Shown piece after piece: positions 1 to 64,000 of a stretch of DNA of 64,000 nt. The stretch's first letter is position 1. The number at the start of each line of letters is the position of its first letter. The notes under the pieces were generated by a model, which did not search any database, had not been told where the DNA came from, and saw only the letters and a list, made by a program, of their open reading frames with translations. This DNA is from Girardia tigrina (taxonomy: Eukaryota), in contig MQRK01216387.1 of NCBI GenBank assembly GCA_001938485.1, positions 79,846-143,845 of the forward strand. Direction: 5' to 3'. The position numbers and the translations under genes are program-made.

Positions 1-386
1 AATATTGTTATATAACATGAGTAACATATATATACTAAATTACAGAGATATATCTTAAATAATAGAAAAGATAGGGCTTTATTTAAAAAAGTGATAATTA
101 TATGACTCAGACTGTATATATACTTAATTGAGGATCACTGACCCCACTCTTGTGTGTTCACAGAGATGGTACCGTTATAATTGGCGGAGGTAGGGACCCC
201 CTTTTTATGTGTGATGGATCTCTCGTGTCATAACTCAGTATTCGTTGGCTTGATAATTGCTGCAGCGCCTAATCTGTCCTGACTACTGAGACGGACGAAC
301 AATTACAATAATAGGCCCCTCTAAAAGTACTGGCGTGAAATCTGATGAACCAGTGCTCCCCGCTCAATTCCCCAAGCAATCAGACG

Positions 387-417
<31 letters not shown>

Positions 418-899
418 ATATTTTTTTATTCTTTTACAGTTCTCACCAGAAGACCTTACATTACGCGGCCGCTCTAGTGAGTAGAAAAGAGGGTAATGCT
501 TGCTCTAAAATGTTATAATTAAAAATAAATTAAAAGTCGATTTAATGATAACGTTAATTTATCGTGAAGAGTATTTTGATTAAAAGTTCCAGAAGAAAAT
601 GTCATATATATGTCGCTCTTATTAAAAAAACACAACAAAATTCACATATTAAACAAGAAACTAAATTTATAGAATAAACATAAATCATTTGGAATTAATA
701 TTATTTTCCTGTTGTCTGAAACTTGCAATTTTTGGTTGTTTATTGTCTAACTACAGATTTTGTTTATCAAATAAAATTCCGCAAGACCTCACAAATAAAA
801 ACCGACTTCTATAAAAAATTTTCTTTCCACAAAATCAAGTATAAGCAACATATAACATTACTGACTGCCAAAGATTACAAATAAATATTCGAATTTATT

Positions 900-1260
900 G
901 CCGCTCGGTGTTTGTTTTTACACAAGTAATTTACATTATTAGAGTTAATGGCTGTGCCATCTCAATCAATTATTTTTTATTTTAGGGATCAGTTGGACAA
1001 CCGAAAAAGTTGCATAAAAGTTGAGTGAGAGCGGAAAATCGGTCAGAGAGGAAAACATTTTTTCTGATTTAGCAGTTGCCACTGGAAGAGTTAGGAAAAT
1101 TTGTAGAAGTTTCTTATTATTTTGCAAAAAGTCGATATCGCATTGAGGAAATGCTTCCAAAGCTATCAGTTGCTGGTCTTTGGGGAGGCACTTAAACAAA
1201 TTTTCCGAGTAAATGCGAAGCTCAGATTGCAATTGTCGTTTATCGACAGAGGATTAATAT
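900..1260 (-). mobile_element. hAT transposase C-terminal (hATC dimerisation) relic
   Basis: ORF 966-1232 contains LLQIFLTLPVATAKSEKMFSSL, matching the hATC motif L..LPVT.A..ER.FS.L; ends not identified. Confidence 0.7.
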
Positions 1261-1837
1261 AGTTGACCTAGCTCTTCGAAGTTGAAATCAGTAGCTTTAT
1301 GGAAGTGGAAAGAAAAGTTAGCTTTAAATATTGAAAATATCATCTCATTATTAACAACATCAATATGCAGTTTACAACATTTATTAATATCACAAGCGCA
1401 TTCACTATTTGACATCTCTCTTGATCACTATATTTCTGAGTTCAAACTAATTATTTTCAATAAATGAAAATCTGTTAATCAATTTATTAATTATAAAGAA
1501 TCTAATTGGTTGAAATTAAATCTAAACATTTTTTAAAAAAAGAACATATTAAATTAATATATTAAAATTTTAAATTACATTAAAAAATAAATAATACATT
1601 CAANNNNNNNNNNNNNNNNNNNNNNNNNNNNATTAAATTAAATTATTTTTAATTAGTAAGAATCAAAGAAAATATCAATCATCCATCTGTGCAGGAGAGG
1701 CACAATCCGAATCAACATACAACATGCACAATATCAACACACAATTCAAAAACATTCCTCAAACTCATGATCGCGACATCATTGTAGTAGACCTTGAATA
1801 GGTATAAACAATTAGGAAACGCATACTAATTGTTTAC

Positions 1838-1985
1838 CTTGCCAAGTTGTAGAAACGATAAACATCGTTGGTCCACGCGCCGACATAGATACTGCCACCG
1901 CTAAGCAGGATGTTACGAAGGTAACGATCGGAATTGTCTTCTTTAACCTTCCTGTAAACAGGACGCCGTGCGAATTCGCCGAACC
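1838..1985 (-). pseudogene. Possible exon, beta-propeller/Sema-like
   Basis: A minus frame reads YLRNILLSGGSIYVGAWTNDVYRFYNL, resembling the first Sema blade of plexin/MET (..I/VYVGA.N.VY.L). It is followed by GTAAAC..TTCAAG, a 45-nt intron-like segment. No intact upstream ORF. Confidence 0.25.
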
Positions 1986-2304
1986 GACATTTTTATGTAA
2001 ACAGGACGCTTCGAATTCCCTGTAGGGTATAAATACCCGAACCGGCTCGAGAGCACAGTATGATCTGTCCATATTATTTACACCATATTATCTGCACACA
2101 CTTATTATTTTTTTTGTTATAAAGCACCACCTTATTATCAAAGCGACGACAATTATTATTTGTTACCATCTATAACTCTCTGATAATTCTACATTTTATT
2201 ATTCCTACATTATTTCGAAATTGTCATTTTATTTGGAACGAAGTTATAATCATCTATAGAGTAAATTTTGTTTTATGTTTTAAAAGTCGTTTTGTTAATT
2301 AATA

Positions 2305-2760
2305 CTAGCGCACTCGGCCCGCTTCGCGGCCCTCTCTTGCCGGGGGTTCAATTTTTTTATATTATAAAAGCCCAAGTCACTCACTGCCTGCCTCACTAAC
2401 GCTGTAAGGTAAATTTTTGAAATGATTTTATAATCAATAAAGAAATGATTGTATATTAATAAATAAATATATTAATATACAATCATTTCTTTATTGATTA
2501 TAAAATCATTTCAAAAATTTCACAGCTTGTAAAAACGAATAACAAATCTATAAAATTTATTTTTCAACAATTAATAATTTTAAATAAATAATTATCTATT
2601 ATTGCCAATTGAAACAATAACTGTAATATTTAAAAAATGTCTAGATTCTAATAAAACACTCACTACAGTGAATAATCAATAAAATCTATTCTTAGTAACT
2701 ACGTCATATTACGTCAGCGTTAGTGAAGCAGTGAGTGACTTGGGCTTTTATAATATATAT
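2305..2760 (-). mobile_element. Non-autonomous Helitron-like element
   Basis: Minus-strand 3' end is a GC hairpin GGCCGCGAAGCGGGCC followed by CTAG|T (2305-2331). The other end reads ATATTATAAAAGCCCAAGTCACTCACT, typical of Helitron 5' ends. Confidence 0.6.
2411..2520. repeat. Perfect inverted repeat, 50-bp arms, 10-nt spacer
   Basis: 2411-2460 is the exact reverse complement of 2471-2520. Confidence 0.95.
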
Positions 2761-3549
2761 ATTTTATGATTGATTACTTTTATTTTACATTACTTTCTTA
2801 GATTATAATGAATTGTGTTAAATTTATTGCTTATTTGAACTCATTTGTTTTAATTTTATTGACGTTAATAATTGGTGAGATGTTGGTGATAGGACACTCC
2901 CTCTTAGTAGTGGAAGGGACTAGAAAGAATGACAGTGAGATTATTGAGATTATTTTCGATGTAGTAAAGGTTGTGAGCTCAGCAAGGTCGAAAGGGCGGG
3001 TAGTTGAGTGAATCGAAAGGGTTGCATGTAAATAGTTGTACATAGAAATTAGTGTAGTATGGCGAATTGTTTGATGCTATTGAGAGTACCAAACGGTTGT
3101 ATGAGTGAGGTATAGTTATCCGAGTGGGCAATAAACGCATGTACATAGATAATCGATAATTAAATGAAGAAAAGCCAAGAAGAGGCAGTTTTGGGAGAGA
3201 GAGTCATTATTGGGAGGGAATACGATTATTGAATGTGATAGGTGGAGATATGGTAACAGTATGTCGATGGGTTAGCCTTAATGACATTTTGAAATAGTTA
3301 CAACTTTAATCGTGAATTACGAATAAAGTTCCTGTTTTATAAATTCAAAAAAAAGATCAAGATTACTGAAAATTTTCGTTAGTTGAAAAATAAATGGTAA
3401 TAATAAAATTGATAATACCGAACATGATCAAGGTCTGCCAAATCTTACTTTCTATTAAATAACCAAACAGAATTATTTTTATATCTTTCTATGATAATAT
3501 GATTAGAACACCAACATTGCAATGATAAATAATATTGGTAAAAATACTA

Positions 3550-5000
3550 TTAATAATAATAATTTTTATATGTATTGTTCGCATTGCCTCTTAAATAAAT
3601 CTTGAATATGATCCTATTAAATGTGAAAAAGTGGATTAAAGCATTTATCTAGCAGAGTTATAATGATGAGTTATCTGAAAGTTTCTATTCTGCAAAGAGT
3701 TTATAGATTTTGTTTAATTTAAAATTTTAACAAAATAAAGAAGTTCGAATGTAATTAAATAAATATAAAAAAAAGAAAAAGTCGTGATTAATTGAAATTT
3801 GTATATTTGGTTTGGTGGCAACGATATTTGCCTTGAACACAGCGAGTGTGTAGATTACTGGCGGAATAATTCTGTTGATCAATTAATGCCAAACTAGTAA
3901 ATTTTTGACAAAATTTCATGTAATATTCAAATATATAGTAGTTCTTAAATAAATTTTTTAATAACTTTTGGATAATAATTAAAATATTTTATTAATATTA
4001 ATATTATAAAACCGTTATTCGATGGTGGCTACGGTTCGACTGCGGATGGCAGTAAATTTAGACAACATCTATTCTTAATAATATGGTAAACGATACTTGA
4101 GTGTAAATAATGGCGATTTCAACGATAAAATTGAGACGACAAATATGCTCTAAAATAATAGTGACTTGTAATAATGTGGAACTATAGTAATGTCTTGGTA
4201 TCTCCATATAAATATGTAATAAATATGGTTATATCCAGAGAGCAATATAAAACGATTTACCCCGGAGTATGAACGATGGTGTTAGTTATTGCAGAAACTT
4301 AACTTGGTCTCTGAATCTTGAAAGACTTTGAGACGTCTTAGTCGTTATTCTCCATTTGGATGATATACTTCTACAAGCGTGTGATAATACATGCGATTTA
4401 ATCTAGTTGTTTATCTCACCGTCGTCTTCCATGAATCGTATAAACCGATTCGTCAATTTCAAAAAGATTAATTCCCTTGAATAAGGTAAAAGTTAAAGTC
4501 ATTGTGTTATCCCTGTGTCTATTTCGAGTCTGTTGCTAGACAAAGGGATTTTAGCGAGCAAGGCCTTCGTTATCCATGATAGTTCGGTTAGTTAAAGATG
4601 AGTTCGAAATATATCATGAGGTAGATGAACTCGAGAATTAGTTACCAGTCGAGCACTAGGTCGTAGCATAAATTAGAAAGTTAAAATCAATATCATCAAC
4701 AAACCGAAAGTTGACGCAGAATGAATAAAATCTTCGTCCAAACAAAGATATTCAAAATGCATAAACAAAACTATAAATTGTGAATAAAAGTCATTTGTAA
4801 GTAAAACGTATCCGAACTATAAAATCACATTTAAAACTAGTATGTGAGTAGCAGAATATCGCAAGATAAAATACATCTTAAAGATTATGCTGATCGAATT
4901 TAACCTAATGACAAGGGTGTTCGAGTATTGTTGAACATCACAAGTCATCTAATATGAGTTTCAAGAGGTCAAAGGACTCATTGGGAGTGACGTGGAATGC
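3550..5000 (-). mobile_element. Highly decayed Penelope-like retroelement (RT region)
   Basis: Minus-strand remnants FRFVDDI (~4690-4710), LFMHFE (~4750-4770) and DFNF (~4490) in the order expected for a PLE RT; many stops and frameshifts. Confidence 0.5.
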
Positions 5001-6005
5001 TCGTAGCATGCAAGGGGCACGCGGGCAGGTTGGCGTTTATTTCCATGAGGTTCTCTTTGCCTTACTTAAAGAACGTAATGAGAATTTGAACTTAACTATA
5101 AAATAATCATCCCATCTAGAAGCTCAGCCACCAGTTGGGTCATCCTCGTTACTGGTTAAGAACCCGAAGGCGCTCTAATGTTTGCACAACTCGTTGATGC
5201 AGGCAAAGGAGTCGCGTCTGTTCCCCATTGAGATGTAATTGGCTTAGTTTGACAGAGTTGCCGTTGAACTCTAATGGAAAACGGATGGGGGCTCAGAGTC
5301 ATTGTTAATGTTGTTTTGAAGGGGAGCACGACACATGGAAAAAATGAACAGAGAGTGTATAAAAAGTTAAAATATTGATGGATAATATGCGATAGGTCAT
5401 ACAGTAGAGATCTTTGTAGTTACCTACTTAATCAGCAATATATTCATGTAGTGATTCAAAATTATAATCTATATTTATAAATATTAAATATATATTAAAA
5501 TCTGATATTTTTTATTTATAATCAGAATATTATTCGAGAAACCCCCTATAAAGTTAAAGTAATTCTTGAGAAACAGATCTCCGAAGAATCTTCCTAAGAA
5601 TTTGTTGCGAAACTTGCGCGTAAAAAAATATTTTCACAATTGAAATAAAATTGAAGATTTTCTGTGTTGTGTTTCCCAACATTCGTCGTTATAAACATTT
5701 TTCTGAAATACGATCAATATCTGCAATGTATTAAAAATAAAAAATCAAAACGGTGATGTTTATTCTTATGGTACAAATCGAATTTTACATTAAAATATTC
5801 GGTACCATTTTTATTTTGTAAATGATTTAATTTTTTGTTAAAAACACTTTCTTATGGTGTAAATGTTGAAAAAAAATGGTTTGTTGTTTGAATGCAATAA
5901 AACATTGTAAAAAGGCAGTTAATTTTAAAACGATAAATAAATAATTTCCACAATCGAAAGTGTTTTTTTTTTCTTTATTTGTCATTCATCAACTATTAAT
6001 CGAAA

Positions 6006-7007
6006 ATGCCCGTTTCGGATGATTGTGTCGAAATCACGCAACAAATCGACAAATCTGTCGATAGTTCCGGTCTGCCTCGTCCAGCCAGTGTTCTCACCAA
6101 TCGACTTCAATTCATCAAAAAGAAAATTCTTCCGCAACTANNNNNNNNNNNNNNNNNNNNNNNNNNNNNCCATCCGGTCGATCATACGGCGCTCAATATC
6201 CCAGATTATCCGAAAATCGTGCATTATCCAATGGATTTTACCACCATAAAAAATCGATTGATCAAGAAATTCTATTACAACGCCGACGAGTGCATCACCG
6301 AAGTGAGACTCGAGTTCCAGAATCGCTTCATCTTCAATCCTCCAGAAATCGATCTGATCAGCATGACTCTGACGCTCGAGAACATCTTCAACTCGAAACT
6401 CGAAAAATTACCGTCCCAAGAAAACGACATCTCCTGCGGCACCAGCAAAACCAACAGCGCCAAGAAAGACACGAAATCCAGCAGTATCAACAACGATTCG
6501 TCCTCGGAGCCGCCACCAGTGTGCGACATAAAGAAATCACTCCGGCCGACCACTAAGCGCATCAAATCGACCTCGAATTACAACGAAGCGACATCGACCC
6601 ATGCGAGCAATTGTTCGATTTCTCCGTACGCGAAATCCAAATCGAAAAAACGGAAAGTCGAATCGTGTTACGATTTATCGTTCGAGCCCCCAGAACACGT
6701 CAGACGGTCAATAGAGGCGATATTACCGGTCGATTGCGTCGCCATGATGATCGAGCGCGCGTGGAACAAGAACGACGCCAACCGCAACTGGGAGGACAGT
6801 CTGTGTCCCAAGTCCGACGCGATCGAAGAGACTTTTAAAATTCATATTTATTTTAAAATTAAATATAGTTTTTTTATTTCATTTTATATATATTTTATTA
6901 TTGTTGGCATATTTATATATCTATCAGTGTTGTCGTCAAGTCACTATTTTCTCGACTCGAGTCGCCATAAATATTTTACGAGTCACGAGTATAGTCGAGT
7001 CACCTGA
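6006..7007 (+). CDS. BET-family (BRD2/3/4, fs(1)h-like) bromodomain-1 protein, single intronless ORF with one gap; true 3' end uncertain (~6838)
   Basis: LTNRLQFIKK..HPVD..LNIPDYPKIVHYPMDFTTIKNRL..FYYNADECI..FQNRFIFNPP..LENIF follows the BET BD1 consensus. GC-richer coding composition stops abruptly at ~6835. Confidence 0.8.
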   Translation: MPVSDDCVEITQQIDKSVDSSGLPRPASVLTNRLQFIKKKILPQLXXXXXXXXXXHPVDHTALNIPDYPKIVHYPMDFTTIKNRLIKKFYYNADECITEVRLEFQNRFIFNPPEIDLISMTLTLENIFNSKLEKLPSQENDISCGTSKTNSAKKDTKSSSINNDSSSEPPPVCDIKKSLRPTTKRIKSTSNYNEATSTHASNCSISPYAKSKSKKRKVESCYDLSFEPPEHVRRSIEAILPVDCVAMMIERAWNKNDANRNWEDSLCPKSDAIEETFKIHIYFKIKYSFFISFYIYFIIVGIFIYLSVLSSSHYFLDSSRHKYFTSHEYSRVT

Positions 7008-7380
7008 CAAATTTTTACGAGTCGAGTCTCTGAAACGTTTTACGAGTAAAGTCACTTTTAATATTTTATATTTCATGAGTAGAGACACTAAATATTTTAC
7101 GAGTCATGAGGCTTGTCACCTGACTTATTTTACGATTCCAGTTACCTTACATATTTTACTAGTAAAGGGTCGAGTAAAGTCACTCTTAATATTTTAGATT
7201 TCACGAGTAGAGACACAACATATTTTGCAAGTCGAGTCACCTTTAATATTTTATGAGTCAAGTCGCTAAAATTTTTAACGAGTCACGAGTCGAGTAAAGT
7301 CACTCTTAATATTTTACATTTCATGAGTAGAGACAATAAATATTTTACGCGTCAAATCATTAAATATTTTATGAAGTATG
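6925..7380. repeat. Degenerate minisatellite of ~20-25-bp units (ATATTTTACGAGTC/GAGTCAC)
   Basis: Repeated ATATTTTAC-GAGT(C/A)-GAGTCAC motifs with higher-order repeats (AGTAAAGTCACT..TAATATTTTA..TTTCATGAGTAGAGACA three times). Confidence 0.8.
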
Positions 7381-9109
7381 ATTGTACAGTTCATTATAAT
7401 TATTAATTAGTTAATAGAAATTTATAAATTTTTAAAACCAATTATAAATCACAACATAAATGCGATGTGATGCATATCTGTAGTCATTAAAATGTAAAAT
7501 ACACATTATAATACACATTGTAATTTTCTTTGTATTTTGAAATTTTAGGATGATTTATTTAATAATCGCTTAAAGGTAAATTCTGTACAGTAATTCCTAA
7601 ATCCTAATAATTTGTTTTATTTATGAAATGGATCTCTTTTAAAAAAAATTGGTAAATAATTAATTAACAATAAATAATTATCTTTATTAACATTATCATT
7701 TTCGTTTTACAATTTTCTTTCAAATAATGATATCATCACTTTTTCTTTGACCCTCAGAGATAGTCCAACAAACGAAACCCAATTATTGAAATCCAGTTTC
7801 AATGGCAGTGTGATTTTAAATCCACGGAAAAAGATAGCTGTAAAAATTCAATCGGATTTATTTGTGTCGCTTCCTTTCTCTTTCAATATCTCAGTTTCCA
7901 ATCGAACAATCATTCCAGTTCAAATTCAATCAATCTTCTCAATAATAACATAATTATTTTATTTTGTTATTCTTCTTCTCGAACAATTTCCCTCCAATCT
8001 TTATCTTACTATTACTCTTCGTTTTTTCTTCCATTATAAATTTGTTGATAATTATAATTATTTTATTTAAAAAATAATTAATTTTTTTTATTTATAGTAA
8101 TTATCTAGAGGCCATTTCGGTTACATAATTTATTTCGTCATCTAGACTGCTTTATAATAATAATAAAGTATAGATTTCTATTTGTATTACCAAACTGTTA
8201 CTTAAAACATCTGAGCAATCATATTATATCGACACCGTTTTAGATTTCAGGTCTATATTATTGCCATTAAAAGGAAAGTAAAAAGGAGATTTTTCATTCA
8301 ATCACTCCTCTAACATCAAAAACAGTTCGCGACAGATTGATATAAGCTTATAGCTAGTATCGTCAATCTCCGGATTTGATCATGAAAACCTCCGGAAATC
8401 CCATCAACTAAAACTTTGATGAAGTTGATCATAACAAGAAATTTCAAAAACAAATATAATCAGAATCTTTTCATCTGGGTATTATTTATTTTCTGGTTTT
8501 TCTCTCAATGATTATTGTGGTTTTAAGTATTACCAAAACGACTCCTCAGCGAAACGAATTGAGTTCAGTGAATCGTTTTCAAAAGCTCTTATTCGTAAAC
8601 AGCGACAATGAGCAAATGGCTAATTGACGCAATATGTTGATTTAAATGATGTCTTTTTCGACTGAGTGATGTTCCTTCTTAAATTTGGTGTCTCAAAACG
8701 ATATTTCATTTGTAGCAATTTGATAAATTGTCGTTAAATATTTGATGAATCGTCATGAATGAAGCGTTTTATAGATTTCGATACATGTTTGATTATTTTC
8801 GATTATTTTTGATACAAGTTGAAGAGTATATTCACGTAAAGATTTGTTTCGAAAATCATTATTAATATTTCGGTTAAGAAATAAAAAACAGTTTCCTTTC
8901 ACTGAACCTATAAATGATTTTTAATCGATTGGTTAAAGACACTCGTTTCAAAATGTATATTTATTTATTTTTATTTAACACTTCACATAAATTATATAAA
9001 ATAGCACCTTTTAATCTAATATAATTCTTTCCCATTTTTATGTTGAGTATTTATTTCCATTTTCTAAATTATTAGATTTTCCAGATTAATTTGTAGGCAT
9101 GTAATATAC

Positions 9110-9537
9110 AAGATAATGACGAAATGAAGGTCACTGTGGAGTCGAATCAATCACAATTTGTAAATCGAATTATCACTGGTAATAAAAAGCTGATCCAATG
9201 TGATAATGTCCAAAGTTCAGCAATCTGAGTGGACAAAAATGTAGTACCAAAACACAGTCTAGCTCTCAGCTTTCATCAAAAGAAGTTGAAAGTGAGTTTT
9301 TGGGACTTCAGCATCATTCTCTATACTCATTAGACCTAGTCTCAACTGACTACCACCTTTTCCTCAATTTGAACATTTTTTTGATAGGCAAAATTTAAAT
9401 TTCAAGATTTCATTAAGATGACCTTCAAAGAAGTTTTTAGATTCTCTCCAACCAAATTTTTATTTAAATGACCTCAACAAGCTGCCACACAAATGGCAAA
9501 TGCGTGTCGATAATATGGGTACATACTTGGATGAATA
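9110..9537 (+). mobile_element. mariner transposase C-terminal relic
   Basis: HSLYSLDLVSTDYHLF (YSPDLAPSDYHLF motif) and KLPHKWQMRVDNMGTYLDE*. Confidence 0.8.
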
Positions 9538-9645
9538 ATCAATAACATTTGACTTTTGTTCTACAAACACTTCGACTTAGTTAAAAGGCGATAACAGTTT
9601 CATAATTTAAAAAACTCAAATTTTGATATCGAGAAAAAAAAATAG

Positions 9646-11471
9646 GGAAAATCTCATACTATTGGCGAAGAACTAATTATACCTGCTATAAGTGAAGTAA
9701 TACGTACTGTGCTACACAAGCCAGCATCTGATATTATCAAGAAAATTTCCTTGAGCAATAATACAGTGCAAAGAAGAATTGATGAAATGGCTCAAGATGT
9801 TGAAGATTCATTGTGTGTGGATATTTAAAAACATCTCGGTTTTCTATTCAACTTGATGAGTCAACTTTGCCAGGAAATGAAGCTTTACTTTTAGCATACG
9901 TACGGTTCACAAAGGAGGAACAAATTTGCCAAGAATTATTATTTGTAAAACTTTTGCAAACTGATACTAAAGGAGAATCAATATTTCATGCATTGCATGA
10001 GTTTTTTAAAGAAAAAGAAATACCTCTGAGTAATATCTTATCAGTAGCTACAGATGGTGCTCCAGCGATGGTAGGGCGCTACAGAGGTTTTCTTGCATAT
10101 TTAAAAAAGGAGGTGCCGAATGCACTCACAATTCACTGTATCATTCATCGTCAACATCTAGTTGCCAAAAATTTAAGTTCCCGCCTACATAATTCATTAC
10201 AATATGTAATTAAAGCTATCAACACCATCAGAAGCAAATCATTGAATGACAGATTATTTAAACAGCTTTGCATTGAAAACGATGAAGAATATAATCGTTT
10301 GCTGCTTTATACAGAAATTCGTTGGTTGTCAAGGGGTGCCTGTTTAGATAGGTTTTATAAACTGTTTAACTCAGTGCTGGAGTTCTTGAAAGATAAAAAT
10401 GATGCTTTGCGATCCAATTTAATTCATTCCAAAAATGACATCGCTTACTTGACATACTTGTTTCAAAAATTTAATGAAAGCAATCTTCAGCTACAAGGTG
10501 ATGCTGTGAATTTAATAAAAACAAAATCTGTTATTTCTGCATTTCTGACAAAACTTCTTCTGTACAAACGAAACTTTGGACGAGGGAAATTCAGCCAGTT
10601 CCCAAATTTATCAGGAACAGAAAATAAAGATAAAGACATACTTTCTTATTGTGAGGACTTGGATGCTTTCCATTCAGATTTTATTCAGCGATTTGATGAT
10701 ATTTTGAATATGAACATACATGATTGGATTTTGAATCCTTTTTCAAGTACAAACACAGAAGAATCTCCACAGTTACAAATAGAACTGATAGAAGTAACTA
10801 CAAATGATGAATTGAAATTTAAATTCAAAAGCGGCTACCAACAATTCTGGCTGCAAAAGGAGATTTGTACTGCTTATCCTGAAATATGGGCTGTAATTCA
10901 AAAGTTTTTAATTGTATTTCCTTCATTATATTTAGTGGAACGTGGATTCAGTGCGGTAACCAATTTATTAACAAAAAAAGAAACCAATTACAAATAGTCA
11001 ATCACGGTGATTTAAGATTACTGCTGACAAAAATAGAGCCGATGATTACTAAATTGGTAGCAGCACACCAGGTTCACCCTTCTCATTAAAAGGATTTCGA
11101 ATGTTTTAACTTTTTTGTATTACATTCTATTCTGAGTTCAATAAATGGTTTCATATAATATTGTTGTTTTTTTTTCTATAAAATAAACCATTTAATTAAC
11201 ATTATTTTGTTTTTTTATGTCAGTCGCAGTGACACATTGCTAGAGTAATAGTTCATACAATTCTCGAGAAAAAATAAGAGCGAGCCCTTTCTTAAAAATA
11301 TCATAGCTCATCACTGCTGATCCCGATCTACTTTCTCTAAGTTGATTCAAAAAATTTTTTATTAATTTCTAATTTATTTAATTAATTTTCCTCGAAATTA
11401 ATTTTCAGGGGGGCTAAGTAATATTTTTTCTGGAAAGGGGGCGGTAGGCCAAAAAAGTTTCGGAACCTCTG
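9646..11471 (+). mobile_element. 5'-truncated hAT Buster/Charlie-type transposon (ZBED5/SCAND3-like transposase, two frameshifts)
   Basis: GKSHTIGEELIIPA, FSIQLDEST, ATDGAPAMVG, HCIIHRQHL, EIRWLSRG, YLVERGFS, AHQVHPSH* (stop 11087-89). Frameshifts near 9813 and 10978. Right TIR ...GTTTCGGAACCTCTG ends at 11471 and is followed by TACTAGAC, the nnnTAnnn Buster target pattern. Confidence 0.92.
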
Positions 11472-11966
11472 TACTAGACGTATGATCGTCATTGTATAAA
11501 TATGTATATTAAAAATAATTATTTTATTATAATAATAATTATAATTAATCTAAACTTTAAGTTTAAATATAAATTTTAATTTTAATCAATAATAATTCAT
11601 TATTAAAAATTAATTAATTACTACAAACTCGAGTCGAGCAAAAAAACAGTTCAGATGAATCTAATTCCCAATCTGCCTCTAGCAACCCTGAAAGTCAAAT
11701 AAATTCAACAGAACTTTTAACATTATCATCAAGTTATGAGTGAAAAATTCCGAATGGTTGCGAATTCAGAGCCGCAAAACAATATAAATATCAATGTTTT
11801 ATTGAACACAATTTACCTCACGGCGAGTACTCTTACTGGGATTACAGATTATTGTTTCCGGAGGTATCACAAAAGAAAGACTCGTTCTATATACATCAAA
11901 ATAAATTTGAATATTTCGATAGACATTTTTATTGATGAAGAAGTTTCTTCAATCAAGTGTTATTAC

Positions 11967-12889
11967 CAGGGCCCCAGAAAATCCATAAAGTCAACTTTAT
12001 GAAAACCGAAATTGTTCAAGATACATGTTTATTTCATCCTTTTTATAAAATATAGCCAGGAAAAAAATTTTTAAGGTCAATAAAAGTCACTTTTTTGTAT
12101 TGTGTCTATAAAGTCAACTATTTAATTTAAGTCTATAAAATCACTTATTAAATAAATGAACAATTTATTTAAGATTTAAAATAAATTAGGAAATTATAAT
12201 AAATTTTTAAAAAAGTGGTTTAATAATAAATAAATTTAATTACAATAAATATTTGTTTCAATATTAACATCTCATTCTGATTTTTAATTTACAAAAATCT
12301 AATTTTAAAAGCAGCCTTTTCTCATTTATCCTCAATCTACATTGACATCTCAAGTTCAACCATTTATTTATGTTGCTAAAAATGATTTTGCGTGTAATGT
12401 AACGGACGCCTTTCTCTCTACTGATATCTCATTATGGAAAATAAAACACCCAGATCTTAGGCATTTGTTCTCAAGTATTGGTTATTATCTGTCTTCTGAA
12501 GACAGGTTCTGAAATTTTCCCAATGCAACACAATGCTACAATAATGCCAACCATCAACAACTTATGTCGAAAGAAGTTTTTCGATGCCGAAGAAGACTCT
12601 TGTAAAGGACAGGAATTTCAAAAACGAAAATATTAAGCAATTTATCATTCTTTATTATAGTAAATCTGATGAGCAATGATAATTAATAAATTTTTTTTCA
12701 GTTGATTTTTTGAATTTTTTAAGATTGGTTTCATAATTCAACAATACTGACCTTAGTATGATTGTTTAAAAATTAAAGGAAAAAAATAAAAAGTAATTTT
12801 TTTCAAGTAAATATATTGCTTTTTAGAATGCAATTTTTAAATTTGATAGGTCAATTTTTCAAGATTTAGGTTAATAATCTGGGGTCCTG
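11967..12889 (+). mobile_element. Non-autonomous hAT element (CGGBP1-like transposase relic)
   Basis: TIRs CAGGGCCCCAGA / TCTGGGGTCCTG; perfect 8-bp TSD GTTATTAC (11959-66, 12890-97); internal DAFLSTDISLWKIKHPDLR and YVERSFS. Confidence 0.88.
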
Positions 12890-13294
12890 GTTATTACTTA
12901 TTAATATAACTTAAATGTTTTACTTTTATTTATTTATGCATTAATTTATTCATATACTATTGATATATATTCTAGTAATAATATCATTCGTAAATAACGG
13001 TATATAGTGCGTATTTTATATCTCTTCTGATAATATACATTATTTACAACATTGTCGTTTTATTCAAATACAGAACTATAATTTAAAATATTCAATTTAT
13101 CACGGTCAAAAATGTCACAAAAATGAGGGGTCGTCTTATCTAACAGTAACAAATTTAACCGTTAATCATATGATTGTCACATTTAGATAAGGTGACCACT
13201 CATTTTTGGGACAATTATGATGGATAAATGGTAGTCATATACACCACAATATACAATACTAATAATTATTAATTTTATCTAATCTCAGTTATTA

Positions 13295-13934
13295 TAAAGT
13301 TATTCACTCATATAAACACCTTAATTCAAATTATAAACACTTCTATTCAAATTACATTTTGTATACGTATTCGAGCAACATATGATCAATTAAGAATTAA
13401 TATAAAATTGGTGTTGTCGGAACTAAATTCCTTTGAAGAGTATTACAGACATTTTTGGAAAATTTGTAACTCGTTAAACAATCGACAACAAAATTAAAAA
13501 AATGTTTATAAAGTTTATAATCTTCATTTATAAAGTTTTTGTTTATTATGTTTTAAATATATATTAATTCTCATCATATCTTCAACATTGTCTGATTTAA
13601 AAGTAAATTATAGATATTTACACTGAATTTCTCTTATTTCAATCAAGAAGTTGAAAGATATTTTTAATGATATTTTTGTATATTAAATAATAAATAATAA
13701 TTTTTGAAAACCGGCTCTTTGTTAATGAAAAACCCTGTAAAAATATTTCTATTCAAATTGTAAACATCTCTATTCATTTATATAAACACTTCTCTTGGCA
13801 GCATATGTTTTAAAATTTAAATTAACGAATTTAAAATTTTTTTATTGGTATTTTTATAAGTGAGTAATAGTATATATGTAAATGAATAGAAGTGTTTATA
13901 ATTTGAATAGTGTTTATATGAGTGAACAACCCTG
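13295..13934. mobile_element. Tc1/mariner-type MITE
   Basis: Imperfect ~55-bp TIRs (GTTATTCACTCATATAAACAC..TTCAAATTATAAACACTTCTATTCA and its reverse complement ending AACCCTG); TA on both sides. Confidence 0.65.
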
Positions 13935-14544
13935 TAAATCATGAGTACAACTGATCTTAATCGTACATTTATTATTTTTAAAAAAATTATATACATCAAT
14001 AACAGCTTAAAAATTATGGAAAGTAATTTTTTTATTTTAAATCTCAAAGACACTTGGATCTTTCAAAAATTGTAAAAATTGTACTGAACATTTGCATTCA
14101 ATAAATATAAATTAAAATAAACAATATAAATAATAAATAAATTATATGATTATATATGTTAGAAAAATATACCCGTATTTTTAATTTGTTGAGTTTTAAG
14201 TTAATTTGAGGTTCAATTTTAAAGAATACTTCAATCAGAAAATTTTGATCCTTGAATTTTGGCATTATTTATATTATTTTGTATGTTATTAAAATATATT
14301 AATTAATATTAATTTGGCAAGAAGAAAGAAGTTCTAACAATGTTCACATGTTTATATATTTTAAATATCTAATTAAATTAATGAAAACAGTGAATAAATT
14401 ATTGAGAAGAAATATGGTGCGTCATTTAATTTTTTTTCTACTGGTGGTAAATGTGCTATAAATGACTTATAGAGCTAAGTGTTGTCCTAATAAAACAAGT
14501 AAAAATTCAGTTCAATTTATACGACACTCTATCAATGGGTTCAT

Positions 14545-14950
14545 TCCATTTTTCCATTCCTTTTATTAGCTTACTTTCTATATATGAAATTTAGAAACCT
14601 ATTTTTGAAGGCTTTTTCCTCAATCAATTTTCTTCAAACTTTGCGCACTTACTCATTTTTGATGGCAATAAATGAATGTGTGAAAATTTGATTGAAAAAA
14701 ACTTTTTAAGATCCCAAAATGGGGAAAAACCGAAAATTCGGAGTTCCTGAACAAAATTAATTGAAAAGGATCTACTTATAAATTATAAATAGTTTATATT
14801 ACGCAAAAAAGTAAAGATAAAAACCTATTAATAAATTAATAAATATTAATAAATGTAATAGTAATTTTCCCTAAAAAAATTCTCTTGGCCAAATCGAGTT
14901 TTTCCAACATAAGGAATGGTTAGAAAAATTTTTTTGATTTACTAGTTATG
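14545..14950 (+). repeat. Dispersed AT-rich repeat family (copies at ~31425-31695 +, ~36535-36810 -, ~52185-52425 +), usually next to mariner relics
   Basis: Shared blocks, slightly diverged between copies: AATTTAGAAACCTATTTTTGAAG, ACTTACTCATTT, GAGTTCCTGAACAA, ATCTACTTATAAATTAT. Confidence 0.8.
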
Positions 14951-15313
14951 ATATGCAGTATTACTAATTTTCCAATACAAAATGAAAAAGATGGAACTTT
15001 TTCATCCTTAGTATTTCTATAATAAGTCTCATAAAACTTTTCTGCTTGGATTCCTTTTCAGAATTTCCTGAATGTCATCGTTACGTATTCTTGGAAGACG
15101 ACCTTTCACATTTGAAATGATTAGTATACGTTTCAAGATTGTGTAATGCGTTCTAATGTATTTTGAATGTTTCTAAGATTGTATACTATTCAGTCTGTCA
15201 TGATTAAAATTTAACAGTTAATCCTTTTTATAAATTGATCCTTGTTATTTGTTTCATTATCCTTTCATATAGTGACTAGACAAGCCATTTAACACGAAAA
15301 GTTTTTATGTTAA

Positions 15314-17038
15314 CCCGGCAGCGCCCAGTGTTACTTGAAGCCACATATTTTATGTTTTATTTTTTTTTTATATCTATGGCAAACAATTATAAGGAAATTT
15401 GTTTCATTGTTTTTAAATTATTTCATAGATATTCTTTTATCAGATCATATGTTAAAAATGATTTATTGCAATTGTTTTAATGTTTTAGAAAGCGCACATA
15501 TTTGAATCTGTCCTCCATTCTTGTTTTTCTCGACAATCATATTATAAGTTGCATTTATCTGTCTTTTAAAGTTATATTTTCATTATTTTTTTGTATTCTT
15601 TACTCATCATAACTTTAATAATTATTTTTAGACTAGCATAAGTTTAAAATATTGTTTTCATTAAATAAGTTAACAAGTTGCTTTAAAGCAACATAATGTT
15701 TTTCATCATTTAAATGAATTTTACAAAAAGTAAGGTTATTTTATGAATAAAACATATATAATATTAGGTTGTTCGATATGAAACGGGTCAAAATTAAAGT
15801 AAAATGTAAATCGATTTTTTTTAAATAATAACATTTTATTTTTAATCAAAATATCCCCCATGTTGTCAACACACNNNNNNNNNNNNNNNNNNNNNNNNNN
15901 NNNNNNNNNNNNNNNNNNNNNNNNNNNNNNNNNNNNNNNNNNNNNNNNNNNNNNNNNNNNNNNNNNNNNNNNNNNNNNNNNNNNNNNNNNNNNNNNNNNN
16001 NNNNNNNNNNNNNNNNNNNNNNNNNNNNNNNNNNNNNNNNNNNNNNNNNNNNNNNNNNNNNNNNNNNNNNNNNNNNNNNNNNNNNNNNNNNNNNNNNNNN
16101 NNNNNNNNNNNNNNNNNNNNNNNNNNNNNNNNNNNNNNNNNNNNNNNNNNNNNNNNNNNNNNNNNNNNNNNNNNNNNNNNNNNNNNNNNNNNNNNNNNNN
16201 NNNNNNNNNNNNNNNNNNNNNNNNNNNNNNNNNNNNNNNNNNNNNNNNNNNNNNNNNNNNNNNNNNNNNNNNNNNNNNNNNNNNNNNNNNNNNNNNNNNN
16301 NNNNNNNNNNNNNNNNNNNNNNNNNNNNNNNNNNNNNNNNNNNNNNNNNNNNNNNNNNNNNNNNNNNNNNNNNNNNNNNNNNNNNNNNNNNNNNNNNNNN
16401 NNNNNNNNNNNNNNNNNNNNNNNNNNNNNNNNNNNNNNNNNNNNNNNNNNNNNNNNNNNNNNNNNNNNNNNNNNNNNNNNNNNNNNNNNNNNNNNNNNNN
16501 NNNNNNNNNNNNNNNNNNNNNNNNNNNNNNNNNNNNNNNNNNNNNNNNNNNNNNNNNNNNNNNNNNNNNNNNNNNNNNNNNNNNNNNNNNNNNNNNNNNN
16601 NNNNNNNNNNNNNNNNNNNNNNNNNNNNNNNNNNNNNNNNNNNNNNNNNNNNNNNNNNNNNNNNNNNNNNNNNNNNNNNNNNNNNNNNNNNNNNNNNNNN
16701 NNNNNNNNNNNNNNNNNNNNNNNNNNNNNNNNNNNNNNNNNNNNNNNNNNNNNNNNNNNNNNNNNNNNNNNNNNNNNNNNNNNNNNNNNNNNNNNNNNNN
16801 NNNNNNNNNNNNNNNNNNNNNNNNNNNNNNNNNNNNNNNNNNNNNNNNNNNNNNNNNNNNNNNATATCTGTCAAGAAATACCTTATTTATTTTCATACGA
16901 TAGTTCAAAGTTAAGTTATACGCGATTGAAATGTAAGGTGTGAAGTTTGACCCGTTTCATATCGAACAACCTAATAAATACTATTTAGAAATTCTTAAAA
17001 TAATATATCAGAATTTTCTATGGATGGGCGTTGCCGGG
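15314..17038 (-). mobile_element. Non-autonomous piggyBac element hosting a nested mariner
   Basis: TTAA|CCCGGCAGCGCCC ... GGGCGTTGCCGGG|TTAA; weak relic of the C-terminal Cys-rich region at ~15380-15540. Confidence 0.8.
15764..16974 (-). mobile_element. mariner element (interior is an assembly gap)
   Basis: Perfect 28-bp TIRs TTAGGTTGTTCGATATGAAACGGGTCAA, TA TSD, ~1.2 kb; the 3' end encodes CVDNMGGYFD*. Confidence 0.92.
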
Positions 17039-17049
17039 TTAAGGAGTCC

Positions 17050-17590
17050 GATTGGAATTCTAGATTGCGATGTAACCTAGTTTGAAATTTTTCATTATTT
17101 AGAATATTACCATTTCCGATTGACATTGAATGTTAAGGCTGCATTTTCATGTCCAACGCTTGTTAAACCAATTTTATGATTTCCTTGATGCAGTTGAAAT
17201 TGTGAATTAGACGGGAATTTCGCCAGTATTGCCTTAGCACATATACCGTAATCTCCAGCGATGTATTACATATGAAATACAATGTTTTTTCTTATAAGAT
17301 TGTTGCTCAATAATATGACAGTATCACTCAAGTGATTTCAAGCCAAAAAAGTCGATAGTGGCAGTTTCCATATCCTTCTTACTCGTGAACTTGGACAGTG
17401 AAGAAAATGGGCCAACGAGTAGAACAAGTGAAAATCAGAAAGAGGGAAGTTCGGAATTTATTCGAGGTGTACCATGATTTCAATACCTGACAGCTCCTGT
17501 ATTTTGTTCGGAATCTTCCATGAAGTATGGATTTGAGCGTTTTATATAATTTCAGATTATTTTGCTGGGTAGCAATTTGTAGTTAAAATA
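17050..17590 (-). mobile_element. Penelope-like relic (thumb + GIY-YIG)
   Basis: Minus-strand LTTNCYP (NGYP motif), TGENSR..IKE.HK (YIGET.R.L..RI.EH motif), VILNNEKF. Confidence 0.5.
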
Positions 17591-18019
17591 TCACTTTTAA
17601 ATCTCATAAAAACTTTCGAATAATGTATTTGTATATATACATATATTTTATACATATATATGTATATATATGTATATTAATCACTTTATGAATGCTTCTC
17701 TTCAATGCAATCCGAATGTTACTGATTTTATTGCAAATGTGATTATGTTATAAGTATGTTACTTTTAATTATGAACATTCAATGTTATTTTTTTTTCGAG
17801 TTCTTTTTAAATTTCTTTTCGACTAATTGGATGATTTAACCAATTTTTCCAATTTATTTCTGTTTGATCGGTGGTTCATAATTATAAAATATGAAGAGAT
17901 TAATAATTCCGGTTTGACTCCCCCAAAATAATATGTTGGTTTTTTTATGTAATTTATTTTTGTATTATATATCTTTTTTATACATATGTATATACACTGA
18001 CATTCCTTTTGTTAATCAC

Positions 18020-18790
18020 CGATTTACAATTTTGTTATGAACCACATCAGGAATTTTTTGCTAGAGTTGGTGAATGGTTCATGCCGTGCCCAGTTAATTT
18101 CATATAGCCTTTCAATGTTTTCAGTGAACGAAAGCAAATAAATTCCGAGTTCCTCGTTTTAACTTATATTCTATAAGTCTGAACAAAACTTTGTCTAGGA
18201 TTTAATTAATCACAATACTAAAATATAATTTTGTGTTTTTTTTGTTTTAAATGATAATGCTTTTGTTTAATTTTTACAATTTTTTTCTTTTAGAACACAT
18301 AATGTTCTCATTTATTTTATTTATTAATTAACTTTTAATTAATATGTTTTCAGCTTAAAAACATGCATAACCTCCGCTGTGCGCCTATTGATTTCTGGAG
18401 CGGAAGCCGTGCTTCCACATTAAACTTTTTCCGAAACGTTTTATCATAACAAACGGCAAATAACAATATTTCTCCAAAATCACCATTTTATGCAACAAAC
18501 AGTCACCATGTCTGTCGACAAACACATTCGTCGAATTCTTTTTAATATCGTAATACGTAAAATTACTCCGATTCGATTCGCACCTTTTTAAAGAACTCAA
18601 ATGCGATTTTGTCATTGTTTTCAAATCGACTTGCGTAAACGAATCGACGATAAAACTTTCCCCAATATGCGAATACGTATACGGCTCGTGAATCATCACC
18701 AATACTCCTTTCGGTTTATTAATATCGTTAAATGGATTGATTCACAGATTTTCTGGATAATTTAACGCTTTGTAAATTACTAATTTAAAA
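18020..18790 (-). pseudogene. DEG/ENaC (amiloride-sensitive Na channel)-like extracellular fragment, disrupted
   Basis: KGVLVMIHEPYTYSHIGESFIVDSFTQVDL..SHLSSLKRC..DCLLHKMVILEKYCYLPF matches G.RV.IH...P....G..V.......L....C. An in-frame TGA lies upstream and frameshifts/stops downstream. Confidence 0.55.
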
Positions 18791-20259
18791 GGCCAGTGAT
18801 ATATTTTTTATCTTTGTTAAATTTTCAATTGAATAATTTTTAAACACAAATTTAAAAGGCTTTTTTTTGTGGGAAAATATTTATTTTTCCAAACAAAGAA
18901 TTGTTGTTATTGATTGACATAAAATTGAATTGTGAACTTTACATGTAAAATTTCTTTACATACAAACACACACACAAATATGTGACCCACACAATTTACC
19001 ATGCCAATCACATCAATACACTCAATTTGTGAATTTTCCATCATCAAAACACAAGAATACACACACACATACATTGCGATTGATTAATTCAAATCGATGT
19101 GATTTTTAATCACAATTTTGAATTGATCAACCAAAATCGCAAAAAATATTTTCAAATCACTTTCAAATCAAACAGTTATACGTACAAATTGCACATAAAG
19201 CCGATTCGAAATCACAAAAAAGGACTCAAATTCAAAACACGCACACCATCACGAAACCAAATGAAAGTGATTGTTTAATCACAATTTTTATATAAATATG
19301 TATATTTTTTTATTTGATTTATTTATTTAAATTTCTTATTAATTTTTACTTTTAATTTAAATACTTTATTTAATTTAATGATTTTATTTAATTACTTTTA
19401 ATTATTTATTAATTATTTATTAATTACTTTTAATTTTTTATTTAATTTAATTTTACTCTAATTATTTATTTAAATGGTAAATATTTATTTATTTAATTTA
19501 TTTCTTTAAAATTTAAAAACTTGCAAAATTTTCGGTCAGCAGAATCGATTTCCGCTCCAATTTCTTAATACTTAAAATAAAACTAAACAAAAAAATAAAA
19601 AAACTGGAAGAGGAGACTTATGGAGATCTTACGGTCAGCGTAAATTTTAATATAATTTTTTTATTTTGTTTGTTGTTCTAAATTCAATTTTTGTGTTATA
19701 TATTACTCGATCTTGATACAAATTTTATAACTGAAACCGAATTTTTCTTCGCTATCCGCAACGGACATTCGACTGTTGAAGTTTCGATCACAATTCGTGG
19801 ATTGAATTCTTGTCCCGGAGGCAGTCCGATCATACTTGATAATATCTAATCTGAATTTTTGAATAGTAGTATGGTTTGGTATCGAATGAGGTAAAGAGAA
19901 AGAAGAGGTAAAGGAGAATACCACTTTAGTAATTAAGTAATAATATACGAAGACATTTTTTGTCTTTAAGGACTCAAAAATTGTAATATTTAGTTTCCTT
20001 AAATAATTATAAATTAACTTAAAAAATATGAATGTATTTTTTGAGTGTGTAGAAATTAAAATTTTACATCAAATGGTAAAATATGTTTCGTATTTAAATT
20101 AAATTCAAACTGATCTTTATTTAAATCAATCAATTTTCAGTTTTTAAGGATTTAAAGCATTTAAGAAGATTAAAGCCTTTCAATAATTCCAAGCTTCCTC
20201 TCAAATAAATCGAAATGATTTATGGATTGCAATCTAATCATGCATATAAATTTAATTGC

Positions 20260-21420
20260 TGTGGTGTTAAAACTAGTACATGGTAGAGGGGATGAATTCG
20301 TTAGCAGGTCAGATATATCTCCAAGTGGCGTTCTTGGGAAAATAAAAAAAATCTAGACTACAGTGTTCGAATCTAGCTATATGCTGCTTGAACAGAAGAC
20401 AGAGATTTGTATTTCAAATGGACTAGGAAACCACTTTGAAGGTTTAGCTTCTATACTGGATGTGAAGGCCGTGGAGATGATTGATATTACAGTAGATTCC
20501 GTTGTTATGAGGTTTTGAAATAGTGCGGCTTTAAAAAAATATTATGTAATAAGATGCTTCCAGTTCATTGGATGCCCAACAATAAAGCCTGGATAACTAC
20601 TGCAATTTTCACAGAATGGTTTAATCAATATTTTATTCCAGATTTTATTCCGGAAGTTGAAAAATATTTTCTAGATAAAAAAGTCTCGAGTTCAAAGTGA
20701 TTTTACTTATCGATAACGCGCCAGGTCATCCGCATATTGAACATCCTAATGTCGCGATAGCCAAGTGGATATTTCAGCACATTTTAGACAAGGTAGAGAA
20801 TAAAGAGATGACAGTTATGGATTTCTGGCAAAAATTTTCCATTTTGGATTGCATAAATCATGCTGATTTGGCTGTTAAAGCTATACAACGACAAACTTTA
20901 AATGCTTGCTAGAAAAAAATGGCCAGAATGCAGTAAAGGTAAAAGCCTGACAGAAGTAATATCAACTGCAGAAATTATATCTTTTATACTATTGGAATTA
21001 GTGCCCATTTTATGTGATTTTATTGTATTATATCATAATTATGTGGTTCTTAGAAATTTGGAACCTATTTATGGTTTTAATATGAAATTAGTACCCTTTT
21101 TATGCGACTTGTATTGCATTATTTCGGATTTATGTGGTTCTTAGAAATTTTAGAACATATATGTGGTTTTACTATAGTATTAGTACCCTTTATATGCTGT
21201 TTTTATGCTATTCTTGCGGAACGTTTCTACCGCATAAAAAAGAATTTACTGTACTGTTGTGAAGTATGGTAAACCCATGATCGATGGTGAGATAACATTT
21301 TTATGATATCCGATAAATTAATCCTTTTAAGCAGTGTTGTGATAATGCATGTTATTTAGAGGAGTAGTACTGTGTCGATTCCCAGTTGGGGGGAGTAGCA
21401 TGAAGACACTATCAGCTTTC
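20260..21420 (-). mobile_element. Decayed non-LTR (LINE) RT relic, interrupted by a Tigger insertion
   Basis: Purine-rich plus strand with weak RT C-terminal-like remnants on both sides of 20490-21251. Confidence 0.3.
20490..21251 (+). mobile_element. Tigger/pogo deletion derivative
   Basis: TA|CAGTAGATTC ... GAATTTACTG|TA; PVHWMPNNKAWITTAIFTEWF and LLIDNAPGHP (DDE_1); ~90-bp tandem repeat near the 3' end. Confidence 0.85.
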
Positions 21421-21801
21421 TAAGACCAAAAAATCAACAAAACTTAATAACTTTAGAGGAAAGAAATGGTCACATTAGAGAAATAACTCTTCTTCTCAAA
21501 ATCCGAATTAATGGGCATTCACAGTTGAGTCGATTAAGTAAGATTCGTGATTATTGATTACATTGTAAAAATATAATCTCTTTTGTTTAAAAGAATGAGT
21601 TTCTGTTTTACAGAAGCGCTGAATTATTTTATCACTATTGATAAGATATTAAATCCATTTAACAAATATTCAGGACGGAAAAAGTAAAGCAGTTTCAAAT
21701 CTTGAAATCTGTAATTGAATTAAAACATGTTTTGCCAATATTATCCCTTAATACTTTGAATTATTAAAAATAAATAAATAAATCATTTCTATGAAACTCC
21801 C

Positions 21802-22420
21802 TAGTGGCGTAGCATTTTGCAATTGATAAAAAAATTACATATAAAATAAAATGAATAAAAATCTAACTAGAATTTCGATTCTGAAATACTGGCAAGTACA
21901 GAATGTTAAAAACTTGCTTATTTCAGAGAAAACTACCAATGGCTCGCAGATTTGTGTGTTACCAGAAATGCGCAAATTCCTTACCGTGGCAACTTTTTGA
22001 TTTTTGTATTTCAGTAAATTACTTCCGGTTATTAGATTTTATTTGACTGAATTTTCTTACTTCGTTTGTTTGTGAATTTGACAGTCTTCTCCATCGAGAG
22101 GAAGCTTGCTGCTGAACTGAATTTTGATACTATTATCAATAAATTTGCAGAAATGGAAGCGCGAAAAGTTCACATGTAAATTGTAATTAAAATTGTAAAT
22201 TTTGAAATGTCTTCGTTACTTTTTAAATTTTATTATAAGAATAAGAGTATTGCAAGAAGAATATGAAATGAAAGTAATGAGTTTAAGACTTAAAATTACA
22301 GCACTCTATTTAATTCTTAGCATAGACAGTCATTGAGTGTTCCGGATAAGGACTATAAACGACAGGGGGCAGCAAATCTTAGTTTCGCCCTGGGTGCTAA
22401 TAACAGTTGCTACGTTACTG
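21802..22420 (+). mobile_element. Non-autonomous hAT element with hATC relic
   Basis: TIRs TAGTGGCGTAGC / GCTACGTTACTG; 8-bp TSD AAACTCCC/AAACTACC; SIERKLAAELNFDTIINKFAEMEARKV*. Confidence 0.82.
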
Positions 22421-25400
22421 AAACTACCATTGAATAAAACTAACAAATATTAAGTTATAATTGCTTATGATGGATTATGAAACTTCGAAACATTTTCAAT
22501 TTGGAAATTTGGTGAGTTCATCAAAATTTTGAATTTAAAATCTAAAAAAAATCAAATATCATATGAATTCATAAATTTTAAAATTAAAATATAATTGTTT
22601 TGAGACAAAATGAAAATAAAACTTTCATTAAACAACAAAATGGTTAAAATTGAAATAAATTAAAAGGCAAATTTTATTTTTTTGAAAATGTAATTTTATT
22701 GAAATGCAAATGTACGTGGCAATATTAATTTAAAAGGTGATTTTGTTAAAATGAAAATGGAAAATAAAAATGGAAATTTAATAAAATATAAATAAAATCT
22801 TTGTACAAAATTTTAATAAAAAGACCTTTATAATTTTATAGACGATTTTAAATTAAAATTCGGAATTTACAAAATAACAATATCTGAATTTACATTTATT
22901 TTTATTTATAATGGTTTGTATAAATAAAAGAAAGTGCTTAAGTTCCTCAAACATATGTATGAAAAATCGTTAATGTGATGGAAATAAAATTTTGTGTCAT
23001 GAACTTGAATTCCGAATTCGAACACAATAATCAATAATTAATTTCTTAAAAAAAGCTTTAACTAAATTATTTTTCAAATGTATAAATTTTTTATGTTCTC
23101 GACGCGTTGATGTCGGTTCGGGTTGGATTTTGCGATCGATTTTAAAGTATCTTTCCTTTTAGCTAGGGCTTTTAAATTTTGAACACAGCTCAAAACTACA
23201 TGACAATAAAATATTTGAGCATATAACGACAACTAAGCCTAGTTTTTGGGCCAGTTTAGATTAATGTTGGCTTTGTTTTCAAGTTTTTTTTACAAACTAA
23301 TGAAACTACTTTTTCTTGAGATCCTGTAAATATAAAAATATAAAATATATAAAATAATCTTACTTGTTGTTCTAAATAAAGATTTTAAAAGATTGAAAAA
23401 ATAATAATAATTAAATAAAAAAGACGGATAATCCCATTTTAACCTTCCCCTTGTTTGAGCAGGTTGCTCAGGGACGCGAGGCGGTTAATTGGGATAATAA
23501 TAAAAAGAAATATATATAAATCTTAGTACATATTTATTATTAATTTTATATTTATTTATAACATCATTAATTTTATCTTTAATTATTTTTATTATATTAT
23601 TATTAGAATTAAAATTAGTATATTCCTTTACGGCGAGTTTTTCCTTCCTCCTCAGAGACCCATTCATTATGAGGGTACTCTTGATTTAAGTGGAGAAGTT
23701 CGCCAAAGGTTTATCTTTATTTTTAAATTATTATTATAATGATAAAAATTGTATTATTATTATTATTATTATTTTAAAGCAATATTATTATTGTAAGTAG
23801 CGTTTATGCCACTTTCATTATTATGACATTCTAAAGTCATAATTTAACACCACAACAATTTATTACTATTCACAATTCATATACTTAAACAAATTTGTTG
23901 TTATTTCAATTATTTCGCCCAAAATTAGTTCATTAAATTTTTTTTGATTAAATTTTGAAAATATACAAAAATTTAAATCTTAAATAATCTTATATTTTTT
24001 TACAAAAAAATTACAAATTTTTAATGTAACCAAATTTTACATTCTTACGAAACTTAATCATAAAACTAATTAATTTAAATTTACAATAACCATTTTATTA
24101 AAAAANNNNNNNNNNNNNNNNNNNNNNNGTTAATTAAAATTTATTTAGCTTATTCTATAACTTTTATTAAAATATGTTAATTGTTATTACTGTAAACATA
24201 TTTTAAATAAGTATTTATTATCATATTTTTACTCTACATTGCAATTGTTAATTTATTTCTTTTAAATTTTCAAATTAAAAAAAATAATAAACTATTTTGG
24301 CGAAACTAACCCCTCATAATTATTATTAATATTATTCTTAAAATAGTATATTATTATTGTTAATAAATGAAAACGTACTTTTTCAATTCAAAGAAAAATG
24401 AAAAATTTTCTACTGGTAAATGCAATATTTACGGAAACAAATTCCCAGTTCATCAAATTGAATCTAATTATACACAATTTGGAATTCCATTTCTTGATAT
24501 GGGCCCTGCGTCTTTGCAGTCGGTTCGGCAGGAGTTGTGGATAAATCTTTATCCTCATTATTCCAGTATCACCACATGCATTACCGATTTCTTTAAATTA
24601 TTGTGTCAAAAAACAAATTGACTAATTAGTGCCACATGCTGGCCTAAATCATAAAAAATAATAAAATATAAAAATAAATAATTTTAATAATTAAAATTTT
24701 AATATATTCTAATATATATATATTTTTTATAAGTGAAAATAAGGTATAAATACCCTCTAAAAAAATTTAAAGATCACACAAAAAAATCAAATAACAATAT
24801 AAAACTTCAAACAAGTTTTCAATCAAATTTTTATTCAGCCTCAATTATTATATCAAAGATCAATGTACAAATTTTGTCATTATCAAATATAAATTTTTAT
24901 AATATTTGTTATTTATCTCAATTGCAATAAATTTAACAGCATCAATTATTGAGCTGGCTTCGCGCTACGAACAAGTAACGCAACCTTCGATTTTAGTTGA
25001 TTCAATTCACAACAATATATTTTCTTTGAACATAATTATTCAAACGACAATTCAGTTATAAATTTACAAACCACCAACATTTTTATTTGTAAGTGGACAG
25101 TTTTGTTTAAATTTATTATTTTCAAAAATTTATCATGGAAAAAAAATTATTTTGGAAAATTTTACTGATTATTTTGATTTTAATGAAATAAAATATTTTA
25201 AAAAAGTGAAAGAGATTAGTTTTAGTTTATGTTTGAGTCGAATAAATAAGGAAAAAAGAAACATAATAAAGTAATCAATACACGATAAAACGTGGTTATA
25301 TAATAAGCCCTTTTTATAAATCTGATTATTATCACTTCTAAGTTACGTTGATAATAGGTTATATTATATTTTGAAAGGTATAAGGTACGAAGTGGTAAAA

Positions 25401-26079
25401 ATGTATTTTTTGTTTTAATTTGAAGCTTTAACTTGTGTTATTTGCATGGATAGTTTCAAGAAAAACCCAAATAAAAGATTTTTTTTAAAAATTATTTGTT
25501 AAAAAAGTTTTCAATTAGGAAATTTAATTTTCGATCTAATTTATTTCTTTGATTTATAATTTATTGATTTTGCACCATTGTTTTCCGAATTAATGAAAAC
25601 ATATTAGCCTTCAGAAAAATTTACAAAATTCCATTAATTTTTCATATTCTTCTTAATCTTCTTGATCAATAAATTTTCAAGAGAGTTCAATTACTCAAGT
25701 GGATTTATATCATTTGGAATCAATTTTTTTCTCAAAGTTATCTTTTTAAATTAAATTAAAATATTTTTTGAGAGAAAACAGAGCTATAGATTTTTAGTTG
25801 TTTTTTTATATTTAATTGGGCGATATTTATTCTGTCTAGAATTATTTATAATTTATATTTGGTTATGTACGTTTGGAAAATTGAGGTTTGAAGTAAAACT
25901 ATTAGTTTTGTTAATTAATAAACTTTTGCCGTTTAACTGATTTTTTTCGGGTGATGAAATTTGGGACTGATTTTTGATTTTATCTCACTTTTTTCTCATT
26001 TTCTTTCATATTTGCATTAAGAATTGATACATCTTTTAATTAAAAATTTTAACTACATGATTCATCTAAAGTGAAGTTT

Positions 26080-26296
26080 CAAGAGAAAGTTCGTCGTTAT
26101 ATCAGTTAATTAACGTATTGTGTCTTAAAATCAGGCAAGAATCTCATAAAAATCAAGAAAAAATCTTTTAAAATTGAAGGATTATTTACCATATGGACCA
26201 GCACAACTAGTCTTACTTGTTTTAATCTTATAGCCAGTATGAAGAAACATATAAAAGACTTTATTGAAACCAAAGGTGATGTTACACATTACTAAC
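26080..26296 (+). mobile_element. Tc1 transposase C-terminal relic
   Basis: LIASMKKHIKDFIETKGDVTHY* matches L..SM..R...VI..KG..T.Y*. Confidence 0.65.
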
Positions 26297-26810
26297 TGCT
26301 GTTTATAAAAACATATAAGCTATCCGATGACTTTTGAACCAATAAAAATTGTTTTCAGGTTGAAATAAATCTTTTATTATTTAGAGATTTCAAGTTTTTT
26401 TGTTAAATTTCAATTATTCAATTGCAATTTAACTTTAATTAAATTGGTGTTCTTTGAATAATATGTAATGCGGTTACCCCGCAGTTGTTTTTGAAGATTA
26501 ATAAAAAAAATGAAAATTGCTAGATTTTCGAGTTTCTTTATATCAATCAAGATGAAATTGAAAATATCCCAAAAATTTGGTGCATCAACTGATCCCGATT
26601 GTCTTATATGTAACCGAAATACAATGTAAACATGTTGAATTGAGGGATGAGACACCAAATAGGGGGAATTTCCTCCACGTATTGAGAGGTAGATTGGTAA
26701 AACTCTCCAAAAAACATCAAGAGAATGAAATACAGCCCTCATCAGCGCCAAAAATGATGGTTGTTACATTTAAATCGGGAAGATGAACCAATACAATCCA
26801 AATATATTAA

Positions 26811-27053
26811 CCCATTAACGCCGAACGGAAACATTCGTGCCCATCTAATAAAAATGGCTGTAAAAGTAAAGACATTGCATTTAGCTATGTTTCGTTGATA
26901 AGGTGTGTACTCTGAAGGTTCAGAACACATACGGAACATGTTTTGTTTCTCTGTCACCAGGCATGCATGCGCAGTAGCCGGCTGACCTTGACCAAGAAAG
27001 GAGTGTATGTAACATGGAAAAATTCATATTACATAATTCTCGGCATTAATGGG
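26811..27053. mobile_element. piggyBac MITE (243 bp)
   Basis: TTAA|CCCATTAACGCCGA ... TCGGCATTAATGGG|TTAA. Confidence 0.9.
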
Positions 27054-27180
27054 TTAATTATTAAACTGGATTGAAATTATATAGAAGTTTTTATTTTATA
27101 CAAAGTTCATATTTTATACTCATATATTTGAAAAACTGATTAAAAAATCAAGTTTCTGGTGACTTTTGGGCTAGGGTAGT

Positions 27181-27730
27181 ATATATATTTCATAATATTT
27201 AATGTAGTGACTATTATTATTATAATCTATTTACAAAAAAACAATTAAAATCAGTATCAATATTTATAAATAATAAAATATATTTAAATTTGTATATGTT
27301 TTTTTATATACACAAATATCGATACTGATATTTATAAAAACAAGATTAATAAACAAATTGTTTTAATGATTAAAAATAAAACAATAATTCAAATTCGTCA
27401 GGGTTATTTTTTGCTTTTATCGAGTAACATAGTTTTATTTGTAAATTCATTGGCCCAAATAATTGGAATTTGATTGTTGAGAATTATTTCTATTTCGAGA
27501 TTTATTTCGTGAAATGAAAATTGCTAGATTTTCGAGTTTCTTTATATCAATCAAGATGAAATTGAAAATATCCCGTCGGAGGGATTGAGACTAATGAGAG
27601 ATTATGTAAAAATATTTATAAATTTAAATATATGATTATTTATAAATATTGATATTGATTTTAATTGTTTTTTTGCAATTAGATTAATCTAATACATTTT
27701 TGACTAGTCAATACATTAAACATGGCGATA
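27181..27730 (+). mobile_element. Long-inverted-repeat (~120 bp) element flanked by TA runs, carrying a DDB1 fragment
   Basis: 27185-27300 is an imperfect reverse complement of 27607-27730; internal gene fragment listed separately. Confidence 0.6.
27428..27605 (+). pseudogene. DDB1: DDB1 N-terminal fragment, copy A
   Basis: HSFICKFIGPNNWNLIVENYFYFEIYFV|63-bp insert|PSEGLRLMRDY vs DDB1 [34 protein letters not shown]. Confidence 0.7.
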
Positions 27731-29057
27731 TATATATATATATATATATATTAAGGTGTTTCCTTTTTTCAACTTCCAGGAGTTTCAAAGCATTTGATAT
27801 GAACTTTTTATAAAGAGAATAAATCTGTAATACAATTATTCTGTAATTAAAAAAAAGTTCAAAAAAATATATACTTATATTGTAATATAATAAAACATTT
27901 TTTCCTTTTGCAAAGAAATGTTAACTTCCGGGAACTCTGGTTAAAAAAAACTCCGGTGAAGATTGTTAAAAAGATTAGAATTGAATGGGAAAGTTCAAGA
28001 TATCCTTGAAACTCCTTTTTTAAACAGCTTATGTAATTAACAATAAAAATAACATAATAATATATTTTATATATTATAATGTAACAAAGCTTGCAAACGA
28101 AAAAGCTTGGTATCACGTAGAAAAAGAATTTTTAAGTTTGAGTAGAAAAAGTAAATAATCTATTTAAAGTTAATTTTTTTATTTAGTAGTAGAAGGATTT
28201 TTATAACTGTAAATTCTTTTTATATGCTTCGGGGATCATTATTTTAAATATTAGTTTTTATGTTCCTTTAAGGGGCATTTTTTGAATATTTATCTTTTTT
28301 CAACTATTTCCGTTTTTATTAATTGAATTTGAAAACGTATTTCTTTTTGAGTCAACAATAATTAAAATTACTATAAATATTTTTTAAAAATTTAAAAAAT
28401 TTCAAAATTCAAAACTTCACTATTCATTAGAATATGCAATGTATTTATAAAATATTAAAAGGACGTAATTTGGATATTTACACTTGATGTTATTCTTCCA
28501 CAAAGTCATCTATATTACTGTTTAAACTCATTTTGACCCAAGTAATTAATTTCAAATAATATACCGCATACTTCGAAATTTGAAATTCGAATTTATAGAT
28601 ATGTTTAAATGATGCTTTATATTTATATCTAAAATAACCAACATAAAAAAACTAGAAATCTGAGAGATATTGCCATGTACTTTATATAGGACAATGTGAT
28701 TTTATGAGCGTTTATACTCATCAGTATCAGTATAAAATTTAGAACGACATTTAATGGGTGTACTTTACATAATACAGTTGGTCAAAATGGGTTAGACTAT
28801 CCGTTCTCTTTTATAATAAATATTGTATTCTTAATTAACACGTCAAACAATAAAAAGAAATCTATTTTAAATAATCTCCGTGAAAAGAAATACAGAGAAA
28901 TATCAAACTCGTACAAAACAAATGAAATTTTACTTTTATATTGTAATTTTAGTTAGAATTCAACTTGGTGAAAGTTTTAAGGAATAAGATAATTTTTTTG
29001 ATAACCGAGAAAGACTTCTTTTATTTGTGTTGTGACGTACATAGTCATGTATATAAT

Positions 29058-29088
<31 letters not shown>

Positions 29089-29613
29089 NNNNNNNNNNNN
29101 NNNNNNNNNNNNNNNNNNNNNNNNNNNNNNNNNNNNNNNNNNNNNNNNNNNNNNNNNNNNNNNNNNNNNNNNNNNNNNNNNNNNNNNNNNNNNNNNNNNN
29201 NNNNNNNNNNNNNNNNNNNNNNNNNNNNNNNNNNNNNNNNNNNNNNNNNNNNNNNNNNNNNNNNNNNNNNNNNNNNNNNNNNNNNNNNNNNNNNNNNNNN
29301 NNNNNNNNNNNNNNNNNNNNNNNNNNNNNNNNNNNNNNNNNNNNNNNNNNNNNNNNNNNNNNNNNNNNNNNNNNNNNNNNNNNNNNNNNNNNNNNNNNNN
29401 NNNNNNNNNNNNNNNNNNNNNNNNNNNNNNNNNNNNNNNNNNNNNNNNNNNNNNNNNNNNNNNNNNNNNNNNNNNNNNNNNNNNNNNNNNNNNNNNNNNN
29501 NNNNNNNNNNNNNNNNNNNNNNNNNNNNNNNNNNNNNNNNNNNNNNNNNNNNNNNNNNNNNNNNNNNNNNNNNNNNNNNNNNNNNNNNNNNNNNNNNNNN
29601 NNNNNNNNATATA

Positions 29614-29674
<61 letters not shown>

Positions 29675-30512
29675 GTATATAAATATAATTTATCAATTAA
29701 AAAATATAGATTTTTAAAAACAAAAATCAATAGAAATTTTATTTTCTTTCATATTTTTTCAGTGAAAAATTCAAGGACGATCTCCTTGCCGTATTTAGAA
29801 CATCGTACAATTACCATATGAAATTATGTAATGTAATCTTTTTACTTTATCAATCTTGTGATTTCTTATCGTTTATATGAGACTCACTTAATTCACAAAT
29901 TGCACCAATCTCAAATCAGTACCTTGGAATTACAAACTGCCAACAACAATTCAACAACACCAATTCTCGATCAACAATTCTAATTGCAATTATTAGTCCG
30001 CGGCGTCCTCTGCCAATCTCGCTGACGATCAACACAATTATATCGACAATAACTACTCGAATAACAATTCAAATTATCGAGATTTAGAATCTGAATTCTT
30101 TTATTATAATCTAGTTGTTAGTTATATATTTTTTAATTTGGTTTTGTTTCATTAAAATTTCTTTTATATATTTATTTATCATTTGTTAAAGCGAGCTAAT
30201 AAACCAACATATCATCTGCTTTTATTAACTCGTTTTACAATTTGCATTTTGTGTGTTGAATTTCTATCAAAACTTATAATTCTTTGGTATTTGTGGATTA
30301 AAACTTTTGTTTCCTCTTTTGTGATTATTATATTCTTACGTTTATAGACTAAAAACCAGTTTCGATTGAATCATCTTCTTACTTTTATTTTGGTTATAAA
30401 AATTTCCGTCGATCTTCAATGTCTATTATCATTTTAATTTTCTATTCTTTTTATAAGCTTACTTTACTACTTCTATTTCTTACTACTGAAATATTTAAAT
30501 ACTAAATTTCCG

Positions 30513-30590
30513 AATATTGCTGATGATGATTGTAAAACCTTTATTCGTCGTTAATTTCAAATAAAGGCTTTACAAGCGAAACAAAATAAA
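30513..30590 (+). ncRNA. Degenerate hammerhead ribozyme motif with long stem II
   Basis: CTGATGA (30520-26), T, 16-bp stem TTGTAAAACCTTTATT/AATAAAGGCTTTACAA (one mismatch), GAAA (30578-81); no stem III or NUH. Confidence 0.45.
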
Positions 30591-30839
30591 ATAATGTAGA
30601 TAACAAATAAAACTATATTAATTAATTAACAAACAAATACAAAAGAAATAAACACAGACCATAAAAAAAATTTCCAGTGAAAGGATTGAGTTGGCAATTG
30701 ACATTGGATGCTAATAGGGAAACAATTGTATTCTGATGCAGCTTATATCTGTTTAATTATCCATTGCGTATTGATTTTTTTTATATTAGAATATTTTTTA
30801 TATTATACTATTTATATTATATTAAATAAAATTTCAAAT

Positions 30840-31322
30840 CATGCTTGACGAACAGGTTAATAAAATAGAAGCATCTTCGTCTATCTCATTTTGAAATCAG
30901 AATTTCAGCAGACAATTTATAAATATTTACAATCTTCTTTTTCATCAAGATAACTCTTTGAAACACTTTTACTCTTTCAGCAGCATTCGAGCAGCATATT
31001 CCTATTCGAAATCAGCAAAGAGAAACGTAAGATTTTNNNNNNNNNNNNNNNNNNNNNNNNNNNNNNNNNNNNNNNNNNNAGAGACAATTTTCTTTCCTTT
31101 CTAATAATTCTTGAACAGGAAGAATATCAATAAAAAGTACATTTTTAGAAATAGAATCCCGTTCATTTTCGCAAAATAAATAAATAAACAAACAAACATT
31201 CGAAAGTACAATCAACAATGAAAACACACACTTCAAACACGAAAGAAACATCAGAGCACTCGAAAGTAAATACAAAGATCAAAGAACATGCAAATAAAAT
31301 AATCAGTAAGTAGGGCACTACA
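30840..31322 (-). mobile_element. Unclassified element beginning TGTAGTGCCCTACTTACTGA, copy 1
   Basis: Same 20-nt terminus as at 46232, followed by a TG-rich leader and a decayed ORF. Confidence 0.4.
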
Positions 31323-31939
31323 ATGATGTATGTAAGCATAGAAACATGTCCATTATATAAAAAAGCTTTAATCAAATTATATTTGTAAAATATTAAATGT
31401 AGCGTTTACAAGACTCAATATTATATATGACAAAAAATGATAATTTGAAAATTTGTTCAAAAAAACTTTCTAAGGTCACAGAATTGGAAAAAAAGCGGCC
31501 TAATCGGAGTTCCTGAACAATATTAATATAAAAATATCTATTTATAAATTATAAGTAGTTTATATTATGCAAAAAAGTCAAGATAAAAAAGTAAATGTAA
31601 TAGTAATTTTCCCTTCTACAAAACATAACAAAAAAATCTGTTGGCACAGTAAATTTCTGTTTGCATAAATCAATATTTTTTGATTTACTAGTTCTATTAT
31701 AAAAACAAACGAATATAGATTCCTTGTAATTATTAATATTTTATCTTATCTTATACTTATCATATATTACATTTGAAAGAAAGTTTTGTCAGTTATTTAA
31801 AATACTGTAAATATTTTTTTTAATTTAATTTTGTTTTATATGGTTTTTATATATTTTATTTTCTTATAAACCTTTTGATATATTATTTACATCGTACAGT
31901 CTTTTCTATAAAAAATATTGATTTTAAGAACATGTTAAA

Positions 31940-32700
31940 ATGTTTAAAAAAAGCGTAAAGAAATCCGCAATTTGATTTTCCACGAATTCAAACTTGGTCA
32001 TACAACGGTGGAAACATTAAAAAAAATTACGCTAGCAACTCTCATTACACATAGTAAAGACAAAGAGCACTCCGGATTATAAAACAAACCATTGATAACC
32101 GAGCTCTACGCCGTACCATTGAAGCAAATCCGACACAAACAACTGGTAAACTAGCCTCTGAACTTCAAACTTCCCATAAAATCATTATTCGAACCTTCAC
32201 AAAATGATTAAGAAAAATAGACGTTTTTACTATGATTAAAGTCTCAACGAAATGTAAAAGAAAATCGGGGAATTAACGACTATTCTTGGTTACTGCACAA
32301 ATTCATCCCCTTTGACGTTCAATTCAAAGGGGATTGTCGATGATAACCGGAATTACCAACACCAATGACTGAGTCAAGTTCAACTTAAAAAAACGAACTC
32401 CTTAAAGTGATCCACATCAAAAAGATGATGCTGTAAGTTTGATGGATGGCATCGGAACCTGTTCACGTCAAACAATCACGTTTGATATTTACTGCTACCA
32501 ATTAGTCCGTATACAGGCCGCTTTGCATGTTTGAAGTTTCAACACGGTTTGTTTCTGTTTTCAACAAGACAACGCCAGACCTCCTGTTACAGACTGGACG
32601 CTCCAAAACCTAATAAATTGAATTTGTATGTTCTTAAACAGCTCATGTATAGCTCAGACATTGCCCCATCCGATTATTATCTTTTTCGGTCCTTCAAGAA
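31940..32700 (+). mobile_element. mariner relic
   Basis: KEIRNLIFHEFKLGH, QQDNARP, YSSDIAPSDYYLFRS. Confidence 0.85.
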
Positions 32701-32769
32701 CACCGCTTTATTAAAAACGAACACGTAGAAAAGGCTCATGATAGGGGAGCGTGCGCAGCGTGGCTGCGG

Positions 32770-32990
32770 CACCATGTAGTCGTCCTTCTCTGATACAACA
32801 TTGATTGAATCTATAGATCGATTGTGTCTCTTGAAACTGATTGCCGGGGAGATCTTGCCGTTGATGGGCAACTCTATCATCAGTATCAAACCCTCGGATG
32901 TCACGAGATAAATCCCGTATATAAATATTTCCACACGATCAAATTCAAATTATTTGGGTCGGTGAATTTACAAATAAAACTGTGACACGA
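32770..32990 (-). pseudogene. DDB1: DDB1 N-terminal fragment, copy B
   Basis: HSFICKFTDPNNLNLIVWK /frameshift/ IYLVTSEGLILMIELPINGKISPAISFKRHNRSIDSINVVSEK; upstream 33000-33199 is colinear with 27202-27420. Confidence 0.72.
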
Positions 32991-33884
32991 TAAAGGAAAA
33001 ACATAACACTGAAGAATTTGAATTTTTTTTCATTTTTAAGTATTAAAAACTCGTACACTAATCTTGTTTTTAATAAATATTAATATGGATTTTTTTGTGT
33101 ATAAAAATAAGTAAAAAATATATGCTATTATTTTAAAATATTGATTTTGATTTTAATTGTTTTTTTGTAATTTGATTAAAATAATAATAGTCACTACATG
33201 CACCTTCTAAATTTGTTTCAATTGTTTTCAATTTTTATGTTTATATCTTTCAAAGAAAAAATACATTTAGGAAGTTAAAAATTGACAAAAAAACCTTCAT
33301 TTCATTAAAATTGCGATAAAAAATTTTCTCAAAATTTATTTCTTTGATTATTAAGTACATTTGGATAAAATTTTTATCACTGCCTCTAGTCTAACTACTT
33401 ATGGAGTACTCATTCCTCATGGTCCACAGATAATATCTTAATTAGAAGTAGACTGAAAAAGTATCAGTTCAGTATATAATAAAAGATTGATTTTCTATTA
33501 CTAGTTAAATGAAAAATAAATAAATCATGAAACTCAAAAAACTCATTTTAATTTTAAAAATGTTATTTTTATTTACTTCATATTTTTATTCTCACTATTA
33601 TGATGGTCAAACTCTCATTAAGGTGATCAAACATCAAAAAAAAGATCAAAGAACACAAATCGACCGAAAGAAAATTATAATTCAATTTGGAGACAAATAA
33701 ATTCTTGTTAGAAATAAGGGTTGGTAATTGCAGAGAGCACCAAAATTATATAGTCATATAATGGAATACTGGCCATATCTATTTATACTTATTTCCGTTT
33801 CCTTTAAATAAGAAAAACATTTGATACTATTTCTGTCATTAAACGGTCTTATAGACTTCTATTCTAAATTTTAATGTTGTTGAT

Positions 33885-34284
33885 CTTCTTCTTTTGACCT
33901 TAGCCGTTGGGCCGTGGGTGCACCCAATTATAAACAAGCCTTCACCATATCTTTCTATTTGTAGCTTCCCTTCCATACTCAGTCCAGTTCACTCTTTTAA
34001 ATCGTCCATCCATTGCCTCTTTGGTCTTTCTCCTTCCACTCTTCCCTCAATCATAACCTTTGCCAATGCTTGTTTTCTTATTTGATGACCGCAGAATTTC
34101 AGCTTCCTTCTCTTGATGATCTCCTGTATAAATAAATCAGAAGAGTATGGATAAGCTTAAAACGTTTGAAATGAAGTGTTACAGGAGAAGGCTGAAGATC
34201 ACGTGGAAAGAAAAGAAGACAAATGACTTTGCTTGGAGGAGAGTGACAGAAATACTAGGTAAAAGACCGGAATCAATAGAGAGG
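33885..34284 (-). mobile_element. 5'-truncated RTE-clade LINE with 5' inversion
   Basis: Minus: QEIIKRRKLKFCGH..IEGRVEGERPKRQWMDDLKE with a (GAA)n tail. Plus 34147-34284: DKLKTFEMKCYRRRLKITWKEKKTN. 11-bp TSD ATGTTGTTGAT (33874-84, 34285-95). Confidence 0.88.
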
Positions 34285-34959
34285 ATGTTGTTGATACCGT
34301 ACGAATAATTCAAAAGGAAACAATGAAGAACACATTTTATCAAAACTTATTGAATTGACAATAATAAATAAAAGACAAATTAAATCAAGGAAAATGATTA
34401 GTTAGATCGTTAATTGACAAAAGGAAGTTTTAAAATTACAGTCCAGATAATTATATTATTTATAATCTTATGTTATATATAATTATGTTGTGTAAAAGTT
34501 TATACCTAGAATACCCAACAATAATTCGATATTATCTTTATCAATTCCGAATGTTAAACAAATATGCGAATGTTTTAAAACAATAGTTTATGAAATTAAA
34601 CAGGAAATAAGAGGACAATAATTAGATTTCTTTAGAAGATTATAATTAACAACAACAGATCTTCTGATGATGGGCTGCCTTATTATACATCTCCTCTCGT
34701 ATTTTCATTGGCTAAAGAAGCCATTCTAAGACATTTTCTGTTCTGAGACCCCTTTACAAGTCATACGATATTAACTAACCATCGAAGCTGTCTGATTTGT
34801 CTGCCAAAATTATGATAGCATATGTGTGATACAATTCTATCACGAGATTGATAACAATCATTGTTGTTTTGCCAAGATGCGTCAACATTGACAGTGTCAA
34901 AGAATTTCATCTCAAAGATTAGCTTATGATTTCATGTCAATTGTTTTTTTTTATCACAT

Positions 34960-35302
34960 GTCTCCATTACCCATTTAAGTATGAACGTTGTAACATAAGT
35001 TTGTTTGTGGTTCCATCGCCCAATGCACCGTTCATATTAAGGACGGCCTCCGATGCTTTGTGGTCAAGTTTGAATTCATATAAAAAAATTGCTCGCAATT
35101 GCGCTTTTTGCATATTGCCAACTATTTAAATAAACACGTTATTTTAAAGTTAATATTTAAACAAAGTATCATAGAAATATAGAGTTTTTTATAAGCTTTA
35201 AAATTATGTATAAAACATCAATAAATGCTAAAGATTTATTTCAAAACATGATCAAAAATCAGGACAATTCAAAAAATGACATTATTTTTTAAACAACCTA
35301 AT
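34960..35302 (-). mobile_element. mariner 5' relic
   Basis: AIFLYEFKLDHKASEAVLNMNGALGDGT; TIR-like end AAACAACCTAA|TA. Confidence 0.7.
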
Positions 35303-36812
35303 AATAATATTCAATCCACTTTAAATAGAAGACTTCTCAATAAATTTATTGGTTCTCATCCAACTATTTGATTTGACAAAATATAATGAAAGGCTTGAAT
35401 ATTTACTGTCCTTAATAACTTCCTAAGAATATTTTTCCTGTTTGGTTAAGGTGACCAGATGCCATGCTTTTGGCGGGACAATTTCGATTTTTCACACATT
35501 TTCCAGCGTTCCACTTTGTTTTTCAAAAATCCAGACTTTTAGATTTAAGTTAAATTTTATATTTATGAAAATCATTGTTTTGCGTTTTAAGAATCCTACG
35601 GGCTACGACAACTAACATATTGCTTCTGCTACCTAGTTACATTTCATTTTTCTCTCAGATGATACACTTCGTGTTCGTACTTCGTGCTAGCAAGCTAATT
35701 AAACAAATAAATATTACACATCTGCTACTTACCATAGAAAATTAAGGTAAGTAATTTATTTATATATTTCTTAAATACATAAAATTTCTTAAACTTAGAT
35801 TAAAATACTCGTAGTATTCATATTTTATATTGATATCAAAAGGTATATCACAGACCTTAAAAGAAATTGTAGAAAAAATATACGAATAAAATCCTCCTCC
35901 CTCCTTCAGAGTTATCCCGCTTTGCCTATCTAAAAATCTAGTCAACTTATGTTTGCTAATTACAAGCTTACTCTTTTTGTCTTTATGCTAATGTTAAATA
36001 ATTTTATTAATTGTAATATATTATATTTAAGATAAAACGTTTTATAAAATTAATAGCATATTGAAGCGTAAATAAAGTTCTTAATTACAGACTATTTCGA
36101 ATCTTTTAATTCATCGGACTTTCTTTATACATCTATAATTATATATACAAATTCTTTTCGAAAATAAACCTCTCACTCAGAAGGCAGATCAATATTTTTG
36201 AGTTGTTTGTGCTTCAGTATTCTGGATCAGAATTCCAAAATTTGATTTAGTATTATTATTTTTTATTTATTATAATTTATTGCTAAAAGTAAGTTCACGG
36301 ATCTCTAAATCACTGTTTGATCAGTTAGCTTACTTTTATAATTGACAAATTCATCAGGAATGTTTCCCTAATATATTTTCTCAATTTATCTTAAATTTTT
36401 TTCTTCATTGGGGCTGGGTCAGCTTAAAAATTTTATTTTACATTTTTTAAATTGACCTCCAGAAAGTAGTCCTATTTTTACGAAAAGTTTGGTATATAAT
36501 ATTATATAATATGACAAGAGTAACTCTATTTTTACTACGTTTTTATTAGCTTGATTTCTTTTTTGTTTGTTTGCTCATAAAAACTTTATTATGTAATATA
36601 AACTACTTATAATTTATAAGTAGATCTTTTTATGCTTATATTGTCCAGGAACTCTGTTTTTGTCATTTTTTTCCAATTTTGAGACTTTAAAAAAATTTTT
36701 GATCGAATTTTCCCATTATCAGTTGTTGCCATCGCAAATGAGTAAGTCCGCAAATTTTAGAGAAAATTGATTGATTGAAAGGCCTTCAAAAATAGGTTTC
36801 TAAATTTCATGG

Positions 36813-36848
<36 letters not shown>

Positions 36849-37864
36849 NNNNNNNNNNNNNNNNNNNNNNNNNNNNNNNNNNNNNNNNNNNNNNNNNNNN
36901 NNNNNNNNTATATAAGAATGAAAAAAAACAGAGAAAAAAATCCAAAATTTGTGTTTATTAATTTTTAAAAAATTATTATATATAATTTAAAGTGTGAAGT
37001 GTAATTAGTTTAACGAAAATATTTTTGTCACTTATTTTGTTCTTTTAACTTCTTGTATTTTGATTTTTTGTTTTTAAAGGATTTTTTTCAAATTTTCTTT
37101 ACTTTAGATATATGATTTTTAAAAAATGATATTCTATGAATGATATCCATAATTATATCCAGGGAGAAGCAGATGAGCCCGATAGATTTTACCTCAAAAG
37201 GAGTCAAAAAAAACTTTTTTTTTAAAAATAAAAAAAATCTTTAATTATTTTATTATTTATTTATTTTTGTTGTAAATCAATTTTCATGTCTCTTAAAAAA
37301 TTTTAAAAATAAAAATAATCAAATTATTTAATATCAATAATTAATAAAATAATTTTTTTTAGATTTTAATAATAAATACCCTTCTAACATTCCATTTAAA
37401 TTTTCAAATTTCTTATTGAAGTAATTTTTTTCATTCACTTTTTAAAATCAGTTTTTGTCCAGTTGGGGGCACAATATTTTGTCTTGGCCCCCGTCGTGGA
37501 TGCTTATACGAACGTGTGAAATAAAAAATAAAATAATATATAATAAAGATTTTTAAAAAAATACGTTTTTACCGTAAACTAAAAATTAGAAAATAACTTT
37601 TACCTTGGGTTACACAAACTTTTAATTTGAATTTTCAGATTTAATTCCAATATTGCGTTTTCTAATCAAGACCATACGAAATTTTCATTTATATATAAAC
37701 CTTGACCATATCGTAAAATTCTACAACAAAAAACGTGAGTGCATTAAAAGGTTACGATTTGTCTATTCATGGTTTTTTCATAAGTTATGAATGTCAACAG
37801 CAATGGTACAATTTTTTATAAATGCTCCCAATATAAAAGTTTCATCACGATCAAGTCATTTTGA

Positions 37865-38095
37865 TCAAGTCTTAGAATTATTAATCGTAACGTCTTTGTA
37901 CAGAGAATTGTTTGCGGTAAGCCATCGTAATGCAGAAAATACACGCTCATGACTTATTGTGTAGTCTCTCGAGACATAGTTTTCGAGGGCTTTAGTTTCT
38001 ACAACAATATTTGCATCATTACTCTCTCTCTGAAACATATCATGGAAGCTTTTCACTAACCCGATAAATGTATATTGGAGAACAATGTTCAACAA
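37865..38095 (-). mobile_element. Helitron RepHel N-terminal-region (DUF6570-like) relic
   Basis: TISHERVFSALRWLTANNSLYKDVTIN matches VRR.KV..AL.WL..NNPLY.DI.I. Confidence 0.6.
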
Positions 38096-38155
38096 TGTAA
38101 CAAATCAGAACTTTTAAATGCGCACACGTTGATTTGTTGTATAATTTTAGACATG

Positions 38156-38189
<34 letters not shown>

Positions 38190-38784
38190 AAAAAAATAAT
38201 TAATTTTTAACAAATTTCGCGATTAAGACGATTTTCTCCTTTCGTCCCAAATCTGTTATTTATTTGATAGATAAACTGAAATTCAGTTTGCGACATTAAA
38301 ACCTTCTTAATTAACTACAAATCAAGTTAAAGATAACCCGAACGGTTTAACAGATTAGTCAAAGTAACGTTTATTTTATCGGAAATATGTGAACCGGCAA
38401 ATGTTTCTCGTGTGAAAAATTCAGTAAAAGAAAAAAAATTCAGTTTAACATAATTTGAAGTGCATTTATACAAAGTAGATCATGAATAAACATATCTATT
38501 CTAATAAGCAGTCTTGCGCGCCGCCTGGTAGGTAGCAACAATGTCAAGCTTAGGAATGAAAAGTTGTAGAATTATTCACGAAAGATACCAAGAGGTAAAC
38601 AAATAAAAGAAGCTCAAATTAATCAATTAATTTTTTTTAATTTAATATAAAAATTATCAAAAATATTTTATTTTACTTCCATCACAGATGACATTAGCAT
38701 CATTTGAGTACAGGTGACATCTTGAACGTTCATTGTTAAATTGTGGCTGATTTCAAAACCAGAATTTGTCATTAATGAAAATAA

Positions 38785-39859
38785 TAAATAGTATCACTAA
38801 AATTTTTTTAAGTTGGTTATACTATTTGGGTCGTCATATTATTTGGATCTTTCAATTCCCAATAACAAAAATTTCAAAATATGAATAAAAAAAGAAAACC
38901 AATATCAATAATACTTTATTCATTAACGACATCCAAACATTCTACATCATCATTATCATCTAAACAGTCTACATCCTGATCATCTACATCTTCTCCGGAA
39001 ATAGACTCGTAGGGAAATTGTTCGATCTGGTTTGCAACAGCCCAAGCATCGCAAAACTTTCTACCACACACATCATGCTTTGCTATATGCCAATCGCCAG
39101 GGTTCGAACTAAATCCTGATGATATTATTGAGTTTTGGTATTGTGTCGGTTTTCAATTCATTCAAAGATTCTCCGACCCATAAATTAACCAATTCCTTCG
39201 ATGGTGATTTTGGATTACCATTTTTGGTATAAACAACAAAATCAGAGTTCTTCCATTCATTAATACAAAATTATATCAAATATTTCAAGGAACGAAAAAT
39301 TCCTATATCTCCTGCTTGTAGATAAGGTGTCAATCCCCCTAGAATCACGATCATTTCAACATTTCTCTTAATACAATGTTCTTTTACTTGCAGGCCTAAA
39401 TGAACTCGACACGAATCCTAAATAATACACTTACCGTTGCTTAAATCAATCAAAGGAAACATATTGTCAATCCACTTTATAATTAATTCTTGGTTAACCC
39501 AGGATTTTGATTGAGTAGTATACAAGAAACGAATTTGTTTACAAATAGGACTTCCATTTTTTCCTTTATGGATTACCAAAGGCATTGCCTTCCTACCATC
39601 TGCCCAAATAGAAATCAGTGCTGTTACTCTCATTGAACTAAAACCAGTTGATTTCATTTCTACATTAATATTAAAACAATTTAATTAAATGATTTTAAAA
39701 ATTAATGATTTTTTTTCAAGTGATTTTTAAAAACTTAAATAGTGATACTAATAGGGTCGTGATACTATTTAAATAGTATTACTAAAAATTTTTTAAATTT
39801 GTGATATTATTTGGGTCGTGATACTATATGGGTTGGTGATACTAATTGGCGATATCCGT
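38785..39859 (-). mobile_element. pogo-family (DDE_1) transposon relic
   Basis: KSTG...RVTALISIWADGRKAMPLVIHKG..SWVNQE..DSCRVH..GGLTPYLQAGDIGIFRSLK; subterminal GGGTCGTGATACTA repeats. Confidence 0.85.
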
Positions 39860-40103
39860 TATATTTTTTATATTCAACAAAATATTATTTTCCCAATGTC
39901 AATATTGAACCTTGACACCTTTTTCGTCCCTCTTCATGTTTGATCTGAAGAGAGTAAAAATTGTTGTCTCAAGGAAATCCATAATTAGGGAACGAAAACA
40001 ATTTTGTAATTAGAAATCCTCTGAAAGTCTCAAAAACTATTCAAAATATAAGTACAAAAAATTCCATTATGTGCTAAGGATCGGAAATTAATCATAAAAT
40101 ATA

Positions 40104-41691
40104 CAGGGTGACGCAAAATAAACTCAAAGGTACTTTTCTATTGGATCTTTTTATCCACCTACTTTTTTATAGATAAAGTATACATTTTAGAATCCTGAGC
40201 GTCGCCAAATTCTGATGGTATATAAAAAAATCGAAAAAAACATCAAACATTAAAAAACAAATTTTTGAGACGAAAAATTTAACAAGCTTATTATTCCATA
40301 AAAGTATAACAACAATTAATTATCGAATTTCAACTTGTCCTCCATCTCTAAGAAAACATTCATGCAAACGATGTCTGTAGTCGGCCACAACGCGTTCACG
40401 AAGTGCGCGGTCTCCACGGATTTCATTGCAACTTCTTCAATCGCTGCTCTCAACTCTTCGAGTGTTCTTGGACGTTGTTCGCGATGATAAATTCGACCTT
40501 TCATGTAGCCCTACAACAAATAGTCACATGCTGTAAGATCTGGCGAGCGAGGTGGTCATGTAACTGGAGCAGGATGCGCCCGTGTTCTGCGACCTATCCA
40601 TCGATTTGGAAACTGTTGACCAAACAATTCAAGAAAATCTCAAAGAATGTGTGGCGGAGCGCCGTCATGCTGCTCAATGAGAGAATTGAAATTCGGCCAA
40701 GTTTGAAGCTCTGGAATAACGTGCTCTTGATATAATTCAGTCATCCAACGACCATTGATTCCGCGCTCATTTCCTTGTCGCTCCCAAAAGTATGGGTCAA
40801 CAACACCTTCGACACCAATTCCCATCCAAACTGTCAATTTTTGAGGATGAAGTCGACGAACATCAAACCAATGAGGATTTTCATCGGGCCACATGATCCA
40901 GTCTTGACGATTGACGCTTCCGTCCAAATGAAAGTGGGCTTCATCCGTAAAAAGATTGTTGAGTCTGTTTGCATCTTCATCCAATCAATCCAATTCGGTT
41001 CGAGCAAACTCAATTCGAGCGGCATAGTCGGTTTCCTCCAAGGCATGAGCCATTTGCAAATGATAGGGACGCATCTGTAAGTCTTCTTTCAAAATTCACT
41101 GCAAGCTTCTTTGTGACATACGAACTGTTCCGTGATCGTCTTCTTCGCTGTCAGTGTCGCTAGTTGAAACAAATGGATTGCGTCGAGTTGATATATGAGG
41201 ATTTGCAGTAAATGCTTCACGGACATCTTCAATGGCTTCTATTGTGCGAACACGTTTTGGCTTGTTCTTTCCGCGCTTTCCATGGACACTTCCAGTCGCT
41301 CGAAAACCGTCAATCCATTTTACAATGACTCTTTTTTCCGGAATCTTTGCTCGACCATTTCTTGTTTCTTTCGGAATCGAGTTTTGAGCTGCGCATAATC
41401 ATAGGCTTCCTCAACAAGCATAAAAACGAGATGAGCTTTTTGCTGATCCTTATACGTCATTTGAATCAAATTTTAGGGTAAAACTTTCTAAGTTCATTTA
41501 GAAAAACGCTTGTTAAATTTTTCGTCTCAAATTTTTTTTTAATTTTTGATGTTTTTTATTTTATTTTGATTTTTTTATATACCATCAGAATTTGGCGACG
41601 CTCAGGATTCTAAAAATGTATACTTTACCTAAAAAGTTGGATAAAATGATCCAATAGAAAAGTACCTTGGAGTTTATTTTGCGTCACCCTG
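40104..41691 (-). mobile_element. Long-TIR Tc1/mariner (DD41D/rosa-related) element, decayed copy
   Basis: TA|CAGGGTGACGCAAAATAAACTC... long TIRs; homologous throughout to 57103-58693; several stops and frameshifts. Confidence 0.95.
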
Positions 41692-42401
41692 TATTTCTAT
41701 GCTAAAACAGATTTAGATAGTGTTGTAATATCGAACAAAGTGTTTCTCAAGCTAAAGGTTTACTAAAAGTAACATTGAAATATAAAGACAATAATAAAAA
41801 AATAAATAAATTTTGAGATCCAAATTGTCCTTTTCCAAGACTTGTTTGTTCAGAGTTTTGTTCAAATAGAAAACATGAATTAAAAAAATGAAATATTTTT
41901 TATCTTAAAAAACATTTCTGTGAAATCACCTTGTCATTATACTAAATTATATATAATAAAATTATATTTTTAATTTTAATATAATTATTATAAAATTATT
42001 ATTATTTTATATTTTCGTTATTCTTTTCCTCTCCGTTCCAGTACCTGTAGGAGAGCCAAACTCTAAATGACCGTCACATGTAGGGTTGATTTAGTGTAGA
42101 GAAATCATGTTATTATTAGTTTTGTTATATTATAAAAATTAAATTATAAATTTTGAATTACCTATGACTATATCGATTTTCGGTGTAGTCATAGATAATT
42201 TAGAATTCAAAAGTTAAAAATGTATAAAATGTCAGAATACTAATGTATACTAAAAAAATACCGAGTCGTTTTGTTTATTTGAAAGTGTACTACATATTTA
42301 TTTTTAATGGTAAAACGATGTCTTAACAATCGACTCACGAAATAATTGGATTCGATTTCAACAAATCATATTACATATGTACATATGTTTGTACATATGT
42401 A

Positions 42402-43648
42402 TTAGGTTTTTGCAAAAGAAATGCAAGTTTTTGTTTTTTTTGTATTTACCGCAATGTTATACGACTAAAGGATGCATGATGTTACACAATGTATGATTTT
42501 ATAAGTCATTCGAAAGCTTAATTTATACTCTTTCAGATATATTTGTCTAAAACCTATTATAATGTATCTTTTGGTAATAATTTTGATTTTAATTGCAGAT
42601 GTCCAAACGTGATTTTCGCAAAATTTACTTCTACGAGTTCAAGCTAGGGTGTAATGTCACTCAAACCAAATTTTGGGGCAAGGTAAGTGTTAACTAGTGC
42701 TCGGTGCAGGGCTGGTATCAAGAATTTCTCTCTGGCAATACGAGCCTGGAAGATGAGTCTCATGATAGCCGTCCATTGACGATTGACAACGACGAATTGA
42801 AGGAGCTGGTGGAAGCCGATCCACGCACAACTGTTCGAGCACTCGCCGAAGAGCTCGGCACTTGAAGCCAATTGGAAAGTCGAAAAAGCTCGATAAATGG
42901 GTGCCTCACGAATTGAATGAAAGTCAAAAAAATCGTCGTTTTGAGGTGTCTTCAGCGCTTTTTCTGCGCAACAAGAGCGACCCGTTTCTCGATGGGATTG
43001 TGACGTGTGATGAGAAATGAATTCTCTACAACATTTGGCGACGTTCAGCACAATGGTTGAACTCCGATGAGGCCCCTCACCACTTTCCGAAACAGAAACT
43101 CCACCAAAAGAAGGTTATGGTGACTGTTTCGTGGTCTGCAGCCGGTCTCAAATATCTTAACTTTTTGAATACGGGTAAAACGATCACTGTAGAGAAGTTT
43201 TGCCAACAAATTGAAAAAATGCATCCCGAGCTCCGACGTATGTATTTAAGATTAATCAATATGAAGGGGACAATTCTCCTCCACGACAACGCCCGGCAAC
43301 ACATAGCAAAACAGACCCTACAAAACTAAACAAATCGAGCAACAAAACTCTGCCTCAAGCACCCTATTCACCGTACCTCTCGCCCACTGACTACTATTTG
43401 TTCAAGCATCTGGTAAACTTCCTCCAGGAAAAATGCTTCCAAAACTTAGACAACGCCAAATACGCCTTTAACGCTTTCATCGCATCCAGAACTCAGGAGT
43501 TCCACACTAGGGGCATCAATAAACTTGTTTCTCGTTGGAAAAATGTATTCATTGTGATGGTTTTTATTTCGATTAATAAAGTTTGTTTTGTGAAGAGTTT
43601 ATTTAAAATTTAGGTTTTAAAATCTGCATTGCTTTTGCAGCAATCTAA
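42402..43648 (+). mobile_element. Full-length decayed mariner (DD34D, Hsmar1/cecropia-like)
   Basis: TA-flanked TIRs TTAGGTT..GCAAAAG/CTTTTGCAGCAATCTAA; ATG 42599 MSKRDFRKIYFYEFKLG, KWVPHEL, TCDEK*ILY, LLHDNAR, YSPYLSPTDYYLF; stop ~43576. Confidence 0.92.
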
Positions 43649-44879
43649 TACTTCTAACGGCGAAACAATAATATGTTGCTCTAGTACTGAAATATTTGAT
43701 TTTTGATCAAACCTATTACCTGTCCAACATATTTTTTGTCCAACACAACATTAATTATTAAATTAACGGCAATCCGTTTATCAAGATTTTGTATTTATCC
43801 TAAAATTGGCATATAAAGTAACTTATTTATTTAGTGTTCATCTCCTAAACAACTTTTTCTTTTTGTCGTGACCTGTTTACTCTCTTTTTTATTCTTACTG
43901 TTTTGAGTTATTAATTTTATCATTTATTTATTTGCATTGCTGTTGTCTTTTTAATTGTCATTTTTGTTGAGTATAGAGTATAAAAAATAAAATTTTATAA
44001 ATTAAATTGTTTTAATTAATAGATATTATATTATAGATATTATTAATAGATATTATTTATCTGTTTATCATATTAAATATTAATTATATATGAATAATTA
44101 AAATAAAATTAAATGAAAATAAAAGGATCTTAGATAAAGGTAAGAAATATTTATGTAAAATAAAGAAATATATGTAGTGAAAAGATAAATAGAAAAAATT
44201 GAATTTTAAGAAGTAGTATAAAAGAAGAAAGAAATTTAGTAAAGAGTAGACAAAAAGAAATTATTTCTAAAAGTTTAGAAGCTTCGTTGAGCTACAAGAA
44301 TTATTTTTAAAAGTTTAAAAGTTAAATTATTTTAAAGAAGATTAATTATGAAAAGAAATTTCTAATTAAAATTGATATTTGAAAAGGAAAAAAAGAAATT
44401 CCAGGAATTTGTGGCAGTCGACCACCCAGAGCGGAAAAGCTGTAATATATAAATCAGTTCCAGTAAAAACGAAAAATCAGAAAAAAAGAGAAGAAGAAAA
44501 TTTATAATCCAGAGTGCGATTCAGCTATATGAATTTAACATAAAAATTGTATATTTTATTTAATATATTTTCCTATATATTTTAAAATCATTTTAAAGTA
44601 AATTCTACTTCTCCATCTATCTAAACATTAAATTCACAAGAATAAGGTATAAGTCCATTAAAGGACATAAATAAAAAATTGTAAATAATAAATAAATATT
44701 TTTATAAAACTCTATCGTTTTGAATTTCGTTTTTGAAAATAAATAATCACTGTAAAATTTATTATTTCGTAAGTTAACAAAATAATAAATTTTACTCAAA
44801 ATAAATAAAAGTAAACTAACAATTTGTAACTTTTAATAAATAAAAAAACAATTCCAAACAAAAATTCCAATCAAAACAG

Positions 44880-46232
44880 ATCACCTCTTCGTCGTTTAAA
44901 TTTTTTCTGGCATAATCACCATTGTCGAAATCATCGGTAAGTTAGTCATTATTTTTTAATTGTTTAATCCATTTCAGTTTATTGATTTCCATTTTCTTAT
45001 GCAATTGTAACTTCTCGTCGGTTGTCATTTTTCTGGATACATCGACATTAATAAGCTGATTGTTAAAATATTTTGAAGAACTTATGTCTTGCGCTGAATC
45101 ATTCCTATTTCTATTACGTACATAATAATCCTTATATTTAGTACCGAAATATTTTTCCCATTTATGCTTTAGAATATCATCAGTAGATTTGTAATGATCT
45201 AAAGGCCAACTAACAATTTGGTGACAAATACCTTCATAAATACCCTTGTCATTGGATCTCAAAATATTTAAATCACCCTTCGAACATTGATTTAAAACTG
45301 ATGTAATTTTTTNNTAATGATGTTATTAAATTACTTGATTTATCCAAACTTAAAATATTGTCTTTCAAAATTAACGAAATCGTTTTCAAGATTACTTTTT
45401 CATTGTTCAATTTCCTTTATACTGGGTAAGGACTTAAATTTTTTATTATCGATATCATTTTTTAAATTTTCAGTAACAAAATTGGAATTCGATTTATTTA
45501 AGAAACATTTTTGCTTTCATAACTAAATTTCTATTTTCTATTTTTCTATTTCTGTTNNNNNNNNNNNNNNNNNNNNNNNNNNNNNNNNNNNNNNNNNNNN
45601 NNNNNNTGATGTTATTAAATTACTTGATTTATCCAAACTTAAAATATTGTCTTTCAAAATTAACGAAATCGTTTTCAAGATTACTTTTTCATTGTTCAAT
45701 TTCCTTTATACTGGGTAAGGACTTAGATTTTTTATTATCGATATCATTTTTTAAATTTTCAGTAACAAAATTGGAATTCGATTTATTTAAGAAACATTTT
45801 TGCTTTCATAACTAAATTTCTATTTTCTATTTTTCTATTTCTGTTGACATAGACGATATCTTAGAATCACTANNNNNNNNNNNNNNNNTCAATCAAAAAA
45901 AATGATTTGAATTCTGGCAAGGAAAATATAGGTCCTTCGCATAATTCTTTCACACATAATTCTTTAAGTAGTTCCTTCTGATTTATTTTCTTTAATTGTG
46001 ACAAAGAATTGAGACTCGAGATCATTGGCTTAATGAATCACTAATCGTTCAAAAATAACATCAAAAAAAAAACAATATACATCACATTCATCACACACAG
46101 GAAAATTTATGTACAAAAAAATAAAAACAGCTAGCGAAACCAAGACTTTGTACAAGAAAAAACGAAAGCAGCACAAAGGTCAGAAGACATACAAACCAAA
46201 CAGTCATGTAGTGTCAGTAAGTAGGGCACTAC
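44880..46232 (-). mobile_element. Unclassified element beginning TGTAGTGCCCTACTTACTGA, copy 2, with a gag/ORF1-like decayed ORF
   Basis: Terminus shared with 31322; ORF remnants including INVDVSRKMTTDEKLQLHKK, resembling LINE ORF1 C-termini. Confidence 0.4.
45318..45846. repeat. ~240-bp near-identical tandem duplication across an N-gap (likely assembly overlap)
   Basis: 45318-45556 equals 45607-45846 apart from one substitution seen. Confidence 0.85.
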
Positions 46233-46439
46233 AATCACCTAGATACCCAAACATTTTTATCTTCTATGCTGAAGAGTAAATATTAAAGCTACCACGGAAA
46301 ACTTCAACGCCACCTTACCAAAGTGTGATTAAAAAGTTACAGAAATAGATTCTCTAATAGTTGTAGCATGGGGTAAAGAGAATGTCTTATCGTTAACAAT
46401 AAACCATCTCAAAAGAATAGGCCTGTAGAGCGGAAGAAT

Positions 46440-46900
46440 AATTCTCAAGAGTTCAAAGATCAGGAAGACCAAAAAATGCAAAAGCAGAAGAAAATATCAA
46501 TTCTGTATGTAAGCATAAATATGCTTTCATACATCGTGAGATTAACTTGGTTAACAGTTCAAAGAATTCTGAAACATGACTTACAGAAACAGTGTTTAGC
46601 AAAAATGGGTGCCTCAAACTTTTAATGAAAGTCAAAAGACAGCTCAGGTAGAAATGACCAGGATAATTTTAAATGAGCTACATGGAAGCGTTGTTATTAT
46701 AGATGAGAAATTGCTCTATTTCATCCCTATGCCAGTACATAAAAATCATTGTGCATGGATATACCCTGGTGATGACCGCTGTCAAAACCTAAGCGTATAA
46801 TTGCTGAAAAATTTTATATAATTGTGGCAATTAAGTTTTGTGATGAAAATTATTTTGAAGTGCTAGGCCACGACATAACAGTCAATGAACAGGTGCAAAT
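46440..46900 (+). mobile_element. mariner-like relic
   Basis: RSGRPK, KWVPQTFNESQK..RIIL..VVIIDEKLLY. Confidence 0.65.
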
Positions 46901-47219
46901 TCTTTTTCTAGGAAAAGTGGTTGGTTTTTTGAACCTTTTGCATACAAGTGAAGAAAAAATTTTACAATGTTAAAAAAATGCCGCTATATTTAATGGTACC
47001 CGGATAACCAGTCCTTTTTTCTATAGTCACCTTAAGATATACAGTTAACAATTATTTTGTTTTATTAAATGTAAATTTTTGGCAAGAATGAGTGGGTTGA
47101 CATCAAGAATTATATATTATGTTGCGGTCGAAAAATAATAGAATAATACATTACACATGCCATATAAAAAGGAAAAAGAAAACAGAAGTATTAATACATT
47201 TATTAAATCAAAAAATAAG

Positions 47220-47831
47220 TTCCTGGACCGCTTTGGATTTATTGTAACCAAGGGGGCAGCATTGTGTCGCAGCTAAAAAACGATAAATGAAGAAAATTAG
47301 ACAAGAGAATCGAAAAACTTACTTTATAGGCAGGACCAAATGAGATGATAAGCTGTTGAGACCAAACTGTAGAACCCCGAAGGCCTTGGGAAGAAGTAAC
47401 CGCTCTAAAGGATAAAATAATTAATTAAAAAGACCCAAAATGAATTGAAGCACCTCATGGGCGACCCGTTGTCGTTTAGGGGCCATCCGACACTCCACAC
47501 GTAGCTTATCATGAGACCGGTCCCTGGGTGTGGTCCGCGAAGCCATGACANNNNNNNNNNNNNNNNNNNNNNNNNNNNNNNNNNNNNNNNNNNNNNNNNN
47601 NNNNNNNNNNNNNNNNNNNNNNNNNNNNNNNNNNNNNNNNNNNNNNNNNNNNNNNNNNNNNNNNNNNNNNNNNNNNNNNNNNNNNNNNNNNNNNNNNNNN
47701 NNNNNNNNNNNNNNNNNNNNNNNNNNNNNNNNNNNNNNNNNACGGCCTAGTAACACCAGCCCTGGCGAATCATAGTTAGAGACTGGTGGCATCAACCAAC
47801 CAGGTACGGACACGAAAAATATGTCGCCACA
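47220..47831 (+). mobile_element. LTR-retrotransposon 3' end (integrase tail, PPT, LTR with gap)
   Basis: DRFGF tail, purine tract AAGGGGGCAGCA, then TGTGTCG (47263) ... CGCCACA (47831). Confidence 0.45.
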
Positions 47832-49488
47832 CACAAATATCAAGTGTTATAAATATAACACTCACTGAGGCTAGTTCACACTTTTTTATTATCGCAAAAT
47901 CCTAACGCATTTTTTTCATTTTGCATAATTGCATTCTTTAAAAAAAAAAGAAAACTACAACAATCTCCATACCGCTTTCGCGCCGATTACGACAAACAAT
48001 ATCCGCACAGATTTGGAACCACGAAGATAACCCGCTTACCGAGACGCGATCAGAACCANNNNNNNNNNNNNNNNNNNNNNNNNNNNNNNNNNNNNNNNNN
48101 NNNNNNNNNNNNNNNNNNNNNNNNNNNNNNNNNNNNNNNNNNNNNNNNNNNNNNNNNNNNNNNNNNNNNNNNNNNNNNNNNNNNNNNNNNNNNNNNNNNN
48201 NNNNNNNNNNNNNNNNNNNNNNNNNNNNNNNNNNNNNNNNNNNNNNNNNNNNNNNNNNNNNNNNNNNNNNNNNNNNNNNNNNNNNNNNNNNNNNNNNNNN
48301 NNNNNNNNNNNNNNNNNNNNNNNNNNNNNNNNNNNNNNNNNNNNNNNNNNNNNNNNNNNNCGCTCGAATGCGCGATGGAAAAATTTCGGCGGCCATGCCG
48401 ACCCGATAATTGTTAACATTACATCGATACCCCTCGAAGTGTTCATTCGAGAGAGTCGCGTCAGGGTGAACGTCGAAAAGAAAAAAACAGAAGTGAGAAC
48501 GTGTCCGCGCAAGTCGCATGATTGTTTTTCAGGCATTTATTAAATATAGTTTTCCGTGATATTAGTTCATCGTTAATTCATTTTAGTGTTTTATTTTTTA
48601 TATATTTTGTTGCGAATTATGAACAGTTGAATATGTTGAGTTTCGCGAAGTACTAGGCGAAATGAGATAGGCGAATATTTATCGAAAGGTATAGCGAGAG
48701 TGTTCAATTAAGAGTATTTATAGGTAATGCAATGTTTGAGGTATAGAATGTTTTATAATTATATGATAACTTTCCACTGTTTGTANNNNNNNNNNNNNNN
48801 NNNNNNNNNNNNNNNNNNNNNNNNNCCCTAAGTTGGGATTATATAGGTAGAGTTATTTGCGTTTTCGTATTTTATTTATTATTTTATCGGAAAGTTTTAT
48901 TGTAAAAGGAAATTTGATAAAGTATCGTGTGAAATTGGGTGATAATAATTTCCGGCTAGAAAGAATTAATTTGATTTATTTGACTGATTCATTAATATAG
49001 CAAATGTTATTTTCAAAATAAAAGGGGGCAAAAAAAAATTAAGAAATCGATAGAAGGGTTATTGATAAGCTACATTACATATTAAATTATATACGTTGAA
49101 GCTTACGATTGAATTATTATGGCTGTAAATTTTATAAGTAATGTGCTCCGACAAAACTTCTTAAGCGCATTTTGGGTAGGGGAAATATTCACATTTCGAA
49201 CAGATTTAATCAAATTTAGAGATCAGTCGTAATAATCGTGAGCGATAATTTAATCAAATTACGATTCTATAATTTAGTTTTNNNNNNNNNNNNNNNNNNN
49301 NNNNNNNNNNNNNNNNNNNNNNNNNNNNNNNNNNNNNNNNNNNNNNNNNNNATGTTGTTGATTGTTTGCTCACAGGCACCGATGAATAATAAAATTATTA
49401 GGAGTTATAATTACGATTAATAAATTATTCGATAAAATTTTGTTCCACGAGTAGAATAGGAATTGATTTGATGTCTAACGCAATCGTT

Positions 49489-49579
49489 GAGCGCAGTAGG
49501 GGTTCTAACCCATGTAAGTAAGCTTCGATGCGGACGAAAGCGTCTCTAATTGTTTAGCATTACAGTGCGCCACCATCTC
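49489..49579 (-). ncRNA. tRNA-derived SINE head or tRNA pseudogene
   Basis: A-box-like TGGCGCACTG and B-box-like GGGTTAGAACCCC; CTTTC in a small GAC/GTC stem (Glu-like); acceptor stem poor. Confidence 0.4.
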
Positions 49580-49680
49580 GAGAAATAATGATTTTTTTTA
49601 GACTGTTGTGACAGCTTTGATTATTGAATTTCGATACTGATAATTGCGAGTTATTCATCATAGAAGTTAAGATAGTAAAN

Positions 49681-49965
49681 TGTAATGAAAAGAAAAATCA
49701 TCCCCGAACGACACTCCGCTAGGTGGGGGGCCCATAGCCCATCCCATCTTTACTCGAACCCGCAGGCCCTTCAGACTCGGCACTGCCAGGCAGATGTCGA
49801 GCGAGAAGAGGCGTCCGATCCATAGATAAGTTTAATGGTTAAATGAGTTTTAAAACAGTTAGTAAAATAGTATGGACTGAAACCGGGTTGTGGCTGACCC
49901 TCAATAGCCACTGGGGGCTCTGAGCGCGCAAAATTGTTACAAACAGATGGGTCGTGACAATTACA
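49681..49965. mobile_element. GC-rich solo-LTR-like island
   Basis: Starts TGTAAT, ends ATTACA; an N at 49680 prevents a TSD check. Confidence 0.4.
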
Positions 49966-50089
49966 TGATATAATACATATACAAATGTAAAAAGAGCTAA
50001 AAAATTATAAAATATAAATATTTTAATTAAGCATTTTTAAATCTCCACAGACATGATAAATAAAAATCAGATTATATTTTTAGGTAAAC

Positions 50090-50290
50090 CAATTTCATCA
50101 ATCTTTTGATCAAATAAAAACGCCTCGAATATGTTTACATCAAAAAATGATTTTTATTGTAAAATAGTTTTTGAACTAGACGATGTAAAATTTATTTTTT
50201 TTGATATTTTATTAATATTGTTTGTACTTTTCTGATTGAGATTTATGTGAAAATAAATATTTTTGATTTGATCATATTTCCTTTCTTTGG
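50090..50290 (-). mobile_element. Possible Penelope GIY-YIG C-terminal relic
   Basis: IYFHIN..TILQ..FFDVNIFEAFLF resembles S.I..H...F.IL......L.I.EAL.I. Confidence 0.3.
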
Positions 50291-51779
50291 TATTGTTAAA
50301 GTAAAACTGATGAAGTGAAGATATTAGGAAAGTCCCCTAACCCAATATCATTGTTCAAGATCGTCAATGTAGCAATGATTCTTATTCGATAGTTATTGTA
50401 GATAGTTATAATCTTGTAAAAAATGAATATATTTCAATATAGTTTCTCTAAAACTGCAAAGTTTTACTGTTACGAAATTAGAAAGTGTAAAATAGTGATA
50501 AGAATGGATGATGCTGGACAACTCGCAAACCCGAAGAGTAATTATTGTTAGAAAAAATTAATAAAAAATTTTGAAAGAATGTAAAATAAAATATACCAAT
50601 TTGAATGTAAAAAAATTATAAAACAAATAATTACATAATCGATAATGCTAACGCCATTTACAATTGATAAAAATTTTTAAAATTAAAATTTATCAAATTA
50701 AAATGAAATCTAAAATTAATATTATAAGTATTTATATTTATACCGGTTTAAGATTTATAAAACAAATTGTTTCTAAAATATTAGTCTTGTTTAAATATTA
50801 GTCTTAATCACTTTTTTTGAAATTATTGTAACAAAATTTGGATTTGATGTTGGAATCAACTTTAATAATAACTCTGAGGATGTTCCAAGAACATCTAACG
50901 ATTATAATATTTCAAATGTTCTGTGAGGGAAAATTCGGAATGTTGTAAGTTTGTTGTTTGTATGCTATTTAGATTTGTGACTCTCCTACTCAGATGGGAT
51001 TGATATGTTATTGATTGATTATTTAAATCTAATGAGATTAGTTTAATGAGATTAATGTTTAAATACTAATTAATTAAAAAGTTTTATTATTATAATTTTT
51101 AATAATATTTTTTAGTAAAACGATTTTAACTTATTAAATTTAAAATATTTTAAAAAATAATGTTTATTTTAAAATTTGGAGAAATGAAAAGTTAATATTA
51201 TTTTTAACTCATTAATTAAATTGAAGATTTAAATAAATAAACAACAAACATAATAATCAAGAATGACGATTCCCGCAGAAATCGTCACTGAAAATGTTTG
51301 TGTTGTTAATAAATGTTTACACTAAAATTTTGATGTTGCTAATAGGTTCAAAAGTGGAGCACTCGCCGAAAATCTTTTGACTAAAATACGCAGCATGACT
51401 AAGTTTAAATATGGACATCTTAAAAGTTTTTTAAATACATCAAACACATCACAGATCAAAATATTAAATAAATAAATATTAGTATAAATAAATATTAAGT
51501 GAACGAAATTTTTGCTTAATGGGAACTAAATATAATAAACAGTCTTTGTAAAGAAGCTTAGGGAGGCGCAATTCGATAATTAACTTCTTTAAGAGTTACG
51601 ATGAATAATTGGGTTTAGTAACCTCTTTACATCTAACAAACAGAAATCCGAACAAACAGAATTGTAGGCAAATGTAGGATTACCGAGATTGTATAGTTAT
51701 TAATTTCAATACAGGTATTCCATTTTAATCGAAAATTTAAAATACCAATGAATTTAGAGAAAAAAATCATATTGTTTTA

Positions 51780-52030
51780 CGAAGGTTCGGTCAATTCAAA
51801 TCTCCTTTGTCATTGATCCGACTCCACGGTAACCTTTAGTTCGTCATGGTCTACCTGCGTTCCTGCACGATTCCAAGACTCTTTAATGGTGTTAAAATTA
51901 CCTTTCACGAATTTCCTGAATCAATTTGACACTGTCTGCTGAGTACCAGTATTGTATCCAAATACAATATTGATTTTTTGCATAGTTTTTGATGCCAAGG
52001 TTGCAAGTAGGAACTCATACTTTATAATAG
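51780..52030 (-). mobile_element. mariner N-terminal relic
   Basis: YEFLLATLASKTMQKINIVFG..TVSN*FRKF..G..VDHDELKVTVESD. Confidence 0.75.
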
Positions 52031-53147
52031 TTTGAATTTCTGTATTTTAAATTTTAAATACTGATTATTAAAACAATCTATTCATAATTTTTTTAATTTT
52101 TATTAATGTGTTCAATAGCCAAAATATGTAACAATTACACAAAAAACTGAGAAGCAAAATATTAAGTAATTGTCAATTTATCGCTATTTTTCCATTCTTT
52201 TTATTAGCTTACTTACTATGTATATTTATATGTATCCATGGAATTTAGAAATCTATTTTTGAAGCCTTTCTACTAAATTATTTTTCTCCAATCTTTGCAC
52301 ACTTACTCATTTCCAATGACAATAAATGATAATGTAAATATTCGATCAAAAAACTTTTTTAAGTTCTCAGAATATCGGAGTTCCTGAACAATATAAGTAT
52401 AAAAAGATCTACTTATAAATTATTAAAAAAATTTAATTGAAAAATAAATAAAGTGTAAGTAAACCGATTTAAAGTCTAACTAGTAAATCAAAACATTATT
52501 TAGTCAACAGTATTTTTGAAAACTTTTATTATGTTTTTTTGAAAATATTTTTCTTAAATGAAAATTTCTATAAATTAAACAAAAACGTAAAAAACATTAA
52601 AAAATTGCATATAATCTTTCCCTTGAAATTATTCGAACGCTCAACTATCACCTTCACATGAGAAAAAATAGTTGTGAAAACACTAACACATACACCTCTC
52701 GACCATTGTAAAATGTATGGAGAATTGAAAATTGAAATTTAATTAACTATCAAAATTTTAATTAAAAAAATAAAAAGTTTTAAAATTATAATAATCAAGT
52801 AAAGTTCTGTCTGCATAGAGAATGGATATCAAATTTTTTTAAGATTTATTAGTTAATTTATTGTAATAATGACTACAAATCTCATACTTGACACCCTAAT
52901 AATATCTTAATATAAATAAACCTTAGTTTAATTTATCGATATACTCTTCATTCTCATTTTATGTTTTTATAATTGAAGTTTCAGATTTAAACAATATTTT
53001 AACATTATCATCGTTATAAAATAATTAAATTATTATGTCTTTTAAATTCCTCTTTCCCAGTGGTTATCAACCAAGAAATTTTGTCTTATAAGTAAGACCA
53101 TTCAAACTATTTTATAATGCTTCATATCTTCAATAAAATGGTTATAA

Positions 53148-53195
53148 CTAGTGTTCCACCCGACACTCAGATTGCCCTGAGTATCGGACGGAGGC
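53148..53195 (-). mobile_element. Helitron-like 3' terminus
   Basis: Hairpin CCGATACTCAG-GGCAAT-CTGAGTGTCGG followed by CTAG|T. Confidence 0.5.
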
Positions 53196-53569
53196 GACAG
53201 GGTTGCGCAGGGAACTTTCCTTGGTTTGCTGGGCCCATTTTAAAATACATCGCCGCCGTAATTCATTATTGATAATTGTTTGGTCCATAATTATTTCGAA
53301 AAAGTCCACGAAATCAAAAACCCAAATGAAAATTTTGATCGCTTTATTTTCTTTCATAATTTTCAGCTTTCATATTTTTATCATTTAATCCATTTAAACA
53401 ACTCTTTGTCACAAAACTTCCTCTCATTCAATATTTTTTAAAATCAATATAATCCATAAAAAAAACGATTTCTAGACCAAACATTTACACAAAAATAAAG
53501 TAAAAATTAAAGGTAAAGTTTTTGCATTTTTTTCAGTAATTGAGGGAGCGCAGGATCCATTTCAATTTC

Positions 53570-53604
53570 GTTTCGAGATAATAAAAATCCCATCATCAGG
53601 TCAC
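53570..53604 (-). ncRNA. Truncated hammerhead ribozyme motif
   Basis: GTGAC-CTGATGA-T-GGGAT(TTTTATT)ATCTC-GAAAC; 3' half absent. Confidence 0.45.
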
Positions 53605-56600
53605 AAAATGTACCAAGGAGGTACACTATATGGAAACATACAGAAAATAAATAAAATTTATCCAATAAATTATTGGATGAAAATAACNNNNNNNNNNNNN
53701 NNNNNNNNNNNNNNNNNNNNNNNNNNNNNNNNNNNNNNNNNNNNNNNNNNNNNNNNNNNNNNNNNNNNNNNNNNNNNNNNNNNNNNNNNNNNNNNNNNNN
53801 NNNNNNNNNNNNNNNNNNNNNNNNNNNNNNNNNNNNNNNNNNNNNNNNNNNNNNNNNNNNNNNNNNNNNNNNNNNNNNNNNNNNNNNNNNNNNTCAATAC
53901 AATCAACTCAATTTTAGCCTTCCCATCAAACTCAAAACAATCCGAAATCTCATCGATGCAATTTGACTGAAATGTCTGACCAAATGGAAATCTGAGAGAA
54001 CGTTGTGTTCTCAACATATAAATTCAACAAAAGAAGATTTAAATATAAAAAACACAATTCCAGAAAATAATAATAAAAAAGAAATAAAAAATACCGAAAA
54101 TGAAAAAACAAATTTGTTTGAAAATGATCAGAAATACAGCAATGCCGAAAATTACCATTGTACCAGGTTTGACACTGGGGCCACTCAGTAAAAAAACAGC
54201 AATGCCAAAAATTTTATTATATGAGCAGCCGACCTCCTCATTAAAGTCATCGAACTTGAACCCAGGCACAGAGTCAACCGAATTCCTGGCGACACCTACT
54301 AGCAGAATATCAGCTATTATATCCTATGACACAGAGAAATTATTAAAGATATTATTATTAAAAATTAATTGAATCCCGAACAACTAGTCTCTGAGAAAAT
54401 GTTTCATATCAAAATACCAGTCCGCGTACCATAAGGTTGAGAAGCACTGGTCTAAATTATATAAAATACATTAAAAATAGATCATTCATTCATCAATCAA
54501 ATATCTCTCATAAAAATTTACGAATTTTTTTCCTTATTTTTGGAGGTGTTGAAATAAAAAAACCCTTTTCCCAGAAGGGTTCTCTCAATATTCATAGACT
54601 TTCTAAAAATCGAAATTAATATTTTATTTTTCAAATTATTTTTCCATTTAATTTCATATAATAAAAAAAACTAATAAATAAAACGATAACAAAAATTCCA
54701 CAAAAAATCTCTGTAAATCTATTGGTTATAATGGATTTTTTTAAAGTAAATTATAATTAACATAACGGGAATAAATGGCGTCACGTAAATTAAATGGATA
54801 TTTTTTCCCTATTGTTTACAATATTTATATAGATATTTAGAAAGAATTTCTATTCATTATACAATTTTCATAATAAATTGCAATTATTATTATTAGTATT
54901 ATTAAAAGCAAGTCTCTTTTAGTAGTCTCGATTTTTTTAACTAAAATATAACCAATGAGATTAATTATAAATTTCAACCAATAGAAAACCGGATAGCAAA
55001 CAATAAGTCTAAAAATTATATTAATGATTTTATAAATTGTTTAAATTATGCAATTCTAATTCTCATATGAATACTTTAATAGGATATTTTTTATTTGAAC
55101 TGATCTTTTTGAAAATATATATTTTAATCATTATTCGGAATTCAAATACTCACGGATCACCCCAAGAACATGTGGTGGTTTGGTCAAAAATGAATCCTTT
55201 GTAAGGGTTTTTTTGTATTTTCATTATATTTTTATTTTTCAAAATTCAACAAAAATCATTTCGTTTAGAAGAAATAAAATAAAAATTCATTTTAAAATTT
55301 AATTATCTATTTTGGAAACTGTTTTAATCAATTCTTTTTTTGAAAGTAGTTAAACAATAAAATTTTATTACCATAAATTGAATTAATTAACTCTATTGAA
55401 TATATAAAAATTAATCTTTTAAATTAATCTATTTAAAAGTTTCAGTTAAATTTATAAAATTCATGGAACGATCGACGAATTAATATATAATTTTATATAT
55501 GATTTTAAAAGATTATTTAAAATATTTAAAAAAAATTTAAATGTTTGAAAAATATTTTAAATAAAGGTTTTTTTAAGAAATTAATTATTAAACATGTTTT
55601 GAAGCTTCATACTTTTATAAATACAATTATAAATTAATTTGTCAAATATTTAAATGTTAGTTTAAATGGATGATTTTGAAAAATTATTTTAATTTATATA
55701 TTATTTCATTTGATAATAGCATTATTTTTTAATTTTATTAAAGATTTTAAGATTTGAAATAAATTTACTTTGACCATATACCTTTAATTAAATTATTTTA
55801 TATAAAATATTTTATTTATTTATTGTACCAAATATTTAAAACTTTAATTTTTCATTGAATTAATATTAACTACATTATCTTATTAAATGGTTGGATCAAA
55901 ACTTTCTCTTAAATTTTACAATTTTTAAGGACCCACCCAACAAAAGACATATGTAAGTAAATTTTTATCAAAAATATTTCTCCGTAAATAATTATGGAAA
56001 ATTATCCTTAACATTAATTTAAATGAATTTCATACAGAAAAGAAAGTGTCTTTTTAAAATTATTTTTATGACAAAAATAATGAATGACAGATGAAAGCAA
56101 TTTAATGATGGGACTCAGTGAATTTATTTCGATATATGTAAGCAACAAAAGAATATTTGAAAGTAAAAATATAATTTATAGGATATTGATTATTAATTTC
56201 TTTTACTCATTCGGTTTATGTCTGTTGGCGGGGGTATTTCATACCTGATACCGCTCATTGGCGACCTCCCTTGCGGTGAATATGACCGTTTATGTCAGTT
56301 TTTAAAATAAAATTTATTATTGCTTTCTTATTAATATCTTTTCATTCAATTAAATGAAATAAATATTAATTTTGAGTTTATTTTATTTGATTATTTCTAT
56401 ATCGCCAGTTTAAAATTTTCAAATTTTTTTTAATAATAATAATATTATAAAAATAATATTAGATAAAAATAAGATTTTTGAAATATGAATTTTAATCAAT
56501 TGAAATATTTAATATATAAGGGGTTAGTGTAAATTTTCAATTTGCTGAATAAATTAATGTTTTAATTTAAAAATTTTGCAAAAATTAAATAATAAAAACA

Positions 56601-56722
56601 GAGTTTAAAATCAAAAAAAATTTTTAGTTGATATATTTCAGTTGGCAGTTTTAAAATAAAAATTTTAAAAGAAATAATACAATAAATAAAAATAAAAATA
56701 AACAAAAATACAAAAAAAATAA

Positions 56723-56869
56723 AAATACAATTACTTTATTTCCATTAAATAAAATCCAATGAATGTGTAAAAACTTTAAAAATAATTTATTTTATTATAA
56801 AATAAATTATTTTTAAAGTTTTTACACATTCATTGGATTTTATTTAATGGAAATAAAGTAATTGTATTT
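56723..56869. repeat. Perfect palindrome, 73-bp arms, 1-nt spacer
   Basis: Centred on 56796; arms are exact reverse complements. Confidence 0.95.
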
Positions 56870-57102
56870 GTCATATAATTTTTAAAAATGCATTTTAAAA
56901 ATAAAAATTTGAAATAGTAAAAAGTCAAAAATATGTAATAGAATATAATAAATTATTTTGAAAGTAAAATAGAATTTATGAGATGAGTTGAAAATTTTAA
57001 TTAACGAAAATTTATTTGAAAATAGGGAGTTGTCATTAAATAAATTTTTTGGTGTTAAAAATGAATTCTGATATTGATGTTGCAACAACTTCTCACATAA
57101 TA

Positions 57103-58693
57103 CAGGGTGACGCAAAATAAACTCCAAGGTACTTTTCTATTGGATTTTTTTATCCACCTACTTTTTTATAGGTAAAGTATACATTTTCAGAATCCTGAGC
57201 GTCGCTAAATTCTGATGGTATATAAAAAAATCGAAAAAAACATCAAAAATTAAAAAAAAATGTTGAGACGAAAAATTTAACAAGCGTTCTTTTAAATGAA
57301 CTTAGAAAGTTTTACCATAAAATTTGATTCAAATGACGTATACGGATCAGCAAAAAGCTCATCTCGTTTTGATGCTTGTTGAGGAAGCCTATGATTATGC
57401 GCAGCTCAAAACTCGATTCCGAAGTGAAGCAAGAGATGGACGAGCAAAGATTCCGGAAAAAAGAGTCATTATAAAATGGATTGACGATTTTCGAGCGACT
57501 GGAAGTGTCCATGGAAATCGCGGAAAGAACAAGCCAAAACGTGTTCGCACCAAAGAAGCCATTGAAGACGTCCGTGAAGCCTTTACTGCAAATCGTCATC
57601 TATCAACTCGACGCAATCCATTTGTTTCAACTGGTGACGCTGACAGCGAAGAAGACGATCACGGAACAGTTCGTATGTCACAAAGAAGCTTGCAGCGAAT
57701 TTTGAAAGAAGACTTACAGATGCGTCCCTATCATTTGAAAATGGCTCATGCCTTGGAGGAGACCGACTATGCTGCTCGAATTGAGTTTACTCGAACCGAA
57801 TTGGATTGATTGGATGAAGATGCAAACAGACTCAACAATCTTCTTTTTACGGATGAAGCCCACTTTCATTTGGATGGAAGCGTCAATCGTCAAGACTGGA
57901 TCATGTGGGCCGATGAAAATCCTAATTGGTTTGATGTTCGTCGACTTCATCCTCAAAAATTGACAGTTTGGATGGGAATTGGTGTCGAAGGTGTTGTTGG
58001 CCCATACTTTTGGGAGCGACAAGGAAATGAGCGAGGAATCAATGGTCGTTGGATGACTGAATTGTATCAAGAGCACGTTATTCCAGAGCTTCAAACTTTG
58101 CCAAATTTCAATACTCTCATTGAGCAGCATGACGGCGCTCCGCCACACATTCTTGGAGATTTTCTTGAATTGTTTGGTCAACAGTTTCCAAATCGATGGA
58201 TAGGTCGCAGAACACGGGTGCACCCTGCTCCAGTTACATGGCCACCTCGCTCGCCAGATCTTACAGCATGTGACTATTTGTTGTGGGGCTACATGAAAGG
58301 TCGAATTTATCATCGCGAACAACGTCAAAGCACACTCGAAGAGTTGAGAGCAGCGATTGAAGGAGTTGCCAATGAAATCCGTGGAGACCGCGCACTTCGT
58401 GAACGCGTTGTGGCCGACTACAGACGACGTTTGCATGAATGTTTTCTTAGAGATGGAGGACAAGTTGAAATTCGATAATTAATTGTTGTTATGCTTTTAT
58501 GGAATAATAAGCTTGTTAAATTTTTCGTCTCAAATTTTTTTTTTAATTTTTGATGTTTTTTTCGATTTTTTTATATACCATCAGAATTTGGCGACGCTCA
58601 GGATTCTAAAAATGTATACTTTACCTATAAAAAAGTAGGTGGATAAAAAGATCCAATAGAAAAGTACCTTGGAGTTTATTTTGCGTCACCTTG
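57103..58693 (+). mobile_element. Long-TIR Tc1/mariner (DD41D/rosa-related) element, near intact
   Basis: ~183-bp TIRs (57103-57285, 58511-58693), TA TSD. Confidence 0.96.
57333..58478 (+). pseudogene. Transposase, 381 codons, one in-frame TGA at 57807-09
   Basis: ORFs 57324-57809 and 57810-58478 are in the same frame; FTDEAHF, QHDGAPPH, WPPRSPDLTACDYLLWG. Confidence 0.9.
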
Positions 58694-59277
58694 TACATTA
58701 CTTATTGTTTATGGTTATAATAGATCATAACGTAACTAAATAATATAAATATCCATAGATTAAAATACTTGAAAATGATTGGAAAAATCACTTGTATGTT
58801 TAAATGTAGTTGCTGTTTAATAAATGATTTGGTTTATTTTTAATTAAGTAACAAAATAGAAAGGTTTTGTCTTAATTAATCAGTGTTTTTTTCAAGAATT
58901 AAACTGTGTTTCCGTTTGATTCTATTTCTAAGGGATGTGACGAGATTGCTACTTCAACCGGGTCGTAAAAAGTATGCAAAATTTGCCAATTTATGAGACT
59001 TAATTAATACGATGTAAATTTTTGGTTTTTTATCAGAAATTATAGTTTGTACATGGATCTTTTTTTCTGAATTTATGAATAGGTTTTTTTGAATATAGGT
59101 TTTTGTTGATAATATTTTTTAGGAATTGTTTTTTATTCATTTTCAAAAATATAAATTGGCTAAATAATTATTTTGGAAAAATATAAAATTTTTAAATAAT
59201 AAAAAAATAGTATATAATTTTGATTAAATTATTTTTTATGTCTATTTTATCTTGATGACACAAACAATGTAATATTA

Positions 59278-60050
59278 CAGTAAAGATTCACAAAATGCAA
59301 CTACGAACACTTCGTAACACTAATTGCAACAAAAATAGTACACCTTATTCATTAAATGCAACTTTTCTCCAAAAAATTTGTTTTAATATTATATTTAGCA
59401 AAATATTAAACAAAAAGTAAATAGTTTAAATTTGAATTAAATTTTTTAGAAAATTTATATATCCATGAATAATAAAAAGAAATTATTCTTTTCTCAGAAA
59501 TTAGATATACTAAATGATATAAAGGAAAATATTCCAGTAAAATTAATATGTGCGAAATATAATGTACATAAAAGTACAATAACACGAATTAGAAACAATA
59601 GCGATAAAATATATGATTTTGCTAAACAGCCTTTTAAAAATCTGTGAAGATAAGCTGTCATCTAATGAGTCCTTAGTTCTTAAATTTTTGGAAAATTTAG
59701 AATCAATATCTATTGATTTTAATGAATGTAAGGAGATATCATTAATCAGTTTATATTGTTATGTTGTGCCAGATTCAGATGTAGAAGATGAAGAAATAAT
59801 GCAATTGGCATCGGGAGCCAATGAAATTTCCGGTAACATAATCACGGAGAAAAATATAGTTGATGAAATTCGTTCTGGCGGTAAAGATCAAAACAATGAA
59901 AGCTTTAATTCAGATATTAGTATCAATAATGTTATCAAAAGTTTAAATATTACCATTGATTATGCAGAAAGCAATTTAACCATTGAAGAAATTCTATTCT
60001 TACGAAGAATACGCGAGAAAATTATTTCTAAAAATTTACAATATAAATAA
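59278..60050 (+). mobile_element. Tigger/CENP-B-like internal-deletion derivative
   Basis: TA|CAGTAAA end; psq-type HTH KKLFFSQKLDILNDI..LICAKYNVHKSTITRI joined to a Tigger-like C-terminus (SDVEDEEI..LRRIREKI); no DDE domain. Confidence 0.75.
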
Positions 60051-60092
60051 ATTGTTTTCTTTTCATTTTCTTTCTTTTTTCAAATTGGTTTG

Positions 60093-60540
60093 ATTGGAAA
60101 AAACACGTCATCTTTGTAAGAGAATCCAAGAACATGGTCGGAATGTAGGTGGGAGTAATATTTCAGAACACAGAAAGGGTTGTAAGTCGAATGAAAACAT
60201 AAATGATTTTAAAATTCTGTGTTCTCGTTTTATAAACTATTGGGAGAGGGTGACCTGTGAAGCACTTTATATCAGATCTTTAGATCCTGAGATTAATGTG
60301 CAAATGGGTCTCTCGAAAACCCTATTGAGCGTGTTTAGATGACATAATAATCCATTGATGACATAATCACTGCTTGCCTATATAAGCAGATTTAAAATTC
60401 ATTTTTTTCTTGAGACCTGACGATGACGGTTATACCGTCGAAATTAATTGTCATGAAAAATAAATGTAAATTGATATTATCTTTAAACAATAAAAATAAA
60501 ACAAAAATAATGATCTCGACGAAATTATATTTACAATAAC
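60093..60540 (+). mobile_element. 5'-truncated Penelope-like element (GIY-YIG end + pseudo-LTR)
   Basis: IGK.TRHLCKRIQEH..SNISEH..FKILC..VTCEALYIRSLDPEINVQ; TATA-like CTATATAAG, hammerhead, then AATAAA. Confidence 0.88.
60408..60458 (+). ncRNA. Minimal type I hammerhead ribozyme
   Basis: GAC-CTGACGA-T-GACGGT(TAT)ACCGTC-GAAA-TTAA-TT-GTC; palindromic stem III ATTAAT; predicted cleavage after 60449. Confidence 0.85.
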
Positions 60541-60741
60541 AAATTTTTGTTAACTGTGAAAAAAACTGCCGTAAAGTTATTATTCAATTATTTAGTCTAC
60601 GAAACTGGGTAATATGATAAATTTGGAGATTTTCTTTTTTGTCTTTCTTTATTTCCTGTAGAAACATAAATTGTTTTGTTGATAGTTAAAAGTAGTGTTT
60701 GGATTTAGATAGACTAACAAAAGTACATGTTTGGTACAATT

Positions 60742-61129
60742 CTTAATAAGAAATTTAAAAAATAATGGCATATTTTTATTAAAATCAAGAACGCCATTAA
60801 AATCAAATTTTATTGTCGCAATATATTTAAAAATCGGAGGTGAAAACAACTAATTGTAAAATATTGTGTAGTAATTTTAAAAATTATTGGGAGAGAGTTA
60901 CTTGTGAAGCATTATTGATTAATTCACTTAATCCGTCCATTAATGTACAAACAAGTCTCTCTTCCAATTTGTTGAAAATATTTAATTAGTTATTACGCAA
61001 GATGTTTACATAATCATCAATTTGCTATATATAAGACAGCGAAATTGTTACTAATTCAGCATGAAGATGGTAGAAAATCCACCGAAATATATTGCAACAA
61101 TAAAATTTGATTTTAATTGCGTTCTTGAT
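60742..61129 (+). mobile_element. Second Penelope-like insertion with inverted 5' segment
   Basis: KILCSNFKNYWERVTCEALLINSLNPSINVQ..IFN* (stop 60987-89); 60781-60828 is an inverted copy of 61085-61132; 12-bp direct repeat TTTGGTACAATT at 60730-41 and 61130-41. Confidence 0.85.
61059..61095 (+). ncRNA. Variant minimal hammerhead ribozyme (C3A)
   Basis: GC-ATGAAGA-T-GGTAGA(AAA)TCCACC-GAAA-TATA-TT-GC; palindromic ATATAT. Confidence 0.65.
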
Positions 61130-61618
61130 TTTGGTACAATTATTCGCGGTTTGGTTTATGGATAAGATAAAACAGTGGATGTTATTATGGAGTCTTCTGA
61201 TTATCTTCTATAATTTGACTGCCTTCTTGATCGATATGCGCTTCTTCTTTTTGTTGGTCACAATAGTATTGCAATAATATTCCTTCTGATGCGAATTGAA
61301 TAAATTTCCATAAATTTGGTAAATAAGTAAAAACATTACTTAGGCTTATTTTCAAATTTAATTTATTAATCGATTATAGATAATTTTAATTTATTTTTAT
61401 GTTTTAATTATATTAAAATATTTGGGATCACTGTTTGGTGGCATCGTATCAATTAATATCTCTCAAATCAGTACAGATTTCAAATATTCAATTGATATCA
61501 AAATTATTTAAAATCTTAAAACTTTTGTAAATGTGAATTGGGAACAATAAACGTGTTTAATCTTTTTAATACGATGAAAATTTTCCTACGATAACTTAAA
61601 ATGTAAGACAGCTTAAAA

Positions 61619-62249
61619 GGGGTACAAACCGTTTTCGTACAGCCGTTTTGGTACCACAGTTTTGGTCATTGGTAAATTTATTTATAATATTTTTAACAGT
61701 AATTTTTTATTTTCTGTAATGCCGAATTTGTATAATTGCCGAATTCACAAACTCGGCATTTTTAAAAACTTTTTTAATTCAATTATGAAAAAATATATAT
61801 TTAAATATGAAAAAATATGTATTTAATATGAAAAATTATCAATTATATATGAAAAAATATCAATTTAACATGAAAAATTATCAAACTAATATTAAATATG
61901 TTTAAAAATTCACTTTTGCAATTCAGCTTACCCCCTAGTAAGAATTTTAAATAACTATGAATAAAAAATTAATATTTGGAGTCTATTTGCATAATAAATT
62001 AAGATATCTTCAAATTTAATTCATTTTTTTCATATGATCTTGATAATTTTTCATATTTAATTGAAATTTTTTCATAATAAATTGATATTCTTATCATATT
62101 AAATACAGAATTTTTAACATTAAATACATATTTTTCATATTAAATACAATTTTCCATATTAAATTGATAATTATTACAAATAGCGGTACCAAAATGGCTA
62201 GTACCAAAAACGACGGTATCAAAACGGCGGTACTAAAACATCCTGCTCC
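61619..62249. mobile_element. MULE-like foldback MITE
   Basis: GG..CC ends; inverted subterminal arrays CCGTTTTGGTAC / GTACCAAAACGG and ATGAAAAATTATCAA / TTGATAATTTTTCAT; 9-bp flanks AGCTTAAAA/TTCTTAAAA. Confidence 0.7.
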
Positions 62250-62529
62250 TTCTTAAAAGATGCATACTCAGAAAAGTTTTTGCAGCTGCTGTGTCATGTT
62301 TTATTGAAAAGCATTTCCATTCAACGATCTAAATATTAACAGGAACACTTTATTACTAATTGTCAAGATATAATTAAAAACGCTGGAGAATACATGTAAT
62401 TAGTGCCATTTGAAAATAGAGACAGAAATGAGATATAGTCTCAATACTCTCTTGGTGTCATAAGTATTTGCACATAAAATCAAATGACAAAATAACTTAT
62501 TTAGTAATTTGTACTTTTTTACATATGGT

Positions 62530-63500
62530 TATCAGATATAGATCCAGTAATCAGGAATGTAGTGTAAACTAATTCGTATCAGTAGCAGCAAACAATTAAG
62601 AGTTTTTCCAAGTGATATTTAACTTAATTTTTTGATTTTTAATCATTAAAAATGCCTTAATTGGATTTGTCGCACCTCCACTCGCAGCCCGGCTGACACT
62701 TGCATGCGTCTTTGCCAAATCTCTTGTGAAAGCAACACACGTTGCTGTTTGTGCTTTGTGATCGGTTCCGTCCTGATGATTTATTTCTGCTCGATGATCT
62801 GGCTTTATGATTACTGGTGGATCCGTTCTTCTCGATGTCTGCAAACTGGATAGTATTGACGTGATACTCGTAATCTGCGTGAGCACGTCTACATTTTGTG
62901 TTTCAGGTGCGCGTACTGTGACAGGGCTCGGAACAGGTTGGATGCTGACCTGAAAACAACTGTTGTCATTTGATTATTGAGTAAGCCAGCTGTTGTCAGC
63001 TACGAGTGCCGGAGTCGGAAGCTCCTGATTTTCCATGCCAGCCAAGATAGCTTGAGTAATTGGTGGCAATGATTTTAGGAAAAGTCGCGACAAGATTTTG
63101 TTGGTGGGATCCTGTGCTAGTCCAGGTTGGATCTTCTTTAAGTCATTGGTGACCCGCTTCAGGAACTCCGATGGCTTACTTGAACCAAGGATTTGCGTAT
63201 TGAAGTACGCCGCAAATGGGTCCTCAAAAGACGACTCATGGGCGGCGAGAATGATCCGGCCAAGTTCGTCATATGGCTTCTGATGCTGGTACAAATGATA
63301 GGTGTGCTTGTACACCACTTGCATCAGTTCAGCCGGTAAGATCGCTAGAGTATTGAGGAAGAGAGTTGACTGTGCACTGATGCGCTGCATCTTAAACCGC
63401 ATGTCGACTACACTCAACCATCCCTTCGGTGATTTATCACTGTTACTGAAATACGCCGGTGGGGGAATATTCGCAGTGATCGCACTGATACTCGAGTCTT
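62530..63500 (-). mobile_element. Gypsy/Ty3 gag plus protease relic
   Basis: PKGWLSVVDMRF..PYDEL..LGSSKPSEFL..FLKSLPPITQAILA..ALVAD; Zn motif CCFHKRFGKDACKCQPGCEW; LFAATD..FLI.TGS protease remnant. Confidence 0.85.
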
Positions 63501-64000
63501 AATCGTCGACGGGAGGTGGATTTGTCCCCGTATCCGATCCCCCGCGAAGATTCATGTGTACGATGACACGTGCATGATCTCCGATGCCGTACGCGGCCTA
63601 CGTCTGGTGTGGTTGGAGCGGTTTTGCGGCACACTCAAGCCAAAAACCGGTACGGAATATTTTAGCAACTGACGCAATTGCGTCACTTATTCACGTCAGA
63701 AGGGCGACCGTCATCGTCGAGCTGCCAAGAGCCCACTCAAATGTGATTTCGATCATTATTTGACCGGAATGACTGCGAGTTATGTCGTATGTTTCTTGAT
63801 AAGGTCGGTTGGAGTGATGGCTCTTTTCTGTGGGCAGTGTTATGGGCGACACTAAAAAACTTGGGCGGCAGTAGCTCCAAAAAGATTTTATAGTGTGCAT
63901 TAAATAAAATTATCAAGATATTAACATAAAAAATATTATTAGTTGCGATATGAAATTTAAGAATTGGAAAAATCCGACTTACATTGACCGATGGCGCAAA

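What the first reader, a model, noticed from the sequence alone, without database searches (positions are those of the whole stretch)
60408..60458. Apparently intact minimal hammerhead ribozyme in a Penelope pseudo-LTR
Seen: complete core CUGACGA/GAAA, a perfect 6-bp stem II, stem I GAC:GUC, and a stem III that is only the palindrome AUUAAU. It lies 75 nt after a GIY-YIG stop codon, between a TATA-like box and AATAAA. Known: Penelope-like elements carry minimal type I hammerheads whose palindromic stem III lets them cleave as dimers. Inference: this copy may still self-cleave, at a non-canonical AUU triplet after 60449. The same extra U between CUGANGA and stem II recurs in all four hammerhead-like motifs in this window, suggesting a lineage signature.
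Basis: partly seen in the sequence, partly recalled or inferred. Interest (0 to 1): 0.7.

Follow-up and report, generated by a model that had tools for sequence, protein, structure and literature searches.

The report
Penelope hammerhead holding the start codon
This is a real, intact copy of the tiny self-cutting RNA motif that Penelope-type jumping genes are known to carry; its "odd" extra U is likely the middle letter of the element's own start codon, and this lone, truncated copy is predicted not to cut where it sits, so the finding is ordinary.

Summary
The motif is real and lies as described, in a 367-nt, 5'-truncated end of a Penelope/Poseidon-type retrotransposon (60106-60472). An exact pattern for its core has 5,489 matches in the genome against 0 for the control. 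Stems I, II and the stem III palindrome covary across families. Neither "odd" feature is odd. In the published alignment, 24 of 56 motifs have U17 (5 read AUU), and 54 of 56 have an extra base, U in 12, across six phyla. Here A9-U-G10.1 spells an AUG that is in frame with the element's ORF in 12 of 13 junction copies of sister families, as published for Anolis PAc; the AATAAA is codons 12-14. This copy's intactness needs no selection: core and stems decay at the flank rate, and 16 of 30 copies are intact. It has no same-family partner on its 146-kb contig, folds preferentially into an inactive form, and transcription was not shown. The scan found this kind, start-codon overlap included, before on other DNA and in this genome. 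Open lead: cleavage would remove cap and AUG, a possible translation off-switch.

The parts
60106..60472 (+). 5'-truncated 3' end of a Penelope/Poseidon-type retrotransposon (family A), lacking the family's downstream tail hairpin
   Evidence: 94-97% identical to the 39 other best-scored copies over this span; most copies extend upstream into EN and RT and downstream into a tail
60106..60342 (+). C-terminal part of the GIY-YIG endonuclease frame with stop codon; the CxxC and YIG motifs are lost with the truncation
   Evidence: translation; longer copies give Pfam GIY-YIG E=4e-4 and RVT_1 E=4e-6, both below the curated cut-offs
60379..60386 (+). TATA-like box of the pLTR promoter (predicted)
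   Evidence: 38 nt before C3; similar boxes 33-40 nt before C3 in most sister families; function not tested
60414..60416 (+). Hammerhead stem I, 5' arm (pairs with 60450-60452); possible weak extension 60405-09 with 60455-59
60417..60423 (+). Catalytic core C3-A9, intact
   Evidence: matches the family majority
60423..60425 (+). A9-U-G10.1: the extra U, forming the likely start codon of the element's ORF
   Evidence: first AUG after an in-frame stop at 60411-13; frame runs into the ORF in junction copies
60425..60439 (+). Stem II, 6 bp with 3-nt loop; also codons 2-6
60440..60448 (+). G12-A13-A14-A15.1 and the 6-nt palindrome (60443-48) that would form stem III between two copies
60449..60449 (+). 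U17, predicted cleavage site on its 3' side; third position of codon 9 (Ile)
   Evidence: position by homology to the published consensus; U, C or A in sister families
60450..60452 (+). Stem I, 3' arm
60459..60464 (+). AATAAA, lying within codons 12-14 (Lys-Asn-Lys) of the open frame
60738..61143 (+). Neighbouring insertion of sister family B: inverted tail piece (about 60738-60828), EN end (60831-60983) and a damaged hammerhead at 61061 (C3 replaced, one stem II mismatch)
53571..53599 (-). Hammerhead remnant of family D, broken off inside the stem III palindrome
22464..22490 (+). Degenerate hammerhead remnant (G5 replaced, palindrome broken)

Best explanation
This is the minimal type I hammerhead of a Penelope/Poseidon-type retrotransposon, left intact in a young, 5'-truncated, solitary copy; its extra U likely forms the element's start codon, and this copy is predicted to stay uncleaved in place. 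In a working tandem element, the pLTR promoter would start the RNA a few bases before stem I (inferred), the ribosome would initiate at A9-U-G10.1 (in-frame continuity shown, initiation inferred), and two hammerheads about one element apart would pair through the palindrome, probably helped by the element's protein, to cut after codon 9 (inferred from published relatives). Selection acted on master elements (covariation between families, shown); dead copies such as this one decay neutrally (shown for 30 copies).
For: Family membership. Structure under selection: 8 family representatives 93.8% paired, 6 of 12 pairs with two-sided change, covariation 0.455 against 0.168 (0 of 500 shuffles); 13 representatives 97.7%, 8 of 10 pairs, 0.818 against 0.205, including palindrome-preserving changes in stem III. 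Start codon: 12 of 13 hammerhead-bearing junction copies of families B, E, F, H, I are in frame with the ORF, 9 of them open to the matched N-terminal domain, up to 338 codons; in family A, 3 of 6 junction places run in frame into the conserved N-terminus, one with no other Met for 163 codons. PAc has the same layout (PMC11167929). Neutral decay: core 5/330, stems 11/660, upstream 157/9224 differences; 16 of 30 copies intact. No second family-A hammerhead on the 146,067-nt contig. Active fold is 6-11 kcal/mol above competing folds.
Against: No cleavage, transcription start or translation start was measured. U at this place is also kept in family C, whose A9-AUG frame closes after 13 codons and whose open frame starts at an AUG inside the palindrome, and U is the catalytically favoured insertion in a viroid hammerhead (PMC3705267), so the start codon is not the only reason for U. 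Family A's Inr-like site is only 22 nt from its TATA box. Folding energies ignore Mg2+, tertiary contacts and proteins. Family representatives were picked by me from motifs already filtered for a paired stem II, and they are related, which inflates the pairing figures. Clade assignment rests on motifs, not on a tree.
Confidence: 0.82

Rival explanations
1. This very copy is transcribed and cleaves, as a monomer or by pairing in trans with another family-A transcript.
For: All core, stem and palindrome positions match the family majority; the TATA-like box is retained; thousands of potential trans partners exist; AUU and extra U are compatible with activity.
Against: No cis partner on the contig; the neighbour at 61061 has a different stem I and palindrome and a broken C3. 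Active monomer -3.1 to -4.6 against -12.3 to -15.2 kcal/mol for the best fold, in which the core pairs with the cleavage strand; active dimer -18.4 to -21.4 against -24.6 to -30.4 for two free monomers. Published minimal hammerheads are inactive as monomers and weak as dimers (PMC4209133); PAc needs its protein and no RNA-seq reads ended at its site.
Confidence: 0.1
2. The extra U is kept for catalysis or by inheritance, and the AUG overlap is incidental.
For: A-to-U at this position raised the cleavage rate 3-4-fold in the CChMVd hammerhead (PMC3705267); family C keeps U although its A9-AUG frame is closed; about 96% of motifs in this genome have U whatever the family.
Against: In the clade of this finding the A9-AUG is in frame in 12 of 13 junction copies, the other two frames mostly close within 14 codons, stem II length is 15 nt in seven families and 18 nt in a variant, and in some subfamilies no other Met precedes the conserved N-terminus. 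The two explanations can both hold.
Confidence: 0.15
3. Chance resemblance in AT-rich repeat DNA.
For: No Rfam hammerhead hit; stems I and III are very short.
Against: 5,489 against 0 and 39,226 against 500 pattern matches; fixed position after the EN stop codon; covariation across families.
Confidence: 0.01

Closest known systems
Minimal hammerheads (min-HHR) of metazoan PLE pseudo-LTRs (Cervera and De la Pena 2014, PMC4209133)
   Same: Type I topology, CUGANGA-H core, G10.1-C11.1, long stem II, short stem I, palindromic stem III, NUH site, mostly solo 5'-truncated copies (main text parts 1-2 and supplement parts 1-2 read)
   Different: Copy number here is larger (about 39,000 pattern matches, against about 9,000 for Xenopus in that paper; methods and assembly redundancy differ); U is the extra base in about 96% of motifs here
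Drosophila Penelope hammerheads (D. elegans, D. rhopaloa, D. ficusphila rows of Fig. S3)
   Same: 6-nt all-A/U palindrome, AUU site, 2-3-bp stem I, 6-bp stem II
   Different: Their extra base is C, so they have no AUG at A9; loop 2 is longer
PAc (Poseidon of Anolis carolinensis) hammerhead (Frangieh et al. 2024, PMC11167929)
   Same: [quoted passage not shown]
   Different: PAc was assayed (protein-assisted cleavage, dispensable for insertion in vitro); nothing here was assayed. The passages I read do not link the overlap to the extra U or to translation control
Non-LTR retrozymes (bioRxiv 10.64898/2026.07.22.740005, first part read)
   Same: Type I hammerhead with dimer requirement, related to pLTRs
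   Different: Retrozymes are tandem, non-coding repeats; this is a solitary stub with endonuclease-coding sequence

Membership tests
PLE minimal type I hammerhead | Core CUGANGA and GAAA with U16.1 and H17 | tested here: met
PLE minimal type I hammerhead | Extra nucleotide between A9 and G10.1; G10.1-C11.1 pair | tested here: met
   U60424; G-C in 13 of 13 representatives
PLE minimal type I hammerhead | Palindromic 15.2-16.2 and loop 3 | tested here: met
   palindrome kept through two-sided changes in 13 of 13 chosen representatives
PLE minimal type I hammerhead | Covariation in stems I and II | tested here: met
   between families; within family A only scattered pair-breaking changes
PLE minimal type I hammerhead | Located in the pLTR, downstream of the EN stop and upstream of or over the ORF start | tested here: met
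   same sequence found 5' of the ORF in junction copies
PLE minimal type I hammerhead | Self-cleavage as a dimer | not testable with these tools
   only folding energies
Rfam hammerhead families | cmscan hit | tested here: not met
   no hammerhead family at E <= 10; minimal PLE motifs lack the canonical stems
EN+ Penelope-like element | RT followed by C-terminal GIY-YIG EN with CCHH motif | tested here: met
   in longer family-A copies (definition from PMC8557442); Pfam scores are below curated cut-offs; the window copy keeps only the EN end
EN+ Penelope-like element | Direct or inverted partial-tandem pLTRs and a 3' tail | tested here: met
   inverted and tandem pieces in several loci; tail absent from the window copy
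Penelope/Poseidon clade | [quoted passage not shown] | tested here: met
   linker read by eye in L016 and L012
Penelope/Poseidon clade | Placement in an RT phylogeny | not tested
   no tree was built

The most novel reading that the evidence does not exclude
In this Penelope clade the hammerhead is a translation off-switch at the very 5' end of the element's mRNA: TATA and initiator place the cap 3-7 nt before C3, the start codon is built into the catalytic junction, and protein-assisted cleavage after codon 9 removes cap and AUG, giving negative feedback by the element's own protein. Family C reached the same result with an AUG inside stem III.
Probability: 0.3. Interest if true: 0.6.

Novelty: new member of a known kind. 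Interest (0 to 1): 0.17.

Why it matters
As a single copy it matters little: it is one of tens of thousands of known-type motifs. The genome-wide set is useful, though. What Penelope hammerheads do is still open (PMC8557442 says so; PAc cleavage was dispensable for insertion in vitro), and these families give natural variants in which the start codon always lies 5' of the cut site, which makes the off-switch idea easy to test.

Tried and rejected
Rfam cmscan found no hammerhead. Heterodimer with the neighbour at 61061: rejected, stem I and palindrome differ and its C3 is lost. Pile-up of 5' ends at the cleavage site: 0 of the 30 ORF-start loci begin at the base after U17 (small sample, several loci are duplicates). 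Selection on individual copies: not seen (the 30 copies are the top-scoring of 3,213 candidates, so biased to young ones). Transcription: 19 runs were listed, all as contigs, none with raw reads; the four laid are only guessed to be RNA, cover DNA-transposon and other repeats alike, and no listed piece joins this copy to its unique flank, so they say nothing about expression or RNA ends. Universality of the A9 start codon: rejected for family C; none of 30 family-C loci continued into an ORF, and family D was not resolved. Lunse et al. 2017 is not held; I saw only a review's account of it. PMC1636495 has no AUU data, so I have no measured rate for AUU. Horizontal origin of the GC-rich RPL9 piece: rejected after finding an intron-bearing parent in the same assembly. 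Whether the locus lies in a host intron was not determined.

Full report
Observation. The endonuclease stop is 75 nt before C3. Four such motifs with the extra U are in the window; the other three are damaged. Rfam does not detect it, but it is not chance: the exact family pattern has 5,489 matches in the genome against 0 for the control, and a general minimal-hammerhead pattern has 39,226 against 500.

What it belongs to. The stretch 60106-60472 is 94-97% identical to the 39 other best copies scored out of 3,213 candidates. Most of the 29 other copies fetched extend upstream into an endonuclease with CxxC, YIG and two His, and some into an RT (weak Pfam GIY-YIG and RVT_1 hits). The linker has no extra Zn-finger motif by eye, which points to Penelope/Poseidon (definition in PMC8557442, introduction and passages read); no tree was built. 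The window copy is 5'-truncated inside the endonuclease and lacks the 3' tail hairpin. A sister-family insertion follows at 60738-61143. The host looks flatworm-like: the best named relatives of an RPL9 gene in the assembly are flatworm proteins at 60-63%.

Structure is under selection between families, not within. One common natural variant per family was aligned. For 8 ungapped representatives, 93.8% of cells pair and 6 of 12 pairs change on both sides (covariation 0.455 against 0.168, 0 of 500 shuffles; slid controls at most 0.22). For 13 representatives the figures are 97.7%, 8 of 10 and 0.818 against 0.205, and the stem III palindrome survives two-sided changes. I chose these rows from motifs filtered for a paired stem II, and they are related, so the figures are generous. 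Within family A, core (5/330), stems (11/660) and upstream sequence (157/9224) differ from the majority at the same rate, and 16 of 30 copies are fully intact. The window copy has 5 private changes, none in the motif. Its intactness is what youth predicts.

The supposed oddities. Cervera and De la Pena 2014 (PMC4209133; main text parts 1-2 and supplement parts 1-2 read) list an extra base between A9 and G10.1 and an NUH site in the consensus. By my hand count of their 56 rows, 54 have the extra base (U in 12, from cnidarians, rotifers, flatworms, a fly, nematodes and a mollusc), 24 have U17 and 5 read AUU; three Drosophila rows share the all-A/U palindrome and short stem I. So neither feature is a lineage mark. 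In this genome U does dominate: 1,751 of 39,226 matches have another base. H17 is U, C or A among sister families.

The extra U completes a start codon. A9-U-G10.1 reads AUG, the first after an in-frame stop at 60411-13. In family-A copies that continue into the ORF (6 places; two share flanks), 3 run in frame into the conserved N-terminus, one through a point stop and one with no other Met for 163 codons; the other 3 break earlier; the second AUG at 60453 is replaced in 4 of 6. I then fetched 40 of the 150 hits, chosen from non-A families and half of them for long open frames. A loose scan flagged 15, of which 2 were spurious; 12 of the 13 real hammerheads have the A9-AUG in frame, 9 open to the matched domain, up to 338 codons (homology of A and B N-termini). 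Three more have damaged cores with the same in-frame AUG. The tails of these families translate to similar peptides in this frame while the other frames mostly close early. H17 is the third position of an Ile codon, and the AATAAA lies in codons 12-14. Anolis PAc has the same layout (PMC11167929, first two parts read). Limit: family C keeps the U, but its A9 frame closes after 13 codons and its open frame starts at an AUG inside the palindrome; U is also the favoured insertion in a viroid hammerhead (PMC3705267, passage). In both layouts the presumed start codon lies 5' of the cut.

Promoter. In 7 of 13 rows tested, a TATA-like box lies 27-33 nt before an initiator-like A placed 3-7 nt before C3 (consensus motifs recalled, no chance control). 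Family A fits poorly (22 nt). The mRNA of a tandem element would then begin with the hammerhead. This is inference.

Would this copy cut? Probably not. The 146,067-nt contig holds no second family-A motif (gaps of N excepted). The active monomer scores -3.1 to -4.6 kcal/mol against -12.3 to -15.2 for folds that pair the core with the cleavage strand; the active dimer scores -18.4 to -21.4 against -24.6 to -30.4 for two free monomers (tertiary contacts and Mg2+ ignored). Published minimal motifs do not cleave as monomers and cleave weakly as dimers; PAc needs its protein. Expression could not be assessed.

Mechanism and status. Shown: motif, family membership, covariation, neutral decay, in-frame AUG. 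Inferred: transcription start, translation start, dimer pairing and protein-assisted cleavage in master elements. Speculative: cleavage as a translation off-switch. Searches for Penelope with hammerhead and 'start codon' plus 'overlap' or 'initiation codon' returned listings that I did not read for this point, and the PAc text has no occurrence of 'translation'; Lunse et al. 2017 could not be read, so the idea may be in print. I noted the start-codon reading before consulting earlier scan notes, which report the same in this and other genomes.

Verdict. A new member of a known kind; interest 0.17.

Noticed in passing
G000:C45977, C27166, C169216 (L249, L250, L200/L248); parent in G000:C87249 (L252): A spliced copy of a GC-rich RPL9 (uL6) gene (GC3 0.92) is joined in frame to a family-I Penelope ORF at about codon 29 in three contigs with the same junction. 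The parent carries a 51-nt GT-AG intron that the copies lack. RPL9 pieces occur in 33 matches genome-wide. Likely a host mRNA captured by template switching during retrotransposition; not horizontal transfer.
   Followed up: partly
whole genome G000: About 39,000 minimal-hammerhead pattern matches (control 500), at least 12 families with four main palindromes; assembly redundancy may inflate the count.
   Followed up: partly
L105, L266-L294: Family C copies end at a fixed tail followed by (TA)n, and their open frame starts at an AUG inside the stem III palindrome; possibly a different PLE clade.
   Followed up: partly
window 57100-58699 and 40098-41695: Two 95-97% identical copies of a Tc1/mariner-like DNA transposon in opposite orientation with about 200-nt inverted ends; the 57-kb copy has a stop at 57807.
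   Followed up: no
window 59340-60050: Internally deleted pogo/CENP-B-like transposon piece directly upstream of the PLE (weak CENP-B_N hit); a 1.8-kb contig in two runs bridges the deletion.
   Followed up: partly
window 62600-63500 (-): Broken frame with a weak DUF7041 hit, gag-like retroelement remnant by appearance.
   Followed up: no
window 6000-7007 (+): Bromodomain-coding exon of a host gene.
   Followed up: no
window 45318-45556 and 45607-45845: Exact 239-nt direct repeat, possibly an assembly duplication.
   Followed up: no
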